64,000 nucleotides of DNA from Octopus vulgaris (Eukaryota): assembly GCA_951406725.2 (NCBI GenBank), contig OX597829.1, positions 31,496,001-31,560,000 on the forward strand, given 5' to 3'. Below are positions 1 to 64,000 of this stretch, in pieces. The translations under genes and the position numbers were made by a program. The stretch's first letter is position 1. Every line of letters begins with the position of its first letter. The notes under the pieces are model-generated. The model was not told the origin of the DNA, did not search any database, and saw nothing but the letters and a program-made list of their open reading frames with translations.

Positions 1-117
1 AAATCTAAGATTTTCTAAAGTTTATCTGCCAATTTTTTCAATTTAAGTACGTAAAAAGGCAACTATAATATGAAAGAAGTGATTGAAAGTTGATTATATA
101 CACCATATTTAGGTGCG

Positions 118-151
<34 letters not shown>

Positions 152-221
152 TATTATATTATATTATATTATATTATATTATATTATATTACATATATAT
201 GTTATATATGTATGTATATAT

Positions 222-404
222 ATTCTTTTATTATTTTACTTGTTTCAGTCATTTGACTGCAGCCACGCTGGAGCACCGCCTTTAGTCAAACATCGACCCC
301 TAGACTTATTCTTTGTAAGCCTAGTGTTTATTCAATCGGTATCTTTTACGGGGACGTAAACACACTCACATCGGTTGTCAAGCGATGGTGGGTGACAAAC
401 ACAC

Positions 405-475
<71 letters not shown>

Positions 476-626
476 CGACGGAAATTCTTTCAGTTTCCAT
501 CTGCAAATCCACTCTCAAGTCTTTAGTCGACCCAAGGCTATAGTAGAAGACACTTGCCCAAGCTGCCATGCAGTGGGACAGAACCCGGAACCATGTGGTT
601 GGTAAGCAAGCATTTTACCACACACG
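222..626 (-). mobile_element. tRNA-derived SINE family A, full length, with internal (TA)n(TG)n tract
   Basis: Reverse complement matches the copy at 46197-46637: tRNA-like head, GGGCAAG CORE-like segment, internal microsatellite, tail ...GCAGTCAAATGACTGAAAC. Confidence 0.85.
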
Positions 627-710
627 TATGCATCTGTGTATGTATGTATGTATGTATGTATGTATGTATGTACGTATATGTATACATGCAGGTATATTAT
701 GTGTGTATAT

Positions 711-767
<57 letters not shown>

Positions 768-930
768 ATTCGTCCTTAGTCGAAATACACCTGTTGTTAT
801 GTACTGTTATTTGTATTTGTGTAACATTCTCTATTTTTTCCCGTCCTAGTTTTCGTATACATTTGCTGCTTTCTTTCAAGGAATCTAATCCTCTTAGCTT
901 AGTTTTTCCTTGGGGTTGGCCAGATTGGAG
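768..930 (+). mobile_element. Short dispersed repeat inserted next to (TA)n, probable pLTR fragment
   Basis: Shares blocks GTGTAACAT, GTATACATT, AAGGAATCTAAT and TTTTCCTT.GGGG.TGGCC with the reverse complement of 22053-22260; both abut (TA)n. Confidence 0.5.
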
Positions 931-1101
931 CAATCTCGAGTATAACCAGCTGAAATCGCCAAGATAATCTGGAACTCGACTAAGGAAAAAAGATTCCGAA
1001 TGACCCGTCCTTGTTTTCTTTGTATCATATATCTGGATGTTTTGTTGTCCCTTCTTGTATCAACTAACTGTCTGAATATTTTGCGTTCTTGTCCCATTTT
1101 G

Positions 1102-1146
<45 letters not shown>

Positions 1147-1274
1147 AATATATGTATATATTTGGTGATGGCGGTAGTGGTGCTGGTGGTGACAAAACAT
1201 GGCGGGGAAGAAAAAAAGAAAGAAAAAGAGGGAAAATAGAGGAAGGTAACAGAAAATAGAAAAAGAAGGAAAGG

Positions 1275-1347
1275 AAGAAGAAGAAGAAGAAGAAGAAGAA
1301 GAAGAAGAAGAAGAAGAAGAAGAAGAAGAAGAAGAAGAAGAAGAAGA
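1275..1347. repeat. (GAA)n microsatellite
   Basis: Direct reading. Confidence 0.95.
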
Positions 1348-1411
1348 GTATTTTGATAGGGAAGAATGAAGTAGGGTGGACGGGTGTTAGAATGGTCAAA
1401 GAATGCAACCC

Positions 1412-1879
1412 ATAACCTGCGTGACCTCCTGGTCGACAGTTTCTTCCCTACCCCTGCCTCCCAGCCTGGCTCCTTCCCCTGCTCCCGTCCACGCTGTCGC
1501 ACCTGCCTCTACCTCTCCAACACCACCATCCTTACTGGCACCATCCATACTGCCACCATTCTTTACTGGCACCGACTCCTTTACCTGGACCACTAGTAAT
1601 GTTATTTACTGCATCTCCTGCTCTCTCTGTCTTTCCCTGTATATTGGTCAAACGAGGCGTTGCTTGGCTGACCCGTTCGCGGAGCACCTCCGAGACATCA
1701 GACTCGGTAATGACACCCTGGTCTCGCTCTACTGGTCATTCGCTACAAATCTGTCAGTGTTCGGACTATCTCTGCACAGAGGCCACCTGGACTCCCAGCT
1801 TTGCCGTAAACAGGAATTAATCTTCTCTTTTCGTTCTTTTGCGTCACATAGGCTCAAGTCATTACCTCTCAACATCTGA
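1412..1879 (+). pseudogene. PLE GIY-YIG endonuclease remnant (frameshifted)
   Basis: Homology is split across ORFs 1384-1596 and 1403-1879 and ends ...SLPLNI*. Confidence 0.9.
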
Positions 1880-2820
1880 CAGCAATCTCACACGGATTCC
1901 CAAACACCTCCCACATCCAACTGCCTCCCTTTCACCTACATACCGGCATACCACCTACCGCGGTATTCCCACCACGTACACACCATGCAAATACCCATAC
2001 ACACTGTTCAACTCATTACTCACTTCACACATCATTACACACACACACACACACACCTTCCCACTCCACACACACCGAAAACTTCTCAGCACCCATACTA
2101 CACCCCACACACCATTGTCCACACACCCACACACAATCTTCAATAGCGTCACCACACATACCACTATACGAGTAACTACACACACTGTTAAACTTAGTAC
2201 ACACACCACACACCATCATGCACACTCCCATACTAACACAAGTACATAACGCATTGACACAGACAATATATACACACACGCATAAACATACACAACACTC
2301 ATAAACACATGCAACACGCATAGACAAAGATAATTTCTCCCACAGACATACACTATATACATGCACACGATTTAGTCACAGGCACACACACATGTACACA
2401 CACCATCTGAACCGGCACATATCAACTGCTAAACACAACACACACATGCACGCGCAAACACACACACACACACACGCGCATGCACACACGTACAAACATA
2501 CACGCACGTACACGTTAGACTCGCCCTCATTCACACACTCACGTTAGACTCACTCGTCCCCATTCATACATACACACTCACACACACCATTCTCACATAC
2601 ACACTCACACACACCATTCTCACATACACACATACGCTGGCGCACCTTAGTTCGTTGGATATCACCATTACCTTTACCGTTATTGTTATTTTTATTATCT
2701 CCCTTTCATTCAACTTCCTTCTTCCAGTCAAATCGCCATGCTGGACCATTGAACTCTGCACATTTTTTCACTATACGTTTTTTTCTTTTTCATTCTCTCC
2801 CCATTTTTGTCCTCTTAATC

Positions 2821-2856
2821 CTTTCTGTCGAAGAATGTAGGCTCAAAATGTAAAAG
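2821..2856 (+). ncRNA. Decayed hammerhead-like motif (U6 family)
   Basis: cttt CTGTCGA a gaat-gtag-gctc AAAA tg TA aaag; G12 and stem II are mutated. Confidence 0.5.
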
Positions 2857-2945
2857 ATTTTTAGATTTTTCCTGAGCGTTAAACTAATACACCTGCTTGT
2901 TGTTCCTACACCCGTCTTCGTCTTTTGTTTTCTGTAAAGTTGAAC

Positions 2946-2948
<3 letters not shown>

Positions 2949-3039
<91 letters not shown>

Positions 3040-3113
3040 TACATACATACATACATACATACATACATACATACATACATACATACATACATACATACAT
3101 ACATACATACATA
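2949..3113. repeat. (CA)n followed by (TACA)n
   Basis: Direct reading. Confidence 0.95.
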
Positions 3114-3702
3114 CAGACTCACAGATACAGAAACACAGAAACATACACACATACGCACGAAATCACTTCTAGCATTGTTTTCAATATCTAAAGTATTTTG
3201 GTCAATAACAATACAAGTTTTAGAAAAAGTAAGGAAATGTGAAGGTTTGTGTACAAGGGTAGACAACCTGATGGCAGTTTTATGTCATACCAGTTTTGAT
3301 TTCAAATAACATTTGTGGTTGTTTGTTCAACTACAGCATTAACCAAAAGCACGACAATAGGCCGTGTCCTTTTAAATGCTAACAATGTCTAGTCGACCTT
3401 TTCAAGAAATATGACAAAAGTTAATTGTCTTGGACAAAAGTTTGCTAACCTACTTGAAGAATGCAGGATGAAACAAGTTGACTAACCTATTTTCGGGATT
3501 TTTATCATGAGACATACACGCAGAGAGCATGTATTATGAAGGCACACATGATTAAACACAAACACACACACACACACATACATTAACATATATATATATA
3601 TATATATATATATAACATTTTATTCTTGTTAATAAATCTAACATGATGACTGATATGTGTCTATAGAGAGGTGGACAATGACGGCAACGTTGGCAACGGC
3701 AG

Positions 3703-3703
3703 C

Positions 3704-3750
<47 letters not shown>

Positions 3751-3766
3751 CGATGATGACGATGAC

Positions 3767-3816
<50 letters not shown>

Positions 3817-3823
3817 CGATGAC

Positions 3824-3866
<43 letters not shown>

Positions 3867-3889
3867 GTAATGATGATGATGATGATGAT
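3703..3889. repeat. (GAT)n microsatellite
   Basis: Direct reading; it explains the poly-D/poly-M/poly-S ORFs. Confidence 0.95.
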
Positions 3890-4026
3890 ATCTGCTTATA
3901 CTTCGTCGTCAGTAAAATTTTATCCAACCAGCGTTTTCCAGCCGGAGTTACCCGGAAACCCAAGGTTCCGCAAGAAATCGCTTGTGGCACCACAACAAAT
4001 GGCGAAAAAATAAGCTAATTGCATTT

Positions 4027-4252
<226 letters not shown>

Positions 4253-4561
4253 GTCTTTGAGCTGTCTGACGGATTTGGAATTGCCAAACCTTTCAGATAG
4301 TCTCATGATTTGTTTCACCTGCTATGAAATTTAACTTTATGAAAGGCAAAAAGAACAGTAAAGATACTTAATAAATTTTAGGGGTTAGAATTGTGTTTGT
4401 ATCCTACATCAACTTTTGTTGTGAGTAAATACCGTCTCCAGGAATGAGCACACTGGGAAGTAAACCGGGGCACCAGTGTTTACCTATATTTGCTGTGGCT
4501 TGTCGTCAATAGATAAATACTATAGGGTCCAACGCATTCATTTGTCCAAGCGCCTATAATA

Positions 4562-4965
4562 TTATTTCTTTCTACTATAGGAACAAGGCCCGAAATTTTG
4601 AGAGAGGTGGTGCAGTCGATTGAATCGACCCCAGTATGCAACTGGTACTTAATTTATCGATCCCGAAGGGATGAAAGGCAAAGTTGACCTCGGCGGAATT
4701 TGAAATCAGAACGTAGCGGCAGACGAAATGCCTATTTCTTTACTACCCACAAGGGGCTAAACACAGAGAGGACAAACAAGGACAGACAAACGGATGAAGT
4801 CGATTATATCGACCCCAGTGAGTAACTGGTACTTATTTAATTGACCCCGGAAGGATGAAAGGCAAAGTCGACCTCGGCGGAATCTGAACTCAGAACGTAG
4901 CGGCAGACGAAATACCGCTAAGCATTTCGCCCGGCGTGCTAACGTTTCTGCCACTTCGCTGCCTT
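4562..4965 (-). mobile_element. SINE family B head-to-tail dimer (full copy + 5'-truncated copy)
   Basis: Head GGCAGAAACGTTAGCACGCCGGGCG, B-box-like GAGTTCAAATTCC, core GAGGTCGACTTTGCCTTTCATCCTTTCGGGGTCGAT; junction at 4733/4734. Confidence 0.85.
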
Positions 4966-5357
4966 AAAAGCACCTGTAATATTGCGAAAACAATACTAAT
5001 TATGTGGGGAAGGGGGGTTCTGATGCTGATTTAGTGTTTAACCTACTTTTTATGTAGAGTATGTACAATGTGAGTTGTATGATTTTCTTGGATAATGATT
5101 TTACAGCGTATGAGTTGGACGGGTAGTGCTATTTGATTGAGTATCGAGTGGCGATACTGTAGAGTATGCACTGCGTGGAGTGTGTTAATTGTATCAGTGT
5201 TGCTGTTGTGATGTTGATGTAATGCAGTGGCTGGGCATCTCAGGTTTCTGCATAAATGCGTGATGGACAGTTGCATATAAGCTACCTCATTTGGTCTGAA
5301 ATGTTTGGGGAGAGGAGTCTCTGGTCTATCATTATAGTTATTATTGTTATGTAGTCC

Positions 5358-5645
5358 TAGGGCAGCGGTTTCGTGGTCGGAGGATCGCGGTTTCGATTCC
5401 CAGACCGGACGTTGTGTGAGTTTATTGAGCGAAAACACCTAAAAGCTCCACGATGCTCTGGCAGAGGGTGGTGGCGACCCCTGTTGTACTCTTTCGCCAC
5501 AATTTTCTCTCACTGCCTCTTCCTAGTTCTTGAGTATCGCTGCGATGGACTGGCGTCCCGTCCAGCTGGGGGGAACACATACGCCACAGAAAGCGCGCCT
5601 ATGAGCCTGGCTAGGCTTGAAAAGGTGCGAAGAAAGAAAGAAGTC
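5358..5645 (+). mobile_element. tRNA-derived SINE, distinct family
   Basis: B-box-like GGTTTCGATTCCC, internal GCGATGGACTGGCGTCCCGTCCAG, (GAAA)n tail. Confidence 0.6.
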
Positions 5646-6264
5646 CTAGGACAGCACACAAGGTTGTACTGCGACTCGTCCGGCCGATTTTTCTTGCATT
5701 TGCTGTTTACGTTGAATCATCGGCAAGTTTGTTAATGGGGAAAAGAATTCGTTCTCTGTTTGCCTTAATTTCTTTAACTCTTTCAAATGTGTGTGCAACG
5801 TGGATGTGTGTGTGTAGGTGTGCATGTGTGCGTGCGTGCGTGTATGTGTGCGTGTGAGTGAGTCTATGTGCATGTGTGTGTGTGTGTATATGTGTATGTC
5901 TGAATGTGCGTGCGCGTTTGTGTGTGTGTGCATGTTGTAACCAGTCTTATTTCGGACATTCAGCCTTGTCTGCCCGAGAAGGTTTATTAGTGAGTCGAAG
6001 CAAAATATGAGAAACTGGTTTAAGTTATACCATTCTTATGCAGTACGTAACAACAGAGCCTTGTCCGATCCAAATTCTATCAGCGCTTTAGTATCACCAT
6101 CGTTCGATTATGATCCATTCCTCTCCAGCAGGCATTACCTCTGCCTACATTTGTGATAGTCTTGTACCTCACCTGTTCTAGTCATTAACTGTACAAGAGA
6201 TAGTCCTTTGAAGTCCTTACATTAGCTTCATCCTCATAGCTCTAGTGATCGCTTTTAGCAACTC

Positions 6265-6430
6265 CAAACATAAGTGGCACAAGGCCAGCAATTTTAAGGG
6301 AGAGATAGGTAGATTATGCTGACCCCAGTTCTCAACTAGTACTTTATTGTAGTATTTGAACTCAGTGGTATTTGAACTCAGAACGTAAAGTTGGAATAAA
6401 TGCATTTTCTCCAGACAAAACTGCATTGCA
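6265..6430 (-). mobile_element. SINE family B (alternative-tail variant), decayed
   Basis: Similar to 4562-4733 and 37545-37740. Confidence 0.6.
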
Positions 6431-6845
6431 AAGACAAAATTCTTCTTCATGGAAAGAAGATATTTCAGTTCTTGTCAGCTGCTGAACTTCTCCACCAAAC
6501 GTTTTCAGACACCAAACTGTGGCACACTTTATGAGCTAGATATTTTCTACATGTGTATCGCGATTTTATCGTTTAAGTGAATGAGAAAACATCAGGATAT
6601 TTAGAAAACACGAGTGTTTTTTTTTTAAATATGAACATGTGTATTTGTGACAGACTGCAATATAGGAGGCCATCTCTCTTTTAAATCAGTTTCACTCCTT
6701 GTTATGTGTTTGCGTTTGTGTGGAATTTTGTCTGATCCTCTAATGATTCTGCCAAATCCGTCGTCCCTTCAAAATGTCGACAGTACTGGTGTTTGGTTTA
6801 CAATTAGGGTTACGTTTTATATTTCACTTAGGGCTAGACTGTTGT

Positions 6846-7150
6846 GAAGGCGCGTGGATTCGTGGTCAGGGTATTCGGCTCAAGATTGTAGGATCGTGAG
6901 TTCAATTCCCGTCGACGCGTTGTATCCTTGAGCAAGACGCTTTATTTCTTGTTGTTCCAGTCCACTCGGCTGGCAAACAGGAGTAGTACCTGTTTTCCAA
7001 AGGGCCGGCCTTGTTACACTCCGTGTCACGCTGAATCTCCCCGAGAACTACGTAAAGGATACGCGTGTTTTGGGAGTGCTCATCCACTTGCACGTTAATT
7101 TCACGAGCAGGCTGTTCCGCTGATCGGATCAGTTGGAACCCTAATCGTCG
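6846..7150 (+). mobile_element. tRNA-derived CORE-like SINE family C
   Basis: Head GAAGGCGCGTGG..GAGTTCAATTCC, CCTTGAGCAAGAC, tail TCGTAACCGACGGAGT also seen inverted near 37950-38000. Confidence 0.7.
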
Positions 7151-8123
7151 TCGTAACCGACGGAGTACCAGAGTTACGGGGGTTCTATTTAATGTATTAA
7201 TTAGGGCTTGCTTATAAGGGTTACCAAGTTCAATGTTTCAGTTGGGGCTTGGCTGTTCAAGCTAACCCTAATTAAAAGGTTTAATCAAAATTGAAAATTT
7301 CAGTTTAAAGTTTCTGTCAGGGCTAGGCTTCAACAAAGATAGTTAAAGGAAACCGGAAGTAAGAAAACTAAGAACCAATCTGTCTTTCAAGAACTGTTTA
7401 AATAATTGGGAAAATATGTAGTTCAACAGGTGAATTTTTGTTCTTATATTTTATTTTATTTTCGTTGATAACATTTTTTTCATTCGTATTAGTGACAATG
7501 TTAGTGAGATCGTGGGAAAAAAAAATAACCTTTGCCTCGGTACAGGAAGAAGTAAATGCAAGACCCCCTTGCCCGTTGCATTCAATTTCTTTTCTTTTCT
7601 TATGCAACAAATTTATGGAAATGTTTAGAGCTTTGTATTGTAGTTCAAGTGGAATGTAAATTTACATCTGTGAGCGTGCATAAATGGACATGCATGTCTC
7701 TGCATGATGTGTCTACGTAAGAGTACATTCTCTCTTGTTCTCTCCGTATATACTAGTACGTGTGTGTGTGTATGTGTGTGTGTGCGTCTGTGTGTGTATA
7801 TATATATATATATATACATACACACACGTATACATTCACATATCGCTGTACACATACATAGATCTTTTGTTTTCTTTGCGGTACACTAAAATATGAAATT
7901 GCTTTATATATTCTCCTCATAAAAATGTGTGGAGTATGACAAATATTTGTCATATGTAAAGTTAAACACGATAATATATCTGATTTATCGTACATATCAC
8001 ACACACATACACACAACACACACATACACACACATATGTATGTACATACTTTCATACAGACAGACAGACAGACATATATACCGATTTAGATATATGCATA
8101 CATATATGTATGAATATACACAC

Positions 8124-8216
8124 ATACAAACATACATACATACATACATACATACATACATACATACATACATACATACATACATACATACATACATACA
8201 TACATACATACATACA

Positions 8217-8245
<29 letters not shown>
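8124..8245. repeat. (TACA)n microsatellite
   Basis: Direct reading. Confidence 0.95.
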
Positions 8246-8248
<3 letters not shown>

Positions 8249-8821
8249 GACTTTAATATGTATAATTATTTTATTTATGAAGTATTATTTCGTTTTACCC
8301 ATATTATAATGTTTTATTATAATATTAAACGTACATATTTTTGCAATATCCAATTTAATGAATATTGTTATTACATTTTAGTAACAACATATTTACTTTG
8401 CTCAACTTAACAAACATCATCAATCAATCATTTTAACCTAATTTTGTTTCTTCACAAACTATGATATGGTAGACTAAACAAAGTAAATAAAAATTCCCTA
8501 TGTTGAAAGCACATGATTCTTTTCTACTGTCGTTTTTATTCCAATTATTACTCGATAGGCGTAATAAATAATAAATTTTATCATGTCTGTTTACTATATA
8601 ATTATATTCCATCTTATATAACTTCATTACTTAACTTTGCAGCTTCTCATTCCTCCAACTATATTTTATTTTCTACACAAGCAGTTATGTCTTTTTACTA
8701 TCAAACATTCCGAAACTGAACATTAGTGCGAGATTAATCTTAAGCTCTCAAATTCTATTTCAACATTCGTAAATTTAGAAGCACTTGATTGTTTAACTGT
8801 TGTTATCAGTGGCATCCATTT

Positions 8822-9372
8822 ACTTATTCTCTTATTCTCTTATTCTCTTATATGTTTCAGTCCAATGACAGTGGCCATTCTGGAGCGCCGCCACTGTAAT
8901 CATCTTTCCACTTTCCACCTTTGTCGGAGCGGCTTCTGCTGAAGGATGGAGTTCGATGCTACTGCCCTCTTTTGAGTTTCCTGCTTAGATATTGGCTCAT
9001 CCGGGATCTCGGCGAGCTAGAGGTCAAGTTCACGTTTGAAAACGTCTACATCCACTCCATGGAGGCTCTTCAAATGCTTCGGCAGACATTTAAACAGCTG
9101 TGGGCCCTTGAAACCCAAGCTATTGCAGTACATCATCCTTGCCCGAGATGAAGCAGTCGGCACAGTGAGAACAGCACAGTAACGTCCTGTTCGTGGTCTG
9201 GTAGAGCACTTTATTCCAAAGTTTGGTACGAGTCCTTCCAGTATCTTCCATGTATATATATATCACTGCATACCTCTCCCGCCTTCGTTCCAGGGAATAG
9301 AGCTGCACCTCTTTCAACCTGTCCCAGTAACACAATCGTTCCATTGATGCATGATCTAAAACCATTTCGTTA
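8822..9372 (-). mobile_element. 3' end of CR1-type LINE (RT C-terminus, 3' UTR, terminal repeats)
   Basis: YWDRLKEVQLYSLERRRERY matches the 42126-42404 fragment; ends in (AGAATAAG)3. Confidence 0.85.
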
Positions 9373-9654
9373 AATTCAAGTCCATAACCAATCGATTTGT
9401 TGTTTACTCTTTACTAAAATACGCAAACTATTTCCTATTTTCATATTTTACAGGCACATTCATACAAACAAATAATATGTACATATGTGTGTTTGTTTGC
9501 GCGTGGGACACTATGCGAGTGTATGTATATATGTGTGTATATATATATATGTGTATATATATGTATATGTATATATATATATATGTATATATATATATGT
9601 GTGTATATATATATATATATATGTGCATATATACATATGTATGTGTATATATAT

Positions 9655-9850
9655 AACGGGAAGCTTTAAAATAAACAAAAGACGAAGGCAGGTGGAAAAC
9701 AAACGAACAATTGTATTAGTATGGCGCTCATGAAATATAAATAAAACAAGTCTTTAACGTTTCGAGCCTACGCTCTTCAACAGAAAGATACACAGAGAGA
9801 GAAAAACACAGAAAGAAGGAGAGAAAAAAAATGCGTGCAGTAGCTAACGA
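9655..9850 (-). mobile_element. Solo pLTR of the Neptune-type PLE
   Basis: Nearly identical to 16607-16805 (I see one 2-nt indel and one substitution); 3' end abuts (TA)n. Confidence 0.9.
9751..9788 (-). ncRNA. Minimal type I hammerhead-like motif, CUGUUGA core
   Basis: tcttt CTGTTGA a gagc-gtag-gctc GAAA cg TT aaaga. Confidence 0.7.
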
Positions 9851-10097
9851 ACCTGCCACCCAACTTATTTGTTGTATACATATATATACATTACACACAC
9901 GAGCGCACACGCGTACACACACACAGAGACACACGCCTGCGCGCGCACACACACACACGCACACACACACATAATGGCTGTCTACTCGTTAGACGAGCAT
10001 CGTTGAAAGGTAGTGGCAGCAATGCCTGTGCAAAAGGTTTGAGAGCAGCTTGCACAAAAGCAGAGCGAATCTTTCTCTCTCTTTCTCTCTCTCTCTT

Positions 10098-10158
<61 letters not shown>

Positions 10159-10414
10159 TATGTGGGTACATTACGTCATTACACACCTACATATATATGT
10201 ATTTATATGCATTATATACAATGCAAAAGTCAGTTTTGAAGAATGAAATATCTAATGATTTTCTCATTTAGATCTACGCACGTTTCAACTCCTAAGAGTA
10301 AATTTAGAATATATACAAACAAGTATGCATATCCATGCACACACACATATATGCGTTCAACACACACACATACATACACACACACACTCACACACACGCA
10401 CACGTATTCTTATA

Positions 10415-10762
10415 TTCTTATATTCTTTTATTCTTTTATTTGTTTCAGTCATTTGACTGCGGCCATAATGGAGCATCACCTTTAGTCGAACGAATAGAAC
10501 CCAGGACTTATTCTTTGGAAGCCTAGTAATTATTCTATCGGTATCTTTTGCCGAACCGCTATGTTACGAGGACGCTTGACAACCGATGCTGGTGTGTTTA
10601 TGTCTTCGTAACTTAGCGGTTCAGCAAAGGAGTCCGATAGAATAAGTACTAGGCTTACAAAGAATAAGTCCCGGGGGTCGATTTGTTCGACTAAAGGTGA
10701 TGCTCCATCATGGCCGCAGTCAAATGACTGAAACGGGTACAAGAATAAAGAATAAAAGAATA
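10415..10762. mobile_element. Two SINE A 3' halves in inverted orientation
   Basis: 10415-10560 (-) and 10573-10762 (+) both carry the SINE A tail. Confidence 0.85.
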
Positions 10763-10769
10763 AGTGTGC

Positions 10770-10832
<63 letters not shown>

Positions 10833-11022
10833 ATTCGTTCTGCTTTTGTGCTGCACTCAAAACTTTTGCACAGCCGACAACTGATGAAGGGTCACTCTCT
10901 GTATTACTTGTGCCTTTTTTTCTCTCGTTATTTGCGTATTTAACTCATTTGTTTTCGCATTTCCTGTTGCTTACTGTTGGTGACGTCCTGTACCCATATA
11001 TGCATGTATATATATGTGTATG

Positions 11023-11105
<83 letters not shown>

Positions 11106-11437
11106 GCATATATATATATATGTGTATATATATATATATTTGTATATATATTTATGTGTGTGTGTGTATGTATGTATGTATGTATGTATGTATATCTATA
11201 TGGGAAGTGCATGTGTACGTATGTATACGCATGATGCCCAGATTATTTCATTTCAAGATGCTCCAGCATGGCTGTAGTCCAATGCTTGCTTGAAACAAAC
11301 AAAAGAGAAAGATGATACACACACACACATATATAAGCATACATAGGTATGCACATGTATGCATGCATATACTCACACACACACACACACACAAATGCTT
11401 ATACAAATGAATACGTACATACGCACATTCATGAAGC

Positions 11438-11595
11438 TAGCTCAAATTCCGCCGAGGTCGACTTTGCCTTTCATCCTTTCGGGGTCGATAAATTAAGTAC
11501 CAGTTACGCACTGGGGTCGATGTAATCGACTTAATCCGTTTGTCTGTCCTTGTTTGTCCTCTCTGTGTTTAGCCCCTTGTGGGCAATAAAGAAAT
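11438..11595 (+). mobile_element. SINE family B, 5'-truncated
   Basis: Core and tail ..GCCCCTTGTGGGCAATAAAGAAAT. Confidence 0.85.
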
Positions 11596-12049
11596 ATATA
11601 TGCAAGCAGCCATTAAATTAGACTGACGGACAGGTAGTTAGACAGACAAAGAGACAGTCAGTCAGTCAGTCAGTCAGACAGTCATACAGTCAGGCAGTCA
11701 GACAAACAGTCAGACAGGCAGACAGGCAGGCGACAGATGAACAGGCAGAATGTCAAGCTTGTTTTGACAAATATAATGTGGAATGTTGTTGTTCCTTTTC
11801 AGATCTACTTGAGCAGGTTAACCGACTGGTCATAATTGTGATGTTGCTCAACAACTTCGTTGAACACCTAAACAGCTTTTCATAGTTTCTATTCGTCTTG
11901 TTTGGTTTTGTTTTGGACGACTTTCAATAATGTTCTCTAACAATAAACCCTGTAGGATATTGATAAGACACAACACGACTAAACTTTAAATTTGGTAATA
12001 TATCGCCATTATGTCTGACGGAGTAAAAAGCAAACATAGAGAGATAGAC

Positions 12050-12057
12050 AGATAGAC

Positions 12058-12123
<66 letters not shown>

Positions 12124-12140
12124 GTAGGTAGGTAGGTAGG

Positions 12141-12203
<63 letters not shown>

Positions 12204-12232
12204 GTAGGTAGGTAGGTAGGTAGGTAGGTAGG

Positions 12233-12283
<51 letters not shown>

Positions 12284-12323
12284 TAGGTAGGTAGGTAGGT
12301 AGGTAGGTAGGTAGGTAGGTAGG

Positions 12324-12402
<79 letters not shown>
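12050..12402. repeat. (GATA)n/(GGTA)n compound microsatellite
   Basis: Direct reading. Confidence 0.95.
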
Positions 12403-12583
12403 GGTGAAAAGAAAACGAAAGGAAAAAGAGAAAGGTCATGGAAAACAAGGAGGAAGCGAGAGGGAGGAAGGAAAAGGAGAAGTGGGTGAGATGGGTGTAG
12501 ACCATAGCCTGCAGGGACGTTTCAGATTTAGTATTCATGCTCACATCCACACATAAACGTTTATGAGAATGTGTGTGTGCGTG

Positions 12584-12654
<71 letters not shown>

Positions 12655-13379
12655 CTGTGTACATGTGTGTGTGTGCGTAGGTTACAAGAGCTTAACCTAT
12701 GTCAGACTGATACGACAACCGAGTATTTTCGTGGAATACGTTTGCTTTTTTCTTGTTACTACTGCTGTTAAGCACTCATGTCGGCCATGATCGTGCATTT
12801 TTTTAAAAATGAAACTGCGTTCCAAATACGACCGTCAACATTGTTTTGTTTTGTTTTGTTTTTACGGGTGTAGGAGACTGACAAAACCATCAGAAGTGCA
12901 CTTTACTTTTCCTCATTTAAGCTTCTATATAGTGTAGCTTGAAAAAGAGTTATCTGCTATGTCTAATATGTCGAGAATTCATGTAGAAACCACGTGGTTG
13001 AATTCGGTGTTAGTCGCGCGCGGGCGGGGCAAAGAGTGAAAAGTGTCACGTGTCCTGATGCAGGTAGCACATTTCCTTTGAACGCTCCTAACTGCAAAGT
13101 TTTTTATTTGACTTGCAGCAGCACCCTCAGGAATCAATGCGAGTACTGAACGAGCGCCTACATTGTACTTACACTTTGTCTTTGCTGCTGCTGCTGCTGC
13201 TGCTGCTACCGCCGCCGCCGCCGCTGCTTAGATTTGCCATGAATGAGCAAACTCAGTAGCATAGCTAGAATGTGTGTGCCGACCGGGATAGTTTGTATTT
13301 GCCGATCCCTATCTCTGCCCCTATATATATAGGCTTATACAAACGAAATCAAAACTGCCGACTCTATAAAAGCATCAGC

Positions 13380-13595
13380 TAGGGCGGATTAACCTCATCG
13401 CTCACCTCAACCCCAACGACGCTACAGAGCAAATTTTATGATCAACGGCATTCCAGCTGTGACCGTCTCTTCTATTTTTAAGCAGAGTGTAACCTCGACA
13501 CCCATTATGCATTGCATCCTTACTTAAAACGGTAGGGTGTTACCAGAGGAAGATTTGGCTGCTATTTCTAGTATATAACGGTCGTGTTTAATCTA
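13380..13595 (-). mobile_element. Old dispersed repeat (SINE-like family F)
   Basis: AGAAATAGCAGCCAAAT..CACCCTAC and GGTCAC.GCTGGAATGCC.TTGATCATA blocks recur near 25350-25510, 25700-25770, 27740-27775 and 34580-34760. Confidence 0.55.
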
Positions 13596-13616
13596 GGTAT
13601 TTGTGGTGGTGTAGAC

Positions 13617-15090
13617 TAATGTAGACTAATTAATCCAGCTAAAACTGAAATAAGTATTATTAACAAATATATTTTAGACAGTATTTTAAGCAAGTTAGAT
13701 AGTGAATTAAAGTTACGGGTTTGGAAAAATAATAAGTCCGTGATAGATTGGTTCAAAGGGATTAACCATAAGCATAACTGCAAATTTACGCAGTGTGATA
13801 TTGTCGACTTTTACCCTAGGCCTTTGCTTCTAAAAGCATTAAACTTCGCCAAGCAATATGTCACCATCGATAACTCGGAAATAGATATTATCCTGCATGC
13901 AAGGAAATCTCTTCTTTTTTTACAAGGATTCTATCTGGGTCAAAAGGAGTGGGGATTCTCTTTTCGATGTACTGATGGGAGGATATGATGGGACAGAGTT
14001 ATGTAAGCTTATAGGAACTTATATTTTGCATAATCTGCATCTAGAATGAGTTAGATAAACTTAGGAAGAATCTGATTACTTTCTTCCAAAGAATGGGCTT
14101 ACGGATTACGATAGAAAGTAACCTTAAAAACGTAGATTTTTTTTAGATATCAACTTAGATTTACAATTAGATAAATTTAAACCCTATCGTAAGCCCAATG
14201 AACAGCTACGTTATATTAGCAAAGAATCTAATCATCCACCCATAATTCTTAAGAACCTAGTTAGTACTGTAGGAAGGCGTATATCATCAATTTTTTCGGA
14301 TGAGACAGCATTTCAAAATGCTGCGCCGTATTACAATAAGACATTAAGGAAAAGTGGATTCTCAGAGAAGATCCAGTTTAGTCAAGTTAATTCTAGCAAT
14401 AATAGGCCACGTAGAACTAAAACTAGGAAGGTCTTGTGGTTTAACCCCGCATTTAATATGGTCGTAAAAACTAATATAGGTAGGGAATTCTTAAAATTAG
14501 TTTCTAAGAACTTTCAATCTAGCCATAAGTTCTATAGAATTTTTAATAGAACACTGAAGGTTAGCTATTCTTGTTGCAAAAACTTCACCTCTTTTATTAG
14601 CCAGCATAACACAAAAATTATTACAGACAACTGCAGTGCCAAATCTAATCTGAGGAACTGCAACTTCAAAGATGAGACTTGCTGTCTGCTGGATGGAAAA
14701 TGTCTTTTTATGGAGCCAAAGTGCAAGTAGATGGCTCGCAAGAATATAAAACATATGCAGGGGCTTCAGAGAATTCATTCAAGACTCGATGCTATTCCCA
14801 CCGAAATTCTTTCCGATACCCCGAGAACGAGTCAGCAACTAGTTTTGCAAAGCAAGTCTGAGAACTGAAAGAGAATGACACCCGTCCTTTGAATGTAACC
14901 TGGGAAATTTTAGAAAAAGCATCAGCATATAGATATGGAGCTTATAAAAGACCTATGAAATGTAATCTTTGCCTCTCAGAAAAGTTCTTCATCTTGATCC
15001 AGGATAAAAACGCTTTGAACCAGAGACGCGAGCTCTTAAATTCCTGCATGCACGCTACAAAATTTAAAATGTCAACCGACAAAAAACCGT
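13617..15090 (+). pseudogene. Decayed Penelope-like RT + GIY-YIG ORF, Naiad-like
   Basis: CRLINPAK, VIDWFKGI, DIVDFYP, HARKSLLF, YDGTELC, KPYRKPN..ESNHPP, KCNLCLSEKF, LNQRRELLNSCMH; several frameshifts, and the catalytic YRDD segment is deleted. The clade name is from memory of family motifs. Confidence 0.85.
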
Positions 15091-15736
15091 GTGGGCAAAA
15101 TGTTTTGACTTTCGAAATACCTTTTCTACTGTCGCATTTGAATTTGACTTTACACGGTATAGTTATTTTGCATCGCAACGCTTATGTATCTTTCGACTTC
15201 ATTTTTAAGAAAGCCTTCGACTGTTTTATAAATTTAATTTTAAGCTTAAGTTTCGCCGAGGTTTATTTTTATTATTTTTATTTTTATCTTTATTTTTTAC
15301 TCACGTATTTAATTATGTTGCATCAAAATCTCTATAAATAAATATATATGCACATATAATAAAGACCTAATAAATTAATTTTTCATATTTAAACATGAAA
15401 TAGCTAATTTCAAAAATACAAACAAACCATCTTAAACGAACGCTATAGTAAATTAACTATCTTTATCTCTTTGGCTAAATAATAACTTTCAAAAATCTTA
15501 TCTTTAAAGTACTTAAAGAAATAATCAATTCATAGTTATATAGTAACAAATAAATACTATAAATACATTTATCAATGGGAATAATGTAACTAGCAAATAA
15601 CAATTTTAAAAGACAATATATAAGTTAAAATAATAATTATAAGAAATTTAAAATTACGATTAATGCTATTAATACATGTATATACATGAATCTAACTTAT
15701 ACAAACTCATATACTTGCTATCAAACAACATATCTA

Positions 15737-15798
<62 letters not shown>

Positions 15799-15802
<4 letters not shown>

Positions 15803-16030
15803 CGCATATTTACCATTTGAATATGGCTAACCCCTAAGGGTGGATGCTACTGTAGTTTGTAGCCCCAGGAAGATATCTCCTCCAGCTGGCTATAGACACA
15901 CTATCTGTGCCCTATCAGTATTTGTGAAGGGAAGTCATCCTTCCCGTCTTCAACTTATGATACACACGGACTCGAGTTTCAAGGTGTTTACCTTTCGTCA
16001 GCGTGTGACAATCATAGTTGTCGACGAGAA
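15799..16030 (-). mobile_element. Solo pLTR-like unit carrying a hammerhead, between (TA)n tracts
   Basis: About 230 bp non-repetitive unit flanked by (TA)n on both sides; contains the motif at 15963-16007. Confidence 0.7.
15963..16007 (-). ncRNA. Type I hammerhead ribozyme, canonical core
   Basis: cacacg CTGACGA aaggt-aaac-acctt GAAA ctcgag TC cgtgtg: 6-bp stem I, 5-bp stem II, palindromic stem III, GUC triplet. Confidence 0.9.
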
Positions 16031-16089
16031 TATATATATATATATATAGATATAGATATATATAGATATAGATATATACATGTAATTTT

Positions 16090-16580
<491 letters not shown>

Positions 16581-16705
16581 ATATATATATATATATATAT
16601 ATATATAACGGGAAGCTTTATGAAAATAAACAAAAGACGAAGGCAGGTGGAAAACAAACGAACAATTGTATTAGTATGGCGCTCAGGAAATATAAATAAA
16701 ACAAG

Positions 16706-16743
16706 TCTTTAACGTTTCGAGCCTACGCTCTTCAACAGAAAGA
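16706..16743 (-). ncRNA. Minimal type I hammerhead-like motif in the pLTR, CUGUUGA core
   Basis: tcttt CTGTTGA a gagc-gtag-gctc GAAA cg TT aaaga; AACGTT palindrome at stem III. Confidence 0.75.
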
Positions 16744-17569
16744 TACACAGAGAGAGAAAAACACAGAAAGAAGGAGAGAAAAAAATGCGTGCAGTAGCTA
16801 ACGAATCAACATGGCGATCTGATTTCGGCCAGAGGTCAAAGATCAAACATGAGACGCGAGAGCGAAATAAGGGGAGATAATAGGGTTGATAAAGGGGTTG
16901 AGGGACCAGCTAAAAGTGCGTGGGAGGGGTCTGGATGTATGTATGTATAGGGTTGGTGTATGTATTAGTATGTATAAGGGTGTGTGTGTGTATGAGAGAG
17001 TATTAGTGCGTAAGATTGGTCTGGACGTGCGTATGTATGGGGTTGGTGTATGTATTAGTATGTATTAGTATGTATTAGTACGTATTGGTATGTATAGGTG
17101 TGTGTGTGTGTGTGAGAGAGAGTATAAGTGCGTATGCGGGGTCTGGACGTGTGTATGTATAGGGTTGGTGTAAGTATTAGTATGTACTAGTATGTATTAG
17201 TACGTATTAGTATGTATTAGTTGGTGTGTGTATTAGTATGGCACATCATATGTGATGTGATGTGTAAAGTCATGTGGTGTAGTGAGGAAAGAAGAGGGGG
17301 AGGGGGAGAAGAGGGGGGAGAGAAGGGGAGGGGAAGAAGAGGGGGAGGAGAGGATGGGGAGAAGGAAGGGGATGAGGGGGATGAGGGGGATGAAGGAGGA
17401 AAGAGGGAGAGGGGGAGAGAGAAGGGGAGAGAGGGAGTGAGGGAGCAGAGGGAAGGGGAAGAGGGAGGGAGAAAGAGGGAAAAGGGAAGGGGAGTAGGGG
17501 TGAAAGGATGAAGGACTGAAGAAGTAGGGGTCGGGGGAGAAAGGATAGGTGAGGAGGGGGAGAGGGGGG

Positions 17570-19224
17570 TTAGATGAGGAGGGGGGAGAGTTGAGACCAA
17601 ATGGCGTATAAGAGCGAAGAGAGAAGATTAATTCCTGTTCACGGCGCAAACGGGAATCCGGATGGCCTCTGTGTAAGGACAAACCGAACACAGATAGGTG
17701 TTGCAAGGAGTGACCGGTGGAGCGGAAATGGCGTGAGACCGGTGTGTCGTTCGCAAGGTGGATGTCACGAAGGTGTTCCGCGAACCGGTCAGCCAAGCGG
17801 CGTCCCGTTTGTCCGATGTACAAGGAATTGCAGAGAGAGCAAGAGATGCAATAGATAATATTGCTGGAGGTGCAGGTGAAGGAGTGGATGATGGGATAGG
17901 GTCGATGGTGGGTGCTAGTGAGGCGGGTGGTGTTGGAGAGGTAAGGGCAAGTGCGGCAACGTGGGCGGGAGCAGGGGAACGAGCCGGGTTGGGAGGTAGG
18001 GTCAGGGAAGGAGCTATGGACCAAAAGATCTCGAAGGTTGTGGGCTCGTTTGAAAGAGGGGAGGGGTCGGTTAGGGAAGAGGTGTGAAGTGGACGGGTCG
18101 GACTGGAGATGACGGAAAGCTCGAAGAATGGTGCGTTGGAGACGTAGGGCCGTGGGGTGGTAAGTGAGGGGAAAAGGGAGGCGGGAGACTACAGGGCGGG
18201 TTCGGGGAGAGAGAGCAGATACACGGTCCACGGACCGTGCTCTGGCAAGGGCAGTGTGGATAGTGGTGAGGGGGTATCCACGTAGGGTGAAGTGGTGAGC
18301 CATACGTTGAGACTGAGTCTCAAAGTCATGGTCGTCACTACAGAGCCTACGTAGACGGAGGAATTGGGAATAGGGGATGGAAAGCTTGGTGTGTTCTGGG
18401 TGGGAGGAAGAGAAGTTGAGGTATGAGTGTGAGTCTGTGTGTTTGTAGTGAATGGAGGTGGTAAGAGTGGAGTGAAGAATGCTAACCGAAATGTCGAGGA
18501 AGGAGACAGAGGTGTTGGAGATAGTGGAAGTGAAGTGGAGGGCTGGATGGAAAGATTGGACGAAAGAGAGGAAGGAATCTAGATGTTCGCGGGAGAGTGA
18601 GGTGGCACCGATAATGTCGTCAATATAACGACCATATAGTTCAGGAGTGGGACCAGTGAAATTAGAGAATATTTGGGCCTCAACATAGCCAACGAACAGG
18701 TTCGCATAGTTGGGGCCCATTCGCGTTCCCATGGCCACTCCCGAGACCTGATGGTAGAACTCGCCCGCGAACGAGAAGCAGTTCAGAGTAAGGACAAGTT
18801 CGGCCAGACGAATGAGTGTGGAGGTGTCAGGTACAGGGTTAGAGCGGAGGTCAAGAAAGTGTCGAAGGGCCTGCAGTCCTTCGTGGTGAGGGATAACAGT
18901 ATAGAGGCTTTGGATGTCCATAGTAAAGAGGATTTTGGAGGAGCCGGGAGGAAAGGAGAAAGAGTTGAAAAGCCGGAGAGCATGGTTGGTATCGTGGATG
19001 TGGGAGGGAAGAGATGCCACTAGGGGGGCAAGGACACGGTCGAGGTATTTAGAGATGAGCTCCGTGGGGCAGTTACAGGCGGAGACGATGGGGCGGCCAG
19101 GGTTGTTGGGTTTGTGGATTTTGGGGAGGAAGTAAATGGTGGGGGGTACGTGGGGTTCGCACACTTAGGTTGGATGCGGTGCGGGGGAGACGGGAGGACG
19201 AGATGAGGTCTTGGACAGTAGAGG

Positions 19225-19225
<1 letters not shown>
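17570..19225 (-). CDS. PLE reverse transcriptase-GIY-YIG endonuclease polyprotein (5'-partial; two 1-nt indels in G runs)
   Basis: YFLPKIHK, GRPIVS, MDIQSLYT, GVAMGTRMGP, RYIDD, FLDI, CSRPRCRTC, IYCISCSLCNSLYIGQT, REQELI, GLN; the ORF track gives 17233-19164. Confidence 0.93.
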
Positions 19226-19255
<30 letters not shown>

Positions 19256-19307
19256 CATACATACATACATACATACATACATACATACATACATACATAC
19301 ATACATA

Positions 19308-20560
19308 CGAGAGGTGTTCATTAAAGATTTCCCCTGACCCATTTCACAAGGACTGGGATAAACGAAACTTGGCATAATTATAAGCCCTTCTCTACATAGC
19401 CACTACCAATAGTGACACGCTTCTTTCATCGCTTTATGCAGCTGTGAAGACCTTGTCTGTAGATGTCGGTCGGTTGCATCTGGAACCAAGACTTTACCTC
19501 GAAATTAATTCATCATCCGAAAAGTGCTTCCCCTTCAAAAAAGACTTCATGATTGGAAGTCAGATGGTGCAAGGTCGGGAAAGTAAGATAGATGAGAAAG
19601 GATTTAATAGCCGTAAGAGTGTGCTTTCATATGGGCAACATGCACATTGTGAACTGGGACGTTGGTTTGGAGAAGGCGGACTCCTTTGGTCAGCATGCCC
19701 AGCCTCTCTGCTTTGATGGCGTCCCGTAATTTCTGTAGCAGAGAAGCATTATATACCTCATTAATTTTGGTGCTCTTTGCCAGAAAATCTATCATCACTA
19801 CTCCGCGCTGGTCCCAAAAGATTGTGAGCATCACCTTGCCTGCTGAGGGTTGGACACGAGCCTTCTTTGGAGAGGGTGAATTATTATGCTTCTATTGCTT
19901 CGACTGGACTTTTTGGTCTTAGGATCATAGTGATGGATCCATGTTTCATCTTGTGTGATAAGCCTGCCGAAAAGTTCTCATTTTCTTGGCACTTTGCTAA
20001 AAGAGCCTGGAACAATTAACTCATTCCTGCTTTTGAAAAGGTGAGAGCATCCGGGAAATCGATGGTGCAGACAACTTGCGCATGTGCAAATGGTCGTGAA
20101 GGATTTTTTCCACGGACCCTATACTTATCTTCACTTCTTGAGCTAGTTGCCGAATAGTAATGCAGTGATCCTCCAAATAGGTGGCTTCCACTTTATGGAT
20201 GGATGTGGTTGCCCGCGAATAAGAGCAGTTTCCACCGATATCCTACCACATTTGAAATACCGATGCCAGTACTTGACTACGTCATATGATGGTGCATCGT
20301 CACCATAAACTTCTTTCATCTCATCGAAATTCTCTTTTGGTGTATGGCCTTTCAAGTATAAGAACTTGATACTGGTCTGCATTCCACCGTCTCCATTATA
20401 GCATTTTGGTCCTCTTCAGCAGCGGTAAAAGGCAAAAGAATACTAGTGGGAAGCTGCAATTTACTATGTGACATGTAGAGGCATGAATGATTATACACAA
20501 GTTCTGTTTCCTGCAATAACCGGAAGTGGGTCAGGGGCAATCCTTAATGAACACTGCTCG
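19308..20560 (-). mobile_element. Mariner (Tc1/mariner) DNA transposon, full length, decayed
   Basis: About 35-bp TIRs CGAG.(G/A)GTGTTCATTAA.GATT.CCCCTGACCCA at both ends; TA on the left, TG on the right; length 1253 bp. Confidence 0.92.
19381..20397 (-). pseudogene. Mariner transposase pseudogene
   Basis: IKFLYLKG..EVYGDDAPSY..W...FKCG, KVMLTIFWDQRGV, PDLAPSDF, GYVEK; frameshifted. Confidence 0.9.
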
Positions 20561-20777
20561 TGTGTGCGCGCGCGCGCGTGTGTGTATAAAGAGTATAAAA
20601 GGGTTAAATTATCCTAGCGGATACTGAATTATCACATAGAATGGTATAGATGCATGCTATCCACAACAGTCCAATTACATCGTACTCAAGTATAAAATAG
20701 ATACTGATACTTATAAGCTTCACTTATTGGGTAGTTCCATGTTCCTATTCAGAACTGCAAATATTCCTGAGAATATA

Positions 20778-21442
20778 TAATTGAAAACCGAGAGGAGGGT
20801 GGAGATTTATTCACATCTAAAACTTTTTTATTAAAAAGTTTTCTACACCACATATAACAATGACCAACATATATTTCTACTGTAACAACTGCACATTGCT
20901 TTGTATGCAATTATGCATCGTAGCTGTTGCAATTTTATCAAGGATCCATCACTTACGACGTTTTCAAAGTGAACTAATTCAAACAAGCTTTCTGCATTGG
21001 TATTCAGTTGAATGTGATAGCGTAACTATTTAAATCGAATTGAATTCTGGTCTTATGATCACCTCTGCTGGTATCACTGTGGAATCGTGGTTTTAAAGCT
21101 GCTACAATTAATTGTAATATAAACAACCAATTTAAAATCGCGATTCAACTGTAATACCAGTAGAGGTGATCATAAGACCAGAATTCAATTCGATTTAAAA
21201 AGTAATGCTATCACCTTCAACTGAATGCCAACGCAGTAAGCCTGTTTGAATTAGTTCACTTTGAAAACACTGTAAGTGATGGACCCTTGATGAAATTGCA
21301 GCACTAGGATGTATAAATTGCATACGGAGCAATGTGCAGTTGCTGCAGTAGAAACATATGTTGGTTATATGGTGTAGAAAATCTTTTAACAAAAAAGTTT
21401 TAGATGTGAATAAATCTCCACCCTCCTCTCAGTTTTCTATTA
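20778..21442. repeat. About 660-bp foldback palindrome (MITE-like)
   Basis: 20783-21097 aligns along its length with the reverse complement of 21131-21437; spacer about 33 bp. Confidence 0.9.
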
Positions 21443-22006
21443 CACACACACACACACATACATACACACACATATTACCTTTTACTTGTTTCAATCATTA
21501 GACGGCAGCCTTGTTAGGACTTACATAACTGTAGAAGTCTTACGTTATATTAATATTTTGTAGCCAATACCTGGAGAGTATGTATGTGTGTGTGTTTGTG
21601 TGTGTGTTTGTGCGTGTTGTGTGTGTATCTGTGTGTGTGAATGCGCGCGCAGATGTGTGAATGTACACTTAAGCACACATACACACTCGAATTAGTACTG
21701 ATGATACCCGCAGATATATCAGCATATACATGTACATATATACATATGTAACCCCACACCTACCGCTCCTTCCTACCTCCCTCCAACCACACGACCGATA
21801 TCTTGTCCACCACGCGGTCGATTTCCTGTTCACCATGCAGTATTTTCCATCTAATTGCTGTCCCTAAGTACCAACATCAATATCGCGTGACCTTTCTCGA
21901 CCAATCGTAGACTAACGTCCAGCAATAAACATTGATTCACTTCAATCGAACCCTCATTCAGACTCCAATGTCCGAAGACTAGCTTGAAACTAAGAGTACC
22001 AAGGAT

Positions 22007-22046
<40 letters not shown>

Positions 22047-22052
22047 CATATA

Positions 22053-22260
22053 TATGGCCAGCCCCAAAGGAAAATCTAAGCCAAGCGCATTAGATTCCTT
22101 AGAAGAAAGCCTCGAATGTATACAAAACAAGGACACAAAAACGGACGATGTTACACGAATAAGAATACAAAAATACGTAAAAACAATAATGATAATAATA
22201 ATAACAGAAACAGGACGTCACAGACAGGCGTCTTTTCGACAGGACGAGTAAATTTTGAGC
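22053..22260 (-). mobile_element. Short dispersed repeat homologous to 768-930, probable pLTR fragment
   Basis: Shared blocks listed under 768-930; abuts (TA)n. Confidence 0.5.
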
Positions 22261-22434
22261 TGGCGTGTTAGAAAAATGCCTTGGGGCAGAGAGAGAAAAA
22301 AAATGTGTCTTGTCGCGACGACTGCTAACCACAAAAAGGCCGGCAATCGGTCAGTTAGTCACGTGTGAGGAGAAGAGAGAGGAAAAGAGGGACAGATGAA
22401 GAGAGAAAAAAGATGAACAAGGAACAAAGGAGGA

Positions 22435-22482
<48 letters not shown>

Positions 22483-23784
22483 AAAGTGGAGTGCAAAGTG
22501 TGAAAGGCAGATATTAGAAGAAATGAGGTACTCAGAAAATCGGATGGTTTATATTTACAGATATTTATTTGTATATTACATTTTTTATACATCATATAAC
22601 TTAGATCATGTATTAGCGCCTTCTCCCATTCTAGTGGGGTTTTCAAATCAAACTAAGTTCAGGAATGTCGACTGTTCATATCGTTACATAAGCGTACGAT
22701 GTGTCTGTCCATGGTCCAAAATATTTAACTCTTAACAAAACAAAACAAACAAAAAGGAACCTACTCCATCTACCTGTGAATAAGGCACCACCAGGCGCTG
22801 GAAAGAACCTACTAATTGTTGTAAACAGCTACAGCATAGTGAAAATAAATTAGTGTTCTGTAGTGCAAAGTTCGGAGTTGCAGGAAAATTCAGTGTATCT
22901 TTACTTCAGGATGAACCTGATAATAATTCTACTTACAAAACTGTATTTGTTCGAGGGAAAACGTAAGAGGAAAATCATGAGAGGACAACAAAGAAAAGGG
23001 AAGATAAAATCCAGCAACAAATAAACAGAGAGGACAATATCTTTGCAAAGTAGCGAATTGGCAGCAGCATTATTAGAGCGTCGAATAGAATATCTTACGT
23101 CATTCATTACGGCTCAATGAATAACTGCAGGCAGAGTTCAAATACCATTAAAGTTAACTTTGTCTTTCATCCTTTTCAGGGGTCGATAAAATAAAGTACC
23201 AGAGGGAAGTAGGTAAAGTACCAGAGAGAAGTAGATTTCACTCTTCCCTTTGTGTATATCTCTCTTACTCTTTCTTTCTGTATGACTGTGTCATTTTGTC
23301 TTTCACTTCATTTCTCTTCGCTTTCTCCAGGAGAAATCATCTGTGGTCAGACCTGGTGAGAAATAGGCACTGTTAGATTGAAATGCTCCAGAATCTGATC
23401 TTTTGCCCAAGGGTGGTGACTGAAATGCATCTGTTGCTATTTTTTGTTTTATTTTTATTTTATATCTTTTTTTTTAAGGATATCTAAATAAGTTCTTTGA
23501 TAGAAATGTCGGTCTTCATTTTATATTTAGGTATCAGCAAATATGGAACATGTGAAACACTGAGACAATTTCTTGAGCAGAACGTAACAAGATCTTGAGT
23601 ATCCAGTGAAACAAGTTTAATGAACAAGTAGTCATCTCATAATTAAACAAATTTGTCCGAGTTAATTAATTGGTCAAGCGTAAACTGATGGACAGAGCAT
23701 TGTGCTGGCTGGATATCTTGGCTCCAAAAAATAGTTTTTATTTTGTGTTTTATATTTGTTTAATATATTTCAAATTTTTGTACA

Positions 23785-23960
23785 AGGCCAGAAATTTTAG
23801 AGTAGGGGATAAGTCGCTTACATCGATCTCAGTGTTCTACTGATATGTATTTTATTGACCCCGAAAGATGAAAGGCAAAGTCGACCACGGCGGAACTTGA
23901 ACTCAGACGTACGAAATATTGCTAAGCCTTTCGCTTGGCGTGCTAACGATTCTGCCAGCA
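23785..23960 (-). mobile_element. SINE family B variant, decayed
   Basis: GACCCCGAAAGATGAAAGGCAAAGTCGACC core. Confidence 0.75.
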
Positions 23961-24029
23961 CGCAGTTTAATATGGAAAATTATTATGGGCTATTACTTGA
24001 TATGGAGAATCCATATCTTTTATCTATTA

Positions 24030-24310
24030 TTAGGAGTGCAGCTATACTGGAACAAATCAACCCCGGTGCTTATTTTTTAAAGTCTGGTGTTTTTACTATT
24101 GATCTCATTTGCCGAACCGTTAAGTTACTGAAACAAGCTAACACCGATTGTCAAGTGGTACTGCGGAACAAACACGAACACACACACAAGCACGTACACA
24201 TGCACATACGCATGGACACATATGCACACACACACACGTAGAACGTACTTCAACACAATTTCCATCTACCAAATCCATTCACAAGACATGTGTAGAAGAC
24301 ACTTTCCCTT
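24030..24310 (-). mobile_element. SINE family A, decayed
   Basis: TTTGCCGAACCG and TTTCCATCTACCAAATCCA..AGAAGACACTT blocks. Confidence 0.65.
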
Positions 24311-24609
24311 TGTATTATTTAATATGGAGTGTTATTACAAAGTATACTAACAGGCCGGAGTGCCAAGATTCGATTTTCTATCATAGCTTAATCCCAGTGT
24401 TTGTTATAGGGAAGGGTCAGGCGTCCGTGGAAGAAAGTCGTGTGTAAAAGGTAGACGGCAAACAAACTGCCATGTTAGATAACATTATGACTGTTTCCAA
24501 CTTAAACATTTTTCCAGCGTGGAGAAAAACGGTTGCAGAGTCTATTTTGTTTTTCATTGATAAAGAAGTGGGAGGGGATAAGAAACTGTCGTTAATATCT
24601 TTTTGATTG

Positions 24610-25020
24610 ATGGCAGAAACGTTAGCACGCCGGGCGAAATGCTTAGCAGTATTTCGTCTGGCCTTACGTTCTGAGTTCGAATTCCGCCGAGGTCGACTTT
24701 GCCTTTCATCCTTTCGGGGTCGATTAAATAAGTACCAGTTACGCACTGGGGTCGATGTAATTGACTTAATCCCTTTTTCTGTCCTTGTATGTCCCCTCTG
24801 TGTGTAGTCCCTTGTGGGCAGTAAAGAAATAGGTAGTTCGTTTGCCATTACGATCTGAGTTCAAATTACGCCGAGGTTGACTCTGCCTTTCATCCTTTCG
24901 GGGTCGATTAAATAAGTACCAGTTACGCACTGGGGTCGATATAATCGACTTAATCCCTTTGTCTGTCCTTGTTTGTCTCCTCTGTGTGTAGTCCCTTGTG
25001 GGTAGTAAAGAAATAAGTAG
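24610..25020 (+). mobile_element. SINE family B head-to-tail dimer
   Basis: Full copy then a truncated copy; junction at 24830/24831. Confidence 0.9.
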
Positions 25021-26019
25021 AGAATGTATGCTTGCATGCTCCATCCCTTTTATATCATTGATATATCGGATAACTACCGTTCTCACTGCGCTAAACTCAA
25101 CGAAGACGACGATGGATACATATTGTCATTATGGGCCATGTAGGCTATTGTATCAGTACACAGCACAAATGATAGAGTTGTGCGAGAAGAGTTACATTGA
25201 TGTACTCTGAGCACTAACAGATGGTAGTTGTAGAAGAAAGTCTCCGTCAAAGATAACGGGGATGTTTACAAAATACGCAAGTATGATAATGCAGATAACG
25301 AACATCATTACTTTAAACCGTCTATGTCGTCGTTCGGCCAATTAGAAATAGCAGCTAAATTTAACCCAAGATGACATTCAACCGTCTTAACATAAGACAC
25401 ATTGGGTGACGTAATCTAGGGTACATGATCCATAAAATCTGTTTAAGAAGACGAGCTGGTCATGGATAGAATGCCCTTTAACCACAGGGGTGCTCAATCA
25501 GGATTGACAACAGCATAGGCAACGAAAGTAAGTCAAAGAAGGAAGAAGACTTTTGCGTGGGTGTTAAACCTACTGGAGAAAAAGAGAACAGCAAAATCTT
25601 CACACACGCTTACACAGACACACACGCGCGCGTTTTAGAAGAACTCCTTGTATAATGCGATATTGGTTGCGGCACTGTGCATGTGAACAAGCAGGTATGG
25701 TCACGGTTGGGACGTCTTTCACCATAGCCTTGACGGAGTAGGACTAAATAACAACAACAACAACAAGTACTACTACTACTACTTATTTCTTTTTGTATCA
25801 ACAATGAAAATGCCCAAGGCACAGGTGGCACAGGTTAGAATTTCGCCAGGGTCAGCTTTGCCTTTCAACCTTGCATCGGTAAAATAAGTGCCAGTCATGC
25901 ACTGGAAGTCCATATTGTGAGTTATTTCTTCCCTTTTCCAATGAATGAATGAATGAATAAATAAATAAAATAAGTCGCATCATTATATTAAGTCAGAAAC
26001 CGTTATGAAATATGATTAA

Positions 26020-26640
26020 GACGGCGAGCTGATGAAACTGCTTAGCGGCATTTCTTCCATTTTTATGTTTTGTGCTCAAATTCAGCAGGGGTCAACTTCG
26101 TCTTTTATCCTCTAGCAGATGATAAAATAAGTACCAGTTGATTCCTGGGGTGCAATCAACTAATCCTCTCCCGCAAATTTCAGGCCTTGCGCCTATAGTT
26201 GAAAGGGTTATTATTAAGGTGGAAGGCTGGCAGAGTTATCAGCACGCCGAACAAATGCTTTGCGGTGTTTATTTTGGTTTTACGTTCTGAGATCAAATTC
26301 CGCCATCGAGGTCGACTTTGTCTTTCATCTTTCCTAGGTCAATCAAATAAAGTACCAGTTGAGCACTGGGGTTAATGTAATCGATGAGCCTCCTCTCTCC
26401 AAATTTCAAGCCATGTGCCTAGAGTAGATAGGATTATTAAATATGATTGAATGGTGGTGGATTAGCAGAATTGGTAGAGCATTAGACAAAAAATCCTTGC
26501 GATATTTATTCCAGTTTTGAGTTCAAATCACTCTGAGGCCTACTTTACTGTTAATCTCTCTTCAGAGTTGATCAAGTAATGTACCAGTCAAAGATCGATG
26601 GCACTGTCTAAGCCCCTCCCTTAAAAATTGCTAGCCTTGT
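26020..26640 (+). mobile_element. Cluster of three decayed SINE B (alternative-tail) copies
   Basis: Three repeats of the TTCAAAT..GGTC.ACTT..TTT.ATC..AAGTACCAG core. Confidence 0.7.
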
Positions 26641-28234
26641 GTTTAAGTTAAAAATTACTTTTTTTTTTTTTTTTAGAAAACAATATTTTGGTAAAAAAAA
26701 AAAAGTACAAGCGGTTGTGAATAGCCGATGGACCCCAAAATAATCCTACTTCTGTTGCATCCAACGCATTTTTATTCATCGGTAGGGGGCGGATTTTGTC
26801 TTAAGATGCAGTTGGCTGTGAGTACATGCTACTGACACTGCGCAACGAAGCAGAAATGTTGCATCTAGTGTTCTCGCCGCTACTAGGACGATTTTCGTCT
26901 GCCTGCAATATATATATATTGTTTTTAAACAAAGCATGTCCACAAGAGATATTATCTCCGGACAAATATCTCAGCAAATTTGCTTTTTACGATGTATTTA
27001 CATTAAGTATGATGCATAGATGACTGTGTGTGTGTTTGTTTCCGAATGTATGCGTGCATTTTTGTATGAGTGCGTATGTGTATGAATGTATGTACATACA
27101 CATACACACACATACACACAGCTAAATCACTGTTACGTTTTTGTTAGTACGTAAGATGTTTACGGTTGCAGTGTGTTGTTGTTGTTGTGTTTATTGCTGT
27201 TGCCATTGTTGTTAATGAGATAATTATTGCCATTACAACTGCTTCTGTGGCTGCTGCTGCTGCTGCTGCTGGTGCTGCCATTTTGACAGTTGTCAATGCA
27301 TTGTTACAAACCATCACCACCATCATCAACCCATAATTACCACCACCACCACCACCACAGCCACCCCTACCACTGCAAACACCCCCCATCATTACGACGA
27401 CGACCTCCACAACCACCCCTACCACCGCAAGCACCACCAACGTCAGAGCCATCACCCCACTCAACCACCACAACAACCATCACTGGCGCGTAAAAATTCG
27501 AGATGTTCATGGTTGACTTGCTTCTGATTATAGGTCTGTTGGACCAGATCTGAACTATGTTGAAACAACAACATATCAACAAGTCGAATAACATCCATTA
27601 CCACCACCACCACCACCACCACCACCACCACCAAAGTCAAACGCAACGACAATAACACGTCGGCAACCACCACCAACGTCACCAACGGGCCAACGAGGCA
27701 ACTTCTATAGGGTCTCTCGATACACTTGCTATAAATAGTTCCCTAAATTCTCCCACTAAAATTCACACCCTACTTAGCGTCGCATTTATTCTGTGTCGAA
27801 ATTCGATCACGTTGTACGGAATGTTAAACAACTATTTGTTGTAAAAGCTAAATATTGAGCCAAGCTCTTTACCCCCATCTTGATACTGAATCACTGTTCA
27901 CGGTTGGAAATGGGTAGTCAGTTGCTAATGAAATCTCAATAAAGGCTGAATCTGGTCCAGCTGATCCTTCGCTCTCTATTTTCTTTCTTTTTTTTTTTAT
28001 TTTTTCCTGTCCCTGGCAAGATTATATCAAACGGCAGTTGTTTATGAATATCCAGTGTATTTGGTTGGTTAAATTTAATTAATTAACACATGCGGTGTTT
28101 TAGGTTTAAAGCTGTAAGTTTATTCTATGAAATGTTATTGCATCAAAAGCGAAGACAATAGGTCAAGAAAAGGAGGTAGTAAGAGAGAGAGAGAGAGGGG
28201 GGGCAGACAGAGAGACAGAGAGGGGAGGAGGAAA

Positions 28235-28352
<118 letters not shown>

Positions 28353-28809
28353 GATTCCTTAGCAACTGATTACGGTCTGTGTTGGCAAAAATTATACAGT
28401 GAAGTTCTAAATCTAAGTAAAAATGCCTTGGGCGAAAGATGATTTCTGATATTTTGGGACTGTCCTTTCACCCGGGAGAAGACTAGATATATTGCAACTT
28501 GAAAGACAAGATGATCACGACTCGAATGGTTTTGATCTTTGATCGTTAGTCTATTAAATCAATCACGATTCAATTGGGGTTAGACGACTAAGATGGAGAT
28601 GTCAATGATGACAAGGACAATCATAACAAGAATATTAACCTTACGATGATCAACAAAGACAATAAGATGAAGCCTACACGAGATCACTCGCCCTGCTTTA
28701 CATAGTAGGCAGATATCCCTCAAATCATACCATATATTTTATGTATGTATGAATATGTATCTATATACGTATGTGTGTACACGTGTCTGCATGTGCACAC
28801 GTGTCTGCT

Positions 28810-30330
28810 ATCAAATGGCTACAAGCTAGGGTCTGCAACTGCTAGAGATATTAATGTAACTCTTTGTAGATGACCTCAAGATTTATTCTAAAAATGTTAA
28901 CAATGCCAAAAAACAAAACAAAAAAAACAAAGCAGCAGGAATTTATAACATTTTCAGCTGACATAAGTATGGGATTTGAAGAAAAAAAATGTTCATATTT
29001 GATTGTTGAACGTGGAAAATCAGTCATCCAGACCTAAAACCTGAGCATCAACAGTTTCTCTATCTCCTCTGTTGCACACAAGGAATGTTATGAATACCTA
29101 GGAATTGATGAAAACTTATCATGCGAAGATGCTGTCAATAAAAATAAAGTGACCCCGAAAAACAGAGCATTCGGAACTCTCCTTTTACAACAAAACAATA
29201 TCCCACAATGCATTTGAAGCATCAGTGCTGATTCCAACATCTGAGATACTTGACTGGTCTGTAAAGGAAATCCACTCTATACACATGAAAACCTGTAAGA
29301 TCCTGACATCAACTGGAAAGTTCCACAGAAACAGTGTTATCCACAGGCTCTACGTAAGAAAAGACAGAGGCAGACAGCCTTTGAATGTCGTGTAGTCTCT
29401 CTCAGACTATACCTGCTAAACAGCAGTGGCAAAAAATAAATGCATAAACCTAATGCTGAAAAGTGGGAGCAGCATCCAACATGTCAGCAGTGTTCTCCAC
29501 ATGAAGCACTCTCTCCTTGATGACCTCCCATACAACCCCCAAAACAACCAAACTAACATACCTCAAAGAAAACCTCGCCGTGAAACACCCAGCAGACCAA
29601 AAATGACTGTGCATAGTTATGTTTCCAGAAGACTTGAAGAATACAGTAATATCGACATAAAGTGCAGCCTCTCTTGGACTCATGACAGCTACATTACATC
29701 ATACTTCGAAGGCTATACATTTACAATCGAAGAACATGAGATTGCTATTGAATACTTAATAAACAAAAAAGACAGTGAAGCACTTGCAGCTCCAAGATGC
29801 AACCAAAAATGTAGGTTATGTGATATTTCTTTGAAAGACATACATGTTATCAGCAGCTGTCCAAGAATATCACCGCTATGACACACGACATAGTCGTTAA
29901 AAAATATATAATGCTGCCCAAAAAGAAAGAATAAATATAGAGAATACCATTCTTTTGAATATACACATAAACATCAGCACAAGATATACTGATAGAATAT
30001 TCTCATCAAAACTTCTTTCGAGTGTAAACATAACATCCGGATATTATTGTTTGGAACAGACAAGAAAAACTATGTACCATATTCGCTGCCAGCTGCTCTG
30101 CTGATGTGAACAGCTCTTTGAAAATCAAAGAGAAAGAGGATACAGCTTCTATGTCCAGATCATAAATTCACATTTATGCCAATAATAATTGATGTACTCG
30201 GTTTTGTGAAATAAGCTATGGTTTTCAGAAAAGGAGATCAACCAGCTAATTCGTACATAACAAATAAATCTATAAGTGAAACAGTAAAAATATTCAAGAC
30301 TTTTCTCAAGTTTAAAATGAGACTTACTTT
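28810..30330 (+). pseudogene. Decayed RLE-type non-LTR retrotransposon (R4/Dong-like): RT C-terminal part, CCHC knuckle, PD-(D/E)xK nuclease
   Basis: GYKLG..LFVDDLKIY, YEYLGIDEN, KCRLC..HVISSCP, HN.PDII; many stops and frameshifts. Confidence 0.8.
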
Positions 30331-30769
30331 TCTTATCTATATTCCAACGAAGTAGTTTGTATCTTTGTTAGAAACCAGTTCCTTCCTTATAGAAAGACTT
30401 CAAATAATTTTTTAAAAACTGAAGAGAAAATATACATAGAAAAGTATGCAATAGGGAAATCTATAAACTAAAAGACCCTTCAGTAAGATTTGAAGGAATC
30501 CCTGCACACACTAACATCTGTAACTAGTCACACCAACAATGTCAAACTCCAAGAACCTGGATAAAATGTTAACAAGTATTTCAAATCCAACAAAAACCCA
30601 AGTGAAATAGCATTATAGACACCCACCATCCTTCTGTGCATACTGTCACACATCTACACGGGCCAACCCTTGACATCACTAATTCATATATCCTGCTCTT
30701 GAAATCCCAATTCACATGCAAACCACGACACTGAACCACCACCACCACACAACAAAGCACTTCTCACGT

Positions 30770-31050
30770 GTAACAGCAAAGCTTCTGACTCCATTCTTTG
30801 CTATCTACTCACACCAAAAATACTCAACACCATCTTAAGAAACAACGCAAAATATTGGATAGTAAACTATCTATCAGGCCATTTAACCTCTGTAGTTTAT
30901 AAGAACAAAACTTCCAGAATTTCTAATTTACCAAATGGGATACGTCAATCATCTACTTTACCCCTATTTTTCAGCCTATGTCAATGTGAGCTTCTGACCT
31001 ATATCTACTCAGCTCCTGTGAAATATGCAGATATCCTTACATGCAAATGG
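30770..31050 (+). pseudogene. Heavily decayed non-LTR RT fragment
   Basis: SKASDS (cf. SKAFDS), WIVNYLSG..V....S....NGIRQSS.L (cf. GVPQGS), YADI (cf. YADD). Confidence 0.5.
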
Positions 31051-31394
31051 TTTCCAATTTAGGAACAAGACCAGTAATTTTGAGAGAAGCGGATTAGTAG
31101 ATACTATCGGCCCCACTATTTACTGACAATTTCGACTCAAAAAAGATCCAAAAAAATATATCATACTCACACTTTTCTCACGATTCTTCTGACATTGCTC
31201 CACAACCACTCTGAGCCCCACTTAAATCACCTCGAAATTTAGCTCAATCATAAGAGACTTTAAGTAGCGAGTAGTCCCGCGCTTTTTACCAGCAGCATCA
31301 GAGAATATAAAACCGCAATCAGCTATGATGCTCAACAATCAGCTATGATTCATACCACAACATATACATCAACAGCATAAATACACCACGCGCA

Positions 31395-31452
<58 letters not shown>

Positions 31453-32504
31453 GAAGAAAAACCATACTTAAAAACAAAATAACAAAATCAAAATTAGAGA
31501 AATCACAGCAATCACATTTGGCCGACAGAAAGAGTTAATGTCAATGAATTGTAAATCGATACTTTAGGGTAATCATGGACTATACTCAGGCCTTCAACCT
31601 CTCTACAACAAACCAAAGAACACAAAACTATATTTACACATCATGGCAGGTTTTGTACAGACAATGCCTAGAGCCTACCAATACAGAAAAACAGAAATAA
31701 TAAATGTGAAACATCGCGATAACAGTTTGTTATTGCAGCAAACTTCAACCCGCAAATTCTTATTATTACATGAAAGCCAACCCAAACTCCTAGACACTTA
31801 TAGAAATTCTCAGAGCTCTACTACTGCAAAATCATTGTGCCTGGCCTTGAATGTGCAGGCCCACAAAGAACACACCAACATAAGAAACACAACATTCAAC
31901 ATCTCGATCCTCACTGACTCCAAAATTTATGATAGGATGTCAACTAACAACAACAACTTAAGTGTCCTGTCCTGGTCTATTCCACCCTACTGGTTACAGC
32001 TGTTACCACTACCAGATTCTACTAAATGCAGAAGCAGAAAGTGTAGAAGAAAGTACGATACGTTTGAACTGTTTGGCTGCATCCTATTATATGCGGCATT
32101 GCTTACTGGAAAGAATAGGCGGTATTGTCACCAGCTAGACATAGATATGATATAACTTGAGGCGGTGCATCTGTGGGTGGCCTCTCGTCGTTTGACTGAT
32201 TAGTTTCACATTATAGGAATAACCTCGAGGTACGCAACTCGTGTAACGCCACCAACATCAACGAAACAAGCAACAACAATATCACACCCCACCACCAGCA
32301 TCGCTACCACAAACGCCACTATTACTGCAGTACATGTTACCAACATCACAACAAACACCAACAACATCAACAGCAACAACACCAACAACAACTACAACAA
32401 TAACAGCAGCAAAATTCTTTGCGTGGACGCTCGACCTACGAGATTTAGCAACCAAATCTCTCTCATATCATCAAACCCTATCAACTTGGTAATAAATGAA
32501 TGAA

Positions 32505-32551
<47 letters not shown>

Positions 32552-32555
32552 GCAT

Positions 32556-33180
32556 GAGTGTGGCTGCGTGGTAAGAAGCTTGCTCCCCAACAACATGGTT
32601 CCGGATTCAAACCCACTACGTGGCAGCTTGAACAAGTGCCTCGGACTAACCAAAGCCTTAATAGTGGATTTGGTAGACGGAAACTGAATGTGTGTGTGTG
32701 TCTGTGTATGAATGTGCCTTTGTGCCTGTGTTTGTCCCCTATCACCGTTCGATAACCGGCGTCGGTGTGTTTACGTTCCCGTAACTTAGCGGTCCCGCAA
32801 AAGAGCCCGATAGAATCAGTATTAGGCTTTAAAAAAATAAGTCCAGTGGTTGATTTATCCGAATAAAATTTGGATCTTTGTGGTTCTCATCACTGTCTAC
32901 AATTTTGCTCCAATTGTTTTCAAAGTTGGTATATGGATTAAGTTTTGTATCCTAATAATGAAGACGAAATTTATTTTCCCTATAAATCCATAATTAAAAA
33001 GTTATTAACCATTAAAATTTGCAAAATTTGGTTATTTTAGCCAATCAGAAGCGAGTATTTTATACATCACTGTGGCGATAATTGTAAACAGTGACGAAAA
33101 CCCACAAAGATCCTAAAACTCTTCAATGTGGTGCTCCAACATGACCGCATCAAACGGCTGAAACAAATAAAAGAATAAAA
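32556..33180 (+). mobile_element. SINE family A interrupted by a MITE
   Basis: Head at 32556; tail resumes at 33114. Confidence 0.85.
32872..33113. mobile_element. 242-bp MITE with about 33-bp TIRs and a degenerate 8-bp TSD
   Basis: GGATCTTTGTGG..TCACTGT.TACAATT / AATTGTAAACAGTGA..CCACAAAGATCC; flanks TAAAATTT / TAAAACTC. Confidence 0.85.
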
Positions 33181-33198
33181 AAAAATAATAAATAAGTA

Positions 33199-33373
33199 GG
33201 CGATCCTTCGGTATAGGTACCGTAATTACCGGAAGTGGCTTTGTTTACATTTCTGAAGATAACAGAAACCCTTTTCTCTCACTCCTAACCCTAACCCCCG
33301 ATATATATAAAAAGAAAAAAACACTTTCTTGAAATGTATCCGGTACTTCCGGTACCAATACCGAAGTTACGCC
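33199..33373. mobile_element. 175-bp MITE with a perfect 8-bp TSD, Merlin-like
   Basis: TIRs GGCG...CTTCGGTAT.GGTACCG; AATAAGTA on both sides; internal CCTAACCCTAACCC. Confidence 0.85.
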
Positions 33374-34949
33374 AATAAGTAATTAAATAAATATGAAAGG
33401 AACATCGAACTTCGTTGTTCTAGATGGGATAGTCAAGGCTGGAACGCCTTCGAGCCTAAATCAGAGTAGTTTCAAAGCAACAACGACAACAGCAGCAGCA
33501 GCAACAACAGCAACACTACCACTACCGCCATCACCATAATCACTGCTATAGCATCACTGGTATATGTAAAGACGGCATAGTTAAGGCTGCTGTATATCAG
33601 GGGGTATCTAACATCAGCTCATAACACCACCACTACCACTACCACCACCACTGTCACCACTACCAACACATCACCGCCAACAACAGTAGCAACAACGACA
33701 ACACAATCATTGCCGTTGTCGATTATACCAGAAGAACGTGCTATCATCAGATGATGTATTTAATCTGCCTTAGTGCTGCCGCCGCCGCTGCCGCCGTCAT
33801 CGCCTTGGTAATTCATAACAGAATATGCCTGTCCGTCAATTCAGGTCAACTCACCTGACACTCTTTCGTGTTTAACTTATTTAACACAGTTGCTTTAATT
33901 AAAATTTTACGTGCTCTTTAGATACGTCAATACACTCTCACCTTTGACCTAATCTCTTTGACTTATTCACCTTCTGTACTCCACCTACATCCCCACTCCA
34001 CGACGAAAATTCATGGACTTGTCCACACAAAAGTGGGACGTTTCGTGTTATTTTTCTTTGTAATAGTTTGTTTGTTCGGCCTGTTCGTTAATCGGTTTGT
34101 TGGTTGGCTGGTTGGTTGATTGGTAGGCAGGTAAATATTGCTGCTGGGATTTTTTTCACTCTCTTATTTCTTTGTTTGTTTATTCTTGTTGTTGCTTTTA
34201 ATCGTCGTTGTTGATCTGATGGTGACAATGGTGCTGACTTAAATTAACATTTAAGTCACGTGATTGTAATAACGTTGCTGGTTGCCATGTCAGTGACACT
34301 TTAACTATCACTGACATATCAGAACCATATGAAGTTAGAGCCATATGAACAATCAGATACAGGTTACCATTGTAGACGGAGGGAGTACTATATTGTCTCG
34401 AGTTCCACTTTGTCCATATTTTATTTATTTATTTATTTTTTTTCGACTTTCAGTCCTGAATTCAAATCACTCGGTCGTGAACGGCAAGATCCACAGAACA
34501 TCATTCCGGTACTGAAACACCCAACTACCTCCAGTTAATTCTGTAATTGGGTCTACGGCCTTGATCATGATTAAATAATAGAAATAACAACCAAAAATTC
34601 CTCGAAGTCCACCCTAACATCTTTTTTTAAAAATGAGAAGGACGCGTTAGATAACGTTGTCTGTTGTATATTATGGCTTGAAAAAAATAAATAAAATAGG
34701 TACGTTCACGGTTGGAATGTTCTTGATGATAAGTTTGCTTAATTAGAACTGATCTGGGGAAACGACGGTATCATTTGCATGAAAAGGATTAGGATGCAAA
34801 GATAAAAATCAAAAACAAACCCACAACCGTCACCCGGAATCGAACATAACCTGATAACATTTACCATGTTTTCGCTAATTGTTTTAGGTGCCTGCGTAGT
34901 CTCGAATAGATAAAGATATCTTCAAGTTCTACTTACTCTTTGACACAGC

Positions 34950-35162
34950 GGGACATCCAGATCGTGACTGCCGCATGGAGAGAGGGTTTCATTTGCTCTC
35001 GGCTGGCATATATTTATATATATTACCAGCTGAGTAACCTGAGAGGGCGTAAAATGAAGCGCTTTCCCTAATGATACACTGCACCGCCCGGACCAAGAAT
35101 TGAACCTACAACATTATGATCGCGACTCCAACATCTTAACCACTAGACCGCGCGCTTTCACA
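34950..35162 (-). mobile_element. CORE-like tRNA SINE, decayed
   Basis: Reverse complement head GAAAGCGCGCGGTCTAGTGGTTAAG..GGTTCAATTC. Confidence 0.65.
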
Positions 35163-35325
35163 AACAGAGAGACAGAGTTAGATAAATAAAAGGGGATATT
35201 TGGTCGTTGTTGCTTTATATCAGATTAGGAAAAATTCCATCATAGGCTGATGGCACTGATAACCTTGTAATCATGTACTACCTGTTCATGGTCGAGTGAT
35301 CAACTATTAAACCAGTATGAAGAAG

Positions 35326-35389
<64 letters not shown>

Positions 35390-35914
35390 GCGCGCGCACG
35401 ACCATCAAGGTTTAAAAGATAGAAAAATGTCAAATACGAATTAGTTCATTGAGAACTAACAGCATCTTGGGAAGGGGATAGGCGCCACAGGGATTTCCAA
35501 ATCCAGTGAAATTCTTGAAAGCTTCGCCAATATTGAATTTCATACCGAGCCAGTTGGGGGCTAAGAAAGCCCCAAATCGAGAGGACTTTTCCACACCTGC
35601 GTAATCACCGCCAATACTGTCACATGTCCTATCACCAATACAGCCGCTTGCGCCGCCATTACCAACATAATCAATTAAACCACCGCCACCAACGCAACCA
35701 ACTGCAACACCAGCAACAACAATACCACCATCAACAACAGCCCCAACAAAACACACCAACAACAACATCATCACCAACACCTGCACCATCAGCGTCAACA
35801 CCATCACCGACTCCATTAACTCAAAAGGAGTTGTATTACTGTATGGATTTGGCCATCGAGTGTTGTTATACACCACTGGTCACAATGCGCTTCCTCACAT
35901 TGTCCTTAGTTTTC

Positions 35915-36130
35915 GTATGATGCCGGCTCGCTAGCAAGGTGAGCAGACCAGCATTACTCTTGAACGCAATGCCAGTTCGTTGCAGTGTTATCTATTTAGG
36001 CTGAGTGAACCGGAGCAACGTGAAATGAAACGTCTGCCTCAGGAACACAATGGATCGCCGGTCTGGGAATCGAAACCACGACCTTGCGATCTTCAGTGCA
36101 ACACTCTAATCAGTAGGTCATGTACCTTTA
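35915..36130 (-). mobile_element. CORE-like tRNA SINE, decayed
   Basis: Reverse complement contains GGTTTCGATTCCC and TTCCTGAGGCAGAC. Confidence 0.55.
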
Positions 36131-36317
36131 TACACACACACACACATACATACACACGTTGATAGATATATAGTTAAATTCATAAATGTGTGTGTATATT
36201 TTTGTATGTATGTATAAATATATATATGCATAGATATATACTTATGCATATATACACGCTCTCTCACACACACACACATATTTACACACACACATACACA
36301 AATTTACACACATACAC

Positions 36318-36513
36318 ACACACATATAGTTGAAATTTACAGAAAAACAAAAGATTAAAACAGGTGTATGAACAACAAACAGGTGTATTAGTTTGACGCT
36401 CGGGAAAGTGAGAAAGTCTTTTAGGTTTCGAGCCTACGCTCTTCAACAGAAAGGAATAACGGAAAATAAACAGAGAATAAAAAAAAAAACTTGTGGATTT
36501 AGCGATAAACATA
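36318..36513 (-). mobile_element. Solo pLTR, Neptune-family subfamily
   Basis: Homologous to 16607-16805 and 53745-53950; abuts (CA)n. Confidence 0.85.
36418..36453 (-). ncRNA. Hammerhead-like motif (U6 family), stem III mutated
   Basis: cttt CTGTTGA a gagc-gtag-gctc GAAA cc TA aaag. Confidence 0.6.
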
Positions 36514-36888
36514 TCTCTTATATAAAATCCGTTCTGTCTGTGTGTGTGTGTGGGATCTCGGCATCCTCCATCCGATTGCTCTTAAATTTGATATGTAGAT
36601 ACACACGATATCAGGGCGTGTATAAGTCTTGAAAAAATTACAAAAATCGATTCCAGGTGAGAATGCGATCGATAAAGCCGTGGGAACGTGCATTTGTAAA
36701 ATCGTTTTTCTTGGAATAGAAAAAAAGTTTATCTTTATTTCTTCTTTTGCTGATGTCTCAAATTTAGGTTAAATCGGTGTTTCTCAAAGGGGAGGCCTAT
36801 GGGACGGTCGGACAAGTTGGTTTGAGAAAATATGGTTTAAATGTTTGACAAATTAGCACCGTCCATTGGACGGGGGGCGTTTTGCTCG
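36514..36888 (+). mobile_element. Non-autonomous Helitron-like element
   Basis: A|TC..TATATAAAA..CTGTCTGTGTG 5' end; hairpin CCGTCC-ATT-GGACGG at 36859-36873; ends CTCG|T (CTAG-like). Confidence 0.7.
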
Positions 36889-37389
36889 TATATATATGCT
36901 TATCACTAAATCCACAAGTTTTTTTTTTATTCCTTGGATGAAATCATCCCTTCATGAGGTTAACACAACCTCTTATCGAATTTAATAATTAACTTTTATC
37001 TATTGCGCTAGTAATATAGTAATATGTGTGTGTCAAAGAGAGAGTTCGGAGGGAAGATAGTGGTGAGGCTACAGTGACACATATTTTACATTCCTGCTTA
37101 TGTCTTACAAGTGAGATTTTTGTTAATACGTAACATATTATGGACCGAATATAAAGTATGTTCAATGTATGTAGGCCGAAAATGTATGTTCAATGTATGT
37201 TCAAGGCGGTTATAGCCGTCCTAGTTCCTAATCAAATATAGTGTATCTAAGCGTACATTACATTCAATATGGTCTTCCTTTTGAAGACAGTAGGGTGTGG
37301 TTTGAAGGTAATTTGACTTTAGTCTCTAGAAAAAAAAAACCGAATATCCATTCATTGTGATCATTTTCTAATCTTGTCATATCGTAATC

Positions 37390-37740
37390 AAGGGGCTAAA
37401 CACAGAGAAGACAAACAAGGACAGACAAACGGATTAAATCGATTATATCGACCCCAGTGCGTAACTGGTACTTATTTAATCGACCTCGAAAGGATGAAAG
37501 GCAAATATTAATATATATTCAACCCTGAAAAAGGCCGTGATCTAGCAGAAACGTTAGCACGCCGGGCAAAATGCTTAGTTGCATTTTGTCCGTAGCTACG
37601 TTCGGAGTTCAAATTTCGCCGAGGTCGACTTTGCCTTTTATCCTTTCGGGGGTCGATAAATTAAGTACCAGCTGCATACTGGGGTCGATCTAATTGACAG
37701 GCCCCCTCCCCAAAAATTTCGGGCCTCGTGCATAGAGTGG
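37390..37740. mobile_element. Two SINE B copies in divergent orientation (37390-37503 minus; 37545-37740 plus)
   Basis: Core sequences present on opposite strands. Confidence 0.8.
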
Positions 37741-37872
37741 CGGTTCTATCTTATCTTAAAATAGTTTCATGTGTAACGAATGTAGTTTTTTGACATTCGA
37801 ATCATTATGATGGAAAAAGAAAGATTAGAACCATTTCACTTAATTTTCGCAAAATTGACGCAAAGGCTGCGA

Positions 37873-37938
<66 letters not shown>

Positions 37939-38319
37939 TCATCATATACCTGGCACTCCGTCGGTTACGACGATGAGTGTTCCTACTGATCCGACCAACG
38001 GATTACTCTCTAATTACGACCTAATTACTCTCAGACGAAAAATGATATCAAGACATAGGACAAATAATAGAAGCAAATTCATTCACGAAACAATAATACA
38101 AATAAATACGTATGGAATCGAAAAATGACAATCGTTTTGGTCAGATGAGTGGATAGCTGCAAATATATGATCGATGGAAACATCAAGAAAGGAATTGAAA
38201 AAAAAAAAAAAGAACATTAAAGTTTTAAAAATAAACAAAAAATTATTTAGAGGAAAGGCACTTAAATTGACGACTGTGTTTCATGAGTATAATTCTACTG
38301 ATCGTGAGAATCAAATATC

Positions 38320-38890
38320 GACTGCAACGGTTAGAACCGACAATTTTAAGTGTAGGTGTTAAGAAAATATATGTTACATGTTTTAGCACACAACGTTGCG
38401 ACGTTTAGACTCGATAATTTTAGGTGCCGATGTTAAGAAAATACACGTTACAGCAACCTGAGAATGCTAAAAAAAATTGATGAACATTTTGACCCCACAA
38501 CAATTTAGGCCAAATTTCGTTAATCAGTTAATCAAAAATCCGTTTTGCTTGAGTGGCCTAGGTAAAAATTTATTTGTCTCAACACATCCTTAGCGCTTAT
38601 TCCATCTGTGTGTAAAACATCAAGAAAATCAGTTGAAAACTTTAAAAGTTATGGCAGAAAATGACATTCATATGAGAATTTGCATTGAAATATCCTATTG
38701 ACTTTTGAGGAATGGATGCTGATTAAAAATTATCGATGCTTTTTAAATTCCAAGTGCGTAAGTGACTGCAGAGGCATAAGCACTCCACACGATTCAAGTT
38801 TCATAATATCGGTTGGATAGTCTCGGAGGGGTTAAAGTAACAAAAGCACAGAGCCACGAACAGACAGAAATTGACTTTTTATATATATAT
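38320..38890 (-). mobile_element. Possible Helitron-like element (only the 5' end is recognisable) with an internal tandem repeat of about 72 bp
   Basis: Reverse complement begins TATATATAAAAG..TCTGTCTG like the other Helitron 5' ends; tandem unit at 38320-38450; 3' end not found. Confidence 0.4.
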
Positions 38891-38891
38891 G

Positions 38892-39118
38892 TTTCTTTAT
38901 TACCCACAAGGGGCTAAACACATGGGGACAAACAAGGACAGACAAAGGGATTAAGTCGATTACATCGACCCCAGTGCGTTACTGGTACTTAATTTATCGA
39001 CCCCGAAAGGATGAAAGGCAAAGTCGACCTCGGCGGAATTTGAACTCAGAACGTAACGGCAGACGAAATACCGCAAAGCATTTCGCCCGGCGTGCTAACG
39101 TTTCTGCCAGCTCGCCGC
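38892..39118 (-). mobile_element. SINE family B, full length
   Basis: Head to tail intact. Confidence 0.9.
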
Positions 39119-39143
39119 CTTTTTTATATATAGATATACACAA

Positions 39144-39217
<74 letters not shown>

Positions 39218-39338
39218 GTGTGTGTGCGCGTGTGTGTGTGTGTATGCATATGTGAGTGGAAAATCAAACTACTAGTATTTAACACGTTCTACCGACAGAA
39301 AACCCGAAAGCAAGCTGTTAAGTCAGGTTTGTATAAAG

Positions 39339-39683
39339 CAAAGGTTCTCGTAACCGGGTCCAAATGGACCCCGAAGATTCATATAGGATTTTGGTGGAGC
39401 GGGGGTGGGGGGGGCACGGATGCAATATAGTAAATTGGGGGTCTATGACAATTTTTCAGGGGCCATGAAAGAACTGTGCTTCAGACCAGTAATCTTTATA
39501 TGCGATAAATTGGTTGTACATCAACAATACACAGGATACGTCAACAATTACTCTAATACATTAATATTTAATTATAGAAATATAACAATATTTTTATTTT
39601 TAAGATCAAATGTGTGTGGGGTCCACCCAAATAAATTAGGAATCAAAGGCGTAAAAGTCATTAGAAATGGTTGAGAGTCACTG
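39339..39683. mobile_element. hAT-like MITE, decayed
   Basis: CAAAGGTTCTC..AACC / GGTTGAGAGTCACTG ends; 8-bp flanks GTATAAAG / ATATGAAG (6 of 8 match). Confidence 0.6.
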
Positions 39684-39835
39684 ATATGAAGTGTTAATTG
39701 CCATGAATTCTTTGACACTACTTTAGTATTAAGGAGATTTAGTAATAAAGACATTTTCTCGAATTTCTGTACTAACATGCATTCATTGTGTGTTGTGTGT
39801 GTGTGTGTCTGTCTGTCTGTCTGTGTGTCTGTGCT

Positions 39836-39887
<52 letters not shown>

Positions 39888-40069
39888 TGTGTGTGTCTAC
39901 GTGTGTGTGTATATATACGCGTCCACTCGTATATGTGGTTGTCTATATGTAAAAATAATACATACACACACACACACACATATATATATATGCATATACA
40001 CATGTTTTCGCGTATGGATATCTGTTCATGTGTACACACATACACTCACACACACACACGCACATACAT

Positions 40070-40140
<71 letters not shown>

Positions 40141-40392
40141 TAAGCGTCTAACTATGTATGCATGCATATATACAAATATATGCATGTGTGCAAATGTACA
40201 TGTTACTTAGTTGCAAGTGACACATTTCGTTATGAGTAATATTGGAATAGGTGTGATCACAATAACTGAGTTGACCTGTTTCTTTGTTCATTTGGTTTTA
40301 CTTTTAAAATTCTCACCAATCGAGGAAGAGCCGCCTCAACCCAGAAACACAAGTTAGGCTATGGAATTTAGACAACATTAAGTAGGAAGTCA

Positions 40393-40900
40393 TGTATGTA
40401 TGTAAGTATGTGTGTACGTACGTACGTATGTATGTATGTATGTATGTATGTATGTATGTATGTATGTATGTATGTATGTATGTATGTATGTATATATATG
40501 TTTATATATGTATGTATGTATGTATGTATGTGTATGTATGTATGTATGTATGTATGTATGTATGTATCTATGTATGTATTATTATCCATGTATGTATGTT
40601 TACATGTATGTATATATATGTATATATATATATATACATATGTATGTGTGTGTATGTATGCATTGTATGTATTTATGTGTGAATATATTTGTGTGTGTAT
40701 GTATATTTGTATGTATGTATGTATTTATGTATGTATATATATGTATGTATGTGTTAGTATGTATGTGTATGTATGTGTTTATGTATATATGTATATATTA
40801 TGTATTCATGTATGTATGTTTGCATGTATGTATATATATATATACATATGTATGTGTGTGTATGTATGCATTGTATGTATTTATGGATCTATATATGTGT
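40393..40900. repeat. (TATG)n degenerate array with an internal direct duplication of about 100 bp
   Basis: 40577-40680 is repeated at 40796-40890. Confidence 0.85.
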
Positions 40901-41039
40901 GACGATGACGTCATAAGTGATGATGACGTCATATCTGCTGTTGACTTTTTTTTTACCTTTTTTACCAAGAGGATAAAAATTTCTTCACCAATCTAAGCGT
41001 TGCAACACTGACGGAAGGAAAATGTGTACCGCAAAAGGG

Positions 41040-41900
41040 AACTATGTTGAAAAATAACCCTCATTTGGACACATTCTCTGTCAATGAACCTTTCAAACGA
41101 CCCTTGTATGTGAGAATTAGTTGATTGATTTAATTTTCTGTAAACCATAGCTTTTCCAGATTGTCACATAGAAATTTACTCACAAACCCAAGTGCACTAA
41201 TTATTATTGGTATAAATGTGAATTTATAATTTAGATATACGAGCTGGAGGTCTCGAAACAATTGTCTATAGTTATCCTGTTTCTCTTTGATTTTCAAAGA
41301 GATATTCACATCAGCAGGGCAACTGATCTCTATGACGGTATATACTTTTACGTTAGTATCCGATACAATATCTGACCTGTAATGTTCGATCTTGATAGAA
41401 GTTTTGATTAGAAAATTACACCAATTTTCGTTGTGTTGATGTTTATGTATGTATTCAAAACAATGGAATTCTCTGTATTTATTCCAGAAGTTGTTGTTTT
41501 TTCGGATGGTATTCCATATTGTTTTAGCGACAACGTTGTGTCGTATAGTGAGGTAGTACCTCGATGACATTTCTGGATAACCTCTGATCATGTGTGATGT
41601 CTTCCACGAAAATAGACCTTTTTGATTACATTTCCTTTTTCTGAATAACGAAAGCATATTCTTCCACGTGGGATGTGATGTATCTGTCAGATATCCTGAA
41701 GAGGCTAATTTTCTACTCGATATTCTTAGTAACCTCTGGTTTTCCGAACACGTACCCATACATAACTTTCTTCAGATATAATGAGTGTTTCTGCCCCAAA
41801 TTTTGTTTAAGTAAATTCATCCAGCTAACCTTGAGTCACATTCAACAGTCGTAGGCTCAAGTATCTATCCAGAAGTTCTTCCCCTATTCTGAAGATGTTA
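41040..41900 (-). pseudogene. 3' part of an R4/Dong-like RLE non-LTR element
   Basis: YYLTIRHNVVAK, HYRSDIV, VIEISCPADVN..KIKEK.DNY, IPIIISALG; related to 29800-30330. Confidence 0.85.
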
Positions 41901-41924
41901 TTATTTTCACTTTTCAGTATATAT

Positions 41925-44600
41925 ATATTTTTTCTCTAGTTTCAGCTCAGAGCTGTGGCCATGCTGGTGCACCGCCGTTTTGCTACACTGTTATTACTAA
42001 GAGCCTCGTCTAATATGTGGCACTTGATGAAACATGGAGTTTGATATAGCTACCCTCATTTGCACCTCTTGCCGTAAGGTAGGTCCATCTGGGACTCTCG
42101 ACAGGAAGAGGTCCAGCTTTGATTTTTAAAAAAACCCTACATCTACTTTGTGCAAGTTCCTCAGACTCTTTGAGAGAATATTAAAAAGCTGTGGGCCCTT
42201 GAAACCCAGGTTGTTGCAGTAACTGGTCCTGAAGCGTGATGGCATTGCTGGGATCTTTAGCACTATACAGTGTCGTCCCGTTCTGGCATTGGTGTAGCTT
42301 TCAATGCCAAAATTTGGCACAATTCCTTCCAAGATCTTCCAGATATATATTACTGCATACATCTCTCGTCTTCTCTCCAGCGAGTAGAGTCTTAACTGTT
42401 TCAACCTTTCCCAGTAGCTGAGCTGTTACAAAGAGACGATCTTCTTTGGGAATCTTCTCTGGATTGCTTCAAGGTCCGCTGTTAATTTCACACTGGTGGG
42501 TGACCATATCTGTGAGCAGTAATCCAGGCGGCTGAGGACGAATGTCCGCCAGAGGACCATCATGTTTCCTTATCTCTGGTTCTGAATGTTCTTAGGATCC
42601 AGCCAGCCAGTCGTCTGCATTTTGTCGTCATCCTGGTAATGTGCACTTGGAAAGAGTTATTATCACTCATATCGATACCCAGGTCCCTCACTGACTTAGG
42701 CTCTGGGATTGAAATTCCCTGTGGACCAGTGTACCCTGTAAGTTTCATATTCAGTTTTGGATGCTGGTAGCGCAGGGCTTGGAATTTTTCAGCATTAAAC
42801 TGCATATTATTATCCTCAGCCCATCTGTAAATTGAGTCCAACTCCTGCTGCAGGTGTGTAACATCGCTGGGGTTCTGTATTTTCAGCGAGACTTTCGAAT
42901 CATCTGCATTGCTTGCAAAGGTGGCTATTCGGGCATTTGAGGGCATATCTGAGAGAGCACTATAAAAAGGAGTGGCCCCAAGACAGTGCCCTGTGGAACA
43001 CCGCTCACTATTTGTGTGTTCATAGAGGTGGTTCCATTAGCCACTACTGCCTGACTCCTATCTTTCAGGAAGTCATGTAACCACTCTCCAAGTTTTCCAG
43101 CTATGCCAAGGTCACGCATATCATACCATGATCCACCTTGTCAAAAGCTTGCAAAATCAAGGTATATTACGTCCACATTTGATTTGTTGAGTAACTGCCT
43201 CAACACCCAGTCATAATGTTGTAAGAGTTGGGTCAGGCAGCTCCTACCTGGTCGAAAACCATGCTGGGTATCACTCAGCAAGTTGTTTTCTTCAAGGAAT
43301 GCGATTAGTTTCCCTCTGACTATCCGTTCCATGACTTTGCTGTTGTGTGAAGCCAGAGATATAGGCCTATAGTTTTTAGCATCTGCTCTACTTCCCCCTT
43401 TATGTATTGGGTATATTATACCCTCCTTCAGCTTGCTTGGCAGTTTGCCATTTGTAAGAAAGCTCTGGAAGAGAATCTGGAGGGGTTTTTCCAGAGCATG
43501 CTTACACGATTTGAGGAGGATTGCTAGGAAACCATCAGGACCATCAGTTGAGTTTGTGTCCACTTCATCTATGGCTAGTAGTATATCTTCTTTGCTAATG
43601 TCAATGTATTCCATTGTAACTGCCTCGCTGGTTATAGGTGAGGCGGCAAAGAAGTCCACTGGTTCGTTCAACGGGGTGGTAAAGACTGGTCATTCAGTAT
43701 CTCACTGATCTTAGTTGGACTGTCTGTGAGGGAGCCATCCTTTTGAATGAGGGGTCCAATCTTGTAGTGTACTGAGGCTGTTTCTTTCGTGTAATGAAAG
43801 AAGGCCTTTGGGTTTGACTTAATGTTTTTTATAATCCAGGCTTCTTTGTCTACTTTCTCCCTCACATAGGATTGTTGCAGCCTTTTTTCGATCTCCATCA
43901 GTGTTGTTTTTAGGCGGGACGTTTCGCTACTTTGGGATGTTGGTTGAGTCGATTTGCAACCTTCGTCCGTCGTCTCATGAGAATCTTCCGCTCCCTTGGA
44001 ATCTTGCTCCTATTTGTTTTGGCCTTGTGCGCTGGGACATATTTCTGGAATACGGCTTGCACAGAAGACATGAAACATTCTAGTTTCATGTCAATGTCTG
44101 GTGTGGAGAGACATTTCGGCCAGTCCTCTCTGAGGATCTCTTCTTGGATCGATTTCCAATCTGCTTTGTGGAAGTTCAGATTGGAGAGATTTCGGGTGCT
44201 TCCTTTAGGCTGTATGTCTCTGGTTACTTTCGGCCCAAACATAGACAGCTCTATTATGTTGTGATCCGAGACTAATGTCGGTGTCACTTTCACATCATGA
44301 ATGATGTCCTTATTGTTCGTGAAGCAGAGATCCAGAATGTTATTCGCCCTAGTTGGTCTGAGTACAGCTTGCTCCATGAAAAGGGCATTGGTGAGGTTGA
44401 GCAGGGACTCCACCTGTGCTTGCTTACAATGAGTAATTCCTGAGAGTATGAGACCTTTGGGCCATTTGACGTTGGAGAAGTTGAAATCACCATAATAAAT
44501 ATGGTCACGTGGTATTCCAGATTCATGAGGATTTCTTTAATTCTTGTGAGGCAATCTTCAAACTTGCCTATGTGGTTTGGAGCATCTGGTAGGCAATATG
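41925..44600 (-). mobile_element. CR1-type LINE, 5'-truncated in the APE domain, ORF2 pseudogene
   Basis: GDFN, PTRANNILDL, SDHN, GPDG, NYRPISL, QHGFRPGRSC, DFAKAFD, SGVPQGTVLGP, ADD, YSLERRRE; many frameshifts. Confidence 0.93.
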
Positions 44601-44915
44601 TCTTCTACTAAAGCCTCGGACCGACCAAAGCCTTGTGAGTGGATTTGGTAGACGGAAACTGAAAGAAGCTCGTCGTATATATATGTATATATGTGTGTGT
44701 GTATATTTGTGTGTCTGTGTTTGCCCCCCCCCCCCAATTGTTTGACAGCCAATGCTGGTCTATTTATGTCCCCGTAACTTAGCGGTTCGGCAAAAGAGAT
44801 CGATAGAATAAGTACTAGGCTTACAAAGAATAAGTCCCGAGGTCGATTTGCTCGACTAAAGGCGGTGCTCCAGCATGGCCGCAGTCAAATGATTGAAACA
44901 AGTAGAAGAGAGTAA
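44599..44915 (+). mobile_element. SINE family A, head-truncated
   Basis: Starts at the CORE-like segment, directly against the LINE 5' end. Confidence 0.85.
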
Positions 44916-44918
44916 AGA

Positions 44919-44949
<31 letters not shown>

Positions 44950-44953
<4 letters not shown>

Positions 44954-45143
44954 GACCTCGTGTGTACCGTTGGCGATTTTTTTTCCTGTCTTCCCTTCTC
45001 TGGATCTTTCCTTCTCCTATGTTTCCGACGAAGAGCTCCGTTCGAAACATTAAACCCTCCTTCCTTCCTGAGCGTCCAATAATACTATATTTGTTCCACG
45101 TCGTCGCGTTGTTGTGTTTTTTTGTGCTTTCTTGTTTGCATTA

Positions 45144-45148
<5 letters not shown>
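44950..45148 (+). mobile_element. Solo pLTR-like unit related to the Neptune pLTR, between (TA)n tracts
   Basis: TGAGCG..A.TAATAC and TTTGTT blocks shared with the 16607-16805 pLTR. Confidence 0.7.
45021..45055 (+). ncRNA. Hammerhead-like motif, CCGACGA core
   Basis: gttt CCGACGA a gagc-tcc-gttc GAAA ca TT aaac; stem I is compensated relative to cttt/aaag. Confidence 0.65.
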
Positions 45149-45217
<69 letters not shown>

Positions 45218-45312
45218 CACGCATAAATATATGTATGTGTGCATGCATAAATTTATGTAAGTATGTATTAATGTCTGTATGTGTATGTAATGTATGTATA
45301 CATATATATGTC

Positions 45313-45389
<77 letters not shown>

Positions 45390-45410
45390 AACAAAAATGT
45401 TAATTTTGGA

Positions 45411-45477
45411 CATAGATTTACCAAAGGTTTCGTATCCAAAACGCCAAAATATTGTGGACAGCTCGTCAGACTCTATA
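45411..45477 (-). ncRNA. Type I hammerhead ribozyme, canonical core, long stem II loop
   Basis: tatagagt CTGACGA g-c-tgtcc-(18 nt)-ggata-c GAAA cc-ttt-gg TA aatctatg; one stem I mismatch. Confidence 0.8.
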
Positions 45478-46196
45478 CAAAGACAAAAAATTTTAACATG
45501 CATATATGTACACATGTATGTGTGTGTATACGTGTATGCATGTATATGCATGCACGTTTGACATATGTATGTATATTTGTATGCATATACGTCTACAAGC
45601 TAATATATATATGAGATGAAGCTAGGAGTGTGTGAGAGAAAACGAAATAGTTATAGAAAGACAAAGTTTGGTAGAAAAAGGAAGAGTGCGAAAGAGAGAG
45701 AGAAAGAGAGCGAGGGGAAGAGTGAAAGGGAGACAGCAAGAGAGAGAGAGAGAAAGACAGAGTGAGAGAGAGAGAGAAATAAAGAGAGAACGACAGAACG
45801 AGAAAGAGTGAGACGCAAACAGACCCTGAGGCTACTACAACAGGCTCTGCTCCTCTGGGCGAGCGAGCTACTTCCATGCAGCCTCCACCTAAGCTCGCCC
45901 AGGTCCAGCTACCCTTCCTGCCACCATAACAATACTAGCAAATCCTTCGCCTCCAGAACGTCAACCTCCCTGGAATTCCCTTCTCAGCAACATCTTTCCT
46001 AAATACATCAACTTACAATGTTGCTCTAACTCAGTGTTTCTACAACCTTTTTACTCTTGCGCAGTCCTTAAAATTTAATACATTTTTAGGGGGAATTGTG
46101 AAGATTAAAAATAATCTGCTTTAGAACTATATTAATCTGTACCTGTATCAGTTAAATAAAGTTATATTCTTAACTTTTCTTCGTTTAATTTTCAAC

Positions 46197-46353
46197 AGGT
46201 GTGGCTGTGTGGTAAGTAGCTTGCTAACCAACCACATGGTTCCGGGTTCAGTCCCACTGCGTGGCATCTTGGGCAAGTGTCTTCTACTATAGCCTCGGGC
46301 CGACCAATGCCTTGTGAGTGGATTTGGTAGACGGAAACTGAAAGAAGCCTGTC

Positions 46354-46423
<70 letters not shown>

Positions 46424-46637
46424 ATATGTTTGTGTTTGTCCCTCTAGCATTGCTTGACAACCGATGCTGGTGTGTTTACGTCCCCGTCACTTAGCGGTTC
46501 AGCAAAAGAGACCGATAGAATAAGTACTGAGCTTACAAAGAATAAGTTCCGGGGTCCATTTGCTCGACTAAAGGCGGTGCTCCAGCATGGCCGCAGTCAA
46601 ATGACTGAAACAAGTAAAAGAGTAAAAGAGTAAAGAG
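46197..46637 (+). mobile_element. SINE family A, full length (reference copy)
   Basis: A-box-like TGGCTGTGTGG, B-box-like GGTTCAGTCC, CORE-like CTTGGGCAAG, internal (TA)n, tail hairpin, (GTAAAAGA)n. Confidence 0.92.
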
Positions 46638-47309
46638 TATATAAACATTATACGGTATACTTTCCATAAAACGAACTGTTTTAAGAATTTTAAGTGGATT
46701 AATGGATATCAAACAGAACCTACTTTAGAAGTGCATAATATTAAATCTTTTAAGAATAAATTATCCCTTTATTTTTCATAGTTCCTTATACTTTAAGTTG
46801 GTGCAGCTATGTATTAAGAAGTTTACATTTCAGCCACAGGCCCGCGGGTTCAATAACTACGGGCCGACCAAAGTCTTGTGATTGAATTTGGTAGCCGGAA
46901 ACTGAAAGTAGCCCGTCGTGTGTGTGCCTCTGTGTGTGTGTGTGTATGTGTGTGTGTGTGGCGAACTGCTTCTGAGATTTTTAGCCAAGATTCAAGTTTC
47001 AGATTTTTCTACGAGTTCCTTCTATTGTTCCTCGGTATTTGTACTAAGAAATTTATGAGGTCCAACAGCCATAGATAAGTTCTATTTTTTAACTGAGTAT
47101 TTGCGGTTACCAAAGGTTCATACAAAATAACAGGGGAAAATCCTTTGTTTACCCTGACTTAATTTAGTTAGAAAAAAATACAAATACAGAAACCAAACTC
47201 AATTTTACATTTTTCACTTGTCGCCCTTCGCTGGAAGAATGCATCTTTCTTTTATTCCCTTTATTTATAGCTTGTCACAACGAGACTATGCGACTTTCAC
47301 CCTCTCTAC

Positions 47310-47538
47310 TTTCTTCTTCTTCTTCTTCTTCTTCTTCTTCTTCTTCTTCTTCTTCTTCTTCTTCTTCTTCTTCTTTTTTTTCTTCTTCTTCTTCTTCTTC
47401 TTCTTTTTCTTCTTCTTTTTCTTTTCTTCTTCTTTTCTTCTTCTTGTTGTTGTTGTTGTTCTTTTCTTCTTCTTCTTCTTCTTCTTTTTCTTCTTCTTTT
47501 TCTTTTTCTTCTTGTTCTTCTTTTTTCTTCTTCTTCTT
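47310..47538. repeat. (TTC)n degenerate microsatellite
   Basis: Direct reading. Confidence 0.95.
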
Positions 47539-47650
47539 CGACTATGGAACGTCAACTACTCTGTGTAGAACTCGAAGTTGTTTCTTACATTGTAAAGATA
47601 AAGTTCACATACACACACACAGATATACACATATACATGCACACACACAC

Positions 47651-47686
<36 letters not shown>

Positions 47687-47690
47687 ACAC

Positions 47691-47729
<39 letters not shown>

Positions 47730-47744
47730 ACACACACACACACA

Positions 47745-47990
47745 CTAGCCCAGTATCCCGTCGCTCCCGAGAAATTTTCACAATAGATTCCTTTGGCGAA
47801 CTTTCGAAATACACCACAGCCCACATTGGTTGAAATCTTCTCCGTTTTGACGAGGATTTTTCAAGTTTTTTTTCTCTCGCTACATCCTTGCAAATGATGG
47901 GAGTAAGCTTTTCATGAAAACAATTTTTGAAATATTATTAATCCCCACCCTTTCACAATTCCGGACCGATTTTGTCCAACTTTTCTTTTT
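47745..47990 (-). mobile_element. Helitron-like 3' end fragment
   Basis: Minus strand ends CTCGGGAGCGACGGG-ATACTGGG-CTAG|T, similar to the 3' end at 51049-51076. Confidence 0.55.
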
Positions 47991-48464
47991 TGGCTCGTGG
48001 CAGTGGTGGTGGTGGTGGTGGTGGTGGTGGTGGTGCTGCTGCTGCTGCTGATGATGATGATGATTTTGGCTTGTATTGTTGTTGGTGGCAGTGGATATGG
48101 TGATTATGGTGGATTGGGTAGTGGAGAATGATGGTAAAAATTCTAGTGGTGATAGCGGTGGTGATGATGATGGTAGTTGTAGTGACGGTAGTGTAGTGAT
48201 GGTGATGGTGGTAGCGGTATAGTGTTGGCTGTGACAGGTTGTGTTTAATTAAACATAAACTATAAATCTCACGTGACAAATTCAGTTTAAAATATAAACT
48301 TATATGGCTGCACTGAATAGTAAATATTTTTACATATTTTTTACATGAGTTAAAATTTACTTTTGCTATCATCTCTACCACCACCAACACCACCGACACC
48401 ACCAACACCACCAACACCAACACCGCTTTCACCACTACCACCATGACCACCACCACCACCACTA

Positions 48465-48880
48465 CTTATTTCTTTATTGCCCACATTGGGCTAAACATAA
48501 GAGGGTACAAAGAAGGACAGACAAACGGATAAAGTCGATTAAATCGACCCCAGAGCGTAACTGGTACTTAATTTATCGACCCCGAAAGGATGAAAGGCAA
48601 AGTCGACCTTGGCGTAATTTGAACTCAGAACGTAGCGGCAGACGAAATACCTATTTCTTTACGACCCACAAGGGGCTAAACACAGAGGGTACAAACAAGG
48701 ACAGACAAACGGGTTAAGTCGATTATATCGACCCCAGTGCGTAACTGGTACTTATTTAATCGACCCTGAAAGGATGAAAGGCAAAGTCGACCCCGGCGGA
48801 ATTTGAACTCAGAACGTAACGGCAGACGAAATACCGCTAAGCATTTCGCCCGGCGCGCTAACGTTTCTGCCAACTCGCCA
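48465..48880 (-). mobile_element. SINE family B head-to-tail dimer
   Basis: Junction at 48652/48653. Confidence 0.9.
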
Positions 48881-49650
48881 CCACTACTGCCATCACAACT
48901 ACCACGACAATCACCAGAACCACCCATCATAGCCACTTCTACCACCATCATCATCATCATCATCATCACAACAACTATAACTATTACCAAAAGAGTGTAG
49001 AATCCCTGTCGTTATGTGGATGATTGATCTTCAAGAAATAGTAGTCAGATATCTCAGAATACAATCTACCAATTAAAAAAAAAAAATAGAATGACATATC
49101 AGATAATAATAGTCCGGGACAGATTATGACCTGAAAATAGCATGTTCTTGATTAGAATATCTTTGGACATAGGATCAGGGCTTACAAATATAACCCCCAC
49201 CCATCCCCACCCCCACCCCCACCCCCAGCGCCAGCATAGGCACTATCGCCTCACTACCATTACTTCTGGCGACACCATTTCCAGCTCAGATCCCATCCCT
49301 AGCCACACATGATCTATCACAAACCACCACCACCACCACAACAACAGCCTTTATTGTTACCATCACCAACGCCAATACCACCGCTAGCAACCGCCATCGG
49401 TACCACCGTTACAACAACCCCAACCACTACCACCGCCACCACCACCACCACCACCATCGTTACCACCACTACCTTCATTATCATACGTATCATCATCGCC
49501 AGCCCCCATCATCATCATCATCATCATCATCGTGATTATAATCATGGTCACAGTACAGAGAACATCCACACCACCCAACCACTGATACAATGTTACAAAT
49601 CTATGATGAATGTTCATAATTACAAACAGGAATATTTATTTGTAAACAAA

Positions 49651-50013
49651 GGCGTAGGAGTGGCTGTGTGGTAAAGCGGCGAGTTGGCAGAAACGTTAGC
49701 ACGCCGGACGAAATGCGTAGCCCTATTTCGTCTGTCGTTACGTTCTGAGCTCAAATTCCGCCGAGGTCGACTTTGCCTTTCATCCTTTCGGGGTCGATAA
49801 ATTAAGTACCAGTTACGCACTGGGGTCGATGTAATCGACTTAATCTCCTTGTCTGTCCTCTCTGTGTTTAGCCCCTTGTGGGTAATAAAGAAATAGGTAA
49901 GTAGCTTGGCACCTTTGGCAAATGTCTTCTACTATAGCCTCGGGCCGACCAAAGCCTTGTCGGTGGATTTGGTAGACGGAAACTGAAAGAAGCCCGTCGT
50001 ATATAAGCATATG

Positions 50014-50085
<72 letters not shown>

Positions 50086-50307
50086 TGCGTCTGTGTTTGT
50101 GCGTCTGTGTTTGTGCGTCTGTGTTTGTCATCGCTTCACAACCGATGCTGGTGTGTTTACGTCCCCGTAACATAGCGGTTCGGCAAAAGATTCCGATAGA
50201 ATAAGTACTAGGTTTACAAAGAATAAGTCCTGGGGTCGATTTACTCGTCTAAAGGCAGTTCTCCAACATGGCCGCAGTCAAATGACTGAAACAAGTAAAA
50301 GAGTAAA
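49651..50307 (+). mobile_element. SINE A with a SINE B (49675-49895) inserted in its head
   Basis: GGTAA is duplicated at 49670-49674 and 49896-49900. Confidence 0.88.
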
Positions 50308-50432
50308 CATACATAGTGTATGACTATGTCACTGCGTGTGTGTATATATGTGTGTGTATGTGTATATGTATGTATGTGTGTGTATGTGTGTGTATGTATG
50401 TGCGGGGATATATATTACATACATATATATAT

Positions 50433-50810
<378 letters not shown>

Positions 50811-50987
50811 TCGTACATACACTCATAGACAGACAGGTACACACACAGAGACACACAGACAAACAGACAGACAGACAGGCACACATCAAGCAGACAGACA
50901 TAGAGACAGGTAGGTAAATAGGTAGGTTGATGAGAAGATAAAGAGATGGACAGACGTAGAAATAGACACACCGATAGGTAGATATAT

Positions 50988-51048
<61 letters not shown>

Positions 51049-51049
<1 letters not shown>

Positions 51050-51348
51050 TAGCAGTATCGCCCGGCGTTGGTCGGGTTTGTAAGGGAAATAACTATATAA
51101 GCATTTTTAGAGAGTTACTTCCCTTATATAATAGCAAAAAAATGCATTAAAAATGGGAAAAAATGATGGTAAATTTTTTTTTAAATCGTAGACTCATCAT
51201 AGACGCGCGCTAATACCCAGAAGGGCTCGATATGAATGACGACTATAAGATACCCGCCTTTGGTTAAACTGCACCGCAAAATGTGGGAGTAGTTAGGAAT
51301 CTAAATCGTAGGAGACAGACACTCACACAACTTCACTTTTATATATAA

Positions 51349-51351
<3 letters not shown>
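51049..51351 (-). mobile_element. Non-autonomous Helitron, complete ends, inserted in (TA)n
   Basis: A|TC TTTATATATAAAAG 5' end; hairpin CCCG-ACCAACGC-CGGG then CTAG|T 3' end; no TSD. Confidence 0.88.
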
Positions 51352-51382
<31 letters not shown>

Positions 51383-51792
51383 CGTATGCATGAATGTGCG
51401 TGTGTGTGTGTGTGCGCGCGCGCTTATGTATGTATGTTTTTCACATTCTTTGAACAGAAGACACAATACAAGATAAGGAGTCAAATATTTAGAAGAATAT
51501 CTATTACAAGTCTCACCAGTTACCTATGTCCCGTGTATTATATCTTATTATCTATTATCCATAGTTCTATACGAGTACCACGTGACATTTGTAAGCCTAT
51601 ATTAGCACACGCGCACACATACACATACAAAGAGAAACGCGAACGCACGCACGGACACACACACACAAAAACACACTTCAATGAGTACAAGCTTTCCCAC
51701 GCACAGATATTCTTGCATAGATGCATACATAGATACGTAGATTGATACAAACATAAACATGAATACGTACGCCTACCTATATGGTTCTATCA

Positions 51793-51828
51793 TACATACA
51801 TACATACATACATACATACATACATACA

Positions 51829-51862
<34 letters not shown>

Positions 51863-51872
51863 CATACATACA

Positions 51873-51906
<34 letters not shown>

Positions 51907-52143
51907 CATACATACATACATACATATATACATACATACATACACACAAACATACATATATACATACATACATACATACATACATACATACATACATACA
52001 TACATACATACACACATATATACATACATACATACATACATACATGCATGCATGCATGCATACATACATACATACATACATACATACATACATACATACA
52101 AACATACATACATACATACATACATACATACATACATACATAC

Positions 52144-52174
<31 letters not shown>

Positions 52175-52215
52175 CATACATACATACATACATACATACA
52201 TACATACATACACGC
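51793..52215. repeat. (TACA)n long array
   Basis: Direct reading. Confidence 0.95.
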
Positions 52216-52232
52216 ATACATACATTTGCATA

Positions 52233-52442
52233 TATTCTTTTATTTGTTTCAGTCATTTGACTGCGGCCATGCTGGAGCACCGCCTTTAGTCGAACAAATC
52301 AACCCGGGACTTATTGACTTATTCTTTGTAAGCCTAGTACTTAGCCTATCGGTCTCTCTTGCCGAACCACTAAGTGACGGGGCCGTAAACACACCAGCAG
52401 CGGTTGTCAAGCGATGTTGGGCAGACAAACACAGATATACAA

Positions 52443-52474
<32 letters not shown>

Positions 52475-52722
52475 TCTAGCAAAAACTGTCCGATGAACGG
52501 CAACGGGAAACTCAGAGTAACAGGTTTTGTTGAATTTTCTACTGCTTTAAATAAAGTATATATATATACGTCGGGCTTATTTCCGTTTCCGTCTACCAAA
52601 TCCACTCACAAGGCTTTGGTCGACCCGAGGTTATAGTAGAAGACACTTGCCCAAGGTGCTACGCAGTGGGACTGACCCGGAACCATGTGGTTGGTAAGCA
52701 AGCTACCACACAGCCACTCCTG
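52233..52722 (-). mobile_element. SINE family A, full length, with a pLTR unit inserted in its internal (TA)n
   Basis: Insert 52474-52558 is flanked by (TA)n. Confidence 0.9.
52486..52523 (+). ncRNA. Minimal hammerhead-like motif (CG-stem family), CCGAUGA core
   Basis: ctgt CCGATGA a-cg-gcaa-cg-g GAAA ctcagag TA acag. Confidence 0.7.
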
Positions 52723-52878
52723 CGCCTATATATACACATACACATAGCCACATACATTCATAAATACAAGCACACATACACATATAGCATATACATACCA
52801 TTTTACACATTCATACATATATGCATGCATACCAATACATATACGTACATACACGTAGATAGGGACAGACAGACAGAC

Positions 52879-52992
<114 letters not shown>

Positions 52993-53470
52993 GCTTTTCT
53001 TTTGAAGGTTTAAGAAAAAAAAAAAAAAAAAAAGATAGATAGATAGATAGATAGATAGATTGATAGATCTGCCTGCCTGACAGGTAGGTAGGCAGACAGA
53101 GAGAGAGACAAACAGAGACAGACAGTATGCCCCAAATCACGCAGTATTTACGGTGTTACATGTAAAGTGACGTGACCTTTTTTATGAATGAAGCCTTCTT
53201 TATAGTAAAATCCCCTTCCTCTTAATAGCCAAATAAATAAATAAATAAATAAAAACTTTACGTGACGTACTTTCGCTAGGACTACAACATACTCCATGTT
53301 ATATAGAGCATCCCAGAACAATATCACAGGATGAGTAAACCCAACACAATAAGAGAGAAGTTGAAACGTGCTCACTCCCTCTGTCTGCCTGTGTGTGTGT
53401 GTCTCTCTCTCTCACACTCACACATACAGACACACATATAAAGACAGACGGACAGTCAGATATATATACA

Positions 53471-53506
<36 letters not shown>

Positions 53507-53744
53507 TGTATGTATGTATGTATGTATGTATGTATGTATGTATGTATGTATGTATGCATGCATGTATGTATGCATGTATGTATGTATGTATGTTTGTATG
53601 TATGTTTGTATGTATGTAAGTATGTATACATGTGCATGTGTGTATGTATGTATGTATCTATGTATGTAAGTATGTATGTGTGTGTATGTATGTATGTATG
53701 TATGTATGTATGTATGTATGTATGTATGTATGTATCTATGTATG

Positions 53745-53950
53745 TGGAGTTGAAATTTAAAGAAAAACAAAAGACGAAGACAGGTGTATGAACAACAAGC
53801 AGGTGTAATAGTTTGATGCCTGAGAAAGTGAGAAAGTCTTTACGTTCCCAGAAAGTCTTTTACGTTTCGAGCGTACGCTCCTCAACAGGAAGGAATAAGA
53901 GAAAATAAGAAGAGAGAGAATTTTAAAAAAACTTGTAGATTTAGCGGTCA
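53745..53950 (-). mobile_element. Solo pLTR, Neptune-family subfamily
   Basis: Homologous to 36318-36513. Confidence 0.85.
53857..53892 (-). ncRNA. Hammerhead-like motif (U6 family)
   Basis: cttc CTGTTGA g gagc-gtac-gctc GAAA cg TA aaag. Confidence 0.6.
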
Positions 53951-54061
53951 AGTATGGTGAATATATATATAATATGACAGCAAAAGAATGAATGAGACCT
54001 CGATATTATGTAAAATAGAGGAATTTATCTATAAATATAATATGTGACAATTAGTTAGTTG

Positions 54062-54130
54062 TCATAATAAAACTCGGAGTTTCGGATGCCGGGGCTGAAG
54101 TCTGCTCCGGCACCTCATCAGTTATTAAGA
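54062..54130 (-). ncRNA. Type I hammerhead ribozyme, canonical core
   Basis: tct-taataa CTGATGA ggtgccgg-(14 nt)-ccggcatcc GAAA ctccgag TT ttatta-tga. Confidence 0.85.
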
Positions 54131-55094
54131 CAAACGCTATGAAAAAAAAAACGTTGAATAAAGGGAAATTACTCCAATAGGCATGGGGAAAGTAATACTT
54201 CATTCATAGAATCCGCATATGCACACATATACACACACACACATACACGTACACACACACATACACGTACACACACACATACACGCACATGCATGTATAT
54301 GTATCTATATACATACACATGCGTGTACATATACATACAAACACATATATACATATGCTTGTCTATGCATGCACGCACATACGCATATATACCGATGCAC
54401 ATATTACTACGCTCATAATACATCTCTACACGCACACACATATACATATGCGGATACACAAAACGTAGTTTATACGCACATGCATATATATATACGCAGA
54501 AAAGCGTATATACAAATAAAAACAGATACGCAAAAACGCAGGCATCATTATGTTCATATACACATCTCTATACGTACTTACACATACATACGCGGATATA
54601 CAAAACGTAGTCTATACACACATGCACATACATACGCGGATAGACGTATATACAAATAAAAACACATACGCAAAAAGCATAAACCGTAAAACATTCACAT
54701 TCGCCGCAAAACTTGAATATAGAAATGAGTTATATGTGTATAAAAACAAATACACCAACCTGGCTGTCAAACACATCTACACCTGCAGATATATAAACGT
54801 ATATACATACATATACATACATATACATATATGTATGAAGGAAGGAGACAAGTACACCAGTTTGAGTTTTGCACTCGTATATATACAACCATTCGTACAC
54901 ATGTACATATACACGCACATACACGTAGGTATATATTACACGCGTATAAGTTACACAATTATAAATGATGAAAAATAATATACAGAAAAAATATATAAAG
55001 TAATAAAATATATATAAGAAATATATAAGAGATGTTAAGACATATGAAAGACTAGTACGTGGACATAATATAAAAACAGGTTCTATCTGTGATC

Positions 55095-55470
55095 TTATGG
55101 GGTCCAAAAGCGTAGCAAATGTTTTGTCATATGTGGATATGACCCAAAAATTTCAGCTCTTGATCTTAGACATGTAGCGGGGTCTAAAGAACTTTTCCAG
55201 ATGAGCCATCTTTCCACGTCGCAGTAACTGCACTTTCCACTGCCGTTGGTGTAAGGCTTACACTTGGCCAAGATCTTGCAGTGAATCTTATAACAGACAC
55301 CTTTTTCTTTTAAGGACCATATATAACTGGTTGTTTTCTTTTTATCCCAGCGTTTGAAGCTTAAGGTGTAATTGTTGAACCTGGCTTTAAAATTTCCCTC
55401 TGTGAGACCCACATATTTCTTTGACGAAACTATGTCCTTAGCGGTTGTAGAGTCTACTGGGACTTCATAA
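55095..55470 (-). pseudogene. PLE GIY-YIG C-terminal remnant (Naiad-like)
   Basis: YVGLTEGNFKARF, YIWSLKE, KCSYC..E, LRSRAE..PH..KHLL. Confidence 0.85.
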
Positions 55471-55477
55471 ATGATGG

Positions 55478-55564
55478 AGTACAAACAAACAATTGTATTA
55501 GTATGGCGCTCAGGAATAGAAATAAAACAAGTCTTTTACATTTCGAGCCAACGCTCTTCGACAG

Positions 55565-55567
<3 letters not shown>
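55478..55567 (-). mobile_element. Neptune pLTR fragment with a hammerhead-like motif at 55533-55567
   Basis: ttt CTGTCGA a gagc-gttg-gctc GAAA tg TA aaag; AACAATTGTATTAGTATGGCGCTCAGGAA is identical to the 16607 pLTR. Confidence 0.8.
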
Positions 55568-55619
<52 letters not shown>

Positions 55620-55869
55620 CATACATACATACATACATACATACATACATACATACATACATACATACATACATACATACATACATACATACATACATAC
55701 ATACATACACTAAATGAAAGTGAAATAAGCTTAGACAGATGACTCAGAGTAGTGCTCAAATTGATAGGAATGCTAACTCAAACCTCTTTCGCCAGGCCCT
55801 GTCCCTCTGCATCGAAACTTAGCGTGAGGAACAATACTGTTATGGAGTTAGTAATGTATATTAATGCAC

Positions 55870-56330
55870 GTAGGTTTGAGATGAATATTTACATAGAGCA
55901 CAAAATAAAAAGGTAACAGAGCAAAACAGAAGAATTGTGTAAAGTCTTATCTCTACAGCTGTTTCAAGACAGCCATAGCTTACATAAAAGTTATACTTAT
56001 ACATACTATGTGCATGACGTTATAGGTGTGTGTCCCGATGAAAATGTTCAAGCTAAGTGTTCTTTCTCATATGCCACTTTGCTCCTAAGATGGGATACCT
56101 AATTAACTTTAATTTCATCGAAACTTGTTGCAGGGCACACATCTATGACATGAGATACATAATGCGTATGAATATGGCTATTTTGTAAGTAATGGCTGCT
56201 TTGAAACAGCTGTAGAAATAAGACTTTACGTAATTTTTCTGTTCTATTTTGTTTTTGTTTTTTGGTTTTCTCATTGTTCTGTAATCTGAAATTTGTGCTC
56301 CATGTAAATATATCTCTCGATTATACCTAT
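55870..56330. repeat. About 450-bp imperfect foldback palindrome (MITE-like)
   Basis: 55940-55990 is close to the reverse complement of 56178-56230; weaker symmetry extends outward and inward. Confidence 0.8.
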
Positions 56331-56444
56331 GTTTATCTACTTCCATACCTCCATTCTATCTGTCATATGTGTGTGCGTGTGAGTGTGTGTGTATGTATGT
56401 GTGGGGGGTGCGTGTGAGTGTAGATATCTGTATATATAGCTAGC

Positions 56445-56975
<531 letters not shown>

Positions 56976-57249
56976 AGACACAAACACATTCACATACATT
57001 CGCAAAACTTACGCATGTGTATGTGTGGATATGTACGTAGAAGTGTGTGTACGAATACCTACATGCATATGTATGATGAAACTAAAGAAAGTCACGGAAG
57101 AAAATGTCATAAATTACCTTGGAAAAGATGTCGCATTTCATTTAATTACTGTAAATTATACCTGAAAGAAGTCACTTATCAAAAGACAATATCTGACTCG
57201 CAGAACAATGACGAAACGGCTTTTATTTATATACATTTCACTAAACACA

Positions 57250-57316
57250 TTCATACATACATACATACATACATATATACATACATAAATACATACATAC
57301 ATACATACATACATAC

Positions 57317-57347
<31 letters not shown>

Positions 57348-57370
57348 CATACATAACATACATACATACA

Positions 57371-57404
<34 letters not shown>

Positions 57405-57555
57405 CATACTTACATACAAACATACATACACACATATACATACATAACATACATACATACATACATACATACATGACATACATACATACATAACATACAT
57501 ACACACACACATACATACATACATACATAACATACATACATACATACTTACATAC

Positions 57556-57590
<35 letters not shown>

Positions 57591-58112
57591 CATACTTACA
57601 TACAAACATACATACATACACACATATACATACATACATACATACATACATACTTACATACATACATATATACATACATACATACATACATACATACATG
57701 CAAACATACGTACATACATGCATACATACATACATGCATACATACTTACATACATACATACATACATACATACAAACACACATACACGCATAAATTCATT
57801 CATACGAACATACATTAATACATACATATTCACATACATTCATATGTATATATATATATATATATATACATTCATTAACACACAGGCATGCATGCGTACA
57901 TACATACATAAATACATACATACATACATACATACATACATACATACATACATACATACATACATACATACATACATACATACATACATACATAACATAC
58001 ATACACACACACATACATACATACATACATACATATATACATACATACATACATACATACATACTTACATACATACATGCATGCATACATACATACATAC
58101 ATACATACATAC

Positions 58113-58143
<31 letters not shown>

Positions 58144-58250
58144 CATACATACATACATACATACATACATACATACATACATACATACATACATACATAC
58201 ATACATACATACATACATACATACATACATACATACATACATACATACAT
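57250..58250. repeat. (TACA)n degenerate array, about 1 kb
   Basis: Direct reading. Confidence 0.95.
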
Positions 58251-58849
58251 GCTCACACACTCACAGACACATACATAAAACAGCTTGTGTCCTTGCCCGT
58301 ATAATTTTTTTCAGTAAATTCAAGTTACCAATCTCATAGTATTATTATTATCATCACAGTGACATTGATGTTATCACGTATGTGTGAGATAACAGCATCA
58401 TTATGCCAATGCTATATATTCTAATGGCGTATATATTAATGTTTAACTAATTGCCGGATTATGAAAAAAATATTAGTTATACAGTTATATTTATATATAC
58501 GCTAGAAACCAGTTCAGGCGCGTTTGTGCCTTCATTATACACAAACAACTGCACACACATAATTGTACATTCGTAAACACAGACATATGTATTTGTTATA
58601 TTTTTGTGAGCCTGCAGGAACATGTGCAGGTGTGTTTTTTGTGTAAACAAACGACGCGAACATATCGTCGCAGAAACACACAAACACACACACACACATC
58701 TCACAAAGACACACACACACACACACACATCTCACAAAGACACACATCTCACAAAGACACACACACATACACATCTCACCTACACACACACGTCTCTCTC
58801 ACACACACACACACACGCACACACACTTACCGACACCTACACAGTTAGC

Positions 58850-59999
<1,150 letters not shown>

Positions 60000-60969
60000 A
60001 ATCAGACGGATGACCTCTATGTGGACAACTCTTATGCTAGAAGTAGATCCGCTCTGGTCTTATCACTTGAGGAAATGTCCTCAAGAAAAGTTATATATAT
60101 ATATATATATATACATACATATAAGATTAGGCTATGTGTATGATATGAATTGTGTTTTGCCATGTTAATATGAACTCAGAATACGTTATGTTTAATGTCG
60201 TTTAGACATCGTTATGTCGTTTATATAATTTTTAGTGTAACTTACCGCATCGGAAGCATCCCAAACATAACTTTGTTATGGACGGTTTCCTTCTCCTTGG
60301 TTTTTTTTTTTGTTTATTATTCTTCAAAATGTTTGCCGAGAAGAGAGAGATTCCACCTCGATGGTGTTTACACACTGTAATTCCATATATTTATGTCTTT
60401 CACGTAAGCAAAGTCTTGTTCTGCCACCTAAGTCCCTCACACCTTTTCATAAAGGTAATGGCTTTTGATTCATATCTCCTCTCCCCGTCACTCACCTAAC
60501 ATACATACATATATATATATATATATCTTTTCTTCAGTCCGTCTGTCTGACACACTCCCCCTCTCTCTCTCTCTCACTATCTCCCTCACCCTCCTCTATT
60601 TTTTTTTCTATTTCTCTTTTCGTACCACTACCCTGTGTGTGTGTATGTGTGTGTGAGAGAAAGAACCTGTGTGTGAATTTAGTTCTCTTCAAAAAGGCGT
60701 TGTTACGGGTGGGTTATTCCACTTGAAACAATCTATTCCCTTCATTTCAACTTTGTCTGCCTCTCTCTCTACCTCTCTCTCTACCTCTCTCTACCTCTCT
60801 CTACCTCTCTCTCCCTCCCTCTCTCTCTCTTTCTCATACACACCGCACAAATTATTTCTCTTCCTCTCTTCCACTCTATTTCTCCCTCTTTCGCTTTCTA
60901 CTTATCTCTCTATCTTTCTCTTTTTCGCTCTCACTTTCTCTCTCTCTCTCACTCATACCCTCTCACACA

Positions 60970-61043
<74 letters not shown>

Positions 61044-61391
61044 CTCATTTCTTTTAACCTTCTCAAGCTCCCTAACTTTCTCAGTATTGCTTCCTCTTCT
61101 CCTTAACTTAACATTACACAATTTGCCGGCCGACAGGTTAAATTCGACAAAACGGAGATTGTCAAAACAAGCGTCTTTTACTTCACTACTTTCTTTTCCA
61201 TCTTTATCCTATTTTACCCCTCGTATGTATCGGGGATGGGGGTTGAAATTTTGAAGTCTTCACATTTGTCAATGTTGTTGAAAATATTTCTCTCGTCTGT
61301 TTTCCTTCGTTAAAGAAACAAGCCAAAAATGAAAAACTGTAACAAGTTTATCTCTCGCCGTCTATACAATGCAAAAAAGCTACATGTATAT

Positions 61392-61459
<68 letters not shown>

Positions 61460-61464
<5 letters not shown>

Positions 61465-61630
61465 GGTCCCCGGTTGATTCGGGGTTAACCACAGTAAATA
61501 AGGTACTCAATACATAGCAGAGTAAAATTAATTTATTATATAGAAGGAGCTTCTACAGGACTAGAACTGTTTCATTCAAGAGAAATCTTCCCCTTGAATG
61601 AAACAGTTCTAGTCCTGTAGAAGCTCCTTC

Positions 61631-61663
<33 letters not shown>

Positions 61664-61857
61664 GAAGGAGCTTCTACAGGACTAGAACTGTTTCATTCAA
61701 AAGAAATCATCAGGAAGCTCCTGATGATTTCTGATGATTTCTTTTGAATGGAACAGTTCTAGCCCTGTAGAAGCTCCTTCTATAAAATAAATTAATTTAC
61801 TCTGCTATGTATTGAGTACCTTATTTACTGTGGTTAACCCCGACTCAACCCGGGACC

Positions 61858-61862
<5 letters not shown>
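61460..61862. mobile_element. Four-armed nested palindrome built from one hammerhead-bearing pLTR
   Basis: Outer arms 61460-61540 / 61780-61862; hairpin 1 at 61536-61580 / 61593-61637; hairpin 2 at 61657-61785; (TA)n at the centre and both flanks. Confidence 0.9.
61668..61720 (-). ncRNA. Type I hammerhead ribozyme, canonical core
   Basis: gagcttc CTGATGA tttc-tttt-gaat GAAA cag-ttctagtc-ctg TA gaagctc; 7-bp stem I, GUA triplet, U.U at the base of stem II. Confidence 0.8.
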
Positions 61863-61930
<68 letters not shown>

Positions 61931-61932
<2 letters not shown>

Positions 61933-62022
61933 CTTTATTTTAAGCAGCAGAAAATTCAACAAAATCTGTTACTCTGAGTTTCTCGTTGCCGTTCATCAGA
62001 CAGTTTTTGCTAGAATGGAACA
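61931..62022 (-). mobile_element. pLTR-like unit (CG-stem family) between TA tracts
   Basis: Close match to 52474-52558 on the opposite strand. Confidence 0.8.
61966..62003 (-). ncRNA. Minimal type I hammerhead, canonical core, 2-bp stem II with GCAA loop
   Basis: ctgt CTGATGA a-cg-gcaa-cg-a GAAA ctcagag TA acag. Confidence 0.8.
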
Positions 62023-62463
62023 TATATATTAATTCAATCTATACTCTTACAAACGCTACACCTTTAAAAAGAAATGGACTTGTTTGATTGGCCCTTTAGA
62101 AAAAACGGTCAATCTTCGATATACATTTGTGTATGTTTGGTTCTCCCTTTCAAAAGCGATCTTGTTGCATAAAGCTGTAAGTGCAAGAAGACTGTATGTG
62201 ATGATGAAGGTATAACAGGAGTTAACGTTTTATCTCGAAACAAGAACAAGTTGTCAAAACAGTTTGTCACAATGAGAGAGAATGCGAAAGAGACTGACTA
62301 CAAATGACCGCCCCTTCTTAAATGACAGAACAACAGCAGTACGCCTTGGCGATTTCAGTTCAGACTTATGTCTCGTTATTTCATTCTTGTTTATTTTTGT
62401 TTTTTTTTGTTTTACTTCTTTTTTGTCTCTTTTTGTCGTTCATTTGTAAATCGGCTGCACCTT

Positions 62464-62498
<35 letters not shown>

Positions 62499-62550
62499 GT
62501 ACATACACGCATACATTTTGATACACACAAATATAATTATATACATATAA

Positions 62551-62601
<51 letters not shown>

Positions 62602-62741
62602 AATTATATACGTTTTTATTTTTTTGCAATTTACTTAATCATCGGTATTTTATTATTCTAATTTTAATATTTCTAATAATTTTAATATTTCTAGATGGTG
62701 TAATTTAATTGTTCATTTTGAATTGATAAAAGGTGTGTTTT

Positions 62742-62805
<64 letters not shown>

Positions 62806-62904
62806 TGTGAAATTTGATTTAGTTTTTCTAAATTGAATTTTTTTCCCTGTAAGTTAGGATTAATATTCCCTCAAATAATAGTAATTATTATATATATACA
62901 CACA

Positions 62905-62954
<50 letters not shown>

Positions 62955-62955
<1 letters not shown>

Positions 62956-63115
62956 TATTTTATTCATTTACTTGTTTCAGCCACTTCATTACGGTCATGC
63001 TGGAGTACTGCCTTAAAGGGCTTTAGTCGAAGAAATCGACCCCAGGATTTATTCTTCGAAAGCCGAGTCGTCTCTTTTTTGGAACCATTAAATTACGGGA
63101 ACGTAAAACACCAAT
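62955..63115 (-). mobile_element. SINE family A 3' part
   Basis: TTGTTTCAG..CGGTCATGCTGGAG..AATCGACCCCAGGA. Confidence 0.75.
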
Positions 63116-64000
63116 ATCTGCTGCATCCCCTATTTCCACTCAATATTATCGATAACATTCAATATAATGAGTCCTTTTTCCCTTAATTCTTTCTTTAATA
63201 CTTTATAGAACTTGCGCTTCACAGTTCCAACGACACAGTGTTGGGCTGTTGTGCGCATGCTCATTTGCCCGAGATAGGAAGCTTCACGCTAGGGAGATAG
63301 AGTACTGTCGTTCACGCAGTGGCAACCCCAGTGTGCAGGTGAAAGGTAGTTTTTCCTTTTGATTCCGTGGATGTTGTGCTTAAAAACGTGTTTATAGTCT
63401 TGAATGTGATAAAGTGTAGAATTGGATTATTATCTTGTTTCCAGCTTCAGTGTTGCTGCCAGGATTTGAAAAACAGGGCAGATTTTCCTCCTTTCTTTTC
63501 TGATTTCGGAGGGGGTGGAAAACAGGGGGGAATTCGCAGCAGTGTTCAGTGAAAAAAATTAAACACACTACTCGACAGTGGCTAAAACGTAAACCGATCA
63601 AATTTATGTATAAATTTTCTTTTTATATGTTTGTTTCCTTTTACACAATATTAAAGCAGCACCCCTACAAATTTTATCTACGAGTCGCCACTGATCGGTT
63701 GTCAAGCGATGGTTGGGGGACAAACACAGACACAAACACACACACACTCTCCCACACGCCCCACCTCTAACCCCACCCTCTGCCTACCTACAAACCCCAC
63801 CTCTACCCCACCTTCTGCCTACCCACATACCCCAACTCTACCGAACCCACACCCCACCCGAGCTTTCCCCACTCTCGCCTTCCCCACCTCCCAACAACAT
63901 CACACCACACCACACTACACCATACAACACTACACATCACATCACAACCCACCACCCACACACCAGCACTGACCAATTCCCATCCCCACACTTTCACACC

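Follow-up and report, generated by a model that had tools for sequence, protein, structure and literature searches.

The window analysed here is a 64,000-nt stretch of Octopus vulgaris contig OX597829.1 (positions 31,496,001 to 31,560,000). On its minus strand, at 16608..19225, lies a 5'-truncated copy of a Neptune-like Penelope-like element (PLE), ~2.6 kb long and flanked at either end by (TA)n/(GTAT)n microsatellite. The copy carries a 643-residue open frame (P0001; 17233..19164, minus strand) in which an RVT_1 domain is followed by a CSRPRCRTC linker, a C-terminal GIY-YIG block and a low-complexity P/S/L-rich tail, and from which the N-terminal ~250-380 residues are missing relative to its 890-930-residue relatives. 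RVT_1 scores 33.1 bits, above its cutoff, and GIY-YIG 17.8 bits, below its cutoff, with the motif YIGQTGR visible. The linker has the form CX4CXXC and sits upstream of the GIY-YIG block, in keeping with the zinc-finger-like CX2-5CxxC linker between RT and EN that is found in Neptune and is common to Nematis (PMC8557442). Judged by this domain layout, the element is a Neptune-like PLE of the Neptune/Nematis type, in agreement with the initial annotation; the closest database proteins, 45-59% identical to P0001 and originating from molluscs and a coral, carry no clade names. The last ~120 residues of the open frame (17233-17600, minus strand), which would make up the tail past GIY-YIG, correspond to an imperfect purine-rich repeat (TRF periods 9-56).

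On the same strand, ~490 nt past the 3' end of the RT and GIY-YIG frame, is a motif of the minimal-hammerhead type (16706..16743, minus strand), recognized by reading the sequence and by pattern matches and assigned to subfamily X4, as described below. In related elements this distance is 80-280 nt; it is longer here because a 122-nt tandem repeat (2.3 copies; 16958..17231, unstranded) separates the stop codon of the ORF from the motif within the 3' UTR. Past the cleavage-site position, a 3'-terminal region (16608..16705, minus strand) contains the conserved boxes CCUGAGCG and ACUAAUACA, and the copy ends at (TA)n ~98 nt past the motif. The tandem repeat is full of ACUAAUACA-like 10-mers; in families X and Y that word is also a conserved box, placed ~30-45 nt beyond the motif on its 3' side. 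The motif had initially been placed in a pLTR; in this copy it occupies the 3' UTR of one lone 5'-truncated element, not a demonstrated pLTR pair.

The minus strand of 16706-16743 reads UCUUU-CUGUUGA-A-GAGC-GUAG-GCUC-GAAA-CGU-U/AAAGA, where the slash marks the cleavage-site position. Stem I is formed by UCUUU and AAAGA and is followed by the 5' core CUGUUGA (C3 U4 G5 U6 U7 G8 A9), one unpaired A (9a), and a 4-bp stem II (GAGC/GCUC) with the loop GUAG. The 3' core G12 A13 A14 then continues without a loop into A15.1 C15.2 G16.2 U16.1, and H17 is U. Since ACGU is palindromic, helix III can form only in a dimer, and the A15.1-U16.1 pair is formable only in trans. The layout is that of the minimal hammerhead (min-HHR) of PLEs, except for the U at core position 6. 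The adenine normally found there, A6, is an essential residue of the hammerhead core and part of its U-turn. Measured against the consensus 5' box C3 U4 G5 A6 N7 G8 A9, the other six positions fit, and position 6 is U in every X subfamily consensus. On the 3' side, the core is GAAA followed by ACGU, and the subfamily consensi have A or U, not G, at H17.

Among 15 motifs drawn from X, Y and their relatives, the A at 9a, the G10.1-C11.1 pair and C15.2 are invariant in all 15, whereas G16.2 is G in 14 and A in the decayed copy at 45021. The extra purine after A9 and the palindromic ACGU, which the initial annotation treated as peculiar to these copies, are present, with A as the consensus purine, but they are already published: an extra nucleotide after A9, the G10.1-C11.1 pair, a palindromic 15.2-16.2 and dependence on dimers are hallmarks of PLE min-HHRs (PMC4209133). 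The catalytic boxes of the published descriptor are unmatched, with CUGUNGA in place of CUGANGA. An Rfam scan of the whole window at the gathering score returned no hammerhead and only spurious miRNA matches on microsatellites, and a scan of a 71-nt slice around the motif at E <= 10 likewise gave no hammerhead match. The miss of 16706-16743 was expected, because the motif has no stem III hairpin.

Copies of the motif recur along the window. The pattern of stem II plus GAAAC matches six times against 0.33 expected from shuffles, and T at position 6 (CTGTYGA versus the canonical CTGANGA) is indeed found in the six copies first reported, at 2825 (plus strand) and at 9777, 16732, 36443, 53882 and 55558 (all minus). 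At 9751..9788 (minus, U6) an X4 copy, a short 3' end truncated on its 5' side, matches the 16732 copy at 96% identity across 227 nt. Two copies are of the X5 type, both minus and U6: one at 36417..36454, with A17 and ACGU decayed to ACCU, and one at 53856..53893, which is decayed, with stem I CUUC, G at 9a and loop GUAC. The X4b-type copy at 55532..55569 (minus; U6, C7) is 5'-truncated inside stem I beside (TA)n, and its loop GUUG and its GAAAU represent decay. An X5-like copy at 2820..2857 (plus; U6, C7) is also decayed, with stem II GAAU and G12 changed to A. The loops GTAC and GTTG, once taken as family variation, are thus single-copy decay; the family loop is GUAG, with 20,734 genomic matches when GUAG is held fixed. 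Apart from the host element, the window copies amount to 100-230 nt of 5'-truncated 3' end adjoining (TA)n or (CA)n; the consensi of the subfamilies stop at the same two microsatellites, in line with a (TA)n insertion bias. A more distant copy at 45020..45056 (plus) belongs to the sister family Y and has stem I GUUU/AAAC and the core CCGACGA, in which A6 is kept and U4 is replaced by C.

Other repeats in the window include non-LTR (LINE-like) retrotransposon fragments at 42560-44536 (minus), which lie in separate frames and comprise an Exo_endo_phos_2 piece (43910-44536, minus) and two RVT_1 pieces (43141-43689 and 42560-43036, minus). A near-perfect 87-nt hairpin at 61604-61690, with arms of ~30 nt and a (TA)n loop, gives the best, spurious, miRNA-family scores on both strands and possibly represents the ends of a small inverted-repeat element.

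The state of position 6 was counted across the genome (2.8 Gb, 227 contigs), where counts of exact patterns are lower bounds. The exact pattern CTGNNGANGAGCNNNNGCTCGAAA has 26,062 matches, with T at position 6 in 24,598 (94.4%), A in 566 (2.2%) and C or G in 898 (3.4%, by subtraction). A second pattern, with stem I, stem II and the loop held constant and any base allowed in both 8-nt core boxes, gives 20,734 matches; the first 100 of these divide into 94 with T6, 3 with A6 and 3 with C6, and show subfamily-level variation at N7 and H17 only. A share of 94.4% therefore makes U6 the source state of family X. The initial annotation had argued for a source consensus as opposed to decay, and had named a genome-wide A6 consensus as the outcome that would speak against it; the genome-wide consensus is U6, in every X subfamily.

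The A6 matches are of two kinds, scattered T-to-A mutants of U6 subfamilies and members of the distinct sister family Y. We considered whether the A6 copies within X might descend from an ancestral A6 master, but the spectrum in X5 resembles decay and speaks against this: the first 100 of 892 X5 matches have T in 81, C in 11, A in 7 and G in 1. Three A6 mutant X5 copies are found together in a 0.7-Mb interval (G000:C1:3.46-4.12 Mb), and contig 1 has 6 of the genome's 566 A6 matches in its first 5 Mb. These clustered copies possibly reflect segmental duplication or a very small local A6 sub-lineage.

Clustering on -45..+125 nt around the motif divides family X into at least five subfamilies, which are told apart by their flanks. 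X1 has A7; X2 has G7 and mostly U17; X3 has C7; X4/X4b has U7 or C7 and U17 or A17, and includes 16706-16743; and X5, with U7 or C7 and the upstream word 'CUUAUUC', is the most decayed- or oldest-looking. The consensi describe the ~215-nt non-coding 3' end and were built from 3-16 copies each, the X5 sample being enriched for A6 by the draw. Similarity to RT/EN is found upstream in 11 of the 67 genomic copies examined, one of which (L056) is in partial tandem. Individual copies are 2-11% away from the consensus of their subfamily, and the protein sequences of X4 copies share 97-100% identity with P0001, so U6 elements amplified in several waves, some of them recent. Two X2 copies are inverted ~150 nt apart (G000:C1:1878301-1878480; L045/L046), an arrangement of the inverted 5'-truncated type described for PLEs, and similar close inverted pairs occur in family Z.

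The sister family Y, with ~300 exact copies, has the form GUUU-CUGAAGA-A-GAGC-GUUU/GUCU-GCUC-GAAACGUY-AAAC and carries A6. It has stem II, the 9a A, ACGU and the downstream CCUGAGCG and CUAAUAC boxes in common with X. The 45021 copy belongs to it, and the compensated stem I that was initially noted there is real, but its CCGACGA is not the typical core, since the Y consensus is CUGAAGA/CUGACGA. Family Z is represented in the window by 15963-16007 (minus), CACACG-CUGACGA-AAGGU-AAAC-ACCUU-GAAAC-UCGA-GU-C-CGUGUG, a canonical type I hammerhead with A6 that scores 28.6 bits with Rfam Hammerhead_1 (E = 1.3e-5), below the gathering score of 34. The core given for the family as a whole is the canonical CUGAUGA, with a 2-bp stem III and a palindromic loop. 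Z has 200 exact, very uniform copies genome-wide, some of them in pairs ~350 nt apart on one strand, and in this spacing and uniformity it looks retrozyme-like. Compared with ~300 exact copies of Y and ~200 of Z, X has more than 24,000.

Outside this genome, the ORF relatives (45-59% identity) carry the same kind of motif 3' of the ORF. Two of them, L102 (CUGACGA) and L103 from the coral Oculina patagonica (CUGAUGA), share the whole architecture of X but have A6. Three relatives from other assemblies instead have CCGACGA, with U4 changed to C in an otherwise perfect min-HHR (L099:5277-5314, L100:4876-4913 and L101:3065-3102); in L099 this core is present in both the direct and the inverted copy, and it is the same core as in the Y copy at 45020-45056. 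Whether C4 is the master state is blurred because C4-G5 is a CpG, whose decay would give the canonical CUGA.

Position by position, the X motif is homologous to the canonical A6 motifs of the sister family and of relatives elsewhere. Unlike X, families Y and Z and the relatives L102 and L103 all keep A6 (CUGAAGA, CUGACGA, CUGAUGA); U6 is therefore derived and specific to lineage X. On this comparison of sequences, the A6-to-U change is placed before the radiation of X, which gave at least five subfamilies and copies in the tens of thousands.

What happened to the motif after this change can be read from its divergence relative to the flanks. Between X subfamily consensi, the 38-nt motif differs by 3-8%, the downstream flank by 10-30% plus indels, and the upstream flank by 23-58%; between X and Y the corresponding values are 18-24%, 42-51% and 53-72%, the upstream figures being inflated in each case because the flanks are T-rich and hard to align. 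At the master level, variation within X is confined to the outermost position of stem I, to N7, where all four bases occur, and to H17 (A or U). These are the places that the rules of the hammerhead leave free: N7, H17 and the end of stem I. At least five master-level substitutions all fall in the ~9 of 38 positions that can change freely, for which we estimate a chance of ~0.001-0.01. No X subfamily departs from the catalytic residues G5, G8 and G12 or from the A9/G12-A13-A14 boxes. In the 15 motifs of X, Y and relatives, 89.6% of cells are paired and five of nine pairs show double changes, versus at most 49% in slid controls, which describes a three-way junction with base-paired and covarying stems I and II. 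Between X and Y, stem I has changed by a compensated pair, C-G to G-C, as had been proposed.

By these measures, the motif stayed under hammerhead-like constraint after A6 became U. Could the conservation instead be that of a neutral relic, in which the change killed a dispensable ribozyme and the remaining similarity stems from a short time since the split or from hitch-hiking with neighbouring boxes? There is some precedent, as another PLE inserts in vitro without any need for hammerhead cleavage and whole PLE clades are without canonical hammerheads; Naiad PLEs, for example, thrive without them (PMC8557442). Conservation is also not unique to the motif, given that the 3' boxes CCUGAGCG and ACUAAUACA are conserved between X and Y too. 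Nonetheless, the motif is 3-5 times less diverged than the adjoining sequence in the same subfamily comparisons, the substitutions are restricted to the free positions, and stem I changed by a compensated pair, all of which makes a neutral relic improbable. With two independent changes in the clade, A6 to U in X and U4 to C in relatives, and the rest of the core invariant, the sequences suggest that constraint on the U-turn specifically has been relaxed.

Folding adds a further consideration. In the minimum-free-energy structures of U6 motifs, an extra helix forms between U4-G5-U6(-U7) and (A14-)A15.1-C15.2-G16.2. Relative to the open junction it gains 2.4-2.8 kcal/mol in U7 copies, 1.2 kcal/mol in a G7 copy that also carries G12-to-A, and only 0.2 kcal/mol where intact A7 and C7 copies were folded. 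Among natural A6 copies, L007 of family X takes up the open junction, and the extra helix is likewise absent from the rest of those tested. In theory, U6 could have been fixed for the sake of this pairing, yielding a rod-like hairpin that serves as a closed monomer or as a new protein-binding hairpin. The gain in U7 subfamilies and the absence of the helix from A6 copies would be in accordance with such a fold, but next to nothing is gained in A7 and C7 copies with an intact motif, covariation of N7 with A14 is absent, the motif region has an unremarkable fold z-score (-0.91), and the unpaired core residues are invariant, which a plain hairpin would not need. We regard this explanation as very unlikely. 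Two ways of restoring a canonical core within the U6 motif were also discarded: a bulged U6 with N7 standing in for A6, since any of the four bases can occur at N7, and a shifted UUGAAGA core, because two bases would be left between stem II and G12. RNAcofold of two motifs gave a fully intermolecular duplex only, the method being unable to represent a domain-swapped hammerhead dimer.

Cleavage in vivo might be expected to leave a trace in the genome, since copying of cut RNA would produce many insertions that start exactly at position 1.1. Of 30 X copies anchored just 3' of the site (4,919 matches), 29 continue across the entire motif and not one begins at the site; for family Y, with A6, the figure is 0 of 21. 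As Y is as negative as X, the test does not separate U6 from A6, and a pile-up of 5' ends was set aside as a discriminator of in vivo cleavage, as a route of cleavage and religation (circle) would leave no mark. What the counts do indicate is that X and Y alike are copied from uncut, or religated, RNA.

Published work on other hammerheads bears on the activity to be expected. Comprehensive mutagenesis found that all single and double mutants of the CUGA turn have low activity, except for the C3-G8 swap (PMC9901934), and a natural A6C variant in phage Bcep176 cleaves with a kobs below 0.1/min (PMC3088659). In PAc, a Poseidon PLE of Anolis, catalytic mutants of the hammerhead leave insertion unaffected and cleavage needs protein (PMC11167929). 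By analogy with these systems, we infer that self-cleavage of the U6 motif is strongly attenuated. The opposing explanation is that CUGUNGA cleaves sufficiently in its native context, where a domain-swapped dimer built on the ACGU palindrome and assistance by RT-EN would allow U6 to be tolerated or compensated. In its favour, every core residue but position 6 is invariant at the master level, with N7 and H17 alone drifting as they do in working hammerheads; natural core variants such as A6C of Bcep176 can keep detectable activity; and since PLE min-HHRs cleave slowly in vitro in any case and can be helped by protein, a further loss might matter little. Against it stand the mutagenesis, in which no active CUGA-turn mutant was found besides the C3-G8 swap, the lack of any candidate compensating change accompanying U6 (X and Y otherwise differ in stem I, loop II and H17 only), the fact that no genomic copy starts at the cleavage site, and the competing helix that U6 adds in the monomer. 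On balance, an active variant, slow or protein-assisted, is less likely than not.

The explanation we favour, with about even confidence, is that the motif is a selected, hammerhead-derived three-way-junction module in the 3' region of the PLE RNA, whose cleavage would be strongly attenuated and not needed for copying. In the X master lineage, the U-turn residue A6 would have changed to U before the subfamilies radiated, and the U6 RNA would still fold as a hammerhead-type three-way junction. The module may have been kept for a role in the RNA or RNP of the element, ~100-125 nt upstream of the copy ends, which are presumably where reverse transcription starts. Extrapolating from other hammerheads, self-cleavage of the U6 version would be at least 100-fold below that of the A6 version and would not be required for retrotransposition. 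The invariance of G5, G8, G12 and A9/G12-A13-A14 is equally predicted by continued catalysis and in this respect counts against attenuation. That the fold is kept for recognition by RT, as was initially suggested, is pure conjecture.

The motif and its setting closely resemble the metazoan PLE min-HHRs described by Cervera and De la Pena (2014; PMC4209133). Both are type I, with a short stem I of 4-5 bp, an unpaired nucleotide between 9 and 10.1 and a G10.1-C11.1 pair; both lack hairpin III and have a palindromic ACGU that implies dimers; both lie in the terminal repeat or 3' region of elements with RT and GIY-YIG; and both form consensus families of thousands of mostly solitary, 5'-truncated copies. 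They differ in the U6 of the X consensus, as the sole core variant in the text of that paper is a U3-A8 covariation. Its descriptor fixed CUGANGA and therefore would have missed family X. The Bcep176 hammerhead (Perreault et al. 2011; PMC3088659) is similar in being a natural variant that persists without A6, with low but detectable activity, whereas it is a single bacterial-phage locus with C6 and full stems, and X is U6 in a eukaryotic repeat family. The PAc element of Anolis carolinensis (PMC11167929) is comparable in that its hammerhead lies ~100 nt upstream of an internal start of reverse transcription, in its AT-rich insertion, and in that uncleaved RNA is the template and cleavage is unneeded for insertion in vitro, much as X copies run through the site into (TA)n. 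Unlike X, it has a canonical core, belongs to the Penelope/Poseidon clade and has a hammerhead that overlaps the ORF start.

A literature search for U6 or C4 core strings combined with 'hammerhead' or with cephalopods, which did not extend to the large 2017 catalogue of PLE hammerhead variants by Lunse, Weinberg and Breaker, returned nothing relevant. No published record of a U6 family consensus was found in the papers covered, and a prior listing in that catalogue is possible. As a practical warning, descriptors with a fixed CUGANGA and Rfam models both miss family X.

The role of hammerheads in PLEs is an open question, as they are conserved across the canonical clades, yet slow in vitro and, in the one system so far reconstituted, dispensable for insertion. 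Lineage X, in which the core adenine has been replaced, is by far the most successful PLE family in this genome, and its canonical-core sister lineages are small. X thus bears on whether PLEs need self-cleavage, and it offers a natural pair of U6 and A6 motifs in the same genetic background. If the U6 motif is dead, its role would lie outside cleavage; should it be active, the consensus used in hammerhead searches is too narrow. We think it rather unlikely that CUGUNGA is a working core, in which U6 supports site-specific cleavage in the dimeric, protein-assisted setting of a PLE RNA. Were this the case, the 'invariant' U-turn would, together with the U4-to-C cores, prove replaceable in nature, and descriptor-based censuses would have missed tens of thousands of ribozymes per genome.
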